From: Bacillales bacterium
Lineage (GTDB): Bacteria; Bacillota_I; Bacilli_A; RFN20; CAG-826
Direction: 5' to 3'
Length of the DNA stretch: 53,003 nucleotides
Assembly (NCBI GenBank): GCA_016287465.1
Contig: JAEEWP010000001.1
Location: 1-53,003, forward strand
Shown piece after piece: positions 1 to 53,003 of the stretch. The notes under the pieces are model-generated. The model did no database searches and was not told the DNA's origin. It saw only the letters and a list, made by a program, of their open reading frames with translations. The stretch's first letter is position 1; the number at the start of each line of letters is the position of its first letter. The position numbers and the translations under genes are program-made.

Positions 1-220
1 TTGTGTTGCCAAGAATCTTCTCGGTCCACCTGGCAGCAGTCCTCATCTCTTCGTAAACGATGGTCATGTTTTTGTGGCTGAAGGTCTTTTCGAAACACTC
101 ATTGAAAGCGTCACGGGACGCTTCAAAGCCTCTTGCCACCACTTTTTGAGGCTTTGTTTGGCAAGACGCTAAACAAAGGGCGGATGAGATGATAGCGATG
201 AATAATTTGGTTTTACGCAT
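1..220 (-). CDS. putative lipoprotein, N-terminal part only (gene runs off the left edge)
   Basis: ATG at 218-220 (minus) with GGAGG 8 nt upstream. My translation MRKTKLFIAIISSALCLASCQTKPQKVV... shows a signal peptide plus lipobox LASC. The frame is open to position 1. It is absent from the ORF track because it is truncated. Confidence 0.6.
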   Translation of the reverse strand, partial: MRKTKLFIAIISSALCLASCQTKPQKVVARGFEASRDAFNECFEKTFSHKNMTIVYEEMRTAARWTEKILGNT

Positions 221-289
221 AGGACGCACCTCCATATGAAACCTTAATAACGTTACCGCAAACGACATTTCAAAAGCAATAGACGTGAA

Positions 290-317
290 AAGGACGTTCC
301 CTAAAGGGAACGTCCTT
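290..317 (-). terminator. intrinsic terminator hairpin
   Basis: Perfect 12-bp stem AAGGACGTTCCC/GGGAACGTCCTT with a 4-nt loop, followed by a short T run on the minus strand. It lies downstream of 451..1068 and the small ORF 320..412. Confidence 0.5.
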
Positions 318-319
318 CA

Positions 320-412
320 TTAATCAGTCATGCCAATAGACTCCTCAGAGGAGGCAAGAAATAATATGACAGGTAATATGAAAGATAAGGCAATTCGTTT
401 GGTGTTTTTCAT
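320..412 (-). CDS. candidate small membrane peptide (30 aa)
   Basis: Hand translation MKNTKRIALSFILPVILFLASSEESIGMTD*. GAGGAG lies 8 nt upstream of the ATG, there is one hydrophobic helix, and the 290..317 hairpin follows. It is below the ORF-track size cutoff. Confidence 0.3.
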   Translation of the reverse strand: MKNTKRIALSFILPVILFLASSEESIGMTD

Positions 413-450
413 AAAAGTATCTCCTCTCGTCTAATAAGACGATTGATTTG

Positions 451-1068
451 CTAAAAAGCGTTCAAAGTGTTGTTTGACGATTGCTCGTCGCCAAGTTGGG
501 TGAATTCAACCTTGGCATTTTCGTCGTAGCTGTACCAAATATGGTACTCAAGGCCTTTGTAAGCCTTATCTAAGTAGAGGGTCCTACCTTGGTAATGGTA
601 AAAATCCTTATGTGCGCATTCGAAGGCTTCTTTAGCGCCATCCATACCGGTGAAGTGCGAATAGGATAACGCCGTGTCATCGCGGACGCATTCGTATTCA
701 ACCGTCCTGGTTTTCATGTTCAGATAGTAACTATGCACGCTCCAGATAGGTCCGACGGTCCTGTTATAGATATATTCGACATAGTCTTTCGACCCTTCTG
801 TTTCGTACACCTTGATTGGATATGGACCAGTATCATGGTCTAGGCCTTGAACGACCCTACACCTATACACTCCATCGAGGTAAAGCGGCTTGAAACCAGG
901 GCCAAGATATTCGTAGACATAATCAAAGCACTCTTTGTGCTCGCCACTCACGACGTAATGACCGTCTTTGGTCTTTATGTCAATCTTTTGGCAATTAATC
1001 TGGTTAGAGTGGGCGGAACATCCACTCAAACAAACGACTAGTAACGATGATAGCAACGTTTTCTTCAT
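451..1068 (-). CDS. hypothetical lipoprotein
   Basis: 205-aa ORF. The N-terminus MKKTLLSSLLVVCLSGCSAH has a signal peptide and lipobox LSGC. AAAGGAGG RBS. No family recognised. Confidence 0.8.
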   Translation of the reverse strand: MKKTLLSSLLVVCLSGCSAHSNQINCQKIDIKTKDGHYVVSGEHKECFDYVYEYLGPGFKPLYLDGVYRCRVVQGLDHDTGPYPIKVYETEGSKDYVEYIYNRTVGPIWSVHSYYLNMKTRTVEYECVRDDTALSYSHFTGMDGAKEAFECAHKDFYHYQGRTLYLDKAYKGLEYHIWYSYDENAKVEFTQLGDEQSSNNTLNAF

Positions 1069-1160
1069 ATCAGCTCCTCCTTTACTCCTTGGATAAGGCC
1101 ACTATAGAATATTCGGTTTCGGTAATTCAATACTTAATTTCGAAGAAGACGAAATAAAAA

Positions 1161-1180
1161 GCCCGACATCTCTATCGGGC
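1161..1180 (-). terminator. intrinsic terminator, copy 1 of a conserved-loop hairpin
   Basis: GCCCGA-CATCTCTA-TCGGGC flanked by A5 and T6, so it could act in both directions. It lies just downstream of the stop at 1193. Confidence 0.6.
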
Positions 1181-1192
1181 CAGGTTTTTTGA

Positions 1193-1630
1193 TTAACGTC
1201 TGCGATGGTCGGACGATTTTCGTTTACTCGTTTGAACGTGTCTCCTCTTTTTTTGATAGAGCCTTTCTCTTCGGATCCTTTCCTCAACAATTCTCTCATC
1301 ACGAAGCCTCGGGTCTAGGTCTTCTTTGCTCACACAAAACATGAAGACTGATGCGAGCACATCCGTTGGTATTAAGAAAATAGCCCAGGCGGTAACAGCT
1401 CCCTTCGATTTTCCCTTAAGAGCTACCAGGCTTCCTATGCTAACAATTATCGAGTAAAAACCATAAACCAAAAGAGCGGTCAAATAAGTGGCCATTAGAG
1501 CATCAAAAGCATTATCCGGATTCCCGCTGGTAACACCCGCAAAAAGAACACTATAAAGTAAGCAATATCCCGTGAAGATTATAAAAGCGGCTAACGTCAA
1601 ACAGACAAATACTTTTGCGACAGTTTTCAT
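1193..1630 (-). CDS. hypothetical polytopic membrane protein with a basic C-terminal tail
   Basis: The ORF track gives 1193..1639 from a GTG. The first ATG (MKTVAKVF...) is at 1630. About 4 hydrophobic helices are followed by an Arg/Lys-rich tail. No clear SD. Confidence 0.6.
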   Translation of the reverse strand: MKTVAKVFVCLTLAAFIIFTGYCLLYSVLFAGVTSGNPDNAFDALMATYLTALLVYGFYSIIVSIGSLVALKGKSKGAVTAWAIFLIPTDVLASVFMFCVSKEDLDPRLRDERIVEERIRRERLYQKKRRHVQTSKRKSSDHRRR

Positions 1631-1713
1631 ATTGTTCACTTTTATTCAAAAGTAAAAAGGGGTCACCTGCAAGCGTTTCTTGGCACGCTGGCCGGCATCT
1701 TTTAAAAGAAAAA

Positions 1714-1733
1714 GCCCGACATCTCTATCGGGC
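1714..1733 (-). terminator. intrinsic terminator, copy 2 of a conserved-loop hairpin
   Basis: The same 20-mer GCCCGACATCTCTATCGGGC as at 1161..1180, with A/T flanks. It lies downstream of the stop at 1753. Confidence 0.6.
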
Positions 1734-1752
1734 TACGTTTTTGTTTGCTGGT

Positions 1753-2217
1753 TTATCCGCCGATAAGCCTGATGAAGTCGATTATCAGACAAGTAATCAA
1801 TAGGCCAGAGAGGACTAATGACAAAGCGGCTTTGTAATAGCTTTGCAACTTATAGCATTTGATGGCTCTAATAAGATTCATGGCGCCATAAGCTCCACTT
1901 GGGATCATGAAGATGATGAGTGGCATGACACGGAGTATGCCATCAGGATGAGCAAGGCTTTGGACGATCCATAGGGCCAATGAGCAGATAATGACAGTCA
2001 AAGAAAGCGGGAGGAAGTCCTTAAGGGTTTGCTCATGAAGGGGTTTTGCTGGGGATTTTACGTTTTTGTTAGCGGTTTTAGGCGCTTCTTGAACGACCGG
2101 TTCCTGTTGAGAAGGTTCATAGGCTTGTTCAGTTATCTCAGCGACTTTGTTTCCGCATTTCGGGCAGAAGCGGGCTTCATCAACCATCGGAGCGCCGCAT
2201 TTAGTGCAGTATTTCAT
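1753..2217 (-). CDS. zinc-ribbon domain membrane protein
   Basis: N-terminus MKYCTKCGAPMVDEARFCPKCG (CxxC...CxxC zinc ribbon), a Pro/Glu/Gln-rich linker, then 3-4 TM helices. The start is 2 nt after the stop of 2220..3755. AAGGGGG RBS. Confidence 0.8.
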   Translation of the reverse strand: MKYCTKCGAPMVDEARFCPKCGNKVAEITEQAYEPSQQEPVVQEAPKTANKNVKSPAKPLHEQTLKDFLPLSLTVIICSLALWIVQSLAHPDGILRVMPLIIFMIPSGAYGAMNLIRAIKCYKLQSYYKAALSLVLSGLLITCLIIDFIRLIGG

Positions 2218-2219
2218 CT

Positions 2220-3755
2220 CTAGAACCCCCTTAAACCGAAATTGATGTTTCCGCCCTCGTGAGTGTCAGCGACTCTGATGGAAGCAACTCCTCCTGAGTC
2301 GACACGCGAGTAATGGTACCACTGGTAGGCGGTTCCAACATAACCTTCATAGTGAAGGAAGGAACCGAGACCGTTGCAATCGTTATAAGTCACTTCAAGA
2401 CCTTCCCAGCTGCTACGATTCCACTCAGCCGAAGCGTAGATGGTGAGTTTGCCATTGCTATACTCCCATTCGCCGACACCTGGCTGAAGGACCAAAAGGT
2501 AATTCGTTGCACTGTCGACCCAAGCGTCTCCGACATAACGGTAGACCTTACCATCGGCGGTTAGGTTGATGGCAAGTCTTTCGCCGAATTCGACGCAGTC
2601 ATAATTATTTCCTTGGTACCAGCCATAGATGGCGTTTCCGCCGCCGACTCCGCCAGAGAAACAGCCAATGCCAACCACGGAGATGATCAAGCAGCATCCG
2701 ATTGAAGCGATAAGCCAGACCGGAGGTTTGCCGTCTTTATGTTTCTTAGACCAATAGACGAAGAAAGCAACGAGTCCTCCTGCTCCAATGACCATGAAGA
2801 CAATACCTAACACCAAAGTGACGTTTCCACCACCGCCACCGCGTCCCTGTTTAGGAGACGAAGGATCGACTATGGAGATGCCAGTTCCTCCGCCGCCGCC
2901 GTTAGGGCCGTTATAACGAACCCTCAAAACAGGTCGGACGCCGATCTTCGGGTCGTTGACAAGGCAATTCGTGCTTCCTTGTTTCGTCCACTGGACGATT
3001 ATTCTGTCGCCTTGCGAACTCTTGGTCTTCGTCCAGAATGGGCCATTCACATAGCTCTGACCTGTTCCTGAATAATTGCCGGAAAGATTTTTGGCGATCG
3101 CGTAGTCGGAAGGGTATTCCGCCTTGTCATCGGCATAGTCCTTCAAAACGCTTGCGTCAGGGAGGTCGACGACATAATCGGGATTATTCGAATCGAATGA
3201 GATGATATAGGCTTCATCGCCGGTATCGAAGGCAGTATCAAAGAAGAATCTATTGGAAATGAAGAGGTCCGAAGATAAGTATTCGAGCCCGTTTCCTGAA
3301 CCGTTAAAGGCCGCTCTTTCTATGATTCTGGTTGAGATGATGTCCGCATACCCCTCTCCAGTCGAGAGGATCTCCCACTTGAGGCCTTCGACGAGGAAGG
3401 CTTTCTCGACGTTGTTCGAAGAGGATGCCAAGGCGCCGTTGTTCCATTTCGCGATCGAAATGAAATCATCATCGATTTTGACGGTCTCTATCACATAAAG
3501 CTTCTCGTTATATGTATATAAACCTGACGAATAATCGTATGCCCCCTCGTCCTTTATTTTGTTAGGGTCGACATCACTTATGGTTTGAGGATAACTTCCG
3601 AACGTAAGAACGCCGTCTTCGAAAACGAGATCAGGAAGAGGTTGTACATCTTCCCAACGCTTAGGTTCTTGCACATAAGGAGATGAGGAAGACAAACCTA
3701 CCCCAAGAGCTATTGCGAATAGGCTTGAAAAGAAAGCGCCTAGATGTTTGTTCAT
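2220..3755 (-). CDS. hypothetical surface/membrane protein with Gly-rich linkers and two internal TM helices
   Basis: 511-aa ORF with a GGAGG RBS and an N-terminal signal sequence. A large extracytoplasmic domain (LTFGSYPQT...) is followed by a GGGGG linker, two TM helices, GGVGGG and a C-terminal domain of about 140 aa. Confidence 0.8.
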   Translation of the reverse strand: MNKHLGAFFSSLFAIALGVGLSSSSPYVQEPKRWEDVQPLPDLVFEDGVLTFGSYPQTISDVDPNKIKDEGAYDYSSGLYTYNEKLYVIETVKIDDDFISIAKWNNGALASSSNNVEKAFLVEGLKWEILSTGEGYADIISTRIIERAAFNGSGNGLEYLSSDLFISNRFFFDTAFDTGDEAYIISFDSNNPDYVVDLPDASVLKDYADDKAEYPSDYAIAKNLSGNYSGTGQSYVNGPFWTKTKSSQGDRIIVQWTKQGSTNCLVNDPKIGVRPVLRVRYNGPNGGGGGTGISIVDPSSPKQGRGGGGGNVTLVLGIVFMVIGAGGLVAFFVYWSKKHKDGKPPVWLIASIGCCLIISVVGIGCFSGGVGGGNAIYGWYQGNNYDCVEFGERLAINLTADGKVYRYVGDAWVDSATNYLLVLQPGVGEWEYSNGKLTIYASAEWNRSSWEGLEVTYNDCNGLGSFLHYEGYVGTAYQWYHYSRVDSGGVASIRVADTHEGGNINFGLRGF

Positions 3756-3923
3756 ATGAAAGCCTCCACTAAAAGAAGGTCATGCTTTGTAAAAATATTG
3801 TCGCACGAAAAAGGCTATTCAGCGTAAGGAAATGCAAAAGTATTTCGCCCAATTTTGGACAATTTTCCAAACATAACAAAAAACACACCTTATGGTGTGT
3901 TGGTTGTATGTATGAGATATAGA

Positions 3924-4856
3924 TTATTCGATGTTCTTTGGCCTTCTGATCATCTGGCTTAAGCGGAAGATCGAGAAACCTTCGCCCAAAAGGATGAATA
4001 AGCCGTTGAGGGCCATGTCACCGATGAACATGGCGCGGAACTCCGGAGCATTTTCGAGGCAGAGATTAAGGGCAGGGATGCCTTTGAGGTCGACGCCCGC
4101 TTCGATGCAGGCTAGGTTGGCGGCCATGACATAGGCAAGGAACACAGCGCCAAGAAGGACGATAAGCGTTGTGGCAAAGCTCATGAAGATCATGACACCG
4201 TTTGGCTTTCCGCCGAATTTCTTATATAAGAATACTCCAAGGAAGATGGCGACAAGCGATGAGAAAGCGGTGATGATGCCGGCAAGAGAGAAGATGATGG
4301 TCAAGGCAAGACCTGCTAAAGCACCGAGCAAGATGCCACCGAAACCTTTGGCGTAGTTGTTTGGCATGTTTTTGAAATCCTCGTTGTTCTTGCTGATCAT
4401 GCTGTTGACGGTCTCAACCGCCTTGATGGAAAGACGGATCTTCACACCATCGCCCTGAAGGGAGATGACCTTGGACTCCACCTCTTCCAGGTTTTCGCCG
4501 GACTGAGGGCAGATTTCCTTCTTAGGCGCTTCAAGCGATTCAAGGATTTCGAGGATGGCGGAAAGAACGCTAGGGAACTTCTTCTCGAAAGTGCCAGCTG
4601 TCATGGCGCCGATCATGATGGCGACGCCGAAATCGAAAGGCACGCATTGGAGAAGTGAGATTTTGCGGCTATTCAACTCCATGACGAAATCGTTCTTTTT
4701 CGTCTGAGGAAGATAAGTCGAGAAAAGGAAAACGGGACCCATGGCCATTGGGTTATTGACGACGTTGACCTCGTATCCGTTTATAAAACCGTAACCATTA
4801 TTCTTCTCGAAAGTGAACCCATAATCCTTTAGGGCGTTGACGATGTGTTTATTCAT
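3924..4856 (-). CDS. hypothetical membrane protein (soluble N-terminal domain plus 4-5 TM helices)
   Basis: 310-aa ORF with an AAGGGG RBS and a terminator hairpin (ACACACC..GGTGTGT) near 3880-3900. No family recognised. Confidence 0.75.
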   Translation of the reverse strand: MNKHIVNALKDYGFTFEKNNGYGFINGYEVNVVNNPMAMGPVFLFSTYLPQTKKNDFVMELNSRKISLLQCVPFDFGVAIMIGAMTAGTFEKKFPSVLSAILEILESLEAPKKEICPQSGENLEEVESKVISLQGDGVKIRLSIKAVETVNSMISKNNEDFKNMPNNYAKGFGGILLGALAGLALTIIFSLAGIITAFSSLVAIFLGVFLYKKFGGKPNGVMIFMSFATTLIVLLGAVFLAYVMAANLACIEAGVDLKGIPALNLCLENAPEFRAMFIGDMALNGLFILLGEGFSIFRLSQMIRRPKNIE

Positions 4857-4962
4857 AAATGATGTACCCCTTGCTAAACCTCATAAATCTTATCGTATTT
4901 TCCGACCGAAAATAGGTATTTCGTTGCGGATTTGCGAGGGTTTTCTTTTGTTATGAAAAAAA

Positions 4963-4982
4963 GCCTGGCATCTCTATCAGGC
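4963..4982 (-). terminator. intrinsic terminator, copy 3 of a conserved-loop hairpin
   Basis: GCCTGG-CATCTCTA-TCAGGC has the same loop as 1161 and 1714, with compensatory stem changes. A7 lies upstream and TTTCTTTC downstream. It follows the vat stop at 4991. Confidence 0.6.
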
Positions 4983-4990
4983 TTTCTTTC

Positions 4991-5629
4991 TTATTTAACG
5001 AGTTCTTTGAGTTTCTCTTTGTCTATCTCGCCGGAAGTTAGGAATGGGATCAGCTTTTTGATCTCTTCGATGTCTTTGTCCCACCACTTGAGTTTGAGGA
5101 GCAAATCGATTGTCACCTTGTCGAATCGGTACTTCTTCACTTGGGCTGGATTGCCAGCAACAACTGAGTAAGGAGGGACGTCTTTGGTTACGACGGAACA
5201 TGCGCCGATGATTGCGCCGTCTCCGATATGAATACCAGGGAGAATCGTCGCTTTTTGGCCAATCCAAACATCATTGCCAACCACCGTATCTCCACGATTT
5301 CCGCGATTTTCAAATGGCCTTGATAAGCCTTTGAATTCATCGATGATCTCGAAAGGATAGGTTGTGTAGCTATCAAGCATGTGGTTGGCGCCGTTCATGA
5401 CGAATTCCACTCCTCTTGCAATAGCGACGAACTTTCCGATGACGAGCTTGTCGCCCATGAAATCGTAGTGATGCGTAACGTGCTTCTCAAAAGACTCCGG
5501 ACCTTCTTCGCTGTCGTCATAGTACGAATAATCGCCGACGATGATGTTGGGTCTCGTGATCACGCTTTTGATATAGCAAAAAGTCTTGAACTGGGAGTTT
5601 GGGTAAATGGGTTCGATCTTCTTTTCCAT
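4991..5629 (-). CDS. Vat-family xenobiotic (streptogramin A type) O-acetyltransferase, hexapeptide-repeat
   Basis: 212 aa. It matches the Vat/XAT pattern throughout: GDYSYYDD, HHYDF..DKL.IGKF, NGANH, GDTV(I)GNDVWIG, GDGAI(V), GGNPA...RF, and the C-terminal KWWDKDIEEI. Confidence 0.88.
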   Translation of the reverse strand: MEKKIEPIYPNSQFKTFCYIKSVITRPNIIVGDYSYYDDSEEGPESFEKHVTHHYDFMGDKLVIGKFVAIARGVEFVMNGANHMLDSYTTYPFEIIDEFKGLSRPFENRGNRGDTVVGNDVWIGQKATILPGIHIGDGAIIGACSVVTKDVPPYSVVAGNPAQVKKYRFDKVTIDLLLKLKWWDKDIEEIKKLIPFLTSGEIDKEKLKELVK

Positions 5630-5658
5630 GGCTTTATTTTACCTAGGGAACGAAAAAA

Positions 5659-5682
5659 CCCTCAACACTTTCGTGTCGAGGG
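5659..5682 (-). terminator. intrinsic terminator after tRNA-Cys
   Basis: CCCTCAACAC-TTTC-GTGTCGAGGG (one mismatch) followed by T6 on the minus strand. Confidence 0.65.
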
Positions 5683-5694
5683 ATTTTCACTAAA

Positions 5695-5768
5695 TGGAGC
5701 ATCCGGGCGGAATCGGACCGCCGGTCATTGAGTTGCAGTCAATTGCCTTACCGCTTGGCTACGGATGC
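5695..5768 (-). tRNA. tRNA-Cys (anticodon GCA)
   Basis: Hand-folded 74-nt cloverleaf. Acceptor stem GCATCCG/CGGATGC, D arm GCC..GGC, anticodon stem ATTGA/TCAAT with loop CTGCAAC, T arm GGCGG-TCCGATT-CCGCC, and an encoded CCA. Confidence 0.85.
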
Positions 5769-5778
5769 AGCGGAAAGA

Positions 5779-5817
5779 ATTATATCACCGAGGTCGGCGA
5801 GTGACAATTCTATTCCT
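5779..5817 (-). promoter_or_regulatory. sigma-70/SigA-type promoter for tRNA-Cys
   Basis: Minus strand TTGTCA, 17 nt, TATAAT (with an upstream TG). The -10 ends about 10 nt before the tRNA 5' end. Confidence 0.55.
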
Positions 5818-5842
5818 GTATTACTTTCTCATCTAGATGAGA

Positions 5843-7045
5843 CTAGTCGACTTTCTTGTATTTGAAGGAAGAGGATTCGAAGAGACCATCGGTGATTTTG
5901 AGGTCTTTTCTCATGACGAGGAGAGGCTTGATGTACTCAGCGAATTTCTTGGAGAGATGGGTGGTATCCTTCATGAAATCCTCTGGGACGTATCTGATCG
6001 CGTCAGCGGCCATCTCAATCGGTTCGAATTCGATCTTGAAGGCGTATGGGTCGTTAGAGGTTCTCTTGAGGACCGCCATCATACCGCTCTTACCTTCGAG
6101 AAGGGCTTTGACGCAGGCTTCGCCACAGGCGATAGCGGCTTCAATATCAACTTCGGAAGCAAGGATGGAGGAGGCACGCATGGAGGTGCTAAGGACGGTA
6201 ACGCGGGTTGGGAGATGGAGGTCTTCCTTAACGCGGGCCTGAAGGGCATAGGCAACGCCTTCGAGCTGAGCGTGGCCGAATGCGTCGACATCATCGCTCT
6301 GGACACCGATGTCGATGCCTTCGCTGAGGGCCACTACCGCATAGCCTTTCTTGAGATAGACGCGGCCAAGGTCCTCATAGAACTTCTTCTGGTCGAGTTT
6401 GACCTCTGGGAGAAGGATGAAGTCTGGACGGCAATCTTCTGGAAGGGCGTCAGCACTGGCGGTTAACCAACCGGTATCTCTGCCCATGATCTCAACAAAG
6501 AGGACTTTGCCTTTCTTGTAGGAACGGACATCAAGGATAAGGGATTTGAGGGCGTTCATGACATAGAGGGCGGCACTTGGGAAACCAAGGGCGAAGTCAG
6601 TGCCCATAAGGTCATTGTCGACGGTCTTTGGAACACCCATGACCTTAAGGTCAAGGCCTTTCTCTTTGGCGAGGTGGCTAAGTCTCATGCAGGTATTCAT
6701 GGAGTCGTTGCCGCCATTGACGAGGAGGCCGTTGATGTTATGTTTCTTGAGGGTTTCCATGATCTTAGCAAAGACTGGGTCATTGAAATCCTTTGGAAGC
6801 TTGTAGCGGGAAGAATGGAGGATCTGGCCTGGGGTCTGGGTGAGAAGGGCGATGTCTTTCTCATCTTCGGCGAATAAATCGACGAGGTTGTCATCGATTA
6901 AGCCTTCGACGCCATAGAGTGAACCGAAGAGGGCTTCGATCTCCTCAGGATGCTTTCTCGCTTCTTTGACAACTCCGCAGAGGGAGGAATTGATGACGGC
7001 AGTCGGACCACCGCTTTGGAAATAGACGATTCTCATCTTGCTCAT
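5843..7045 (-). CDS. 6-phosphofructokinase, long (400 aa) form with PPi-PFK-like motifs
   Basis: PFK family motifs FQSGGPTAVIN, GGNDS, PKTVDNDL and MGRDTGW. AGGAG RBS. Confidence 0.92.
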   Translation of the reverse strand: MSKMRIVYFQSGGPTAVINSSLCGVVKEARKHPEEIEALFGSLYGVEGLIDDNLVDLFAEDEKDIALLTQTPGQILHSSRYKLPKDFNDPVFAKIMETLKKHNINGLLVNGGNDSMNTCMRLSHLAKEKGLDLKVMGVPKTVDNDLMGTDFALGFPSAALYVMNALKSLILDVRSYKKGKVLFVEIMGRDTGWLTASADALPEDCRPDFILLPEVKLDQKKFYEDLGRVYLKKGYAVVALSEGIDIGVQSDDVDAFGHAQLEGVAYALQARVKEDLHLPTRVTVLSTSMRASSILASEVDIEAAIACGEACVKALLEGKSGMMAVLKRTSNDPYAFKIEFEPIEMAADAIRYVPEDFMKDTTHLSKKFAEYIKPLLVMRKDLKITDGLFESSSFKYKKVD

Positions 7046-7100
7046 AAAAATATTTCTCCTATATGAACTGATATCTTTGATATCTTAGCACAAAAAGAAA

Positions 7101-7122
7101 ACCGCCTGATATATCAAGCGGT
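7101..7122 (-). terminator. intrinsic terminator after potD
   Basis: ACCGC..GCGGT extended hairpin, followed on the minus strand by TTTTCTTTTT. Confidence 0.6.
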
Positions 7123-7148
7123 CTTTTTTGTTAACGATTATCTTTCGA

Positions 7149-8528
7149 TTAGAAGGAAGCGGTGAATTCGTTCCACATCTTGTAGAGGGCGGCATTGCCT
7201 TCAGCGCCGAAGTCCTTCATGATCGCGCATCTGTTGATGGTCTCTTTGGATGGGTACTGGGCATCGAACTGACGGCCTCTTTCCTCACTTGGGATAAGGA
7301 TCTTGGCCTCTTCGCCTTCTGCGAGGGTTCCTTCGAAGAAGTAGGAAAGGTCGCATTCGTCGCATTCTTCCTCAGAGTATTCCTCTGGGTCGGCTTCGTA
7401 CCAGTCTTTGACGGTTTCCCAGATGGCCTCACCGGCGATTGGGGATGTGTAGCCGACGGCTTCCATGTTCTTGGCGGCCACTTCTGGGTCGGCAAGGAAG
7501 TCAAGGAAGGCTTTGGCGGCTTCGACGTTGGCGCCTTTTGGCATGCACCAGCCATCGAACCAGACGTTGGAACCTTCTTCTGGAATCTCATAGGCAAGGG
7601 TGACTGGTTTAGCGGCGGCTTCGGCCTCATCCATCGAGAAGACGCTGTCACCGGACCAGGCTAAGTTGGCGTAGATGTTGCCAAGGACCATATCGGATTT
7701 GCCTTCGTCGACCTCGAGGGTGACGTTCTCGGTGAGTTCGGAAAGAGCGGCTTTGACTTTGGCGATGGTCTCGGAGTCGTGTCTATTGAAGATCTCAGAG
7801 AGGGCATCGTTATAGGCCTTGTCGGTCAAAGTGCCGGCTTCATGCTGTTCTTTGAGGGAGATGGTCTCGTCTTTGTAGACGTGCATGACGGCGGTGAAGT
7901 AAGTATCACGGACGGAATCCTTGATGGTGATTTTCTTCTTAAGGCTATTGCCTTTGAGGTCATTGCCTGGATTCCACTGGAAGTCCCAGGTTGAGACCTG
8001 CTCTTGGGAGACGTATTCAGGGTTGTAGGTGTAACCCATGGTTCCCCAGAAATATGGGACAGCGAAGTCGCTGAGCTCATTGTCATTGAAGAGGTTCTTG
8101 ATGTATGGGGAAGTGTTGTTGTTGACGTTCTCAAGGCCTTCGGTGTACTTCTTGGTGGTCTTGTCATAGCCAAAAGATTCGAGCATGCCTTCGCTTTGCA
8201 TCTTCTGAATCATGTAGTCGGATGGGCAGCAAAGGTCGGCTTTGACGAGTCTCTTGCTGATCTTGGTGTACATGGTCTCGTTGGTGTCGAAGGTGATGTA
8301 GTTGACTTTGATCTTCTGGCCTTCGTGGCTTTCGGCGTAGGCTTTCTCGAAAGCGAGGATGGTTGAATCCTCAAGTGGGTTGCCCTTCTCGTCGACGCCT
8401 TCGTAGATGTAGTCTTCCCAGTTGTAGACGTTGAGGGTGATGGTGCCGTCGCCGGCATCGCCGCAGCTAGCGAGTCCGCCTAAGCTCATGAGTGCGGACA
8501 TAGCTAAGATGAGTGCGCTTTTTTTCAT
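7149..8528 (-). CDS. potD: spermidine/putrescine ABC transporter substrate-binding lipoprotein
   Basis: 459 aa with signal peptide and lipobox LASCGD, PotD-like periplasmic-binding-protein content, and last position in the potABCD order. GGAGG RBS. Confidence 0.88.
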   Translation of the reverse strand: MKKSALILAMSALMSLGGLASCGDAGDGTITLNVYNWEDYIYEGVDEKGNPLEDSTILAFEKAYAESHEGQKIKVNYITFDTNETMYTKISKRLVKADLCCPSDYMIQKMQSEGMLESFGYDKTTKKYTEGLENVNNNTSPYIKNLFNDNELSDFAVPYFWGTMGYTYNPEYVSQEQVSTWDFQWNPGNDLKGNSLKKKITIKDSVRDTYFTAVMHVYKDETISLKEQHEAGTLTDKAYNDALSEIFNRHDSETIAKVKAALSELTENVTLEVDEGKSDMVLGNIYANLAWSGDSVFSMDEAEAAAKPVTLAYEIPEEGSNVWFDGWCMPKGANVEAAKAFLDFLADPEVAAKNMEAVGYTSPIAGEAIWETVKDWYEADPEEYSEEECDECDLSYFFEGTLAEGEEAKILIPSEERGRQFDAQYPSKETINRCAIMKDFGAEGNAALYKMWNEFTASF

Positions 8529-8548
8529 TTCTAATTCCTCCTATAAAA

Positions 8549-9439
8549 TTAGATTTTTTTCGCTTTGCGATTATTTACTATCGTGTAGCCGATCATGACT
8601 GCAACGATGAGTACGAAGATAAGGGTCGTGAAGGATCTGATCTGGATTGGGATAGCCCCTTTCGCGAGAGTTCCTTGCACGTAGGTCGAGATGGTCTGGA
8701 AATCCATGCCTTCCGACGGTTTGGTGAATTCGGTGATGACAAAGTCATCAAGGGAGAGCGTCATTGAGATCATGAAGCCCGAGAAGATGCCTGGAAGGAG
8801 ATCTGGGATCATGACTTTGAAGAGAGCGCCTGCCCTGCTTGCGCCAAGGTCCATCGCGGCCTCATAGAGGGATGGGTCCATCTGCTCAAGCTTCGGCTGG
8901 ACGTTGATGACCACGAACGGGATCGTGAGGACCATATGGCCGATGATGAGGGAGAAGGCGGAGGTTGGGAGATTAAGCCAGGCGAAGAGGATGCATAGCG
9001 ATAAGGCCATGACGATCTCGGCGTTGACGATCGGGATTTCGTTTGCGAAATTGAAGACCGCTTTGAACTTCTTGCCAAGGTAATGCATGCCGATGGCACC
9101 GGCAGTTCCTAGAACTGTGGAGAGAATTGAGGCAACAACGGCGACCCAAACGGTGTTCCAAGTCGCGTTCCAGATATCCTGGGCGAAGACGTTCTTGCCA
9201 TTGAAGAGGGTGCTATAGCAATCGAAGTTGAGACCGTTCCATTTACCGATGACTTTGGAGTCGGTGAAGCTATAGAGGATGAGATACATGATCGGGAGAT
9301 ACATGACAAGAAGCATGATCCACACGAAGGTAAGGGCCACCGCTTTCTTGGCTTTCTCCCCTTTCTCTCTTCTTTGAAGAGAACGGTTGGTCTCTTCCAT
9401 CGCCGTGTTAGGAGTATTCATAACAAGTTCTTTTTCCAT
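8549..9439 (-). CDS. potC: spermidine/putrescine ABC transporter permease
   Basis: 296 aa, 6 TM helices, EAA-type loop (YEAAMDLGASRAGALFKV). Third gene of the pot operon. Confidence 0.9.
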   Translation of the reverse strand: MEKELVMNTPNTAMEETNRSLQRREKGEKAKKAVALTFVWIMLLVMYLPIMYLILYSFTDSKVIGKWNGLNFDCYSTLFNGKNVFAQDIWNATWNTVWVAVVASILSTVLGTAGAIGMHYLGKKFKAVFNFANEIPIVNAEIVMALSLCILFAWLNLPTSAFSLIIGHMVLTIPFVVINVQPKLEQMDPSLYEAAMDLGASRAGALFKVMIPDLLPGIFSGFMISMTLSLDDFVITEFTKPSEGMDFQTISTYVQGTLAKGAIPIQIRSFTTLIFVLIVAVMIGYTIVNNRKAKKI

Positions 9440-9441
9440 TG

Positions 9442-10269
9442 TTACCTGGCTCCTTTCTTCTTCTCACTGAAGAAATTCTCGAAGACGACGGAAAGTCCGA
9501 TGAGGGCGAGCATGATGATGGCGTAAACGCTGCCAACATTAAGCTGGGAATGTAAGAATTGGTGCTCAATCTGACCACCGATGAGCTTGATGGTACGGCC
9601 GGACAAGGCATCGGTGATGACGTAAGAGGACATGGTCGGCATGAAGGTCATCGTGGCCGCGGAGACGATTCCAGGGATTGTCATCGGGACGATGGTCTTG
9701 AAGAAGACCTGGACTGGGGAGGCGCCTAAGTCGGCAGCCGCCTCAATCTGGCTCTTATCGAGTTTGAGCATCGTGTTATAGAGAGGGAGTATGGCAAATG
9801 GGAGGTAGTTATAGACCATGCCGATGATGGAGCAGATCCATGGATGCATGGCAGGATCGAGACCGAAGAAGATAAGAAGCTGCTTTGTGGCAACGGTCCT
9901 GATGACGAAGTTGATCCACATCGGGAGAAGGAAAAGATAGACAAGAACAACGTTCTTGTTGAACTTCGAATTCGCAAGGATATAGGCGATCGGATAGGCA
10001 ATGAGGATGCAGATGACGGTCGTAAGGGCCGCAACGCCTAAGGACTGTCCGATGACTTTGAAGGTCGTTCCACTGCTATCTGGCGAGAAAACGTCAATGA
10101 AGTTATTCAAGGTGAAATGACCGTCTGCATCGCTGAAGGCATAGCAGAAGATGAGAAGGATCGGAAGGATGATGAAGAGGATGAGGAAAATGCCGTATGG
10201 CATGCAAAGCCATTTGCGGTTTTCGCGCATCACTCCTTTGTTCTTCGGTAAAGTTCTGGTTGCTTCCAT
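9442..10269 (-). CDS. potB: spermidine/putrescine ABC transporter permease
   Basis: 275 aa, 6 TM helices, EAA loop (IEAAADLGASPVQVFFK). Second gene of the pot operon. Confidence 0.9.
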   Translation of the reverse strand: MEATRTLPKNKGVMRENRKWLCMPYGIFLILFIILPILLIFCYAFSDADGHFTLNNFIDVFSPDSSGTTFKVIGQSLGVAALTTVICILIAYPIAYILANSKFNKNVVLVYLFLLPMWINFVIRTVATKQLLIFFGLDPAMHPWICSIIGMVYNYLPFAILPLYNTMLKLDKSQIEAAADLGASPVQVFFKTIVPMTIPGIVSAATMTFMPTMSSYVITDALSGRTIKLIGGQIEHQFLHSQLNVGSVYAIIMLALIGLSVVFENFFSEKKKGAR

Positions 10270-10274
10270 TTCGT

Positions 10275-11822
10275 TTACCTACCACCCTTGAGTTTGACTT
10301 CGACGCCGCCCTCTTTGAGGACGAGGGAGACGTTGTCGCCGATATTCCAGAGGTCTGGGGTGTTGATGATGAACTCCTCATCGACATCCTGATTCCAGAC
10401 AGTTACTTCGTAATGGTCGCCAAGGTAGATCATGTTGATGATCTCGCCATGGAGGTCAGAGGCATTTGGATCGTCGGAGAGTTCGATATCGTCGAAACCG
10501 ACTTCGACGGAGACCTGAAGGCCTTCGACATCCCTTTCCTCACCCTTATCGTTGATGAGAGTTCCTTCTTCGCTAAGGTGGTAGCCTGGGAAGAGCTTAA
10601 GGACATCGAAATTCGCATGGATACCAGCAAAGCTGACATGGCAGTGTTTGGTAAGATGGCCGTCGTAGTAGTTGGAAGTGAATGGCTTCTTCATGATCTG
10701 GATGTTCTCCGGATCGACGGAAAGGCCGACGATGCTTTCTTCTTCGTAGTTCTTGGTGGACTGAGCGATCATCTCGTTCTTTCCAACCATCGTGATGTAT
10801 TCGTAATGCATGCCTTTGAAGATCTTGGAAACGATCTTGGCATTGACGGTGCCTTTGTCTTTGGCACTGATGATGACGTCCTCTGGACGAATGACGACGT
10901 CAACCTTCTCGTTGAGGGCGAATTTGCCTTCGTCGGCTGGGTCGCTGTCGAAGGAGGCGCCTAAGAATTTGATCTTGTTCCCCTTCTGCACCGTTCCGGT
11001 GAAGATCGAGGATTCGCCGATGAAGTCAGCGACGAAAGCGTTCTTTGGCTCGTCGTAGATCTCTTTTGGAGTGCCAACCTGCTGGATTTCGCCATCAGAC
11101 ATAACGACGATGGTGTCAGACATGGTGAGGGCCTCTTCCTGGTCGTGGGTGACGTAGATGAAAGTGATGCCAAGCTTTTTGTGCATGGCCTTGAGTTCAA
11201 GCTGCATCTCCTTCCTCATCTTGAGGTCGAGAGCGCCTAAAGGCTCATCGAGGAGAAGGATCTCTGGCTCATTGACGATGGCACGGGCGATGGCGATTCT
11301 TTGCTGCTGGCCACCCGAAAGGGTGGAAACCGCTCTCTTTTCGAATCCTTCGAGGTCAACGAGGTTGAGGGCGTATTTGACTTTTGCCCTGATTTCGTCT
11401 TTGGTGAGCTTCCTTTTGGCGTAGAGCTGATTGCCATTCTCATCGAGGATTGGATTGCCTTCTTTGTCCTTGAGAGGCTTGGTTAAATCATCGACCCTCT
11501 TGTACTGAAGGCCGAAAGCGATGTTCTTGTAGATATTGAGATGGGTGAAGAGGGCGTAACGCTGGAAGACGGTGTTGATTGGTCTCTTGTATGGTGGGAT
11601 GAGGGAAATGTCCTGACCATTGAGGAGGATCTGACCGCTTGTTGGCATGTCGAATCCGGCGATCATTCTGAGGGTGGTTGTCTTGCCACATCCGGAAGGA
11701 CCAAGGAAGGTGACGAACTCACCTCTTTTGATATCGAGATTGAAGTCATCCACAGCGGTGAAAGACTTGTCGAAGACCTTGCAGACATTCTTCAAGGAAA
11801 TGATTGTGTTCTCAGCGTTCAT
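10275..11822 (-). CDS. potA: spermidine/putrescine ABC transporter ATPase, extended form
   Basis: Walker A GPSGCGKTT, Q-loop VFQRYALF, signature LSGGQQQR, Walker B ILLLDEPL, H-loop YVTHDQ. I place the start at MNAENTIISLKNV (ATG 11820-11822, GGAGG 6 nt upstream). The track ORF extension to 12005 looks non-coding. Confidence 0.9.
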   Translation of the reverse strand: MNAENTIISLKNVCKVFDKSFTAVDDFNLDIKRGEFVTFLGPSGCGKTTTLRMIAGFDMPTSGQILLNGQDISLIPPYKRPINTVFQRYALFTHLNIYKNIAFGLQYKRVDDLTKPLKDKEGNPILDENGNQLYAKRKLTKDEIRAKVKYALNLVDLEGFEKRAVSTLSGGQQQRIAIARAIVNEPEILLLDEPLGALDLKMRKEMQLELKAMHKKLGITFIYVTHDQEEALTMSDTIVVMSDGEIQQVGTPKEIYDEPKNAFVADFIGESSIFTGTVQKGNKIKFLGASFDSDPADEGKFALNEKVDVVIRPEDVIISAKDKGTVNAKIVSKIFKGMHYEYITMVGKNEMIAQSTKNYEEESIVGLSVDPENIQIMKKPFTSNYYDGHLTKHCHVSFAGIHANFDVLKLFPGYHLSEEGTLINDKGEERDVEGLQVSVEVGFDDIELSDDPNASDLHGEIINMIYLGDHYEVTVWNQDVDEEFIINTPDLWNIGDNVSLVLKEGGVEVKLKGGR

Positions 11823-12236
11823 TTTCGTGCCTCCATACCCTCTTAGAAACAGGATAACGAATGCCAGTAATTCCCCTCTTGAAAAGAGGTAGGAAACTTG
11901 ACGCGAAAAATAATGCATTAAAAGGACACAAAAAACAACAAAATTTTTCACACTTTTTTCAGTATTTTTTTCGTGATGGTTTTTGAAAAAATCAAAAGTG
12001 GACATTTTGTGGGACTTATCGAAGTTTCCCTAGCATTTTTTAAGGTGAAATTTTTTTGATTTTTTTCGAAATTTTTCGGTGTGGTTTTCACTCAAAAAAA
12101 CTGTGTCGGTTTTTCGCACCAATTTTTGGGGTCATTTTCGGGGGTGTTTTTTGGGGTTCGCGCGTGCGCGCAACCATATTTTATGCAATTCTTAAGGGGC
12201 TTTTTTTACTCTGGCGTTTTCACTAAAATAATAGGC

Positions 12237-13331
12237 ATGAAAAAACGTTTTTTATTCTGTGCCGTTTTGACTTCCCTGAGTCTTCTTTCCGGATGCCAAA
12301 AAGAGGAAGCTCCACTTATCAATATCACCTTCGGGAAACTATACGATTCCTCTCTTGAGGAGACCATCGAAAACCATCTCGTTACGGTCACTCATTCAGA
12401 GCTTACTTCATTAGTCTCTGAGAAGAAGGAATTCATCCTTCTCATCTATGACAAAAACAACACCTGCACCTGCTGGGAAGAGTTCGAGAAGACCATCCTT
12501 TCCTTCGTCAAAAGGAAGAACGCGTTGATCTACGCGATCGCCCCTACCGAGTTCGACGGAGGGCATGAGGCATTCGGTCTCAACATCGCTAAAAACGAAG
12601 AGACCATCGCGATTTTCGAGGATGGCGAAGTCAAACATCAGAAGACCACAAGCGGCGATAAAGATGGGTTCATGAAGGAAGAGAAATTCGCTAACTGGCT
12701 TAATGAGAGAGTCCACTTCTCGAAGATGCTTTATGTGAACGTGATCCAATATTTCGCCCTTTTCAATAAAGGCGAGCAGTTCACAGTTGGCTATCTTAGA
12801 AGCTCCTGTCCAGATTGCTCATATGTCGAGGATGCCGTCCTTTCCTCTTTCAACGCGAAAGACAACAACGTCTCATATGTCATCGATTGCGATGTCGATG
12901 GCATCAGACTCATGAACGGCGAATACGATGAAGAGCAATGGAACTATTTCAAAGAGGCCTCCGGTCTATCCTCTAGCGGAAGCGAGGATTTCGGATATGG
13001 CCAAGGCTATGTCCCGTCCTTCTACACCTATGCCGGATTCCGTTCCGCTACAATAGACGAACGCATTGCAGACGCTGTCGTTTATCTTAATGACAAGATC
13101 GAGAAAAACCCCGAAACAGGCGAATACTATGTGGCCGATTCTTTCTTCACGGAAGAAAGGGAAATTGTCCTTGGTTTCTTAGGCAACGCGAAGGTTGAGA
13201 CAACCGTCTTAAAGGGAATGAAAATACCTGCTGAGGATATCGAAAACGGAAACTGGAAAAAGAGCGCAGCCGCGAAATACCATAACCCTCTTCTTGAGGC
13301 TTACTTAACCGCTTACGTAGGTAAGAAATAA
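12237..13331 (+). CDS. hypothetical lipoprotein with two thioredoxin-fold-like modules (CTC and CPDC motifs)
   Basis: Start taken at MKKRFLFCAVLTSLSLLSGCQ (lipobox LSGC). The track ORF from 12081 adds an implausible Phe/Gly-rich leader. Motifs seen: NNTCTCWEEFE and SSCPDCSYVED. Confidence 0.72.
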   Translation: MKKRFLFCAVLTSLSLLSGCQKEEAPLINITFGKLYDSSLEETIENHLVTVTHSELTSLVSEKKEFILLIYDKNNTCTCWEEFEKTILSFVKRKNALIYAIAPTEFDGGHEAFGLNIAKNEETIAIFEDGEVKHQKTTSGDKDGFMKEEKFANWLNERVHFSKMLYVNVIQYFALFNKGEQFTVGYLRSSCPDCSYVEDAVLSSFNAKDNNVSYVIDCDVDGIRLMNGEYDEEQWNYFKEASGLSSSGSEDFGYGQGYVPSFYTYAGFRSATIDERIADAVVYLNDKIEKNPETGEYYVADSFFTEEREIVLGFLGNAKVETTVLKGMKIPAEDIENGNWKKSAAAKYHNPLLEAYLTAYVGKK

Positions 13332-13387
13332 GAAAATCCCAATAGAAAACCCCTTTCTTTCGTTAAATTTGTGAACGGAGTTTTCAA

Positions 13388-14089
13388 ATGAACCCTTTTG
13401 CTAGCGTTTTCCAGCTTTTTTCCGGTAACACGGTTATTGCTTTTTTCATTGCCTTTGGCGTGGCTTTGCTAATTGGCATCGCAATGGCTTTCACCTACAA
13501 AGCCGTCAAGAAAGGCGAGGTTTACACCAAATTCATGCCGATCGCGATGATCGTCTTACCTTTGGTAATGACCTCTCTTATCGGTCTTATCAACATGCGT
13601 AACATCGAAATCGAGTCCGAAGGCTATGTCAGAGTCGCCCTCGTCGTGAGCGCAGGCATCGCCTTAACCCGTTTCAGAAGCGACAAGCTCTCGATGATTG
13701 ATATGGTCTATCTCATCGTCGCTTCCGCCCTTGGTATCGTCCTTGGTATTGGCTACGTCATCTACCCAATCATCATCGCTATCGTCGTCATTGCCATCAT
13801 GCTCATCGCCCATAAGATGAAATTCGGCGAAAACAAAGACGGTGTGTACACTCTCAAATACCAAGTTGGCGAAGATCTTGCTAACACTGAAGTCTTTGAA
13901 GAGGCTATTTCAAAGCACTGCTCCACCTATAATATGCAGAGCGTCCGCACCATCGAATACGGCCAGCTTTACGAAGTAAGATATAACGTCACCCTTAAGA
14001 AAGACGCTTCCATCAAAGCCCTTATCGATGAGGTAAGGATGCATAACGCTAACCTCAATGTCACCGTGCTCATAAGCGAAAAGAACTAA
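13388..14089 (+). CDS. DUF4956-like polytopic membrane protein
   Basis: 233 aa with 4-5 TM helices. It has the central ALTRFRSDKLSMIDMVYLIVASALGIVLGIG motif I associate with DUF4956, and a soluble C-terminal alpha/beta tail. The stop is 1 nt before the next ATG. Confidence 0.72.
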   Translation: MNPFASVFQLFSGNTVIAFFIAFGVALLIGIAMAFTYKAVKKGEVYTKFMPIAMIVLPLVMTSLIGLINMRNIEIESEGYVRVALVVSAGIALTRFRSDKLSMIDMVYLIVASALGIVLGIGYVIYPIIIAIVVIAIMLIAHKMKFGENKDGVYTLKYQVGEDLANTEVFEEAISKHCSTYNMQSVRTIEYGQLYEVRYNVTLKKDASIKALIDEVRMHNANLNVTVLISEKN

Positions 14090-14090
14090 C

Positions 14091-14825
14091 ATGGCTATCA
14101 ATTCCGGCAACTCCTTCTGTCGAATCGAGAATAAATACATCATCCCTCTTGAGAAACTGCCTCTTTTGATTGAGGCCATTTCCGAGCATGTCGAATATGA
14201 CAAGTTCGCAAAAGAAAAGGGATCCTACCAGGTCAATTCCATCTATTTCGACAATATCTATGGCGATATCCATAACAGAAACATCGCCAAACCGAAGTTC
14301 AAAGAGAAGCTCCGTCTAAGGTCCTATGGAGGAGATAAACCTATCTTCTTCTTAGAGTTCAAAGACAAGGTATTCAAGGATGTGTACAAAAGACGCATCT
14401 ACCTCAGCAAAGAAGAGGTTGATGCATTTGTCAATGATGGTGTTTTCCCTCCGAAGAACGGAGACCCAAAACACGACGAATTCATCGATGAGCTCGCTAT
14501 TTTCAAGGAAAGATATAGAGGTTCGATCGTCCCTAATACCATCATGCAGTATGATAGGGTCGCCTATATGAATAAGCCTGGCGAAGACTACCTCAGATTG
14601 ACTGTTGATAGAGACATTCGTTACAGAAGAGAGAACTTCGAAATCAACAAAATCGGCGGCAAATCCCTCCTAAAAGAAGGATATGGCATCCTTGAGATCA
14701 AGTTCATTGGAGCAATGCCCCTCTTCGTCGCAAAGGCCCTCAATGATTTAGGGCTCCAAAGGCAGACCTTCTCCAAATTCGGCTCTTCATATCTAAACGA
14801 AGCCAAAGAGGCAAGACTTCTCTAA
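14091..14825 (+). CDS. VTC-domain (polyphosphate polymerase domain / CYTH-like triphosphate tunnel) protein
   Basis: 244 aa with the alternating charged beta-strand pattern of tunnel enzymes: RIENKY, SIYFD, KLRLRSY, FLEFK, KRRIYL, RLTVDRDIRYR, ILEIKF, SKF. Confidence 0.78.
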   Translation: MAINSGNSFCRIENKYIIPLEKLPLLIEAISEHVEYDKFAKEKGSYQVNSIYFDNIYGDIHNRNIAKPKFKEKLRLRSYGGDKPIFFLEFKDKVFKDVYKRRIYLSKEEVDAFVNDGVFPPKNGDPKHDEFIDELAIFKERYRGSIVPNTIMQYDRVAYMNKPGEDYLRLTVDRDIRYRRENFEINKIGGKSLLKEGYGILEIKFIGAMPLFVAKALNDLGLQRQTFSKFGSSYLNEAKEARLL

Positions 14826-14881
14826 AGAGGTTCTTCCTCTTTTTTCTTTTACTCGACCCCTCTAAGTTCGATAATATCCCC

Positions 14882-16000
14882 ATGGCTTACATCCGTAACG
14901 TTTTGTCATCATTAAGAAAGGCTGACCTCGACTTCGCCCTCATCGACGAAGGAGACAGAATCGCCGTTGGGGTATCCGGGGGAAAAGATTCCCTTTGCCT
15001 CCTCAAGGCCCTTTCCATATACACCCTTTACTCAAAGAAGAAATTCACCGTCCACCCTATCTTCCTTGATCTCGGTTTTGACTTCGATAGAAGCGAGATC
15101 AAGAAGCTTGAAAAGTTCGCTAAAGAATGTGGCACAAAACTCTCTGTGGTTGACAGTCGTTTTGTCTTCGATATTCTCAAGGCACATAAGAAACCAGATG
15201 GACATCTCCCTTGCTCGATCTGCTCACGCATGAAGAAAGCGGCGATCAACGCCGAAGCGAAGAGACTCCACTGCAACAAAGTCGCGTTCGCTCATCATAA
15301 TGAGGACTCCATCGAAACTTTATTCATGAATATGGTTCATGGGGGAAGAGTTGCAACCTTTGATCCGAAGATGACTTTAGAGAGAGCGGGAATCACTTTC
15401 ATCAGGCCTCTTATCTACTGCCATGAGTGGTATCTCGTCCATATGGCGGAAGAAGAAAACCTTCCTATCGTTGACACTAAATGCCCTGCTAATAAACATA
15501 CTGAAAGAGAGGTCACCAAAGACTTCGTCAAGAAACTCTACAAAGACCATCCTGAAAGCGTCATGAACCTCCGTAATCTCATGAGCAACCATGAAGCCTT
15601 CAACCTCTATTTCCCGAACATCGAATACGTTCATGAGAAAAAACCTTCTTTGTCTCTCCGTCCAATCATCTCCCCTGAGGACATGAGAGGAACGAAGATC
15701 TCTTCCAAAAAGAAGAAAGAAGGCGAAGTCGATTATCTCGTTTTATGGAACCACAAGAGGGTTGGCGAAGTCTCTTATATGCATCTAAGCGCCCACAAAG
15801 TCCTCCTCTTCAATGTCTCTGGTGAGAAAGAATACGTTAAAGAAGGGATTCCGTTCCTAATGGAGAAGATCTCTGAGAGGGTCAATCCGGTTCATTTCTA
15901 TCTCTATGGCAATAAAGCCTTAGCGAACCTCATGGGCTTCAAAGAAGTAAACGTCGAAGGCAGGAAACCCCCTGCTTACATGATTACGATCAAGAAATAA
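14882..16000 (+). CDS. PP-loop ATPase of the TtcA/tRNA-thiolation type fused to an extra C-terminal domain of about 120 aa
   Basis: SGGKDS PP-loop, CSICSRMKK and CPANKHTER cysteine motifs, AFAHHNED. Residues from about 250 to 372 form an additional domain I do not recognise. Confidence 0.78.
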   Translation: MAYIRNVLSSLRKADLDFALIDEGDRIAVGVSGGKDSLCLLKALSIYTLYSKKKFTVHPIFLDLGFDFDRSEIKKLEKFAKECGTKLSVVDSRFVFDILKAHKKPDGHLPCSICSRMKKAAINAEAKRLHCNKVAFAHHNEDSIETLFMNMVHGGRVATFDPKMTLERAGITFIRPLIYCHEWYLVHMAEEENLPIVDTKCPANKHTEREVTKDFVKKLYKDHPESVMNLRNLMSNHEAFNLYFPNIEYVHEKKPSLSLRPIISPEDMRGTKISSKKKKEGEVDYLVLWNHKRVGEVSYMHLSAHKVLLFNVSGEKEYVKEGIPFLMEKISERVNPVHFYLYGNKALANLMGFKEVNVEGRKPPAYMITIKK

Positions 16001-16009
16001 AAAAGAAAA

Positions 16010-16028
16010 GGATGGCAATTTGCCACCC
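16010..16028. terminator. bidirectional intrinsic terminator between convergent genes
   Basis: GGATGGCA-ATT-TGCCACCC hairpin with an A-rich 5' flank and a T7 3' flank. Confidence 0.6.
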
Positions 16029-16056
16029 TTTTTTTAAAAATCCCTGCGAATTCCGC

Positions 16057-16860
16057 TTAATCCCTCGAAGAAGAAGCCGAACTTGAAGCGCTTGCGATCA
16101 AGAGAAGAACACGGTAGATGAGCTCAAGAAGAGCGATAACCATGTCATTGATGTACTCGATGTTGTAGAGACGGAAGAGCTCTTTGCACATTCCGATTTC
16201 TTCTTCGGTAGCAAGATTATCTCTACGCATGACCTCAATGGCCTTCTCTTGGGCCTTTTTCTCGGTCTTAAGAACGACTATCGACATGATGAAGGAGATG
16301 ACGTAGAAGAGTAAGCCTAATAAGCTTAGAAGAATCGACCATAGGCCAATCGTATGGAAGAAGATGATATCAAGGGCGATGCCTATGAGCACAAGCGGGA
16401 CAAAGGCAAGAGGACCAAAATAGATAAGAGGTGTGAGGACGATCCTTGTCTTCATGTCTTTGTCGCCTTCTTTGTCGAGGACGGCAAGTGAAGATTTTTG
16501 AGCGGCCATTGCAAGAGAAGAGATACTCTTCTTCTTAACGGTCCATCTCCTTAGACGGACTTTCTTGAAATAATGCGAATAGCTGTTTCCAAAAAGGAAA
16601 GAACCGGTGACGCTGACCCTGATGTGGTTTAGGCCTTCTTTATCAAGGAGGGTTCTAGCGATTTCTTCGCCGTTTTGTCCCCTACTATTCTGCACGCGGT
16701 TGAATCTCACGTACTTGATGGCAAGGGTGATTTCCACCCCAAGAGCGAAGATACTCACTAAGCCGATAAGGACAATGACGATGAATAAAGCGATGGCGAT
16801 GCCGTCATTGATATCGCCTAAGCCTAAAGCCTCTTCGATAAAAGCGATGAGTTGATCCAT
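16057..16860 (-). CDS. YugP-like (putative neutral zinc metallopeptidase family) membrane protein lacking the HExxH motif
   Basis: 267 aa. The architecture and several blocks parallel B. subtilis YugP as I remember it (N-terminal TM, soluble domain, C-terminal TMs). Where HExGH is expected the sequence reads AAQKSSLAV. Confidence 0.6.
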   Translation of the reverse strand: MDQLIAFIEEALGLGDINDGIAIALFIVIVLIGLVSIFALGVEITLAIKYVRFNRVQNSRGQNGEEIARTLLDKEGLNHIRVSVTGSFLFGNSYSHYFKKVRLRRWTVKKKSISSLAMAAQKSSLAVLDKEGDKDMKTRIVLTPLIYFGPLAFVPLVLIGIALDIIFFHTIGLWSILLSLLGLLFYVISFIMSIVVLKTEKKAQEKAIEVMRRDNLATEEEIGMCKELFRLYNIEYINDMVIALLELIYRVLLLIASASSSASSSRD

Positions 16861-16977
16861 AATATGTAACTCCTATTGTCTATATTGTAGCAAAAAAGAA
16901 GGCGACCTGGAAAATAATGCATAGATAAGAAAAAGCAGCGGGCTTTAGGGGCTCGCTGCTCTTTTTAGTTACCGTGA

Positions 16978-18939
16978 TTATTTAATCGTGGCAAGAGGAG
17001 TTCTGGTGCTGTTGGTGACCCATCTGTTCTCGAGATAGTTGACACGCTTGGCAAGCCAGTTGATGGTCTCTTTCTGAGCGTCTTTGCGTTCGTTGACGTT
17101 GACGAATGGCTTTCTGAGCTCGCCGGAGTTGACGCCATCACCGTTGAAGTAGCTGCCGACGTTGTTATCGGAGGCCTGGGTGGTTGTCCACTTGGTGAAG
17201 TTCTTGGCATATTCGCCATCGTAGTACTTATAGAAAGTCTTGGCTAAGCTCATCATGTTTTCGAAGACGTTGTTGTTTCTGGCGGCATTCCATTTTGGAA
17301 TGACATAGTCATTCATGAACCAACTCATCTTGCCTAAGAGCTGGAGCCACATGTTGGCGCTTCTATCCATGAAGTATGGATCTTTGGCGTTCCATCCGCT
17401 TCCAGCGGTATCTGGCTGTTCGATGAAACCTCTTCTGTTACCGAAGTTGCTGTCGAAATCCCATGGGTTGTCGTATCTGAGCTTCTTATCGCCATTTGTG
17501 GAGTTGTCATAGGACATGTAGAAGGAAGAATAACCGACATCTGGTGGTAAGCAGACGGCGTTGATGATGAAGCCTTCGGCCCAAGCGTTGCAGTCGAAGT
17601 GTTTCTCAATGGCCTGCTTGACGGTGGTTCCGCTGGCGGCATTGACGACCTGGTTGTTGGCGTCGATGTCTTTGGCTCTGTTGTTCTTGGAACCTTCGGC
17701 CAAGACGGTGAAGAGAGCCTGGAGTCTGTTCTTGATGTAAGCAACCTGGTTGCTGTTGGCATCGGTGATGTGCGCATCGGATGGGCCATCGTTGATGTCA
17801 GAGTTAAGGGTGTAGCTTGAGACGACACCTAAACCGGAGTTGGCTAAGCAGCTTTCGATGTTGTAGCTCTGCTGGTTGAAGTAGTTGCCATAGCTGATAT
17901 TGAAGGTTGGATCGCCATCGGCGCCTTTCTGGGCCTCGTTACGGGCATAGTAGTCGAGCTCAAAGTTGTAGCCGATGTCATTGGTCATGATCTTGACGGT
18001 CTCTTTTTTGCCAGTGTCTGGGTTGGTGACCTTTTGCTCTGGCTCTGGGAGGTTGATTCTGCCATCCTTGACCTCTTTGGCCTCCGCGAGCATATACATG
18101 CCCCAGTAGGTGTTATTGAGGTAAACGGAGACTGGAGTGAAGTCGGTGCACCAGACTTTGGAGTCGTCGGCGATGATGCCTCTTGCCATGCTTAAGCCTA
18201 AAGCGCTTCTGGAGACGGTGGTGTCCTTAGCGTCGGCTAAGAGGACCCACTTCTTGAATGTTTTTCCACCGTTGAGGCCAAGCATCGACTGTTTGCTGTC
18301 GAACTTGATCTGGAAGCCCTTCTTATCGAAGCCAGCGGTCTGGTTGCCTCTGACTTTCATCGTGGCGACAAGACCCTCAGTGGTGTTGTATTCGCCGGCA
18401 TTGGTGATAGAGATGGTGCCGGAGACGGTTGGTCTGGTAACGTCGTTACTTCTAGCAGCGGTCGCGAAGTTAGCGTTTGGATCGGTCGTTGGGAAAGTGA
18501 ATCTGATCTCTGGGAGAACGGAGAAGGTCTTGTCGATCTCCTCGTAATGACAGGTTGAGCACTCTCTGTATTTGACGTTGGAATTGGCGAAACGAGCGTC
18601 ATTAAGCTTGGTGCCTAAGTTCTCGGTCTTCCATGCGCCGAAAGTATGGTTGGCGGCATCCTTCTTGTCTCCGCATTCGGCACAGGCGTGGTAATGCTGA
18701 TTGGCATCGGCAGACCACTCGGTTCCATAGTTATGGACGTGAGCGGACGAGGAAGCCTTGGAAGTTCCGGCGACGCTTGAGACGGATGAGCCTGCGGTTG
18801 AGGCTAAGGATGAGGTTGATGGGGATGATGGGGCCTCTGATGTTCCTGGAGCAGCACTGCTGGCTCCGCCTTCATTGACACAGCTGACGGTCATCAAAGG
18901 GAAGGCAAGAATTGTTAGGACCTTGAAAAACTTCTTCAT
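16978..18939 (-). CDS. CotH-family kinase, lipoprotein-anchored
   Basis: Signal peptide with lipobox MTVSC and a Ser-rich linker. CotH-like blocks include GFQIKFDSK, VLLADAKDTTVSRSALG, VYLNNTYWGMYMLAE and DNPWDFDSNFGN. I prefer the start at MKKFF (18939) from SD spacing. The track ORF begins at 18948. Confidence 0.85.
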   Translation of the reverse strand: MKKFFKVLTILAFPLMTVSCVNEGGASSAAPGTSEAPSSPSTSSLASTAGSSVSSVAGTSKASSSAHVHNYGTEWSADANQHYHACAECGDKKDAANHTFGAWKTENLGTKLNDARFANSNVKYRECSTCHYEEIDKTFSVLPEIRFTFPTTDPNANFATAARSNDVTRPTVSGTISITNAGEYNTTEGLVATMKVRGNQTAGFDKKGFQIKFDSKQSMLGLNGGKTFKKWVLLADAKDTTVSRSALGLSMARGIIADDSKVWCTDFTPVSVYLNNTYWGMYMLAEAKEVKDGRINLPEPEQKVTNPDTGKKETVKIMTNDIGYNFELDYYARNEAQKGADGDPTFNISYGNYFNQQSYNIESCLANSGLGVVSSYTLNSDINDGPSDAHITDANSNQVAYIKNRLQALFTVLAEGSKNNRAKDIDANNQVVNAASGTTVKQAIEKHFDCNAWAEGFIINAVCLPPDVGYSSFYMSYDNSTNGDKKLRYDNPWDFDSNFGNRRGFIEQPDTAGSGWNAKDPYFMDRSANMWLQLLGKMSWFMNDYVIPKWNAARNNNVFENMMSLAKTFYKYYDGEYAKNFTKWTTTQASDNNVGSYFNGDGVNSGELRKPFVNVNERKDAQKETINWLAKRVNYLENRWVTNSTRTPLATIK

Positions 18940-19069
18940 GAAAAACATTCCTTTCTTAAGAAGGCAACCGAAATGATTGTCCTCTTATTTCATCAAGATG
19001 TTGCTTTGACTCTAAAATTGTACAGCAATTCCAAAACAATATAAACTGTAGTTTATTATTGTGGCTTCC

Positions 19070-19354
19070 TTACTTGAATAAATCCGAATGGGTGCCGGTT
19101 CTAACTAAATACAGGATAACGAACTCATTTGAGTATTTGTAAATAAGCAGCCAGTCAGGTTCAATATGCAGCTCGCGGCAATTTTTGTATTCTTTGGATG
19201 GCTGAAGAGGATGGTCGCGATATTTCTCCGGTATAGTCTCGCCATTCTGAAGATAGACGAGAACCTCCTTAAAGGCCTCAGGGTTCAATCCCCTTTTAAT
19301 GCATAACTTAAAATCTTTCTTAAACTTGCTGGATTGGCGAATGCCATAGATCAT
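19070..19354 (-). CDS. type II toxin, YafQ/RelE family mRNA interferase
   Basis: 94 aa. The end DHPLQPSKEYKNCRELHIEPDWLLIYKYSNEFVILYLVRTGTHSDLF is typical of YafQ. It overlaps the antitoxin gene by 4 nt. Confidence 0.85.
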   Translation of the reverse strand: MIYGIRQSSKFKKDFKLCIKRGLNPEAFKEVLVYLQNGETIPEKYRDHPLQPSKEYKNCRELHIEPDWLLIYKYSNEFVILYLVRTGTHSDLFK

Positions 19355-19620
19355 TTAAGCAAATCCTCCATTAATTCATCGACGCTGTTAAAGGTTTTTC
19401 CCTTTTCTGGGTGCTTTTCCATATCATCGATTTCCTTAATGGCCTCAATGGTTTCCTCATTTGGGATATCGGCGTGAAGTTCAAAAGGAATGCTTTTCGT
19501 CCTGATGACTTGGTTATAGAAAAGGGTGATCGCTGTGGTCGGGGTCATTCCAAGCTTTGAAAAAACCTGTTCAGCTTTCTTTTTTGTCTCCCCATCTATT
19601 CTTATATTGATATTCGCCAT
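19351..19620 (-). CDS. type II antitoxin, RelB/DinJ family
   Basis: 89 aa. MANINIRIDGETKKKAEQVFSKLGMTPTTAITLFYNQV is a DinJ-type ribbon-helix-helix N-terminus. Confidence 0.85.
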   Translation of the reverse strand: MANINIRIDGETKKKAEQVFSKLGMTPTTAITLFYNQVIRTKSIPFELHADIPNEETIEAIKEIDDMEKHPEKGKTFNSVDELMEDLLK

Positions 19621-19640
19621 AATTTTCCCTCTTTAAGAAA

Positions 19641-19672
19641 AGATTATCATTTGTGTTGCTAATGTCAACACA
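19641..19672 (-). promoter_or_regulatory. toxin-antitoxin promoter with overlapping inverted-repeat operator
   Basis: Minus strand TTGACA, 16 nt, TAATCT. The inverted repeat TGTGTTG-N7-CAACACA (19652..19672) covers the -35. Confidence 0.45.
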
Positions 19673-19698
19673 CTAGCGATACACAAAGCATAATAAAA

Positions 19699-19717
19699 AC
19701 ACGCCACTGAGGCGTGT
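19699..19717 (-). terminator. intrinsic terminator ending the nusA-infB-rbfA operon
   Basis: ACACGCC-ACTGA-GGCGTGT followed by T5 on the minus strand. Confidence 0.65.
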
Positions 19718-19730
19718 CTTTTTAGTTGGT

Positions 19731-20096
19731 TTATTTGCTCTCTTTGTGAGCCTTTTCGATCTGTTCCTCTTCTCTCTTGAGGGCGGCGTTGATTCTCTCG
19801 TCCTTGTAGAAAGTGTCATCGAGAAGGAAGGTAAGCTCAGGGACTTTGCGGAGGTCGATCTTCTTGGCTAAGGAACTCCTTACATAACCTTTGCAGCGGT
19901 TTAATTCGGCAAGGTTTTGCAGAGGATATTTCGCTCCAAGGAAGGAAACATAGACTTTCGCGAACGAATAATCGTTAGCGACGATGACCTCATTGACCGA
20001 TGGCATTCCGATATGCGAGTTCTTGAGCTCGAACATCAAGATGTCGGAGATGTTCCTAGCGATGACGGCTTTGATTCTGCCATTCCTATCTGCCAT
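19731..20096 (-). CDS. rbfA: ribosome-binding factor A
   Basis: 121 aa. R.KAVIARNISDILMFELKN...VNEV.V..D...AKVYVSF is the RbfA pattern. It lies directly downstream of infB. Confidence 0.92.
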   Translation of the reverse strand: MADRNGRIKAVIARNISDILMFELKNSHIGMPSVNEVIVANDYSFAKVYVSFLGAKYPLQNLAELNRCKGYVRSSLAKKIDLRKVPELTFLLDDTFYKDERINAALKREEEQIEKAHKESK

Positions 20097-20098
20097 AA

Positions 20099-21961
20099 CT
20101 ACTCCTTATCGACCATCTCGTAGCCTTCGACGATGTCGCCTTCTTTGATGTCGTTGTAGTTCTTGATCGAGATGCCGCATTCGTATCCTTCACGGACCTC
20201 TTTGGCATCGTCTTTGAATCTCTTTAAGCCAGCGAGTTCGCCAGTGTAGACGACAACGCCTGCTCTAAGAAGACGGATCTTGCTTCCGGCTTTGATGGTG
20301 CCGCTAGTGACATAGGAACCACCGATGGTGCCGATCTTCGAGATCTTGTAGATGTGTCTGATCTCAGCCTGACCGGTGACCTGCTCGACCTGTTCGGCCT
20401 TATACATACCTTTGACGAGAGCCTCGATTTCCTCGAGTACTTCGTAGATGATCTGGTGTGTTCTGATTTCGACGCCGGCTTCGTTGGCTTTGGCCGTGAT
20501 ACGGGCATCTGGACGGATGTTGAAGCCATAGATGATGGCCTTAGAGGCTTGGGCAAGGAGAAGGTCGCTATCATTGATAGCGCCAGCACTGGCGGCAAGG
20601 ACTTTGATCTTTACCTGGTCGTTGCTTTGCTTCTCGATGTTGGCTTTCATGGCCTCAGCGGAACCTTCCGTATCGGCTTTGATGATGATATTGACGTCTT
20701 GGATCTTACCGGCGTTGACGAGGTTGTTGAGATCGCTAAGAGACATGGCCGCACTGGCGCTTCTCTCCTGCTTTTGTTTCTCAAGGGCGCGTCTTTCGGC
20801 GATTTCTTTGGCTTCTTTCTCGGTTGGGAAAGCCATGAAACGGTCGCCTGCCATTGGGACGGCGGATAAACCGGTGACGGCCACAGGTGTTGATGGGCCG
20901 GCGGATTTGAGGACGGCGTTATATTCGTTGGTCATCCTTCTGATCTTGCCGTATATCTCACCGACGACGACGTAGTCGCTAGCGGCGATGGTGCCATTTT
21001 GGACAAGGAGAGTGGCTTTTGGGCCCTCACCCTTATCGAGCTTGGCTTCAAGGACGGTGCCGATGGCGAATCTGTTTGGATTGGCTTTAAGCTCCATCAT
21101 CTCGGCTTTGACGAGGATGGCATCGAGGAGGTCGTCGATTCCTTTGCCGGTTTTGGCGGAGACTTCGACGGTCATGACATCGCCACCGTAATCCTCGGCG
21201 ATGACGTCATGGGCCATGAGCTCATTCTTGACTCTGTCTGGGTCGGCTCCTGGCTTATCCATTTTGTTGATGGCGACGATGATCTCGCAGTTGGCGGCTT
21301 TGGCGTGGTTGATTGCCTCGATGGTCTGAGGCATGACGCCGTCATCGGCAGCGACGACGAGGACGGTGATGTCGGTCGCATCCGCACCACGGGCTCTCAT
21401 GGCCGTGAAGGCTTCGTGCCCTGGGGTGTCGATGATGGTGATTTTCTTTCCTTTGTGGTCTTTCTGGTAAGCGCCGATGGCTTGGGAGATGCCGCCGGCC
21501 TCTTTGGAACAGAGGTCACTATGTCTGATGGCATCGATGATCGAGGTTTTGCCATGGTCGACGTGGCCCATGACGGAAACGACTGGGGCACGCTCAACTA
21601 AGGAAGCTGGATCATCTTCGATCTTGAGGTCTTCGAAATGCTCGGCATCGACGATTTCCTCTTTCTTGAAGTCATAGCCGTACTCTAAGCAGATGGTGCC
21701 GATCATCTCATCATCGAGCAACTGATTGATGGTGACGGCTTTGCCATTCATGAACATGTATTTGATGATGGCTGGGATCGGGACGTTGATGGCTTTGGAG
21801 AGCTCAGCGACCGTAAGCGGTTTGGAGTAGACGAAGACACCGCCGTTGACCTTGGCGAAATCCTCTTTCTTCTTCGGACGGGATTCGAAGTTGGCCTGAC
21901 GGAAACCGCTATGGTTTTTGTTTTGGCCACCCTTCTTGTTATTGAACTGCGGTTTTTTCAT
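20099..21961 (-). CDS. infB: translation initiation factor IF-2
   Basis: 620 aa with GTPase motifs [13 protein letters not shown] and NKMD, plus the IF-2 C-terminal domains. Confidence 0.97.
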
Positions 21962-22265
21962 CTTTTTCTCCTTTCTTGAGCTTAAGAAGATAGCTCATGG
22001 CGGCTTTTTTGCCGATGATGCCGAGGAATTTGATCTCAGCGTGGCCTAAGGCTTTGCCGAGTTCCTTCGACGTGAAGGTCTGTGAGAGAGGTTTGTGGGC
22101 GCGTTTGATTCTCCCAAGGGTGCGAAGAGATTCTCCGCTATCGATGTCGGTAGCGGTTACCACGAGGGTGACTTCGCTCATTCTCCTATGAAGCTCCTCA
22201 CCGATGATGACCTGGTGAGTCGGGTATAAGAGACCTAGAAATCCTAACGCGTCATTCTGGCTCAT
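21939..22265 (-). CDS. ylxQ: L7Ae/L30e-family RNA-binding protein (YlxQ type)
   Basis: 108 aa in the conserved position between ylxR and infB. Shows the L7Ae-like block VVTATDIDSGE...LG.A.G. Its ATG overlaps the ylxR TGA. Confidence 0.8.
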   Translation of the reverse strand: MSQNDALGFLGLLYPTHQVIIGEELHRRMSEVTLVVTATDIDSGESLRTLGRIKRAHKPLSQTFTSKELGKALGHAEIKFLGIIGKKAAMSYLLKLKKGEKDEKTAVQ

Positions 22266-22501
22266 AGCTTCTCCAAGAGTTCCTCTTCTTCTTTGCTGAT
22301 TGGACGATGGAGGTATCGGTTGAAGGAAGCCTTTTTTATGGCGTCCTTTCCACTACCCTTTTTGAGATAAACCCCTCGTCCTTTGAGGGTTTTCTCTTCA
22401 TCGAGGATGAGTTTGTCATCCTTTATCACGAGACGGAGAAGCGTCTCACGCGGAAAGCGTTTGCGTGAGACGATGTCCGTTCTGTCGTTGACTATTTTCA
22501 T
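22262..22501 (-). CDS. ylxR: YlxR/RnpM-family RNA-binding protein (DUF448)
   Basis: 79 aa with RKRFPRE.L.R and GRGVYL motifs. It overlaps the nusA stop (TAATG). Confidence 0.85.
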   Translation of the reverse strand: MKIVNDRTDIVSRKRFPRETLLRLVIKDDKLILDEEKTLKGRGVYLKKGSGKDAIKKASFNRYLHRPISKEEEELLEKL

Positions 22502-24345
22502 TATCTGAGATCGTCGTCGTACTCGTCGTTGTACTCGTACTCGAGGTTCTCGTCTTCCTCGTTGTAGTAGTCGGCCTCATTCTCTTCTTCGGCCTCAACC
22601 TCAGCGAGTTCCTCCTCTGTGTAGATCGGCATGGTGTTCATGAGAGGCTCAAGAGGTTTCTCGTGGGCGATCTCTTTCTCGCTGATCTTGCGAGGACGCT
22701 TCTCTTCTTTCTTGACGGAGTGTTTCTTGCCGGTCTCGACCTTCTTTTCGGTCTTGGTGTTGAGGGATTTCTCAAGCTCATCAAGGGAGGTCGTGGTCTT
22801 GACTTCGACTTTCACCTCTGGCTCTGGTTCCTTGACTGGCTCAGGTTCAGCGAGAGGCTCAACCTCATCAAGGATCTTGCCAGGTTTGACTTTGGTGACA
22901 GGTTGCTTGGCGACGACGATTGGGGTTTCCTCAACAACTGGGGTTTCCTCAACCTCTTCTTCGGCGGCAAGGGCGGCTTTCTCTTGCTCTTCGGCCTGAC
23001 GGAGGGCTTCACGCTCCTCAGCGAGGCGGAGTGAACGCTCAGCGTAGTTGACACGCTCTTTGGCGCGCTTGTCTTCTTCGACTCTGGCTCTGATATCCTC
23101 GATGGATTCGTATTCGATTCCATCATCGAGGGCTTTTTGCTCCTCGTAGATCTCGATGGAGTAGCCGGTGAGTCTCTTGGCTAAACGAATATTGGCGTTC
23201 TTCTTGCCAAGAGCGACATAGTACTGATCGTCTTTGACGACGGCGATGGCGGATTTGCCTTCTTCCTCGGTCTCAGGTTTGATGGCGACGCCAACGACCT
23301 GGGCTGGGCGGAGAGATTCGGCGATATAGAGAGATGGATCTTCACTATATGGGATGATGTCGATCTTCTCTTTCTCGTGGCTGTTGCCAAGCTGGGCGAC
23401 GATCTTCTGGATGCGGCTTCCACCCTGACCGATGCAAGCGCCGGTTGGGTCGATGTCCTCTTTGGTCGAATAGACGGCCACTTTGGAACGAAGGCCAGCG
23501 ATACGGGCGACGCCTTTGATGATGACAACGCCTTCATAGATTTCGTGGATTTCCTCTTCGAAGAGTCTCTTTAAGAAGCCTTCGGAGGAACGGGTGACTT
23601 CGATCTGAGGTCCTTTCTTGACGCCGTCGACATCGACGCTCTTGACCTCTTGGATATAGACCTTGATGGTCTCGCCTGGTTTGAAGTACTCATCGCCGAT
23701 CATGTCTTTCTTGTTGAGTTCGATGACGGTTCTTCCGACCTTGATGGCGACACCTTTCTCATCGCTTCTTTCGACGATGCCGGTGAGCATCTCTCCGATG
23801 TGATCCTTGTAGATGTCATAGAGAGCGACTCTTTCCGCTTCGCCGATCTTGTTGCGAAGGATGGTGCGGATGCTCACAGCGGTGAGCTTCGTAAGTTCGT
23901 TGAGAGGGCAATAGATGCTATAGAAGTTGTTGAGTTTGATGTTCTTCTTCTCTTCTTTGACGAGAGCAAGGAGGTATTTGAGGTCTTCTTTCTCTTTCTT
24001 TTCCTCGCCTCTTGGACGTTTGAGGTAATCGATCTCCTCTTCTAAGTGAGCGATTGTGGTCTCGGCATCCTCTTTGGCGTCTTCCTTGCTGATCTCGAGG
24101 TAATCGTCTTCGACTTCCTTGACGATCTTCTTCTTCTGGCAAAGGGTGGCATGGACGCTGCCATCCTCCTCCTCGATGATCTTGGCTTCGACGATGGCGT
24201 CGTCTCCGCCTTTGAGGAACTTGATGTAAGAGGTCTCCATGGCCTCTTTCAATGCGGCTAAGACGGAATCGCGGCTGATTCCTTTGCCTTCAGCGATGGC
24301 GTTGATGAGCTCGCTGAACGTCATTTCCTTTTTCTCTTCTTCCAT
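22501..24345 (-). CDS. nusA: transcription termination/antitermination factor NusA, expanded form
   Basis: 614 aa. S1 domain (GEMLTGIVERSDEKGVAIKVG...), KH domains (GACIGQGGSRIQKIV), an insertion in the N-terminal domain, and a Glu/Lys-rich C-terminal tail of about 200 aa. Confidence 0.95.
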   Translation of the reverse strand: MEEEKKEMTFSELINAIAEGKGISRDSVLAALKEAMETSYIKFLKGGDDAIVEAKIIEEEDGSVHATLCQKKKIVKEVEDDYLEISKEDAKEDAETTIAHLEEEIDYLKRPRGEEKKEKEDLKYLLALVKEEKKNIKLNNFYSIYCPLNELTKLTAVSIRTILRNKIGEAERVALYDIYKDHIGEMLTGIVERSDEKGVAIKVGRTVIELNKKDMIGDEYFKPGETIKVYIQEVKSVDVDGVKKGPQIEVTRSSEGFLKRLFEEEIHEIYEGVVIIKGVARIAGLRSKVAVYSTKEDIDPTGACIGQGGSRIQKIVAQLGNSHEKEKIDIIPYSEDPSLYIAESLRPAQVVGVAIKPETEEEGKSAIAVVKDDQYYVALGKKNANIRLAKRLTGYSIEIYEEQKALDDGIEYESIEDIRARVEEDKRAKERVNYAERSLRLAEEREALRQAEEQEKAALAAEEEVEETPVVEETPIVVAKQPVTKVKPGKILDEVEPLAEPEPVKEPEPEVKVEVKTTTSLDELEKSLNTKTEKKVETGKKHSVKKEEKRPRKISEKEIAHEKPLEPLMNTMPIYTEEELAEVEAEEENEADYYNEEDENLEYEYNDEYDDDLR

Positions 24346-24361
24346 GTTTTGCTTTCCTTTC

Positions 24362-24823
24362 TTAGAACTTTATGGCTAAGCGCGCTTTGTCGATGTTTGA
24401 ACGCGCTAACGAGAGCGTCTTTTTGCGGCCTTTGACTCTGATTTCGAGTTTGATTTCCTCTTCTGTTACTTCCTTTAGGTCGCCTTCGAGGAAGTTGTAC
24501 CCTTCGTAAGGGTTCACTAGGTGGACATTGACGAACTCACCGACGTATTTGGCGAGTTTCTCTAGGCGAAGCGGTTTCTCAGAGCCTGCGCTAGAGACGT
24601 CAAGCATGTACGCTTCGTTGATGGGGTCCTCTTTATCGAGAAGAGGATTGATGATGTCGCTTACCTTCACGATGTCATCAAGCGAGATCGGCGCATCGCG
24701 GTCGACCACGAGATGGAGCGTGAGGCCTTCTTTGTTTCGGCTTAAGGACACATCTATGAGCTCATAACCTTCTTTCTCCAAGGTCGGCTCAAGAAGCTCC
24801 TTCACCTTATCAAGTAATCCCAT
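24362..24823 (-). CDS. rimP: ribosome maturation factor RimP
   Basis: Start taken at MGLLDKVKELLEP (GGAGGGCAA ATG). RimP pattern LEKEGYELIDV......LHLVVD...I.LDD. The track ORF adds 15 implausible residues. Confidence 0.9.
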   Translation of the reverse strand: MGLLDKVKELLEPTLEKEGYELIDVSLSRNKEGLTLHLVVDRDAPISLDDIVKVSDIINPLLDKEDPINEAYMLDVSSAGSEKPLRLEKLAKYVGEFVNVHLVNPYEGYNFLEGDLKEVTEEEIKLEIRVKGRKKTLSLARSNIDKARLAIKF

Positions 24824-24921
24824 TTGCCCTCCTAAAATTAGAAAGAGTGGTCCTAATGGGCCACTCAATTCGATATGTATTGAGCTAGCGGAGCCGCTTC
24901 CGCGGGTCTTCCACCGCGAGT

Positions 24922-24950
24922 ATTATGCACTAGTTAAAGCGTATACGCAA
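24922..24950 (-). promoter_or_regulatory. candidate promoter of the rimP-nusA operon
   Basis: Minus strand TTGCGT, 17 nt, CATAAT with an extended TG, about 100 nt upstream of rimP and just after the 24965..24983 terminator. Confidence 0.45.
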
Positions 24951-24964
24951 GCGCATAAAGAAAA

Positions 24965-24983
24965 AGCGGCGTCCTGCACCGCT
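24965..24983 (-). terminator. intrinsic terminator after lipoprotein paralogue 1
   Basis: AGCGG..CCGCT hairpin followed by TTTTTCTTT on the minus strand. Confidence 0.6.
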
Positions 24984-24995
24984 TCTCTTTTCTGC

Positions 24996-25787
24996 TTAAT
25001 TGTCTTTGATGAGGTAGCTCTCCCAACTGGAAGGGAGCTCAATCGAAAGCTTTTCCTTCTCCACCGAAAGATTGAAATCGATTTCATAACTCAAGGAGCC
25101 TTCGCTGTCGCTGGTAGTAAGGAAGAACTTCGCGGACTCGAAAGCGAAATCCTCATAGACGAAACAGTAGCGGAATAAGAACTCACTCCCTTCTTCTTGA
25201 GTAGAACGTTCGCTGATGTTGATGGTTAAGTTCCCATCGCCACTCGAGTAGTATTCTGTCTCGGATTTGAATTCAGGCTGTCCCTCGTGGTGGAATTTCG
25301 AAACGATATGGGAGGCCTTATTCGGATTCATTAGATCTTCAGCATATGAAACTGCAGGCTCGAACACTTCCGAATAGAGGTGATCGAATTCATCCTTGTG
25401 TCCCTTGTAATCGACGGTAATCGGATTCCCGTTTCCAAAAGTAGTTGTTTCATCAAAATCAAAGAGCAACTTCTCATAAGCTAGGTCATTCGCAAGATAG
25501 GCAGACCTCGTTTCGACTCCGTCTACATTCATGAAAAGACATTTTTCCCCGTCTTCGTTCACGGCGAGAGAGAGGAATTCTTTGGTGGTATTCTCTTTTC
25601 TCGTTTTGCTGTCATAGCGGACGGTCTTTCCTTCCCCAACAAACCTATAGTTTTTGATTTCGCTATTCTTGGAAGCGATATCAAACTTGAGCCAGTCGAT
25701 TTTGGCGGTATCAATGATTCTTTGGGATCCGCAGGACGCTAGGAGGGTCATCGCTCCTAAGCCAAGAAGTATATTAAGTTTTTTCAT
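24996..25787 (-). CDS. lipoprotein, paralogue family member 1
   Basis: 263 aa, lipobox LLASCG. Shares IKNY, YYSSGDGNLTI and the C-terminal LPSSWE with the next three genes. Confidence 0.85.
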   Translation of the reverse strand: MKKLNILLGLGAMTLLASCGSQRIIDTAKIDWLKFDIASKNSEIKNYRFVGEGKTVRYDSKTRKENTTKEFLSLAVNEDGEKCLFMNVDGVETRSAYLANDLAYEKLLFDFDETTTFGNGNPITVDYKGHKDEFDHLYSEVFEPAVSYAEDLMNPNKASHIVSKFHHEGQPEFKSETEYYSSGDGNLTINISERSTQEEGSEFLFRYCFVYEDFAFESAKFFLTTSDSEGSLSYEIDFNLSVEKEKLSIELPSSWESYLIKDN

Positions 25788-25877
25788 GTTTGTTTTTCTC
25801 CAGCGATAAGAATAGGCCTTTTGAAAAACAAAAGTCTAGGAAAACCACAAAAAAGATAGACGCCGCCGAAAGAAAAA

Positions 25878-25900
25878 AGTCAGGCATTTTTTGCCTGACT
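25878..25900 (-). terminator. intrinsic terminator after lipoprotein paralogue 2
   Basis: AGTCAGGCA-TTTTT-TGCCTGACT, followed by T6 on the minus strand. Confidence 0.65.
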
Positions 25901-25918
25901 TAATTGGATTAAGCTTGT

Positions 25919-26698
25919 TTACTCCCCGGTGTATAGATGGCCTTCCCAATTGGGAGGAATGACGATTGTGAGGCTATCCATCTTCTCAAAATCGAAACTG
26001 TATTCGAACTTCATTTCTATCTCCTCCGTGGAATAAGCGTGCTTCATGCTCATTCCCTTGAAGACGTAGTCCTCGTAATTGATTTCGATCTCATTCGTCG
26101 TGTTGTCACCTCTGACGGTCGAAGTTTCGTTGATCTTAACGGTCAGCTGGCCATCTTTGTCCGAGTAATATTTCGTCACCGTATCGAAAGTCTGGCCGTC
26201 GTTATGAAACAATCCAACCACGGACAAGATCTTATATGGGTCCAAAAGGGTATCGACCACCGAGGTGATTGGCTCTAAATCGTCTGCCAAGACTTCGTCG
26301 AATTCATTCTTATGCGTTTTCCGGTCGATAACGGTGATTTTTCCATCATACCTGGAGTAGGAATCGCAATATATTAGTTTGTCATATGTTTCGTCATTGA
26401 CCAGATAATAATCACAAACGTTCGTGCCTGACTGATAGGTCGTGTGGGCTTGCTTTTCGCCTTTTTCATTAACGCGGATGAACATCTCATCGACTCTGGT
26501 TATTTCCTCTTTCGTCGCTTTGTCGATTTCGACTTGTTTGCCGCTTCCGCTGAACATGTAGTTTTTGACTTCGTTCTTTTTAAGAACTATCGCATCCTTG
26601 AGAGCGTTGATTTTGTCGGTTTCGGTTAAGAGTTTAGGCCCGCAAGAAGTAAGAAGCGTAAGGGAGGCTAAGCCAAATAATATCTTCTGTTTTTTCAT
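25919..26698 (-). CDS. lipoprotein, paralogue family member 2
   Basis: 259 aa, lipobox LLTSCG. Motifs VKNY, KYYSDKDGQLTV, IPPNWE. Confidence 0.85.
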   Translation of the reverse strand: MKKQKILFGLASLTLLTSCGPKLLTETDKINALKDAIVLKKNEVKNYMFSGSGKQVEIDKATKEEITRVDEMFIRVNEKGEKQAHTTYQSGTNVCDYYLVNDETYDKLIYCDSYSRYDGKITVIDRKTHKNEFDEVLADDLEPITSVVDTLLDPYKILSVVGLFHNDGQTFDTVTKYYSDKDGQLTVKINETSTVRGDNTTNEIEINYEDYVFKGMSMKHAYSTEEIEMKFEYSFDFEKMDSLTIVIPPNWEGHLYTGE

Positions 26699-26786
26699 TC
26701 TGTTTTTCCTCGACTTATCAAGGATACTCTTTTTAAAGAAGCAAAATCCAGCCCCTTTGCGCAGGATTTGCTGGGGATAATGAAAA

Positions 26787-26806
26787 AGCCGGGCGTTGAC
26801 CCGGCT
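26787..26806 (-). terminator. intrinsic terminator after lipoprotein paralogue 3
   Basis: AGCCGGG-CGTTGA-CCCGGCT, followed by T5 on the minus strand. Confidence 0.65.
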
Positions 26807-26821
26807 AGATGGATAGGTTGA

Positions 26822-27631
26822 TTAGGCCGCTTCTTTGTTGATTAAGCTTTCCCAACCGCTTGGGAGTTCGATCTTGACCTCATCCTTGACGGTGAAGGTG
26901 ATCTCGGCTTTGCTCTTGTTGCCTTTGTTGGATTCGCCTTCGATGACGGCGCTCTTCCAGTAATAGTTGTCATAGACAACGGTGTAGTTTTCACTGACGG
27001 CGTATTCATCATCGGACTTGGCGCCTTCTTTGGCTTTGGCGCTGATCTTCAAAGTGAGGTTGCCATCGCCTTTGGAATAGTACTTGGATTCGACGGTGTA
27101 GTCGGTTTCGCTATCATCGGCAGTCGCTTCAAGCAAATCCTCGGCACTGATGGTGTTCGGATCAAGGAACATCGAGGTGTACATGGTTGGAGCAAGGAAA
27201 TAGAGGGCCGCGAAGCCGAAGGTAAGCTCATTGCCTTCATAGCCGTAGACGGTCTTCTCGTTCTTCTTGGTATCCTCATCATACATATCGAGATAGAGGA
27301 CCTGCTTATACTTGGCGTCTTTGACGAGATAGATTGTGCTCTCTTCTTTCTTGTCTCCCTCTTTGGAAACTGACTTGAGGTACATCTCCTCATTGGCGTT
27401 GGCGCGGAAGACCATTTCGCTTTCCATGGTGACGTTCTTCTTCTCGGAATCGTCATAGGAGGTGGAACTGCTCTTCATGGTCATCTCATAGTTCTTGATG
27501 TCTTTGGTTTTGGCAGAGATGGCGTCTTTGGTCTCTTTCAACTTGGCTGGATCGGTGACTTCGGCTCCGTCGCCGCAGGATGAAAGCATGAATGCGGGTA
27601 ATAGGACTAATAAAGAAAACTTCTTTTTCAT
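26822..27631 (-). CDS. lipoprotein, paralogue family member 3
   Basis: 269 aa, lipobox MLSSCG. Motifs IKNY, KYYSKGDGNLTL, LPSGWESLI. Confidence 0.85.
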   Translation of the reverse strand: MKKKFSLLVLLPAFMLSSCGDGAEVTDPAKLKETKDAISAKTKDIKNYEMTMKSSSTSYDDSEKKNVTMESEMVFRANANEEMYLKSVSKEGDKKEESTIYLVKDAKYKQVLYLDMYDEDTKKNEKTVYGYEGNELTFGFAALYFLAPTMYTSMFLDPNTISAEDLLEATADDSETDYTVESKYYSKGDGNLTLKISAKAKEGAKSDDEYAVSENYTVVYDNYYWKSAVIEGESNKGNKSKAEITFTVKDEVKIELPSGWESLINKEAA

Positions 27632-27753
27632 TAGGTATATTTCCTTCCTTTGCTTACAATTTACCCCTTAACTCGAAAGAAATCTAGTGAAGTGCTTGCA
27701 TTTTTGCTATTTTTTGTAGCGAGCGATTTTCTCTTTTCTTTTTAAAAAGAAAA

Positions 27754-27773
27754 AGCCAGGCTAGTGCCCGGCT
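27754..27773 (-). terminator. intrinsic terminator after lipoprotein paralogue 4
   Basis: AGCCAGGC-TAGT-GCCCGGCT (one mismatch) abutting the stop codon, followed by a T-rich run on the minus strand. Confidence 0.5.
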
Positions 27774-28576
27774 TAATAATAAGTGCCGCTTGGTTCTCGG
27801 ATTAGGCTTTCCCAACCAGAAGGAAGGGTGACTGTGTAATTAAATAGCGTCTTGTAGGTGAGCTCGAATTTCTCGGAGCTTTTGTATGTTGCATTGGTAC
27901 TTTCGCTCTCATATACGGCATCTTTCAGTAGGTAATTTTCGTATGTCATGCGGGTATGGCTTGTACCAGTTCCGTTCCACACTTCGACGCTGGACCTCTC
28001 AATGGTGAGGCTGCCATCCCCTTTGGAGTAATACTTCGCCGGAGAGGCGTCGGTGTTTTCAATGAGAGCTTGATCGATATAGTAAGGGTCGCGGGCTTCC
28101 TCATAAAGCATTATCGGATACGCCAGGATTCCAGAGAGGCCACCTTCCGAAGAATAACCGCCGCTTCCCACTGCATAGACATCTATGTCTTTGGCGGCGG
28201 TGTTCGGACTACCCATTTCGATGTAACACACTTTCTCGTATGTTGGGTCTTCCACCATATACAGCGCGTATTTGTATTTTGCCTTATCGCCCGCAGCCTC
28301 AATCTCGACTGTCCCTGCGAGATACATGTTGTCTTTCTTGTCGCCGCGGTAAATAAGATCCCAAGAATAAGCGTTTTTATTCCCTTCGCCCCTCTCCTCG
28401 GAAATGGAGGCTTTGACGTGGGCCTCAAATCCCTTAGGTTCGTTCATTTTGTCGGATATGGCCTTTTCAAGCTCAATCACTCTTGCTTTGTCCGTGATCT
28501 CTTCGCCATAGGATTGTTGGCAAGAAGAAAGGACGGTCATGGCTAATAACGGCAGTATCGCGTATTTCTTTTTCAT
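27773..28576 (-). CDS. lipoprotein, paralogue family member 4
   Basis: 267 aa, lipobox VLSSCQ. Motifs KYYSKGDGSLTI, LPSGWESLI. Confidence 0.85.
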   Translation of the reverse strand: MKKKYAILPLLAMTVLSSCQQSYGEEITDKARVIELEKAISDKMNEPKGFEAHVKASISEERGEGNKNAYSWDLIYRGDKKDNMYLAGTVEIEAAGDKAKYKYALYMVEDPTYEKVCYIEMGSPNTAAKDIDVYAVGSGGYSSEGGLSGILAYPIMLYEEARDPYYIDQALIENTDASPAKYYSKGDGSLTIERSSVEVWNGTGTSHTRMTYENYLLKDAVYESESTNATYKSSEKFELTYKTLFNYTVTLPSGWESLIREPSGTYY

Positions 28577-28660
28577 GGTGTATGCCCCCGTAACACAATA
28601 AACATACTACTTTTGGCGTTCCTAAATCTAGACCTCTAGCAAGAAAAATGTAAAAGAAAA

Positions 28661-28680
28661 AGTCGGCATTTAAGCCGACT
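28661..28680 (-). terminator. intrinsic terminator after degV
   Basis: AGTCGGC-ATTTAA-GCCGACT, followed by T5 on the minus strand. Confidence 0.65.
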
Positions 28681-28696
28681 TAGTTCACTTTTCCAA

Positions 28697-29569
28697 TTAA
28701 GCGATTGGGTGTTCGCCGTCGTTGAGATAGAGGATTCCGAGGGTGTTAGGACCGCAATGGCAGGAGATTGTCGCGCCTGCATAGGTCTCATAAACGTGCC
28801 TGAAGCCTTCTCTCTCGAGCCTTTCTTTGACCCAAGCGACGATCTTGTGATCCTCTTCGCCATAGATGGTGTGGGTGATGAAGACGATCTCTTTGTCTGG
28901 GCTATTGAAGGTCTTGAGTGTCTCTTCGACGTAGTCTGGGCACCACTTCTTGACTGGGCCGCGGAACTTCTTGCCACTTTCCATCTTGCCGGTGTCGGTC
29001 TTCATCAAGATCTGTGGGCGAAGATGCAAGAGGTTAGCGCCGAATCTTGCCATGGCGGAGCATCTTCCACCTTTATAAAGGAATTCGACGGTCTCGAAGC
29101 AGAAGGAAGTCTGGTTGTTTGGGATACGCTCCTCAACGAGCTTGACGATCTCTTCTGGCGATTTGCCAGCCTGAGCGAGTTTGGCGGCATAGATGCACTC
29201 GAGAGCGACGCCCGTGGAAAGGGAACGGCTATCGATGACGTGGACTTTGCCACCAAAGGCTTCGGAAGCGTTCACCGCGTTGTTATAGGCGCAGGAGATG
29301 CCAGAGCTAAGGCAGATATGGATCTGCTCGTCATAGTCCTTGAGGATGGAGGTGAAGAATTCGGTGTATTCCATCTCGTTGACGGCACTCGTTCTTCCTA
29401 ACTGGCCGGTCTTCATCGTGTAGTCGATGAGGTCTTTGCCGGTGATGATTCCATCAGGTTCGCTTCTCTCGCCAAGGGTGACGGTGAATGGGATGGTGAT
29501 GATGTTGTATTTCTTGATGAGGTCCTGTGATAAATCACAGGTTGTCTCGGTTGTGATTGCAATTTTCAT
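28697..29569 (-). CDS. DegV-family fatty-acid-binding protein
   Basis: 290 aa. MKIAITTETTCDLS...., SSGISCAYNNA and VIDSRSLSTG are the DegV pattern. Confidence 0.9.
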   Translation of the reverse strand: MKIAITTETTCDLSQDLIKKYNIITIPFTVTLGERSEPDGIITGKDLIDYTMKTGQLGRTSAVNEMEYTEFFTSILKDYDEQIHICLSSGISCAYNNAVNASEAFGGKVHVIDSRSLSTGVALECIYAAKLAQAGKSPEEIVKLVEERIPNNQTSFCFETVEFLYKGGRCSAMARFGANLLHLRPQILMKTDTGKMESGKKFRGPVKKWCPDYVEETLKTFNSPDKEIVFITHTIYGEEDHKIVAWVKERLEREGFRHVYETYAGATISCHCGPNTLGILYLNDGEHPIA

Positions 29570-29635
29570 GAAAGTTCTCCTAAAACGTTCTCGAAAAGAA
29601 TACTAGATTATTCGAAGGAAAGAAAGACCGTGGGT

Positions 29636-29929
29636 TTATTTGAAAAGGCCCATGATCGCGGTGATGAGGAAGAAGAGTCCGACAAGAACCGCGGCGATAA
29701 GGGCATAGGCAAGAAGATACCAGAAGCCTCTGGTGACGAGGTCCTCTTTCTTTTTGGACCAGGTTGAGGAGAGGTAGAACGCCCCAACGAAGATGAGAGG
29801 CTCGAAGGCGTAGTTAAGGGTGCCACCTACCGCTGGGATGAGGGTGATCGCGCTTGGTAAGAGCCAGAGTCTTATGAGGGTGCATAAGACAAGGATCATG
29901 CTGTAAATGACAAGTTTTCCGTTTTTCAT
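29636..29929 (-). CDS. small membrane protein (3 TM helices)
   Basis: Start taken at MKNGKLVIYSMILV (AAAGGAA RBS, 4 nt after the guaD stop). The track ORF start at 29965 would overlap guaD. Confidence 0.65.
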   Translation of the reverse strand: MKNGKLVIYSMILVLCTLIRLWLLPSAITLIPAVGGTLNYAFEPLIFVGAFYLSSTWSKKKEDLVTRGFWYLLAYALIAAVLVGLFFLITAIMGLFK

Positions 29930-29933
29930 GTTG

Positions 29934-31202
29934 TTATTTCCTTTCATAGACCTTACGGCCATCAATGTATTTGGCTACTAAGAAGCTTTCGTTTGCATTG
30001 TACATCAATCTCTCAAGCCTGTCCTCGATTCCGAACTTCATGCTGGATGGGTCGCCTTTGACATCATCGATGACGAGGATGTCGGCGTCATACCCTTCCA
30101 TGAAAGATCCTGCTTTGCCGAAATATGAGGCTCCACCGAGCGTGCCGATATAGAGGGCTTCCTTGGCATTAAGAGGTTTGTAGTTATTCCTTCCTCCGTG
30201 GTTGATAACCTTGGAGAGCTGGATGGCAAGTTTGAGATTAGCGAAGAGATTGAGGGTGCTTCCCCCTGCCACATCTGAGCCGATGCCGACATGCATGCCG
30301 TAGTCGAGATATTTCCTCACTGGCATGATTCCACCTGTCGTAACGTTGGTGTTGCTCTCTGGGCAATGGACGAGATAGACGTCTTTCTCTTTGAGGGTCT
30401 TCATCTCCTCATCGGTGACGTAGATGCAATGCGCCATGACGGAATGGTCGAGAAGGCCCACCCTATCGTAGGTATCCGTGTATGATTTCGCATCCGGACA
30501 AAGTTCTTTTACGAAGGCGATCTCTTCCTCATTCTCATCAAGATGAGATTGGGATGCGACACCGTATTCTTTCCTCACTTCCCCTAGCATCTTCATCATC
30601 GGATCGGTGCAGCTGACGGTGAATCTTGGGGTGATGCATGGTTTGACGTGCTTGAAGTCTTTTAAGCGTTTGATGAGCTCGATGTTGTCTTTTCTCGCTC
30701 CTTCGACGGTCTGGGAAATGTAGTCAGGGCAATTCCTATCCATGTCGACGATGCCGACATAGGCGTCGATGCCCGCTTTCTCAAGGAGCTCGCAAAGGAT
30801 ATAAGTTCCTTCGAGATGGATGGTCGCGAAGATGACCGCTTTGGTGGTGAAACTCTTCTTTAGACAATCGACGAAGACTTTGTAGGCCTTTTTGGCGTGT
30901 TTCTCGTCTTTGAAGGCGGCTTCTCTTGGGAAGGTGTATTTGTCGAGCCACTCAAGAAGGGTGACGTCCATAAGGGTGCCTTTATAGGCGAACTGGGAGG
31001 CATGGAGATGGAGATCGGCCATACCTGGGAGGATGAGCTTGCCAGTGTAATCGATGAGTTTCTTTTTCTTTAACTCTTTCGGGAGGGATTTCATGGCCTT
31101 AACGATTTTGCCATCTTTGACATGGAGATAGCCGTTATGGATGCTCTCGAATTCGTTTAGGCTTTTGTTATAGGCGATATCGCCCTTGACGATGTATTCC
31201 AT
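29934..31202 (-). CDS. guaD: guanine deaminase (amidohydrolase superfamily)
   Basis: 422 aa with LPGMADLHLHASQ (HxH), LLEWLDKYTFPRE, SQSHLDEN.EE, AHCIY, HCPESN and GIGSDVAGG, which is the GuaD-type motif order. Confidence 0.8.
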   Translation of the reverse strand: MEYIVKGDIAYNKSLNEFESIHNGYLHVKDGKIVKAMKSLPKELKKKKLIDYTGKLILPGMADLHLHASQFAYKGTLMDVTLLEWLDKYTFPREAAFKDEKHAKKAYKVFVDCLKKSFTTKAVIFATIHLEGTYILCELLEKAGIDAYVGIVDMDRNCPDYISQTVEGARKDNIELIKRLKDFKHVKPCITPRFTVSCTDPMMKMLGEVRKEYGVASQSHLDENEEEIAFVKELCPDAKSYTDTYDRVGLLDHSVMAHCIYVTDEEMKTLKEKDVYLVHCPESNTNVTTGGIMPVRKYLDYGMHVGIGSDVAGGSTLNLFANLKLAIQLSKVINHGGRNNYKPLNAKEALYIGTLGGASYFGKAGSFMEGYDADILVIDDVKGDPSSMKFGIEDRLERLMYNANESFLVAKYIDGRKVYERK

Positions 31203-31225
31203 TCTCTCTCCTTTCTGACATAAAA

Positions 31226-31244
31226 AGCCCCGCTGAAAGGGGCT
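31226..31244 (-). terminator. intrinsic terminator / possible attenuator immediately upstream of the guaD RBS
   Basis: AGCCCC-GCTGAAA-GGGGCT followed by TTTTTA on the minus strand. Only about 20 nt, containing AAAGGAGAGAGA, separate it from the guaD ATG. Confidence 0.6.
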
Positions 31245-31425
31245 CTTAGGTTATATGTTCCTAGAGGATTCTCCTGAGTTATTCGTGAGTGATTTGACCC
31301 TAGAGAATTCCATGTGATTACTCTAGCACAGGATATCTTAATATCCTATTTGTTTTTTAGGCGAGAGATGATGAGAGGCTTTCATCGCTTGATTCAACAG
31401 GAATGGTTTGCTCTTCCGAAGAAGC

Positions 31426-32043
31426 TTAGGGCCTTGAGGAAGCCGTTTTCGGAAGAAGATCAGGATGAGAGGCCAAACTGACTGTTTGGTTTTCGTCAAT
31501 CGAATAGAAGACCACAATCCCGCCCCTGGTACCAAGATCATTAGTGGTATAGGTGTGTTTGTCGGGATCGTATCTATCTACAGACGACAGAGTGATTTCA
31601 ATGGAATAGTATTGAGGATCAAAAAGCGTGGAATCCAAATGCAGCTTGGCCTCCTTGCTAAAGTAGCTACCATATTGGCCGTCGCTTCCTACTTTGTTTT
31701 CCCAATAGCAATCCTCACTGCGATCGGTGATGTCGTAAAGCCGCGTCCACACTATTCCTATGTAGTAACTCCAAGATTCGTCCTCTTGGGTGTTGTTCGC
31801 GGTAAGAAACATGTAATGGTCCTCAAGTTGGGGTTTGTGAAAAATATCCCTTTTATTGTAATAACCGAAATGAGCGGTCAGATCGAGGCCGTCAGCCAAA
31901 CTAAACCGAATCACCTTAGTGTAGTCATCGAACTCGTCGATACTAAAGCTAGGGATAAATACCACTTCGCTTATCTGAGGTTTTATACAGGAAACCATAA
32001 AAGGCAAAAGTCCCAGCAAAAGCCATCTGGATTTCTTTTTCAT
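31426..32043 (-). CDS. lipoprotein, second paralogue family, member B
   Basis: 205 aa, lipobox FMVSC. Shares DHYMFL and YYSIDENQTVSLA with 32040..32687. Its start overlaps the upstream stop by 4 nt. Confidence 0.8.
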   Translation of the reverse strand: MKKKSRWLLLGLLPFMVSCIKPQISEVVFIPSFSIDEFDDYTKVIRFSLADGLDLTAHFGYYNKRDIFHKPQLEDHYMFLTANNTQEDESWSYYIGIVWTRLYDITDRSEDCYWENKVGSDGQYGSYFSKEAKLHLDSTLFDPQYYSIEITLSSVDRYDPDKHTYTTNDLGTRGGIVVFYSIDENQTVSLASHPDLLPKTASSRP

Positions 32044-32687
32044 ATCTCTACCTCGCTTGATTCTATAGACTCTTCGGTCGAAAGGGCTTCTTCTTCAGTT
32101 GAGGAAACTTCTACGGAAGAAGAGCCTTTAAGCTTTTTGCGCTTCATGGCCAAAGTAACGGTTTGGTCTTCGTCTATGCTGTAATAAAGTGTGTTCCAAT
32201 TTGTCGTATCCCATGAATGGTTAAGCTCTTTTGTTAAATATGTTTCCTTCTCAGGCTCGTAATTTGCGATGTATGGGGTCGTCAAAAGGATTGTGAGGGC
32301 ATCATTCTCTATATCGAAAAACTTAGGCTCTAAATGGATTAGGGCCTCTTTGCTATATCTGGTTCCCTTCCAATAGTAGTCGCTATTAGGCCACTCGACT
32401 CTATGGACGCATTGCCACTCTCGATCACCCTTCGAAACCTCATATCCGCCGCTTGAGACCAAGAACATATAATGTTCAGCCTCAGTCGCGCTATATTCTC
32501 CGGCCTCCTTGTTGTAGACACCAAAAGGAACAATCAAATCGACTCCGTCATTCAGATTGAACTGAATCGTATCGGCGCTATTAAAACCTTTTACCCTGAA
32601 AAGAGGGCCTTTGGTGGGCCTCATCGGTGGACAAGAGGTCAATAAAGGCAAAAGCAGCAATAACAACAAATTGGATTTCTTTTTCAT
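32040..32687 (-). CDS. lipoprotein, second paralogue family, member A
   Basis: 215 aa, lipobox LLTSC. Motifs EHYMFLV and YYSIDEDQTVTLA, with a Ser/Glu-rich C-terminal tail. Confidence 0.8.
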   Translation of the reverse strand: MKKKSNLLLLLLLPLLTSCPPMRPTKGPLFRVKGFNSADTIQFNLNDGVDLIVPFGVYNKEAGEYSATEAEHYMFLVSSGGYEVSKGDREWQCVHRVEWPNSDYYWKGTRYSKEALIHLEPKFFDIENDALTILLTTPYIANYEPEKETYLTKELNHSWDTTNWNTLYYSIDEDQTVTLAMKRKKLKGSSSVEVSSTEEEALSTEESIESSEVEI

Positions 32688-32781
32688 GGTCTACCCCTTT
32701 CAAAAGACGATGGAAAAGCGACTATCGACATTATGCTACTTTCTTTAATTGAAAAGGAATACCTAGAAAGAAAAAGCAAGG

Positions 32782-33315
32782 TTAAACCTTGCTTCCAAAT
32801 TCATATGCGCCTTTAAGCTGTTCTTCTGTGATGTCCCCTACATCATTAAGGGCAAGACCATCGTAGGAGCCTTTGTACTCGACCCCATCGAAGCATTCGA
32901 CCCAGCCTTCGATGGCGGCAGTCGGTTTTTTAATCGCTTCAGGATTGTCGTCCGCGCAGGTGAAGAGGGCGTATACCTCTTTGAACTTCCTGTCTTCTCT
33001 TGGGTAAAGAGGGTTCATTCTGTCGAGGAAGGTCTTAAGCTGACCGGAGATCGAATAGTAATAGATAGGAGAAACGAAGACGAGGGTGTCCGCACCGTTA
33101 ACGTCCTCAATCACGTCTTTGACGCTGTCATGGAGGACGCATTTGCCAGTCTCTTGGCAAGTCATGCAGCCGATGCAGTATTTCAAATCCATGCGGGAAA
33201 TGTCGATGATTTTGACCTCATTATGCTCTTTTAGGCCCTTAACCATCTCATTCATGAGGGTTTTGGAGGTGCTTTTCGCTCTTAAGGAAGAAGTGATGAC
33301 AGTGACTTTTTTCAT
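32782..33315 (-). CDS. flavodoxin-like NAD(P)H-dependent FMN reductase / iron-sulfur flavoprotein type
   Basis: 177 aa. N-terminus MKKVTVITSSLR plus the compact CIGCMTCQETGKC (Cx2Cx2Cx5C) motif typical of Isf-like proteins. Confidence 0.75.
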   Translation of the reverse strand: MKKVTVITSSLRAKSTSKTLMNEMVKGLKEHNEVKIIDISRMDLKYCIGCMTCQETGKCVLHDSVKDVIEDVNGADTLVFVSPIYYYSISGQLKTFLDRMNPLYPREDRKFKEVYALFTCADDNPEAIKKPTAAIEGWVECFDGVEYKGSYDGLALNDVGDITEEQLKGAYEFGSKV

Positions 33316-33324
33316 AATATTCCC

Positions 33325-34089
33325 CTACTTTATTTCTTTGACTGAGTCATTCGTGTAGATGAGGGTCGTATCTTCAACGACGGAGTTGACGATGAAGACG
33401 TTTGAGCCGATGGTGACATTCTCACCGATGACGGTGTCTCCCCCAAGGATTGAGGCACCACTATAGATGGTGACGTTGTCCTTGATGGTTGGATGGCGTT
33501 TGGTTCCGCTTAAGGCCCTACCCTCTTTCAAAGAAAGAGCGCCTAAGGTAACGCCATGATAAATCTTCACGTGTTTGCCAATCTCTGCAGTCTCTCCGAC
33601 GACGATTCCGGTTCCGTGGTCGATGAAGAAAGGAGAGCCGATCTTCGCGCCTGGATGGATGTCGATGCCAGTAAGGCTATGGACCTTCTCGGAGATGATG
33701 CGAGGGATGTATGGGATATCAAGCTCATAGAGAGCGTGCGAGATTCTGTAATAGGTGATGGCGAGGAAGCCTGGGTAAGCGTAGACGATCTCAGAGAGGG
33801 ATTCGCAGGCTGGGTCGCTTTCGTAGAAGAAGTCGAGGTCAGCGTATAATTCCTCTTCGATCACAGGGATTTTCTTTAAGAAAGAGTCGCACTTCTCTTC
33901 ATCTGAGGAGATATATTCGATGAACATGTTCTTGATGCGGGAAAGAAGGCTTTTCTTGTGCTCTTCCACGCTGTCATGAAGGGTGTCGAAAGCACCAGGG
34001 AAAAGGTATCTCTTCATGAGATCCATGAATTTGTCTAACTCTTCGTAATGAGGTCTTCTCTCGTTTTTGAACACTCTAGATGATTCCAT
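33325..34089 (-). CDS. cysE: serine O-acetyltransferase
   Basis: 254 aa with DPA..S..EIVYAYPGF.AI..YRISH.LY and GIDIHPGAKIG.PFFIDHGTGIVVGETAEIG..V.IYHGVTLG hexapeptide repeats. Confidence 0.9.
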   Translation of the reverse strand: MESSRVFKNERRPHYEELDKFMDLMKRYLFPGAFDTLHDSVEEHKKSLLSRIKNMFIEYISSDEEKCDSFLKKIPVIEEELYADLDFFYESDPACESLSEIVYAYPGFLAITYYRISHALYELDIPYIPRIISEKVHSLTGIDIHPGAKIGSPFFIDHGTGIVVGETAEIGKHVKIYHGVTLGALSLKEGRALSGTKRHPTIKDNVTIYSGASILGGDTVIGENVTIGSNVFIVNSVVEDTTLIYTNDSVKEIK

Positions 34090-34217
34090 GTTGTTTCCCT
34101 TTTCTTTCTTGCGCTGGAAACATTTTACTATGTTTCGCTAGCAAAAACCCTTTAATGATTCAAAAAGAAAACAAGGAACGCTTTTTTGGCGTTCCCTGTT
34201 CCTACTCAAAGGGCTTA

Positions 34218-35765
34218 TTAAGCGGCGATTGGCTTAAGTGAGAAGTAGTCAAGCTCTGGACCATCTTCAATCGCGGTCATCGCGATGGTGTTAGTGCCAA
34301 CAGTGACATTGACGGTGCCAAGTTCGACCTGGACATAATCCACTCCCCAACCGCTTGATAAGGCCTGGGCTGGGAGGGTTTTGCCAGCAAGAGAGACATC
34401 GACGGTGTTGAACTTGAGGCTCACGGCAGTAGAGAGATCCATGTCTTCATACTGGTAGGAGCTATTCATCCTTGGTTTGCCAGTCATGTAGAGTTTCATC
34501 TCCTTGGCTTCGGTGGCTTCGAAGGTGACGGTTAAGGTCTCACCGGCTGGCCAAGTGGAGATAGTGGTTCCGCTTGCTGGTGTGCCTCCACCCATGCTCC
34601 ATGGGGAGGTAGCTTTGATGGCGCCATCCTCAGTGACACCGGTTTCGGCTTCGACTTGGATTTCGCCAACGGCTTTCTTAGGAGTGACGTTGATGGTGAT
34701 TCTGTCAGAATACATACCCTCTTTTCTGACGGTGATCTTGACTTGGCCAGTAGCTAAGCCAGTGACAAGACCGGTTTCGCTTACACTAGCGACGGTCTCA
34801 TCGTTAACGGTATAAGTAAGTCCAGTCGTCTCAGAGGTGATTTGGAGGGTATCGCCAACCTCGATTGAGAGGTTATCGCGGTTCTCATTGGTGACGACAA
34901 TGGTTTCTTTGGCTGGAGCAGCGACTGTAGTAACGGTCGTTTCGGCTGGGCCATAGACATTAAGGTAATCTAAGGAAAGACCACCGCTTACCATTGTGAG
35001 TTCGAGAGTGTTCTCACCTGCGACAAGATTGACTTTTCCTAAGGAAATCTCCGCCCAAGTAAGGCTATATCCATCGACGGTGATTTCGCCAGAGAGGGTG
35101 AGATCTGCGCCATTGAATTTAGCGGTCATGGCCTCAGAGACGGTGACGGTTTGCTGAGCGCCGATATAGGCGACGAGTTCTGCTTCGCCAGCTTTGCTTG
35201 AGGTGAACTTAAGGGTTTCTTTATCCCCTTCGCCAAAGCTTCCGATATAGGTGGTAGCTCCATCCTCGCTGGTAGTGACTGGGGTAGCTGATCCATTTCC
35301 GAATTCCATACCCATGAATCCGGTAGCATACCAACCATCTGCACTATAGTGATCGGCGGCTTCGAATTCGACTTTGCCACTTGGGGCAGGTCTATTGACG
35401 GTGATGCTTAATGTGCCTTTCTTATATCCGTCTTTGGTGGCGCTGATGGTTACTTGGCCAGCACCAACGGCACTGACGACACCGGTTGTAGGATCGACGG
35501 TTGCGATCTTTTCATCTCCTGAAGCGAAGGTGACACCTTCGACACTTGCAGTGAGTTTGACGCTTTCGCCGATGATGAGGGTTTTTTTGTCCCCTTCAGC
35601 GGTGATTTGGATCTTCTCTTGCTGGGAAGAGACGGCGGCCGAGGTAGAAGGTGTTCCTTCTTCACTGCCTTTTGAGGTATCAGGTTGAGTTCCGCCACCG
35701 CAAGAGGCAAGCATCATCCCTAAGGCAAGGGACGAAAGAAGGGCCAATGTTTTGGTTTTTTTCAT
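34218..35765 (-). CDS. surface lipoprotein with two (Ig-like Big_2 + CBM-like beta-sandwich) repeats
   Basis: 515 aa, lipobox LASCGG. Two Big_2-like segments (..KLTASVEG..ATVDPTTGVVSAVGAGQVTISAT.. and ..TYTVNDETVASVSETGLVTGLATGQVKITV..) are each followed by a module of about 140 aa ending L.LDY(L/F). Confidence 0.8.
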   Translation of the reverse strand: MKKTKTLALLSSLALGMMLASCGGGTQPDTSKGSEEGTPSTSAAVSSQQEKIQITAEGDKKTLIIGESVKLTASVEGVTFASGDEKIATVDPTTGVVSAVGAGQVTISATKDGYKKGTLSITVNRPAPSGKVEFEAADHYSADGWYATGFMGMEFGNGSATPVTTSEDGATTYIGSFGEGDKETLKFTSSKAGEAELVAYIGAQQTVTVSEAMTAKFNGADLTLSGEITVDGYSLTWAEISLGKVNLVAGENTLELTMVSGGLSLDYLNVYGPAETTVTTVAAPAKETIVVTNENRDNLSIEVGDTLQITSETTGLTYTVNDETVASVSETGLVTGLATGQVKITVRKEGMYSDRITINVTPKKAVGEIQVEAETGVTEDGAIKATSPWSMGGGTPASGTTISTWPAGETLTVTFEATEAKEMKLYMTGKPRMNSSYQYEDMDLSTAVSLKFNTVDVSLAGKTLPAQALSSGWGVDYVQVELGTVNVTVGTNTIAMTAIEDGPELDYFSLKPIAA

Positions 35766-36053
35766 AAATTCAGTTTGCTATTTTTAGCAAATCTCCTTTC
35801 ATTTCAGGGCTAAATATTTCGTGTCTCTAGCCCTAAAGAGGGACGCGAAAGAAATAATCACTGGCAAACGTGCGCTTGGTGCGCGTTGTCTATTTGTTTA
35901 TCCAGGTAGATTATACGTCCTATTAACTATTGTGATTTGATTTTTATTGTGTATTCGCTACTATAACGCTTGATTTGTTCAGGTCTCATCGGAGTTATAT
36001 TCGATTGTAAAACTTTTGTATAAAATATAGTGTTTTCTATTTCTTGAATAAAA

Positions 36054-36077
36054 AAGACACCGCGGGTGCAGTGTCTT
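36054..36077 (-). terminator. intrinsic terminator after the GGDEF gene
   Basis: AAGACAC..GTGTCTT hairpin followed by T6 on the minus strand. Confidence 0.6.
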
Positions 36078-36089
36078 CTTTGATGATAA

Positions 36090-37157
36090 TTAGACATGAC
36101 GCCTATCTCGGCCTGTCTCTTGGTAATACCTATCTTTATCGCCATACATCATGGCGTCAGATTCTCTAAGAAGCTCTTCGATGTCCTTATCCCCAGAAAG
36201 GTTAAGGCCATAACCGATAGCGCATGAATATTTTGTCTCGCTGACGTTCTTTTTGATTCTTTCTATGAGGGCAAGAACTTCCTCTTCTTGGACCCTTCTA
36301 CAAACGATGATGAATTCGTCTCCGCCTACACGATATCCCGATTCTTTTCCTTTGAGGGCCCGGCGGAAGCAAGAAGACAACGCCGTTAGAGCCTCATCCC
36401 CTGCATCATGGCCTTCGTTGTCATTGATGGCTTTGAGACCATTCATATCAATGGAGACGAGAGCGCTGATGCTCTTAGGATCACGGGATATGTCCGCGAA
36501 ATAAGCATGACGATTAAGTAACCCCGTTAAGGAATCCTTCTTTGTCAGCTGAAGTACCGTGAATTCATAGTAGGCGAATAAGGCGATAGCGATTGAAACG
36601 CAGAAGACCTTGGCATAATCGGCTTTGAAGATGAAAGGCAGGACGAGGCCTGATCCAAGAGCGAAGGCCAAGAAGGCAATCGGAATCATCTCGATAGGTC
36701 TTTTGTTGCTTCTTTTGATAAGAAGGAAGATAAGAAGGACGCTATAAAAGCCAACAAAGACATAAGGCATGACCCAAAGAGGTCCATTAACTTTAACGTT
36801 ATCCTGATTGATGGTTGAGACAACGCCAGTGAATATGGAAACGACATCGAGAATTAAGAGAGCGAAGGCAGGAAGATAAATAAACCAGCGCATCTTTTTG
36901 ACAAGAGCGTGCGTGATAAGAGCAATGATGAATGGCGTTGCGCTATATCTAATGGCCATCAAGACATTCCTCAAAGAAACGTTATCGGTCGAGAATTCGA
37001 TATAGACGATGATCGAAAGCAAGAAAATGGAGACGATCAAAACATGCAGGCGGATGATGGACTTCTTCCCTAAGAAGACCGTGGTCGTCAAAGATATGGC
37101 AAAGGCCAAAAGGATGAGGATTAAAGCCCAATTTTGAAGCAAATAATCTTTAAACAT
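36090..37157 (-). CDS. membrane-anchored diguanylate cyclase (GGDEF domain)
   Basis: 355 aa. About 6 N-terminal TM helices are followed by GLLNRHAY..., IDMNGLKAINDNEGH.AGD and YRVGGDEFII. Confidence 0.88.
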   Translation of the reverse strand: MFKDYLLQNWALILILLAFAISLTTTVFLGKKSIIRLHVLIVSIFLLSIIVYIEFSTDNVSLRNVLMAIRYSATPFIIALITHALVKKMRWFIYLPAFALLILDVVSIFTGVVSTINQDNVKVNGPLWVMPYVFVGFYSVLLIFLLIKRSNKRPIEMIPIAFLAFALGSGLVLPFIFKADYAKVFCVSIAIALFAYYEFTVLQLTKKDSLTGLLNRHAYFADISRDPKSISALVSIDMNGLKAINDNEGHDAGDEALTALSSCFRRALKGKESGYRVGGDEFIIVCRRVQEEEVLALIERIKKNVSETKYSCAIGYGLNLSGDKDIEELLRESDAMMYGDKDRYYQETGRDRRHV

Positions 37158-37223
37158 ATGCGTTTTCTATATTTTAATTCTACAACAACGCCAAAAAGAA
37201 TGTAGGCATATGCACGCAAAAAA

Positions 37224-37246
37224 GCGCGCCCCTTATGGAAGCGCGC
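37224..37246 (-). terminator. intrinsic terminator
   Basis: GCGCGC-N11-GCGCGC hairpin followed by T6 on the minus strand, 15 nt after the restored stop at 37262. Confidence 0.6.
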
Positions 37247-37261
37247 CTTCAGTCGTTCGTT

Positions 37262-37767
37262 TTAAAGAGAAATCCCTACGCCACTTCTTTCTTCGATGAC
37301 TTCCATGAAGAGGTCAAGTCCCTTGGTGAATGAGGATATGTATGTGCGGCGTCCGTCATTGAAAACGAGAGTGATTCCAATTGGAGATGCGATAATATCA
37401 CTTAACTCAGAGAGCTTGTGTTCTTTTATCTTAATAAAACGCCTTATGTAGATGGTGTCGCCTTTGATTGCCTCGAACTCATGTTTGGCAAAGAAGAGGA
37501 TTGCGGTCGAAAGCAGCGCGAAGAAAGGCCCATAACCATCAAGGACATAAGACCGGTTAGATCAGTGTCAGGGTTCCCGGAAACAGTAACCGATAGAATA
37601 AGGCAGGCGAGTCCGATCCACGTGCCGACATGGCCAATAGCATAGATGCCCTTTCCTGCATATGTTTTCACGTCATAGTCCCTTTTATCAGCGTGCAAGG
37701 AATAAATGGTTGCCGCAAGATAGACAATGGCGACAAACGAAATCTCAATGATTGATGCGATTAACAT
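37262..37767 (-). pseudogene. frameshifted paralogue of the N-terminal (2 TM + PH-like) module of 37778..38851
   Basis: The frame from ATG 37767 (MLIASIIEISF...LMSLMVMG) degenerates into SSRCFRPQSS...* . A neighbouring frame reads PFFALLSTAILFFAKHEFEAIKGDTIYIRRFIKIKEHKLSELSDIIASPIGITLVFNDGRRTYISSF...* to stop 37262-37264. That reading parallels LFFVLLGFVAIKGDEIHVRLFFKTRKRKISEIKKIRLGPLDFTFYFKDGRKAAFFG in the upstream gene. Confidence 0.6.
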
Positions 37768-37777
37768 GGCTGAAGTC

Positions 37778-38851
37778 TTATTTGTCTTTATCGGCGCCAA
37801 CGAATTTTCTGGCTTTTTCAAAGAAAACAGCCTGGGAGAACGTGATGGCTGAGATAGCTGGGAAAAGAAGGCCAAAGGAGAATATGGTTACACCACGGCC
37901 CCTCTTTTCAAAAATCCCTTCGCGATAGCCTTTATATGTCAGGTACTGTTTTGAATTGAACTCAAACGCGCAGATGCGGTCAGCTTTGGTGAAACCTTCC
38001 CTTCTGGCTTTGCGATTATTCAGGTTTTCGACACGGATGGTGATCGTGTCGCCATAATCCAGGTCAGTGAAAATGGGACTAAGAACACGGTTGACAACTT
38101 CGGAAGGCATCTGATATTCGACATCACTGCCTTTGATATAGAAGAAATAATCGGGGATGCGTCCATTTGTGAAGCTAACTGCTTCGAATTCTCCGGTGAC
38201 GAGGACTGTGTCTTTCTCATAGACCGGCCTGTCAAAAGGGCTCAAAAGTAACGAGAGAGCCATAACGGCCATGCCCAACGCGAAGATAACGATTGAGTAA
38301 ATCTTGTTTTTTTTCATCTTCTTTGGGTCATTCCAGAAGTATCTTGGGTCAACGAAATCCTCAACAACCGTTTCAGGGTCTTTTCTCTCGATGATCTTAT
38401 CGAGGATAGGATCAACGCCAAAGAAAGCGGCCTTACGACCGTCTTTGAAATAGAAGGTGAAATCTAGAGGTCCGAGACGAATCTTCTTAATCTCGGATAT
38501 CTTTCTTTTTCTCGTTTTGAAGAAAAGCCTTACATGGATCTCGTCTCCTTTGATGGCGACGAAGCCAAGGAGGACGAAAAAGAGCTGAATCGACCCAGCT
38601 AAGCCAATTACGGAGCCAATGATGAAGAGAGGAGCCTGGATCGACCCATTCCTATCGAAAACCATAAGAATCGCGCATCCGGCCAAGCACGCTAGTCCAA
38701 CCGCGGTAATAACGATTCCGGAGATCAAATGATACCCAGTTGGCTTTGTCTTGATTTCATAGGAAGCCTTCTTTGGCAGCTTATAAAAAAGAAAACCCAT
38801 CACAAGGATGAGAAGAATGACCGAAGCGACGATTATCGATTGCAACAACAT
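37778..38851 (-). CDS. hypothetical membrane protein (2 TM + bacterial PH-like module, then a TM-bracketed beta-rich domain)
   Basis: 357-aa ORF with an ATG start. Hydrophobic pairs flank two soluble segments. No enzymatic motif recognised. Confidence 0.7.
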   Translation of the reverse strand: MLLQSIIVASVILLILVMGFLFYKLPKKASYEIKTKPTGYHLISGIVITAVGLACLAGCAILMVFDRNGSIQAPLFIIGSVIGLAGSIQLFFVLLGFVAIKGDEIHVRLFFKTRKRKISEIKKIRLGPLDFTFYFKDGRKAAFFGVDPILDKIIERKDPETVVEDFVDPRYFWNDPKKMKKNKIYSIVIFALGMAVMALSLLLSPFDRPVYEKDTVLVTGEFEAVSFTNGRIPDYFFYIKGSDVEYQMPSEVVNRVLSPIFTDLDYGDTITIRVENLNNRKARREGFTKADRICAFEFNSKQYLTYKGYREGIFEKRGRGVTIFSFGLLFPAISAITFSQAVFFEKARKFVGADKDK

Positions 38852-38929
38852 GACATAAATTATACGGAAAAGGGTTCATTTAATTCAAATGAAAAGGGCG
38901 TTTTCCCTAGCAAAACGCCCCTATTTTTA

Positions 38930-39217
38930 CTATTTGAGGTCGGAGATGAGTTTCTCCACTACCTCTTTGATCTCGTCTGGGTCCTCGCTATCGACTGCGT
39001 ACATCAATGATCCGCCAGGATATGGGAGAGCCTCGCTAAAGCCATAACCCGAGAGGGATTTGGTCTTTTTGACGAGGAAGCGGTTGTCGTATATCCCTCC
39101 AAAGACCTTGCCGTCTTTATAGATGACATATTCGCCCATCATCTTGCGATAGGTGATGCCACTAACCTCACGGAGAAGGTCAAGGACATATAGAAGGAAA
39201 TCGTTATCGGATGCCAT
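38930..39217 (-). CDS. TfoX N-terminal-domain family protein
   Basis: MASDNDFLLYVLDLLREVSGITYRKMMGEYVIYKDGKVFGGIYDNRFLVK matches the TfoX_N pattern. The track ORF begins at a GTG at 39253, so the start is uncertain. No clear SD for either start. Confidence 0.7.
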   Translation of the reverse strand: MASDNDFLLYVLDLLREVSGITYRKMMGEYVIYKDGKVFGGIYDNRFLVKKTKSLSGYGFSEALPYPGGSLMYAVDSEDPDEIKEVVEKLISDLK

Positions 39218-39407
39218 GACAATAGAATAAAGAAAGGGTATCTGGTTGTCCACATTGTTTGAACGGAAATGACCCTTGTTCTTCTCTGTTTTATCTTAAG
39301 ATAACTCTGCATTTTCGATATACCTACGAATCAACGACTTTTCAGGATTGGTTGAATACGAAATAAGCCTTATTTAATATACCTATTAGTAACAAGGAGG
39401 AATTGTT

Positions 39408-40028
39408 ATGGAATACATCATCTTGGGGCTACTGCTCTTCAAACCGATGACGGTCTACGAAATCAGAGCCTATGTCCAAAAGAACCTAACGACGATTTGC
39501 AGCGACAGCCTTGGCAGCATCCAAATCGCCATCAAGAAATTACTGAACAAAGGATACGTAACCAAAAACGAATACACCGAAAGAGGGTTGACGAAGAAAA
39601 AGCACACGATCACATCGCTCGGCGTCGAATATTACAAAGAATGGGTCGGTTCCCATATCAACATCGCGAAGATGACGAGCATGGAAGAAAGCAAGTTCTA
39701 TTTCTTAGGTACCGCCCCTAAAGAGAAGCGTATCTCCTTCCTTAAGTCATATATTTCGTCTTTGAAAGGCCAGCTCAACAAATTGACCGCCATCAAAGAA
39801 TTTAGCAACTGCACGAAAGACGAAGTGCTTCTCGCCAATCTGGAGCGAGTTTCAGGCGAAAGGGAGATAGCCGGCAACCTGTCAATCGTTTCAGAGGAAA
39901 AAGATATAAGAAGCGTTCTCGAAAACACTTATTCTTACCAGATTTACCTTCTTGAATACGGACTAAACAGAGTGAAATCAGACATATCCTTTTACGAGAA
40001 GATACTCAGATCAGAAACGGAGAAATAG
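39408..40028 (+). CDS. PadR-family transcriptional regulator
   Basis: 206 aa. MEYIILGLLLFKPMTVYEIRAYV...GSIQIAIKKLLNKGYV is a winged-helix PadR N-terminus. AAGGAGG RBS. Confidence 0.88.
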   Translation: MEYIILGLLLFKPMTVYEIRAYVQKNLTTICSDSLGSIQIAIKKLLNKGYVTKNEYTERGLTKKKHTITSLGVEYYKEWVGSHINIAKMTSMEESKFYFLGTAPKEKRISFLKSYISSLKGQLNKLTAIKEFSNCTKDEVLLANLERVSGEREIAGNLSIVSEEKDIRSVLENTYSYQIYLLEYGLNRVKSDISFYEKILRSETEK

Positions 40029-40029
40029 T

Positions 40030-40407
40030 ATGCAGGTTTATATTGGGGCAGCTTTGCTCATCATCGTCATCATTATGTCCATACTCCTAATTTGCGGGCT
40101 TCCTTTGGGCGAGTTCTCAATGGGAGGGAGGTTCGGCAAAAAATGGCCACCTAAAATGAGACTCATAGGCTTGACTCAACTTCTCTCGCAAATTTTCGCT
40201 TTGTACATCATTTTATCGGCAGGAACAATCCTCCCTTACTTCATCAACAAGGATGTCACTCGAGTCATTTGTTACGTTTTTGCAGGGTTTTTCTTCTTCA
40301 ACACCGTTATGAACGCCATTTCGCCTAGCAAGAAAGAAAAATTCGTTATGACGCCTATGTCCTTAGGGGCCGCGGTTTGTTTTTTGATCGCCGCGATAGT
40401 CATGTGA
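40030..40407 (+). CDS. small membrane protein (4 TM helices)
   Basis: 125 aa. It starts 1 nt after the padR stop and ends with TGA. Confidence 0.7.
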   Translation: MQVYIGAALLIIVIIMSILLICGLPLGEFSMGGRFGKKWPPKMRLIGLTQLLSQIFALYIILSAGTILPYFINKDVTRVICYVFAGFFFFNTVMNAISPSKKEKFVMTPMSLGAAVCFLIAAIVM

Positions 40408-40411
40408 ACCT

Positions 40412-41011
40412 ATGAGCCCAAGCATCATTGAATACGGCGAATTGACCGCTTCGCAAAAAGAAGAGGCCGCCAAACTCTTCTTAGATGGATTTGGGGTTTT
40501 CATGACCTTTTCCAAAGACGAGGAAAAGAAGAAGGAGCTTTTCGTTGAGGTTTTGGATCCGAAACTCTTCCTTTGCTATTTGGAAGAGGGTAAGGTTTTG
40601 GGGCTACTTGGACTAGGCACCAACAAAGTTAGGCCGATCAACTTCAAGAAAGAGGTGTGTCAGAAGCTTTTCGGCCGTTTTAAAGGCGCCATCATCAGCA
40701 AACAAATGAATGCCATATTCCAAAAACAAGCGGTTTCTTCGGAAACGGAGCTATATATAGACACCATCGTTGTAGACCCCGGATATAGGCAAAAAGGAAT
40801 AGGGACAATCCTTTTAGATAAAGCCTCCCAATTTGGGAAATACGATACTCTGGTCCTAGAGGTGTTTTCGAAAAACGTAGCGGCCATCAGTTTTTATAAG
40901 AAAAACGGTTTCGACATCAAAAAAGAAAAACGAATGTCTTTTATGTCTCTTTTCGGTTCAGGACACCCGATAGTTATGGCAAAATCAATAAGCGCATATG
41001 AGAGGATTTAA
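40412..41011 (+). CDS. GNAT-family N-acetyltransferase
   Basis: 199 aa with the acetyl-CoA motif VVDPGYRQKGIGTILLDKA and a ..FYKKNGF tail. Confidence 0.85.
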   Translation: MSPSIIEYGELTASQKEEAAKLFLDGFGVFMTFSKDEEKKKELFVEVLDPKLFLCYLEEGKVLGLLGLGTNKVRPINFKKEVCQKLFGRFKGAIISKQMNAIFQKQAVSSETELYIDTIVVDPGYRQKGIGTILLDKASQFGKYDTLVLEVFSKNVAAISFYKKNGFDIKKEKRMSFMSLFGSGHPIVMAKSISAYERI

Positions 41012-41756
41012 AGCGTTTTTACTTGCCTTGCTTTGGTGCATCGTCATCTTAGCCTTTCCAGTCGCTTCCGGAGTGATTGCCACAATAGCCAAATTAGAAA
41101 GGATCCCCACCATAATTCTTCAAGGAAGCTTCATGCTTCTTTCTTCGGTTATTCCTCTAGTCTTTCTCTTAACAAGGAAATGGGGCCTAAAAGATATCGG
41201 CTTAAACAAAGTCACGAAAGACGGGGCCAAGAACGTCCTTTATTTTCTTCCCCTTCTTTTGCTTTATATTCCTTGCGCAGTCAAAGGTTTCTACGTCGAA
41301 TCCGCCGAATACTTTTTCGCGATCTTCTTCTTGTACCTATTCGTGGGCATTGCCGAAGAGCTTTATTTTAGAGGCATTATCCCCCACTTCCTTGGTAAAG
41401 CCTTTGACTCCAAGTGGGTCATTGCCATTTCCTCTTTGATATTTGGCTTAGGCCATTCCGTTACCGTCTTAACGGATGGCGACATCGTCATGATGATCTT
41501 AACGGTTATCAATGCCTTGTTCTTTGGCTTCATGGCCATTGAGATGTATATGCTCTGTGGCAGTGTTATCCCTGGTATGATCGTTCATTTCCTCTTCGAC
41601 TTCGAAACGAAATTCATTCTGATGAGTGGCAATGATTTATTTATCGCGGAGATAGTTCGCGCCGCTTTGATGGCCCTCATTGCCATATGTTTTGCGGTCG
41701 TTTTGCATAAGAAGGCATTGGATCAGAACAAGAACGAAAACAGCACCGACGTTTAA
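40998..41756 (+). CDS. CPBP-family intramembrane glutamic endopeptidase (CAAX protease/Abi type)
   Basis: 252 aa, polytopic. Motifs EELYFRG, FGLGH and HFLFD. It overlaps the GNAT gene by 14 nt. Confidence 0.88.
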   Translation: MRGFKAFLLALLWCIVILAFPVASGVIATIAKLERIPTIILQGSFMLLSSVIPLVFLLTRKWGLKDIGLNKVTKDGAKNVLYFLPLLLLYIPCAVKGFYVESAEYFFAIFFLYLFVGIAEELYFRGIIPHFLGKAFDSKWVIAISSLIFGLGHSVTVLTDGDIVMMILTVINALFFGFMAIEMYMLCGSVIPGMIVHFLFDFETKFILMSGNDLFIAEIVRAALMALIAICFAVVLHKKALDQNKNENSTDV

Positions 41757-41773
41757 TCAGTGCTGCCGTTTTC

Positions 41774-42112
41774 TTATAACTCTGAGCAAAAGCCTCTTTT
41801 GCCCGTGTCTTCTTTGTCGACGATTTCGAAGCTGGCGCCAAGACCTAAGATACAGCCGATCTTTTTGATCAGTATCCTCTTATTTGGGTCATCGACGTCT
41901 TTGATGAAAGATTCCATATCCGAATTGTCGATATGAAGATGGGTCATTGAGCAAAGCCTTTCCTTGCCGAAGATATTCTTCTTCACGAGACAATCGACGT
42001 ATGTCTCATTTGGGTCTTCGTAGAACTTCAAGATGATGTTGCCGAGGTTCCATTCCGGGGATTCCCCCAAGGTTATGGTTCCTTTATGGATGTTTGAGAA
42101 ATAAGTGTTCAT
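41774..42112 (-). CDS. hypothetical cytoplasmic protein
   Basis: 112-aa ORF starting 8 nt after the stop of 42121..43848. No signal peptide and no family recognised. Confidence 0.6.
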   Translation of the reverse strand: MNTYFSNIHKGTITLGESPEWNLGNIILKFYEDPNETYVDCLVKKNIFGKERLCSMTHLHIDNSDMESFIKDVDDPNKRILIKKIGCILGLGASFEIVDKEDTGKRGFCSEL

Positions 42113-42120
42113 GGTTGGAA

Positions 42121-43848
42121 CTACGCATATAGCGGTGAGAAGTCGTAAGAAGACACGGCTGTATATCTGGTACTGCCTTTGATCATCGTTTTGTAATCCA
42201 TGATCTCGAAGGTGTTGCCGGCGATGGTGAGCTCATAGTCCGGCACTCTTTCTTCGATCGCTGTGGCAGTTTCCCGTTTGAAGATGATTTTGTTGGCGTT
42301 TTCGAGGACTTTTGTTCCAGAAGGGCTACGCTTTTCAACGGTTATTTCTGTGTGCTCATCTCTGAAACGATAGTAGTTTTCGCCGTTACTAAGAGCGTAT
42401 TTAAAATCTCTGCTGCCGGTAAGGGCCGTGTAGAAAGAGCCACCGCTCTCTAGGAACGCTAAGTGTTCGTTGAGAGTATAAGTCTCAGCGTTCGTTTTGT
42501 AGTTATAGTGGCCGACTGGGTAGCTATGATCCACTAAAGCAGGATCGATTTCAAAGACCGTACCTTCCAAAAGGCTGTAGCTGTAATTCGCTGCGTATTC
42601 TTCGTTGGCGACGCTGACATACATAAAAGGAAATTCCTCTTCGCTAAACGAATTGAACGGTGCGCCTGGAATAAATTCATGAGAAAACTCGGTGAGGCTT
42701 TCTTTTGCGAAGCTCCAGCCCATTGCCTCCTTTAAAGTCTTGGCATCAGGCGAAGGCTCAAGAGTGTCGAATTTGAAGATTATCGTTGTTTCCAAGCTGT
42801 CGAGAAACACTTTAACGGAAACCGATTGTTTCTCGATGTCTTCGGAATCAAGCTTCCCAAAGAAACTTACGACGACATTATCCTGACGGTTGTTGGAGAC
42901 AGCTTGTTTGAAAAGGGCATGTCCGCTATAACCGACAGGCAAATGGGCCGGCAAGTCGCTGTAATCGCCGCTGTTCCTTGTGATTGTTGAGGTGATGCAG
43001 TAGGCCTTATCCACACATGCATGTTCGATAACGAGCGTATGGCTATCGGGATATATAAGGACGCCTAGATCTTCCACCGGCGGTTGTGATGGCATCAACG
43101 GCATCACCGTTCTGGCGCTATCCGCCGTAGTCACGCTTAACGTAGAGGAATCAATCTTGAGGAAGTTTTGCCAATCTATGCCGATAGTGCGATGCAAATA
43201 TACGAAAGTGCCTTTGCCCATTAAGCGGTTAAGCTCTATGACGTTATCAGTGTTGAAGATATCGTCGTTGTATTTTTTGACGACTATCTCGTGGTCTTCA
43301 AAGAAGAATTCATAGTCGTATTTACCAGGTTCGTCCAATTTATATAGCTCGGTGTCGTTGTGGTAATCGTACACGCCAATCCACTTGCCAGCACTCTGTC
43401 TTGAGCGGCCATCGCCACTCGTATAAACGAAATCGAGATAGCCATCTTGATTGATGTCGGCGAAGAACAAAGTGAAAAGATCGCGTAGAATCCTTGTTTT
43501 CGTTTCTTTGATATAAAGATCGCCCAGTTCCAGAGTGAATTCCTCATTCAGGTTATCGATTCTAAAAGAATAGCCATCGAGGGGGATGCGCTCGTCTGCT
43601 TGCATAACGACCATAACTTCTTTATCGAGATCGCGAAGACGGACTTCGGGGGTGATGCTGCTAGAAGCTTCGCTGCCAAGGATTTCAGGAACGCTCGTTC
43701 CTCCTGAACAGGTAACGGATTGAGTACCACTAGAAGATTCAGGAACGCTTCCGAGCGAATCGTCAACTCTTGGCATATCTTGGCAGCTACTTAACGCAAA
43801 AGCGCTCAGCAATATGGCGAATAATGATTTGGTCTTAATGCTTTTCAT
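42121..43848 (-). CDS. hypothetical lipoprotein with an FG-GAP/VCBS-like Ca-binding repeat
   Basis: Start taken at MKSIKTKSLFAILLSAFALSSCQD (AGGAGG RBS, lipobox LSSC). The track ORF start at 43959 adds 37 unlikely residues. Contains a DINQDGYLDFVYTSGDG motif. Confidence 0.78.
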   Translation of the reverse strand: MKSIKTKSLFAILLSAFALSSCQDMPRVDDSLGSVPESSSGTQSVTCSGGTSVPEILGSEASSSITPEVRLRDLDKEVMVVMQADERIPLDGYSFRIDNLNEEFTLELGDLYIKETKTRILRDLFTLFFADINQDGYLDFVYTSGDGRSRQSAGKWIGVYDYHNDTELYKLDEPGKYDYEFFFEDHEIVVKKYNDDIFNTDNVIELNRLMGKGTFVYLHRTIGIDWQNFLKIDSSTLSVTTADSARTVMPLMPSQPPVEDLGVLIYPDSHTLVIEHACVDKAYCITSTITRNSGDYSDLPAHLPVGYSGHALFKQAVSNNRQDNVVVSFFGKLDSEDIEKQSVSVKVFLDSLETTIIFKFDTLEPSPDAKTLKEAMGWSFAKESLTEFSHEFIPGAPFNSFSEEEFPFMYVSVANEEYAANYSYSLLEGTVFEIDPALVDHSYPVGHYNYKTNAETYTLNEHLAFLESGGSFYTALTGSRDFKYALSNGENYYRFRDEHTEITVEKRSPSGTKVLENANKIIFKRETATAIEERVPDYELTIAGNTFEIMDYKTMIKGSTRYTAVSSYDFSPLYA

Positions 43849-43943
43849 AAGATTGCCTCCTATTATGCCTCTGCCAATAAGACGGACAAAGGTGGCAAAA
43901 CCGCTCACCTTACTGCTCATAATTTCACAAGATAAGAAAAAAA

Positions 43944-43966
43944 GCACTTTGTATTTCACAAAATGC
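43944..43966 (-). terminator. intrinsic terminator after tRNA-Thr
   Basis: GCATTTTGTG-AAA-TACAAAGTGC (imperfect) followed by T7+ on the minus strand. Confidence 0.55.
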
Positions 43967-43977
43967 CTGCTTTCGAT

Positions 43978-44051
43978 TGGTGCCCCGCCGCAGAGTCGAA
44001 CTACGAATTGATCCTTACCATGGATCTGTTATGCCGTTTAACTAGCGGGGC
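43978..44051 (-). tRNA. tRNA-Thr (anticodon GGU)
   Basis: Hand-folded 74-nt cloverleaf. Acceptor stem GCCCCGC/GCGGGGC, anticodon stem GATCC/GGATC with loop ATGGTAA, T arm CGTAG-TTCGACT-CTGCG, and an encoded CCA. Confidence 0.88.
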
Positions 44052-44061
44052 AGCGAGTAGA

Positions 44062-44090
44062 ATTATAGTTTCTTAAGAAACAACGCGCAA
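44062..44090 (-). promoter_or_regulatory. sigma-70/SigA-type promoter for tRNA-Thr
   Basis: Minus strand TTGCGC, 17 nt, TATAAT. The -10 ends 10 nt before the tRNA 5' end. Confidence 0.6.
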
Positions 44091-44100
44091 GAGTTAATGA

Positions 44101-45393
44101 TTATTTCGTTTCCTTGCCTATCAAATCATAGACCATCGCATTGTCGATCCTGACTTTTACGATGTCGCCCGGCTTATGTTTTTCCGCGCTCCAAAAATAG
44201 ATGTTTCCATCGATGTCGTCTGGGGCATTCCAGTATGAGCGGAGAGTGTACATGTCCCTCTTCTTGTCATATCCCGTGACGATTCCTTCCATCACTTCCC
44301 CTATTCTTCCTTTGTTAAGGCGGTAGGAGATTTTCTTCGCTAAAGCCATGATCTCATCTTTTCTTTTGAGCGCGGTCGCGTGTCTCACCTGATGAGGCAT
44401 GTTATACGCGGCTGTTCCTTCTTCTCTTGAGAAGGTGAAAACACCAAGATGGTCAAAAGGAATCTCCTCTAAGAACTTCACTGTCTCATCGTGTTCCGTC
44501 TTGGTTTCGCCTGGGAAACCGGAGATGAGGGTGGTTCTGAGGACGGCTTTTGGTATCATGGCCTTGATCTTGCGGAAAAGGACTTTCATCTCCTCCACCG
44601 TTCCGTGTCTATTCATTAAACGGAGCATCTTATTGCTCGCGGTCTGGATCGGGACATCGAAATATGGCGCGATGGTCTTGGAGTTCTTGATGAAGCGGAG
44701 TTCCTCATCGGTGATCTCCTCCGGATACATATAAAGGACCTTGATGCTATAGAAGCCCATGTTGTCGAGGGCGTGCATGAGTTTAACCATGTCTGGCCCG
44801 TCTTTGATGTCGCAGCCATAATGCATCGGGTCTTGGGAGACGAGAGCGATTTCCTTCACCCCTTTGGCTTTGAGGATGAGGGCTTCGGCGACGATCTCCT
44901 CAAGCGGGCGGGACTTCATCCTTCCTCTGATATAAGGAATCGCGCAGAAAGAGCAGAAATTGTCGCAGCCATCGGAGATTCTTAAGTATGCAAAATATGG
45001 AGCGGTCGAGATCATCCTTCTCATCGGATTGAGCTGGATGATGCCTTTCTCCCCTAAAAGCTCCATGACGAGGAGGTTCATCTTCGGATAGTCGCGAAGA
45101 GGGACCCAAAGGTCGACCTCAGGGATGGCTTTCTTTAGCTCTTCGAGGCTACGCTCGACGAAGCAACCGGTGACGATGAGCTTGGCTTGTCTATGGGAGG
45201 CCATCTCAAGGATGGTGTCTATTGCCTCTTTCTTGGCAGGCTCGATGAAGCCACAGGTATTGACGATGATAACATCGGCTTCTTCCGGGTTTGGGGTAAT
45301 CTGAAAACGGTCTCCTGGGAAGGAGGCGAGCATCATCTCACTATCCACTAGGTTCTTAGCGCAGCCTAGGGAGACCATTCCAATTCTCTTCAT
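44101..45393 (-). CDS. rimO: ribosomal protein S12 methylthiotransferase RimO (radical SAM MTTase)
   Basis: 430 aa with VSLGCAKNLVDSE, NTCGFIEPAKKEA, radical-SAM CDNFCSFC and a C-terminal TRAM-like domain. Confidence 0.88.
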   Translation of the reverse strand: MKRIGMVSLGCAKNLVDSEMMLASFPGDRFQITPNPEEADVIIVNTCGFIEPAKKEAIDTILEMASHRQAKLIVTGCFVERSLEELKKAIPEVDLWVPLRDYPKMNLLVMELLGEKGIIQLNPMRRMISTAPYFAYLRISDGCDNFCSFCAIPYIRGRMKSRPLEEIVAEALILKAKGVKEIALVSQDPMHYGCDIKDGPDMVKLMHALDNMGFYSIKVLYMYPEEITDEELRFIKNSKTIAPYFDVPIQTASNKMLRLMNRHGTVEEMKVLFRKIKAMIPKAVLRTTLISGFPGETKTEHDETVKFLEEIPFDHLGVFTFSREEGTAAYNMPHQVRHATALKRKDEIMALAKKISYRLNKGRIGEVMEGIVTGYDKKRDMYTLRSYWNAPDDIDGNIYFWSAEKHKPGDIVKVRIDNAMVYDLIGKETK

Positions 45394-45395
45394 GT

Positions 45396-46877
45396 TTAGT
45401 TAAGGGCTTCTTTGAGGAAAGCGTCATAGGCCTTCTGTGACTTCTCGTCTTCTTTGAAGACGGCAACGTTCTTAAGTATGTTGCGGCAGACTCTGTTGAT
45501 ATATGTTGCGACGTCTAAGGATGGGTTCTCTTTCATCGCATTGATCATATCCTCGAAGAGAGCCATATCTGGGTACTCTTTGAGGTATTCCTCTTTGCTC
45601 ATGTTGACGGATTTCTCCGCTTCGACCATCTGGCGCTCTAAACGGGCTGGGAGGATGAATTGGCCAGCGCATTCGATAAGGCCGATGCCCTCCTTCTTGA
45701 TGGCGTGGTATTCAGGATGGGCGTGGAAGACGCCGTCTGGATATTCTTCGGTCGTGATATTGCAGCGTAAGACGATGATGAGCTGATATTCGTCTCCGCG
45801 TTTTAAGGCGTAGGAAGTAACCGTGTTGTGCTTGTTGCCTTCGCTTTCGTGGATGATGCCAAGCTCTTCGTTGTCATAGGCTCTCCAGGCGTTAAGGATC
45901 TTCTCACCGAGGTCCATGATCTCTTCTTTGTCGGTTCCAGAGATGCGGATTGTGTTCGTGTAATAGTCCACTTTCGCGACTTTCGTGCCGGATTTGCTGG
46001 TGAAAATGACTTCTTTGTCTTTCGCAGCAAAGAGAGGAAGCACTGGCGATCCGCCTTGGAAATGCTCGTGATTTAAGATGGAACCACCGACGATCGGGAG
46101 GTCGCTGTTGCTGCCCATGAAGAAGACCGGGAACTGCTCGACGAAGGAAAGGAGACGGTCAAAGGTCTTCCTTTCGACTTTCATCGGGATATGGTCCTCT
46201 TTGAAGGCGATGCAATGGTTACGGAAGTATCCGTATGGGGAATACTGGAGGTACCATCTCTCCCCAGCAAGGGTAAGAGGGACGTACCTGATGGTCATTC
46301 TGGCGGCGTGTTTGTCATCGCCGTAATAGCCAAGGTTCTCAACGCAGAGGGCGCACTTCGGATAGTTCGTCGAAGCGGTCGTCAAGAGCTTAGCGATGTC
46401 CTTGTTGTTTTTCTCAGGTTTGGAGAGGTTGATGGAGACACCGATATTTGGGCCGTCCTCGAAGGTGGCGATCCATTCTTTGTTGCGCTCAACCTTTGTC
46501 TTCTGGAAATAATAATTGCTCGTACCAAGGGCTTTTAGGAACTGGAGAGCGGTCGTTGGATCGCTGGCTTTGAATTCTTCGAAAGCGCCGTTAACGAGGC
46601 TTGGGAGAGGAGAGACGATGCCAAGAGCGAAATCGGCTTTTCTTTCCGCTTCTTTCTCGTCGTCACCATGGAGAAGGCAATACTCGACGATCTCGGAAAC
46701 GAGGTTGTCAGGGACTTCCATGTTCTCGATGTCTCTCTTATTGATCTCACCTTCGTAAGGCTCAGTGGCTCCGAAGAAATGGAGAAGGATATTCTGGAGG
46801 TAGATCTTGTCGCTATCTAGAAGATAGAGATGCTTTTCGGCATAATAAATGAGTTCGGCGATTATCTTGCTAATCAT
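45396..46877 (-). CDS. galT: UDP-glucose--hexose-1-phosphate uridylyltransferase (class II GalT)
   Basis: 493 aa with CALCVENLGYYG, LQYSPYGYFRNHCI, GSNSDLPIVGGSILNHEHFQGG. Confidence 0.92.
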   Translation of the reverse strand: MISKIIAELIYYAEKHLYLLDSDKIYLQNILLHFFGATEPYEGEINKRDIENMEVPDNLVSEIVEYCLLHGDDEKEAERKADFALGIVSPLPSLVNGAFEEFKASDPTTALQFLKALGTSNYYFQKTKVERNKEWIATFEDGPNIGVSINLSKPEKNNKDIAKLLTTASTNYPKCALCVENLGYYGDDKHAARMTIRYVPLTLAGERWYLQYSPYGYFRNHCIAFKEDHIPMKVERKTFDRLLSFVEQFPVFFMGSNSDLPIVGGSILNHEHFQGGSPVLPLFAAKDKEVIFTSKSGTKVAKVDYYTNTIRISGTDKEEIMDLGEKILNAWRAYDNEELGIIHESEGNKHNTVTSYALKRGDEYQLIIVLRCNITTEEYPDGVFHAHPEYHAIKKEGIGLIECAGQFILPARLERQMVEAEKSVNMSKEEYLKEYPDMALFEDMINAMKENPSLDVATYINRVCRNILKNVAVFKEDEKSQKAYDAFLKEALN

Positions 46878-46903
46878 GATGGCGTACTCCTAATTGGATT
46901 TCG

Positions 46904-47932
46904 TTACTTGGTTTTGAAGACATAGGTGATCATATTGACCTGGACCCTCCCCTTCTTTTGGAAGGCTCCTGGCTTAATGACATCTAAGTCGTCGAAGCGG
47001 GGTTCTAAGGCTAAGCCTGAGTACATTTCCTCTTCGTTCCCGTTGGTGAGCGTTCCACCCCCTGGGAAGTTATCAGCATAACATGTTATGGCTGGAAAAG
47101 TTGTAAAGATTTGCAAAGAAGCAATAGGACTCTCGAGTGTCAGGAGAGGTTTTTCCATCGCGGATTTGTCTTTGCGGTAGTCTATACACTTAGCGTTCGT
47201 CCTGATGAAAACATGGTCCAAACCGTTGGTTGGGAGCTTTGCTAAATCCTTGTTTGGCAAGGCCTCATCGAGGGAAATGCCTTTGCGGAAATCGAGATTC
47301 TCCGGGACCTTGATGAATTCTTTGGCGACGCATCCCTCATCGAAAAGGGAGACCCGGTCCGCATCAAGGGTGAATCTATGATTCCTGATGTTTTTGTATC
47401 CGCCCAAATTGAAATAGGCGTGATTCGTTAGCCTTGTGTAGGTGTCTTTGGTTGGTTTGCCGGCGATGAATTTGATGTCGATGACGTTCTCTTTCTTGTG
47501 GATGATGTATCTCACGTTGATCATCTGCTCACCTGGTAGGCCTTCTTCACCGTCTTGGAGCATGTAGAAGAAATCCACCACCGCGCCTATTCTCTTTTCA
47601 CGGATATCATAGATCCATGGCTTGTAGCATAGAGCGTCTTTGCCAGCGTGAAGGGTGTTCTTCCCATCGTTTTGGTCGAGACGATATTCTTGGCCGCTGA
47701 TGGTGATCTTCGCGTCTTTGACTCTGCCAGCGATTCTGCCGACGGTCTTGCCGAAGTAAGAACGAGTGTACATCCACTTCTCGAAGTCTTTGCAAGCGAT
47801 GGTCATCGGCTTGTCGTTGATTCTGATTTCATAAATGGACGCGCCGAAATCGCAGAGGGTGACCTCCATTTCGGCGTCATTTCTAATGACGACCATGCGG
47901 CAGCGGCTATTCATCGTCTCGCCTATTTGCAT
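46904..47932 (-). CDS. aldose 1-epimerase (mutarotase) family protein
   Basis: 342 aa with GKTVGRIAGRV, LHAG, LTNHAYFNLGG and GLALEP. GGAGG lies 10 nt before the ATG at 47932. It overlaps the upstream gene by 10 nt. Confidence 0.75.
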   Translation of the reverse strand: MQIGETMNSRCRMVVIRNDAEMEVTLCDFGASIYEIRINDKPMTIACKDFEKWMYTRSYFGKTVGRIAGRVKDAKITISGQEYRLDQNDGKNTLHAGKDALCYKPWIYDIREKRIGAVVDFFYMLQDGEEGLPGEQMINVRYIIHKKENVIDIKFIAGKPTKDTYTRLTNHAYFNLGGYKNIRNHRFTLDADRVSLFDEGCVAKEFIKVPENLDFRKGISLDEALPNKDLAKLPTNGLDHVFIRTNAKCIDYRKDKSAMEKPLLTLESPIASLQIFTTFPAITCYADNFPGGGTLTNGNEEEMYSGLALEPRFDDLDVIKPGAFQKKGRVQVNMITYVFKTK

Positions 47933-49146
47933 GAGGGGTCAGCCTCCATATAGATGGCTTTGAGCTCTTCTGCTCCGAGAATCTTAGGGACAGGATAGAG
48001 AGGGTTGGCTTCGTGGAGGGCGGCCTTCACGAGGTCATCGAGGTCCTCTTTCTTGATGACATGGTCGAAATGGGCTGGGATGCCAAGAGAGTACTTAAGC
48101 ATCTTGACGTAATCGATAAAGGCTTTGGCGGCCTTATCAGTCTTCGATTCTGGATGGACGATTTCGATGAGTTTTGCCAAATCCGCAAGCTTTTTGTGGG
48201 CCTTTTTGCCAAAAGCCTCAAGAACATACGGGAGAAGAACGGCGTTAGCGAAACCGTGTGGGACGTTATACTTTCCGCCTATCGCATGGGCTAAGGCGTG
48301 GACATATCCGACGTATGAACGGGTGAAGGCAACACCCGCGAGATAGGAGGCGTAAATCATGTTCTTGCCTGCTGCTAAGTTATGAGGGTCTTGGTATAAA
48401 CCAAGAAGGTTATGGTAGATGATGTTGACCGCGTATAGGGCGCATTTCTTCGTCTTTCTCGTTAAAGCGTTTCCGATATAGGCCTCCACCGCATGCGTCA
48501 AAGCGTCCATGCCGGTCGCGGCGATGGTCTTTGGAGGGAGGGTCTCTAAGAGAGTCTCATCGAGAATCGCATAATCCGGGACAAGCTTAGGATCGTTGAT
48601 CGCGTATTTTGATCTGGTCTCCGGATCGATGATGACCGCGGCCACGGTGGCTTCGCTTCCGGTTCCGGCTGTCGTTGGGATGGCAACCAAGCACGGGTAT
48701 TTCTTCTTGACCTTGAAAAGGCCTTTGAGGGAAGAGATGTCTTTGGTGTCGTTAGAGATACAGGCTCCGATGATCTTGGCGACGTCGATCGCGGAACCAC
48801 CGCCAAAGGCGATGATTGAATCGATGCCTTCCTCTTTGACAGCATCTAAGGCAGGAAGAACGCTGTTGAAGGTTGGGTTTGGCTCAACTCCGAAATAGAG
48901 GGAATACTTAAGCCCCTTCTGCTCTAAAGCATCAGTCAATGGTCCGATCTTCCCGATCTTCTCAAGGATTGGATCGGCGACGATGAGAGGTTTCTTGTAG
49001 CCGTTCTCAGCAATGATGTCGGCGGCTTTGACATAAAAAGCAGGACCTTTGATGGTCTTTGGTTCCGGGAATTTGATGAGTGGCATCCCGATTTTGTTCA
49101 AAACGAACTGATAGGTACGGTACCCAGCGACTTTGAAAATATTCAT
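47923..49146 (-). CDS. iron-containing (group III) alcohol dehydrogenase
   Basis: 407 aa with GGGSAIDVAK, PTTAGTGSE, THAVEAY and HG.ANAVLLPYV. Confidence 0.9.
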   Translation of the reverse strand: MNIFKVAGYRTYQFVLNKIGMPLIKFPEPKTIKGPAFYVKAADIIAENGYKKPLIVADPILEKIGKIGPLTDALEQKGLKYSLYFGVEPNPTFNSVLPALDAVKEEGIDSIIAFGGGSAIDVAKIIGACISNDTKDISSLKGLFKVKKKYPCLVAIPTTAGTGSEATVAAVIIDPETRSKYAINDPKLVPDYAILDETLLETLPPKTIAATGMDALTHAVEAYIGNALTRKTKKCALYAVNIIYHNLLGLYQDPHNLAAGKNMIYASYLAGVAFTRSYVGYVHALAHAIGGKYNVPHGFANAVLLPYVLEAFGKKAHKKLADLAKLIEIVHPESKTDKAAKAFIDYVKMLKYSLGIPAHFDHVIKKEDLDDLVKAALHEANPLYPVPKILGAEELKAIYMEADPSCK

Positions 49147-49190
49147 AACTTTGATGACATTGTAAACCTTAAAAGGGTTTAATGCATCAG

Positions 49191-50678
49191 TTAGGCGTTA
49201 CGGGCAGCGAGTTTAGCGTCAATCTCAGCGAAGGCTTTTTTGTTGTAGATAGGGAGAATCGGGATGTAGGCGAGAATCGAAAGCATCCAGCTGATAGGCC
49301 AGCAGATCCAAAGCAATGGTAGAGTATGAATCTCAGGGATATTGGCCCAGATGAAGGTGATGTAGACGATTCTCATGACGGTGACGAAAAGAATGGTGAT
49401 GAGGGTTGGGGTTTTGGAATGCCCAAGGCCCCTAAGATAGAAGGAACAGACATCCATATAGCCATCAAGGACATAGGTAAGGCCAACGAGGGTGATTCTC
49501 ATCGTGCCCACTTCAAGGGCCATCTTGAAAGCACTCTCGAGGAAGGTTCCGGATTCGTCGGTGAAGGCTTTCGGAGAGACGAATAAACCGATCAACTGAT
49601 AGCGAAGGAAATACGAGATGAGGCCTAAGGAAACGCCGATGATGGTTTCGTACATCATCGAGATCCAGAACACCTTCTTGAGGTTCTCTTTCTTGAGGGC
49701 ACCATAGTTCTGCGAGATAAACGAGGAGACGGCTACGGCAAAGCCGTTCATGGCGATCCAAATGTAATGCTCAATCTGAATCGAGGCGGTGTTTCCTGTC
49801 ACCGCAACCTCACTTGGCATGTCGGCGGTTGAGAAGCCATTAACACCAGTCTGGATGAAGATGTTCGAGAAAGAGAAAACGAATGACTGGATGCCAGCAG
49901 GAATACCGTTTTTGAGGATTTCCTTGGTCTCTTTCTTGTAGATGGTCCAATCCTTCCAGGAGAAGACCGCGAAGGATTCTTTGTTATGCGAGAGGAAGAA
50001 AAGGATGAGAAGGGCTTCTAAGAACTCAGCGATGACAGTCGTGATTGCAACACCGACAACGTCGAGGTTAAAGACCATGACGAAGAGGAAGTTAAGGCCG
50101 ATATTGACGATGCCACAGATAAGCAAAACATAAAGAGGACGTTTGGAATCGCCCATGCCTCTAAGGAGAGCGGAGCCGAAATTGAAGACCATCAAGAACG
50201 GCATGCCAAGGAAGTAAATGCGAAGGTAGGCAATGGCTTTGTCGATATAGAGGTCCGGCGTCCTCATTAACTCCAAAAGAGCCGGAGCGACAAACCAGGC
50301 CGCAATAGCGAGGAAGACGCCCGAGAACAACGAAATGATGACGGAACTCTGAACGGTTCTTCGAGCGGTCTCTTTGTCATTCATTCCCCTGGCTTTGGCG
50401 ATGACGACGTTGGCGCCTACTGATATGCCGACGAATAAACCGATGATGAGATTGATGAGAGCGCTGTTGCTTCCAACCGCGTTCATCGAGGTATATCCAC
50501 CGCCGAAATTGGAGACTACCAATTCGTCGACCGAACTATAGAACATCTGGAGGAAAGAAAGGAGAACCATCGGGATGGCGTATAGCGGAATGGTCGCAAA
50601 AAGATTGCCTTCCGTGAGGTTGATCTGACCGCTGAAGATGCGGTGAAGTTTTTGGCTAAAGGACTCTTTCTTCTCCAC
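49191..50678 (-). CDS. MATE-family efflux transporter
   Basis: 495 aa, 12 TM helices, N-terminal ...IPLYAIPMVLLSFLQMFYSSVDELVVSNFGG pattern. The only in-frame start upstream of this block is a GTG at 50678, with no clear SD. Confidence 0.85.
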   Translation of the reverse strand: MEKKESFSQKLHRIFSGQINLTEGNLFATIPLYAIPMVLLSFLQMFYSSVDELVVSNFGGGYTSMNAVGSNSALINLIIGLFVGISVGANVVIAKARGMNDKETARRTVQSSVIISLFSGVFLAIAAWFVAPALLELMRTPDLYIDKAIAYLRIYFLGMPFLMVFNFGSALLRGMGDSKRPLYVLLICGIVNIGLNFLFVMVFNLDVVGVAITTVIAEFLEALLILFFLSHNKESFAVFSWKDWTIYKKETKEILKNGIPAGIQSFVFSFSNIFIQTGVNGFSTADMPSEVAVTGNTASIQIEHYIWIAMNGFAVAVSSFISQNYGALKKENLKKVFWISMMYETIIGVSLGLISYFLRYQLIGLFVSPKAFTDESGTFLESAFKMALEVGTMRITLVGLTYVLDGYMDVCSFYLRGLGHSKTPTLITILFVTVMRIVYITFIWANIPEIHTLPLLWICWPISWMLSILAYIPILPIYNKKAFAEIDAKLAARNA

Positions 50679-50762
50679 GAGGACATATTCTAGTTTTTTC
50701 TAGGATAAATTCCTAGAAGAATGCGTGGCGACCTTTCTTTTTGAAAATTGGCAAAAAGAAAA

Positions 50763-50784
50763 ATCCCCCGTTTTTGCAGGGGAT
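50763..50784 (-). terminator. intrinsic terminator after the 50817..51203 gene
   Basis: ATCCCC..GGGGAT hairpin followed by TTTTTCTTTTT on the minus strand. Confidence 0.6.
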
Positions 50785-50816
50785 ATTTCAAAAATAGCTA
50801 GTTTTTGATGGGGTTT

Positions 50817-51203
50817 TTATTGAGGCTTGTAGGTGTCTCTAATGATCATCAAAACACCAGCGATGGGGTCAACGAAGATAAGGGAGCAGATGGAGAATCC
50901 AATGCCGTATGGCTCATTCTTCTCAGCCTGTTTGAAGGCGTGCATCGTCATTGGGATCATCCAGATGAGAGGGATGAGCAGGAAGCCACAGGCGACGGTT
51001 GGAATGATCATCAAGATTTTGATGGCGAGATCAAGTCCGGTTTGGGCCTCGCTCGCGACTTTATCCTTTTTGGAGGAATCGACGACCTCAGCCTCCTCAT
51101 AGCGATCGTCTTCCGAATACCTGTCCTGAAGCGCGCCGCAAGATGGGCAGAACTTGTTTCCGTTCTCGACTTCTTTCCCGCAGTGATGGCAGAAATGTTT
51201 CAT
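50817..51203 (-). CDS. zinc-ribbon domain membrane protein (paralogue-like of 1753..2217)
   Basis: MKHFCHHCGKEVENGNKFCPSCG zinc ribbon, an acidic linker and 2-3 TM helices. The start is 2 nt after the stop of 51206..51961. AAAAGGAG RBS. Confidence 0.8.
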   Translation of the reverse strand: MKHFCHHCGKEVENGNKFCPSCGALQDRYSEDDRYEEAEVVDSSKKDKVASEAQTGLDLAIKILMIIPTVACGFLLIPLIWMIPMTMHAFKQAEKNEPYGIGFSICSLIFVDPIAGVLMIIRDTYKPQ

Positions 51204-51205
51204 GA

Positions 51206-51961
51206 TTATTCTCCTTTTATTTCATAAGGGGCAGTCCAATCGATGCCCGCTTTAAGAAGCAATTGGCGTTTCTTGATGTTGTAGTTCTCAAGAGTGAACT
51301 CCTCTTGATGAGAGGCGAAATGCTCTCTGAGAGCAATATTAACCCCATCGATGATTTTTGGGAATAGAGGGTTGCTCTCAATCGGATCATGGACGATGGA
51401 CGGTTTCTCTTTCTCAAGGGCGAAGAGCCTTTTCCCCTCCTCCAAGCCGAACATCATGATGAGGGATTCATAGGTTGGGAAGAGATTCGCTCTTTCTTCT
51501 TCTGGATATCTATAGACAAGGCGGATTTCTCTTTCTTTGGCGAATATGGCGTCTTTTGCATCCTGAGTTTGGAAAGCATAATAAGCCGCTTCGTCATAGC
51601 ACTCTCTTTCCTTGTCGACATCCTCAAGGTAATCAAAGGCTTCGGCTAATTTGAGATATGAGATACGTAATTCTTCCTTGCTGAAGGTTTCTTTTCTGGT
51701 TTGGAGGAGCTTATACGCCTCATTAGCGGCATCTCTCCCCTTCCATGGCTCTTCGGCGTTGTTGACCGAGTGGAAATAAAGGAGATCGATAGCGACGAGT
51801 TCGCCAAAGGATTCGATCTTGCCCTCTTTGAGGAGTTGCTCCCTGAAAGAGAGAACGAACTGGGAAAGGTCCTTCCTCTTGTCTTTCATGACCTTCTCAA
51901 AGAGATATTCGTATGAGGATTTGATTTCCTCTTCTGTGCTGGTTTTAGGGTTCTTCTTCAT
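51206..51961 (-). CDS. hypothetical cytoplasmic, probably alpha-helical protein
   Basis: 251-aa ORF, charged and helical in character. No family recognised. Confidence 0.65.
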   Translation of the reverse strand: MKKNPKTSTEEEIKSSYEYLFEKVMKDKRKDLSQFVLSFREQLLKEGKIESFGELVAIDLLYFHSVNNAEEPWKGRDAANEAYKLLQTRKETFSKEELRISYLKLAEAFDYLEDVDKERECYDEAAYYAFQTQDAKDAIFAKEREIRLVYRYPEEERANLFPTYESLIMMFGLEEGKRLFALEKEKPSIVHDPIESNPLFPKIIDGVNIALREHFASHQEEFTLENYNIKKRQLLLKAGIDWTAPYEIKGE

Positions 51962-52071
51962 AATTTCGCCTTAAATAGTATCGGTTTTCGATTCTTTCAT
52001 TGCAAGTTTCATGTTATCATGAAAAAGACAAACGAACGCTATTTAATCGGTAAGTTTTTACGCTAAATGGC

Positions 52072-52115
52072 TTTACAAAGAATCGGTTCTTGCTAAAATT
52101 GAGAACGGTTCTCAA
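52072..52115 (+). promoter_or_regulatory. promoter of the Fur-family gene with an overlapping 8-1-8 palindromic operator
   Basis: TTTACA, 16 nt, TAAAAT (52094..52099), then the perfect palindrome TTGAGAAC-G-GTTCTCAA (52099..52115). A related half-site CGGTTCT lies in the spacer. Confidence 0.5.
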
Positions 52116-52137
52116 ATTCGTTGTATTGGAGGCCTAT

Positions 52138-52563
52138 ATGACTACCAGAGCAAAATACAGCACGAAACAAAAAGAGATCCTCCTCGAGTTCTTTAAGCAG
52201 AATCCTGGCGTTCACCTTACCGCCGGCGATGTCGTTAACCACCTTAAGAACGAAGGGGCGAATATTGGGCAAGCCACCATTTACCGTAACTTAGAGAGTT
52301 TGGTCAGTGACGGCGTCATCGCCAAATTCAAGATCGATGATGATAGCCCTGCTTGTTTCGAATACATCTCTCCTGATGAGCATATGGGCGATGAAGAGGA
52401 CTGCTACCACTGCAAATGCTCTAGTTGCGGCAAGATCATCCATGTTAGCTGCGAGGATGTGAAAGCCCTGCAAGAACACTTCATGGAAGAGCACGGTTTC
52501 AAGATCGACCTCAAGAGGACGGTCTTCTACGGGCTCTGCGGCGACTGTTCTTCATCAAAGTAA
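52138..52563 (+). CDS. Fur-family metalloregulator (Zur-like by context)
   Basis: Start taken at MTTRAKYSTKQKEIL (GGAGG RBS). DNA-binding helix GQATIYRNLESL. Cys motifs CYHCKCSSCG and GLCGDC. It lies directly upstream of a ZnuA-like gene. Confidence 0.85.
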   Translation: MTTRAKYSTKQKEILLEFFKQNPGVHLTAGDVVNHLKNEGANIGQATIYRNLESLVSDGVIAKFKIDDDSPACFEYISPDEHMGDEEDCYHCKCSSCGKIIHVSCEDVKALQEHFMEEHGFKIDLKRTVFYGLCGDCSSSK

Positions 52564-52615
52564 CTTAAACCAATGCATTGAGTTTCTCTGAACCCTGAAC
52601 CTTAGAGGAACCACA

Positions 52616-53003
52616 ATGAAAAAATCTTTACCTATACTCCTTGCGTCTTTTCTTATGGGCGCAGGGCTTTCCGCTTGCTCAGCACCAAGCTTAAATAACG
52701 ACAAACTCGAAATCGTCACCACCATCTTCCCAGAATACGACTGGACGAGAGAAATCCTTGGCAAAAACCCAGCGAATGCCGAAGTCACCATGCTTCTCGA
52801 TAACGGCGTCGACCTCCATAGCTACCAGCCAACCGCGAAGGACCTCATTAAGATCTCCGACTGCGATCTTTTCATCTATGTCGGAGGCGAATCCGATGAA
52901 TGGGTTGAAAGAGCCTTAGAGCAAAGCACCAACAAAGACATGGTCGTCATTAACCTCCTTGAATCCCTTGGTGACAAAGTCAAAGAAGAGGAAGTCAAAG
53001 AAG
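52616..53003 (+). CDS. metal (zinc-type) ABC transporter substrate-binding lipoprotein, ZnuA/AdcA family, N-terminal part
   Basis: Hand translation MKKSLPILLASFLMGAGLSACSAP...IVTTIFPEYDWTREILG...DLHSYQPTAKDL...FIYVGGESDEW. Lipobox LSAC. The frame is open to the window end. Confidence 0.8.
   Translation, partial: MKKSLPILLASFLMGAGLSACSAPSLNNDKLEIVTTIFPEYDWTREILGKNPANAEVTMLLDNGVDLHSYQPTAKDLIKISDCDLFIYVGGESDEWVERALEQSTNKDMVVINLLESLGDKVKEEEVKE

What the first reader, a model, noticed from the sequence alone, without database searches (positions are those of the whole stretch)
13388..18939. DUF4956 + VTC-like tunnel enzyme, clustered with a PP-loop fusion, a dead YugP homologue and a surface CotH kinase
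A DUF4956-like polytopic membrane protein (13388..14089) and a VTC-domain protein (14091..14825) are separated by one nucleotide (TAA-C-ATG), so they are translationally coupled. The VTC domain is a CYTH-like triphosphate tunnel. In eukaryotes it is the catalytic module of the Vtc4 polyphosphate polymerase, which feeds its product through the transmembrane part of the VTC complex.

Two kb away and convergent lies a lipoprotein-anchored, extracytoplasmic CotH-family atypical kinase (16978..18939). Between them are a TtcA-like PP-loop ATPase with an extra domain and a YugP-like membrane protein that has lost HExxH.

Bacterial polyP is classically made by PPK1/PPK2. As far as I know, no function has been shown for bacterial VTC-domain/DUF4956 pairs. 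My recollection, which needs checking, is that VTC, DUF4956 and CotH genes recur as neighbours in Bacillota and Bacteroidota.

Inference: this could be a membrane-coupled synthesis and export module for polyphosphate or another tunnel-enzyme product, with DUF4956 in the channel role. It might supply or cooperate with an outward-facing CotH kinase, which would otherwise lack a phosphoryl donor outside the cell.
Basis: partly seen in the sequence, partly recalled or inferred. Interest (0 to 1): 0.75.

Follow-up and report, generated by a model that had tools for sequence, protein, structure and literature searches.

The report
Bacterial Vtc4-like enzyme with membrane partner
This rumen bacterium carries a widespread, already-annotated gene pair: a yeast-Vtc4-like "polyphosphate polymerase" tunnel enzyme coupled to an MgtC-like membrane protein. 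It lies next to a surface CotH kinase, a known but biochemically unsolved association, while the PP-loop and YugP-like genes in between are bystanders.

Summary
DUF4956 (13388-14089) and a VTC-domain protein (14091-14825) are separated by one base, and all five family calls hold.

The VTC protein is a confident Vtc4-type tunnel and keeps the residues that align with Vtc4 K200, R264, R266, K281 and K294.

The pair is the real unit. DUF4956 adjoins VTC in 82 of 84 first-round loci and all 5 plasmid loci, at least 596 species representatives carry a relative, and the family has about 6,400 clusters at E<=1e-10.

DUF4956 models as five membrane helices plus an ACT-like domain. That architecture is MgtC-like, and nothing resembles the Vtc1 channel.

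The PP-loop and catalytically dead YugP-like genes are shallow neighbours.

CotH adjacency is convergent and kept only in close relatives. However, co-directional VTC-DUF4956-CotH clusters recur in Planococcus, Pseudobutyrivibrio and Enterococcus plasmids, and are published for pel loci and C. perfringens NELoc-2.

Among similar VTC loci the usual third gene is a Cthe_2159 lipoprotein (33 of 80).

So this is a new member of a known, functionally unsolved module. Polyphosphate export that feeds CotH remains an untested speculation.

The parts
13388..14089 (+). DUF4956 membrane protein (233 aa). It has five predicted TM helices (15-40, 50-72, 79-99, 103-121, 125-143) and a cytoplasmic C-terminal beta-alpha-beta-beta-alpha-beta (ACT-like) domain at 154-229. 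R95-F96-R97 and G116 are invariant across the family. This is a core part of the module.
   Evidence: Pfam PF16316 E 9e-7; 40/40 relatives hit DUF4956 and 14/40 also hit MgtC weakly; AF2 model pLDDT 74.7; Foldseek matches only for the ACT-like domain; invariant columns.
14091..14825 (+). Stand-alone VTC-domain protein (244 aa), a Vtc4-type triphosphate tunnel and predicted polyP-polymerase-like enzyme. It has no signal peptide or TM segment. This is a core part of the module.
   Evidence: Pfam PF09359 137.9 bits; AF2 pLDDT 89.6; best Foldseek hits are the Vtc4 tunnel, TM 0.70-0.74; HMM alignment to Vtc4 and invariant charged residues; NCBI names homologues 'polyphosphate polymerase domain-containing protein'.
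14087..14093 (+). TAA-C-ATG junction: one base separates the DUF4956 stop codon from the VTC start codon.
   Evidence: Sequence read. Spacing of -17 to +4 nt is kept in relatives down to 43% identity.
16978..18939 (-). Probable surface lipoprotein with a CotH kinase-family domain (about residues 198-638) and an N-terminal Cys/His-rich module (62-136). It converges on the VTC unit and is a candidate functional partner, not a co-transcribed gene.
   Evidence: Pfam PF08757 68.5 bits; signal peptide ending in TVSC; family-invariant G201-N202, N278, D470, Y477, D481 and W496-D497 are retained; adjacency kept in L089-L092, L001 and L006; the triad recurs elsewhere.
12237..13331 (+). Lipoprotein (364 aa; lipobox LSGC; CxxC-type motif CPDC; no Pfam family) lying 56 nt upstream of DUF4956 on the same strand. 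It is conserved upstream of the pair only in close relatives, so its membership in the module is uncertain.
   Evidence: it precedes the pair in L001, L005, L006, L007, L089 and L091 but not in L002 or L099-L101.
14882..16000 (+). TtcA-like PP-loop protein (SGGKDS motif, CxxC at 111-114) with a C-terminal extension of about 130 aa that matches no family. Judged a bystander (tRNA-thiolation type).
   Evidence: Pfam PF01171 and NCBIfam TtcA at 152 bits, below the 272 cut-off. It is next to the pair in only 5 of the first 84 loci, 4 of them close relatives. A hairpin with T-run at 14824-14842 and a promoter-like site at 14848-14875 precede it.
16006..16032 (.). 12-bp stem-loop flanked by A/T runs between the convergent PP-loop and YugP-like genes, probably a bidirectional terminator.
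   Evidence: This is a pattern match only; total counts are close to shuffle expectation.
16057..16860 (-). YugP/Zn_peptidase_2 homologue (267 aa, about 3 TM segments) lacking the HExxH zinc site. It is a variable insertion between CotH and the PP-loop gene and is not part of the module.
   Evidence: Pfam 104.7 bits; no HExxH; present in the window and L006 but absent in L089-L092.

Best explanation
The functional unit is a two-gene module. It consists of an MgtC-like polytopic membrane protein (DUF4956) and a soluble Vtc4-type triphosphate-tunnel enzyme, translated as a tightly coupled pair.

The most likely mechanism is as follows. The tunnel enzyme binds a nucleoside triphosphate and transfers its terminal phosphate onto a growing phosphate chain, which is Vtc4-like polyP polymerase chemistry. 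It does this while held at the cytoplasmic face of the membrane by DUF4956. The invariant R95-F-R97 loop and the ACT-like domain of DUF4956 would dock or regulate it.

The module serves a cell-envelope process. Across lineages it is wired to an extracytoplasmic partner and often to a two-component system. The partner is a Cthe_2159 beta-helix lipoprotein in most Clostridia, and a secreted or lipoprotein CotH kinase in others and in this lineage.

Shown here: family membership, fold, tunnel residues, near-obligate pairing, and recurrent partners. Inferred: polymerase activity, physical contact between the two proteins, and any hand-over of product to the outside. The PP-loop and YugP-like genes are unrelated neighbours.
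For: VTC:
- Pfam 137.9 bits.
- Confident model whose best matches are the Vtc4 catalytic tunnel.
- The HMM alignment places K15, R75/R77, K91 and K100/R102 on Vtc4 K200, R264/R266, K281 and K294/R296. All are invariant in 24 diverse homologues, together with E202/K204 and S228/K229.
- R264, R266 and E426 are the residues mutated to inactivate yeast VTC (PMC9911596).

Pairing:
- DUF4956 is adjacent and co-directional in 82/84 loci and in 5/5 plasmid or chromid loci.
- The pair is 1 nt apart here.

Membrane partner:
- Five TM helices plus an ACT-like domain.
- R-F-R is invariant in 40 sequences.

Envelope link:
- 33 loci have a Cthe_2159 protein, directly downstream in 26. 33 of the 34 proteins have a signal-type N-terminal hydrophobic segment, most followed by a lipobox Cys.
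- CotH sits in co-directional clusters in Planococcus, Pseudobutyrivibrio and E. faecalis plasmids and in a Treponema locus.
- The association is published for pel loci and NELoc-2.
- Deleting the DUF4956 or CotH homologue alters Pel level and aggregation in S. intermedius (PMC12345266).
Against: - No bacterial VTC-domain protein has been assayed.
- The VTC-homologue deletion in S. intermedius gave no clear phenotype.
- The equivalence of E202 and S228/K229 to Vtc4 E426 and S457/K458 could not be shown by a significant alignment.
- DUF4956 resembles MgtC, which is known as a regulatory membrane protein, and not the Vtc1 channel.
- No VTC-DUF4956 fusions were seen.
- Here CotH is convergent, separated by one or two unrelated genes, and adjacent only in close relatives.
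Confidence: 0.55

Rival explanations
1. Export and donor model. DUF4956 oligomerises into a conduit, and polyP made by VTC is threaded to the cell surface. There it serves as the phosphoryl donor or polyanionic cofactor for the extracytoplasmic CotH kinase, or is held by Cthe_2159-type lipoproteins.
For: - The third genes are secreted or lipoprotein-type proteins: 33 of 34 Cthe_2159 proteins and the window CotH.
- Co-directional CotH-VTC-DUF4956 clusters lie inside exopolysaccharide gene sets.
- An extracellular kinase lacks an obvious ATP supply (inference).
- Yeast VTC couples synthesis to translocation (PMC9911596).
- DUF4956 has invariant arginines at the predicted cytoplasmic membrane interface.
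Against: - There is no structural similarity of DUF4956 to Vtc1 or to any channel.
- The MgtC-like architecture points to a regulator.
- CotH enzymes are known to use ATP (established knowledge of B. subtilis CotH, not re-checked here).
- Many pairs have neither CotH nor Cthe_2159 nearby.
- The S. intermedius authors favour cytoplasmic polyP.
Confidence: 0.15
2. Cytoplasmic polyP or regulatory model. VTC makes short or long polyP, or cleaves a triphosphate, in the cytoplasm. DUF4956 is an MgtC-like sensor and regulator that tethers VTC or is controlled by it, and modulates another membrane machine such as a polysaccharide synthase, an ATPase or a sensor kinase. CotH is linked only indirectly.
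For: - MgtC-like architecture and weak MgtC hits in 14/40 members.
- MgtC acts by binding other membrane proteins (as cited in PMC12345266).
- Two-component genes frequently flank the pair.
- The DUF4956 deletion raises Pel while the CotH deletion lowers it.
- Other TTM enzymes are hydrolases or cyclases (hits 14-34).
Against: - The best structural and sequence matches are to the polymerase Vtc4, not to hydrolase TTMs.
- The recurrent co-directional secreted partner is not explained.
- The MgtC relationship is statistically weak (E 0.048, probability 1%).
Confidence: 0.25
3. In this window the proximity of CotH to the pair is coincidental. CotH simply sits between rbfA and the pair in one genus, and the five genes have no common function.
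For: - Convergent orientation, with separate terminator-like hairpins.
- Variable insertions (the YugP-like gene and the YafQ/RelB pair) lie around CotH.
- CotH homologues at 65-67% identity lie elsewhere, with no VTC within 10 kb.
- The sister clade has the pair without CotH.
- Only 2 of 80 similar VTC loci have CotH nearby.
Against: The same three families form co-directional clusters in at least four unrelated lineages on independent replicons. Chance co-location of exactly these families here is therefore less likely than a retained or re-acquired functional link.
Confidence: 0.35

Closest known systems
Yeast/eukaryotic VTC complex (Vtc4 TTM catalytic domain with the Vtc1/2/3 transmembrane channel)
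   Same: The tunnel fold matches (TM 0.70-0.74). Residues that align with Vtc4 K200, R264, R266, K281 and K294 are conserved. The soluble tunnel enzyme is genetically tied to a membrane protein.
   Different: The bacterial protein is a stand-alone 244-aa domain without SPX or the DUF202 TM helices. Its partner DUF4956 has five TM helices plus an ACT-like domain and no detectable similarity to Vtc1. Neither activity nor translocation has been shown.
CotH / 'polyphosphate polymerase' / DUF4956 accessory gene set of Gram-positive pel loci and C. perfringens NELoc-2 (bioRxiv 10.1101/768473; PMC12345266; PMC2879425)
   Same: The same three protein families are involved. CotH is secreted or surface-anchored in a genomic context with no sporulation genes in the window.
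   Different: Those loci are co-directional operons embedded in polysaccharide-synthesis clusters. Here the gene order of the pair is inverted (DUF4956 before VTC), CotH is convergent and separated by unrelated genes, and no glycosyltransferase or pel genes turned up among the window ORFs I scanned. The window VTC is only 24-27% identical to the Planococcus and Pseudobutyrivibrio plasmid VTCs.
VTC-DUF4956-Cthe_2159 lipoprotein operon of Clostridia (seen here; I found no description of it in the searched literature)
   Same: The core pair is the same, and these VTC sequences are the most similar to the window's outside its own lineage (33-39% identity). The third component is a lipoprotein.
   Different: The third gene is a carbohydrate-binding beta-helix protein (PF14262) rather than CotH, the order is VTC before DUF4956, and two-component genes often lie upstream.
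MgtC/SapB family (e.g. Salmonella MgtC, E. coli YhiD)
   Same: The architecture matches: about five TM helices followed by a small ACT-like cytoplasmic domain. 14 of 40 DUF4956 proteins give weak MgtC hits. The alignment to YhiD over TM3-TM4 is collinear.
   Different: The window protein itself has no MgtC hit, and the profile comparison is not significant. MgtC proteins are not known to pair with a tunnel enzyme.
Bacillus subtilis CotH spore-coat protein kinase
   Same: Pfam CotH domain and the family-invariant motifs are present.
   Different: This protein is lipoprotein-anchored and extracytoplasmic, carries an added N-terminal Cys/His module, and has long insertions, with the Pfam match stretching over 440 residues. 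The sequence is too divergent to reach solved CotH structures.

Membership tests
VTC domain / Vtc4-type triphosphate tunnel (PF09359) | Profile match above the curated threshold over the whole domain | tested here: met
   137.9 bits against a cut-off of 23; residues 11-234 match profile positions 2-231 of 235.
VTC domain / Vtc4-type triphosphate tunnel (PF09359) | Closed beta-barrel tunnel fold closest to Vtc4 | tested here: met
   AF2 pLDDT 89.6. The top 13 Foldseek hits are Vtc4/Vtc2/Vtc3 tunnels with TM 0.64-0.74, ahead of generic CYTH enzymes.
VTC domain / Vtc4-type triphosphate tunnel (PF09359) | Tunnel basic residues equivalent to Vtc4 K200, R264, R266, K281, K294 | tested here: met
   K15, R75, R77, K91 and K100 align to them (chain index is residue number +3) and are invariant in 24 homologues. 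The role of R264/R266 is confirmed in PMC9911596.
VTC domain / Vtc4-type triphosphate tunnel (PF09359) | Equivalents of Vtc4 E426 and S457/K458 on the C-terminal strands | tested here: inconclusive
   E202-x-K204 and S228-K229 are invariant, but neither a single-sequence nor a profile search gave a significant alignment of this part to Vtc4. The K458 numbering is from my own recollection.
Eukaryotic VTC complex | SPX regulatory domain and DUF202 transmembrane helices, with Vtc1-type channel subunits | tested here: not met
   The protein is a stand-alone 244-aa domain. The 150 best family representatives are 229-356 aa. DUF4956 shows no structural match to Vtc1.
Eukaryotic VTC complex | PolyP synthesis from ATP coupled to translocation | not testable with these tools
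   This needs an enzyme assay and reconstitution.
DUF4956 (PF16316) | Profile match, plus adjacency to a VTC gene | tested here: met
   The window protein scores E 9e-7 and 29.2 bits, 1.4 bits under the cut-off. Its 96%-identical homologue carries the precomputed PF16316 call. 40/40 aligned relatives match. Adjacent to VTC in 82/84 loci.
MgtC family (PF02308) | Sequence relationship to MgtC, and the five-TM plus ACT-like architecture | tested here: inconclusive
   The architecture is met. 14/40 relatives give weak hits, best E 2e-5, but the window protein gives none. hhalign against E. coli YhiD gives E 0.048 and probability 1%.
CotH kinase family (PF08757) | Profile match and retention of family-invariant polar residues | tested here: met
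   68.5 bits against a cut-off of 23.8. G201-N202, N278, D470, Y477, D481 and W496-D497 are invariant across five CotH proteins at 14-33% identity. Their assignment as catalytic residues is inferred.
CotH kinase family (PF08757) | Spore-coat localisation and ATP-dependent Ser/Thr kinase activity | not testable with these tools
   The signal peptide and lipobox argue for a surface rather than a spore-coat location. Activity is untested.
CotH-VTC-DUF4956 triad (pel / NELoc-2 type) | All three genes in one co-directional operon next to polysaccharide-synthesis genes | tested here: not met
   All three genes are present, but CotH is convergent and 2.15 kb away. No glycosyltransferase or pel genes appeared among the window ORFs scanned.
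YugP / Zn_peptidase_2 (PF04298) | HExxH zinc-binding motif | tested here: not met
   The profile match is 104.7 bits, but there is no HExxH and only 3 His residues in 267 aa.
TtcA tRNA 2-thiocytidine synthetase | PP-loop SGGxDS, Fe-S cysteines, and the equivalog score | tested here: inconclusive
   SGGKDS at residue 32 and CSIC at 111 are present. The NCBIfam TtcA score is 152 bits, below the 272 cut-off. The extra C-terminal region of about 130 aa has no family.

The most novel reading that the evidence does not exclude
VTC-DUF4956 is a third bacterial route to polyphosphate, independent of PPK1/PPK2. It would act as a synthase-translocase that places polyP, or transfers phosphate, on the outer face of the membrane. 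There interchangeable surface partners use it: CotH kinases would phosphorylate proteins or exopolysaccharides without extracellular ATP, and Cthe_2159 beta-helix lipoproteins would bind the polyanion.
Probability: 0.15. Interest if true: 0.85.

Novelty: new member of a known kind. Interest (0 to 1): 0.42.

Why it matters
Bacterial polyphosphate is attributed to PPK1/PPK2. A Vtc4-type polymerase working in thousands of Bacillota, including gut and rumen species and pathogens (C. perfringens NELoc-2, the Streptococcus milleri group, an E. faecalis plasmid), would add a new enzyme class to bacterial phosphate metabolism.

It might also explain how secreted CotH kinases are supplied with a phosphoryl donor. 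The module is small (two genes), has clear catalytic residues to mutate, and has genetic phenotypes in one species, so the question is directly testable.

This particular locus adds little beyond another example. The useful new points are comparative:
- The pair is the invariant core.
- The third component is interchangeable (CotH or a Cthe_2159 lipoprotein) and probably extracytoplasmic wherever it could be checked.
- The membrane partner is MgtC-like rather than Vtc1-like.

Tried and rejected
1. Aligning the C-terminal strands of the VTC protein to Vtc4, both with a single sequence and with a 16-sequence profile, gave only sub-threshold or spurious (DARPin) matches. The E426/K458 mapping therefore stays inferred.
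2. Searching the window CotH or a 10-sequence profile of it against solved structures did not reach the CotH entries. Only the N-terminal Cys/His module matched 9qa6.
3. Local iterative HMM searches for CotH proved insensitive. They missed the Pfam-confirmed CotH on the E. faecalis plasmid. I replaced them with a motif screen derived from five divergent CotH proteins plus Pfam scans of 20 flanking ORFs. The figure of 2 in 80 rests on these and could still miss very aberrant CotH genes.
4. hhalign of the DUF4956 profile against E. coli YhiD was not significant.
5. I looked for natural VTC-DUF4956 fusions and found none in 98 loci or among the 150 best of 11,508 family representatives.
6. I tested whether the four tandem ORFs of about 265 aa at 24996-28576 are YugP paralogues. 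They are not; they are lipoproteins.
7. The 2016 PNAS CotH kinase paper could not be retrieved by DOI or by my guessed PMC id. Statements about the B. subtilis CotH residues and its use of ATP are from my own knowledge.
8. The promoter/terminator scan is not enriched over shuffles and is used only as a weak hint about transcription units.

Full report
**1. Observation**

DUF4956 ends with TAA at 14087-14089, a single C follows, and the VTC gene starts at 14091.

Pfam supports every family call:
- DUF4956: E 9e-7, 29.2 bits, just under the 30.6 cut-off.
- VTC: 137.9 bits.
- PP-loop: 51.3 bits.
- Zn_peptidase_2/YugP: 104.7 bits.
- CotH: 68.5 bits.

NCBIfam adds a TtcA-like hit of 152 bits, below the equivalog cut-off of 272.

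The YugP-like protein has no HExxH motif and only three histidines. The PP-loop protein keeps SGGKDS and a CxxC. The CotH protein has a signal peptide ending in TVSC followed by a Ser/Ala/Pro-rich linker. An upstream 364-aa protein (12237-13331) has a classical LSGC lipobox.

CotH and the YugP-like gene share the minus strand and converge on the plus-strand genes lipoprotein, DUF4956, VTC and PP-loop.

The window matches rumen MAGs labelled 'Bacilli bacterium' and 'uncultured Erysipelotrichaceae bacterium' at 98% VTC identity.

**2. The VTC protein**

With a 24-sequence alignment, AlphaFold gives a confident model with mean pLDDT 89.6. Its 13 best PDB matches are the tunnel domains of yeast Vtc4, Vtc2 and Vtc3, with TM-scores of 0.64-0.74. 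These rank ahead of generic CYTH/TTM triphosphatases and cyclases.

A profile of the family aligns to Vtc4 at E 5e-16. In the alignment to chain 5iiq_A, the chain index equals the residue number plus 3. On that basis:
- Window K15 falls on Vtc4 K200.
- R75 and R77 fall on R264 and R266.
- K91 falls on K281.
- K100 and R102 fall on K294 and R296.

All of these are invariant in 24 homologues down to 32% identity. So are E13, K71/K73, E89, K93, Y154, R169/T171/D173, E202/K204 and S228/K229; R11 and R156 are conserved in at least 90%.

R264, R266 and E426 are the residues mutated to inactivate yeast VTC (PMC9911596).

I could not obtain a significant alignment of the last two strands to Vtc4. The equivalence of E202 to E426, and of S228/K229 to S457/K458, therefore remains an inference.

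The protein is a stand-alone domain. The family has 11,508 clusters (50% identity) at E<=1e-3 and 6,445 at E<=1e-10, and the 150 best are all 229-356 aa. NCBI already names these proteins 'polyphosphate polymerase domain-containing protein'.

**3. The membrane partner**

The DUF4956 model (pLDDT 74.7) has five helices in the membrane region and a C-terminal beta-alpha-beta-beta-alpha-beta domain. Only that domain finds structural neighbours, and these are weak. They are ACT-type regulatory domains of Ser33, SerB2 and phenylalanine hydroxylase, plus PII-like and other ferredoxin-like folds. Nothing resembles Vtc1.

By the positive-inside rule the topology is N-terminus outside and C-terminus inside (my inference). 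That puts the ACT-like domain and the invariant R95-F96-R97 motif in the cytoplasm, where the VTC protein is.

The architecture of five TM helices plus an ACT-like domain is that of MgtC, a resemblance also noted for the S. intermedius homologue (PMC12345266). Here 14 of 40 diverse DUF4956 proteins give weak Pfam MgtC hits, with a best E of 2e-5. The window protein gives none, and a profile comparison with E. coli YhiD is collinear but not significant. I therefore describe DUF4956 as MgtC-like without filing it as a member.

**4. What is conserved around it**

In the 84 loci first analysed (the 80 best species loci plus four loci from relatives), a DUF4956 gene is present in 82. Wherever both genes survived my gene calls, they are adjacent and co-directional. 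The usual order is VTC then DUF4956, mostly with an overlap of a few bases or a short gap.

The window's lineage has the reverse order, with spacing from -17 to +4 nt down to 43% identity. All five hits in the plasmid collection also have the pair. No fusions were seen.

The other window genes are shallow neighbours:
- The PP-loop gene is next to the pair in only 5 of the first 84 loci. Four of these are close relatives and one is an unrelated Clostridium with the gene on the opposite strand.
- The YugP-like gene is present only in the window and its species representative. It is absent from relatives with 78-84% CotH identity, where CotH directly faces the PP-loop gene.
- A hairpin with T-run and a promoter-like site lie between VTC and the PP-loop gene. 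A 12-bp hairpin separates the convergent units. This is weak evidence.

**5. CotH and other third components**

In the window's immediate clade the arrangement is conserved: CotH facing PP-loop, VTC, DUF4956 and the lipoprotein.

It is not conserved further out:
- At 43-53% VTC identity the pair sits between a heavy-metal P-type ATPase and a co-directional Mem_trans permease, with no CotH.
- CotH homologues at 65-67% identity lie elsewhere, with no VTC within 10 kb.

Among the 80 species loci most similar to this VTC, CotH is nearby only in the window's own species and in one Treponema. I established this with HMMs, with a motif screen that recovers all verified CotH proteins, and with Pfam scans of 20 flanking ORFs. 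My HMM search alone was insensitive: it missed one Pfam-confirmed CotH.

The commonest third gene is a Cthe_2159 (PF14262) beta-helix protein. It occurs in 33 loci and lies directly downstream and co-directional in 26. Of the 34 such proteins, 33 have a signal-type N-terminal hydrophobic segment, and most are followed by a lipobox Cys. OmpR-type regulator and sensor-kinase genes flank the pair in about 19 loci.

In more divergent VTC lineages the CotH triad sits in one co-directional gene cluster:
- Planococcus plasmid: VTC, DUF4956, CotH, hypothetical, HEAT-repeat protein, glycosyltransferase. This is the layout listed for C. perfringens NELoc-2.
- Pseudobutyrivibrio pNP95: CotH, VTC, DUF4956, inside an exopolysaccharide cluster.
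- E. faecalis plasmid: VTC, DUF4956, response regulator, histidine kinase, CotH.

The triad was also described as an accessory set of Gram-positive pel operons in streptococci, clostridia and bifidobacteria (bioRxiv 10.1101/768473). In S. intermedius, deleting the DUF4956 or the CotH homologue changes Pel levels and aggregation, while deleting the VTC homologue shows no clear effect (PMC12345266).

**6. The CotH protein itself**

The Pfam match spans residues 198-638 with long insertions. In an alignment of five CotH proteins at 14-33% identity, the invariant positions are all present in the window protein:
- G201-N202, within K-V-R-G-N.
- L223-G224.
- N278.
- P310, Y379 and D452.
- D470.
- Y477 and D481.
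- W496-D497.
- L632.

The D470-to-D497 spacing of 27 residues is close to the 23 that I recall between the two catalytic aspartates of B. subtilis CotH. That is my recollection, and the paper was not retrievable.

The enzyme therefore looks catalytically competent, but this is an inference.

Residues 62-136 form a Cys/His-rich module that matches repeats in the solved 'IgA protease' 9qa6 at E 1e-12.

**7. Interpretation**

The evidence supports a two-gene module: a Vtc4-type tunnel enzyme with a complete set of tunnel residues, tied to an MgtC-like membrane protein. This module is repeatedly wired to a probable extracytoplasmic protein (CotH or Cthe_2159) and often to a two-component system.

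The most economical mechanism is membrane-associated polyP-polymerase-type chemistry serving a cell-envelope function. I give this about 0.55 confidence.

It has no direct support, and DUF4956 does not look like the Vtc1 channel. I put it at about 0.15.

A purely cytoplasmic or regulatory role for the pair is a serious rival. For this window specifically, the CotH adjacency may be only a lineage-level accident.

**8. Novelty**

The gene pair, its NCBI naming and its association with CotH are already in the literature and in annotation. No biochemical function has been published in the library searched.

This locus is a new member of a known, unsolved kind. It has an inverted gene order and a non-operonic CotH.

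The comparative points that I did not find described are:
- The Cthe_2159 lipoprotein as the dominant alternative third component.
- The near-obligate nature of the pair.
- The absence of any Vtc1-like feature in DUF4956.

Noticed in passing
window 24996-28576 (-): Four tandem paralogous lipoprotein genes (263, 259, 269 and 267 aa). They are 25-37% identical to each other, have lipoboxes ending in SC, and match no Pfam family. Relative L091 appears to have one 267-aa gene, also without a Pfam family, at the corresponding place (homology not tested).
   Followed up: partly
window 18534-18758 (-), residues 62-136 of the CotH protein: A Cys/His-rich module (H-x-H-x-Y-G-T-E-W ... H-Y-H-A-C ... C-G-D-K-K-D ... 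H-T-F ... C-x-x-C-H-Y) matches two repeats near the C-terminus of the solved 'IgA protease' 9qa6 (E 1e-12). It is probably a small metal-binding surface module shared by gut Bacillota surface proteins.
   Followed up: partly
window 19070-19620 (-): A YafQ-toxin / RelB-antitoxin pair lies between rbfA and CotH. It is present in relative L089 but absent in L091, so it is a mobile insertion.
   Followed up: partly
L002-L004, L099-L101 (sister clade, 43-53% VTC identity): The DUF4956>VTC pair is followed co-directionally by a Mem_trans (PF03547, auxin-efflux-carrier family) permease. It is preceded divergently by a CopA-like P-type ATPase with HMA domains. This context is conserved across several species (L100 ends at the VTC gene, so only its upstream side is seen).
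   Followed up: no
L013-L084 (33 loci), e.g. L041:12260-14110: A VTC>DUF4956>Cthe_2159-lipoprotein operon is the dominant arrangement in rumen and gut Clostridia, often with OmpR-type regulator and sensor-kinase genes upstream. I found no description of this operon in the searched literature.
   Followed up: partly
L096 (E. faecalis plasmid LR962858) 7476-14020: An unannotated E. faecalis plasmid carries amidase > VTC > DUF4956 > response regulator > histidine kinase > CotH in one direction.
   Followed up: partly
L080 (Clostridium saudiense), next to DUF4956: A second, unrelated lineage also has a PP-loop (TtcA-like cluster) gene adjacent to the pair, on the opposite strand. This may be chance.
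   Followed up: no
window 14882-16000 (+), residues about 240-372: The TtcA-like PP-loop protein has a C-terminal extension of about 130 aa with no Pfam or NCBIfam match.
   Followed up: no
window 36090-37157 (-): A GGDEF-domain protein lies in the window. GGDEF and HD-domain genes also flank the CotH paralogue or orthologue in L085 and L087.
   Followed up: no
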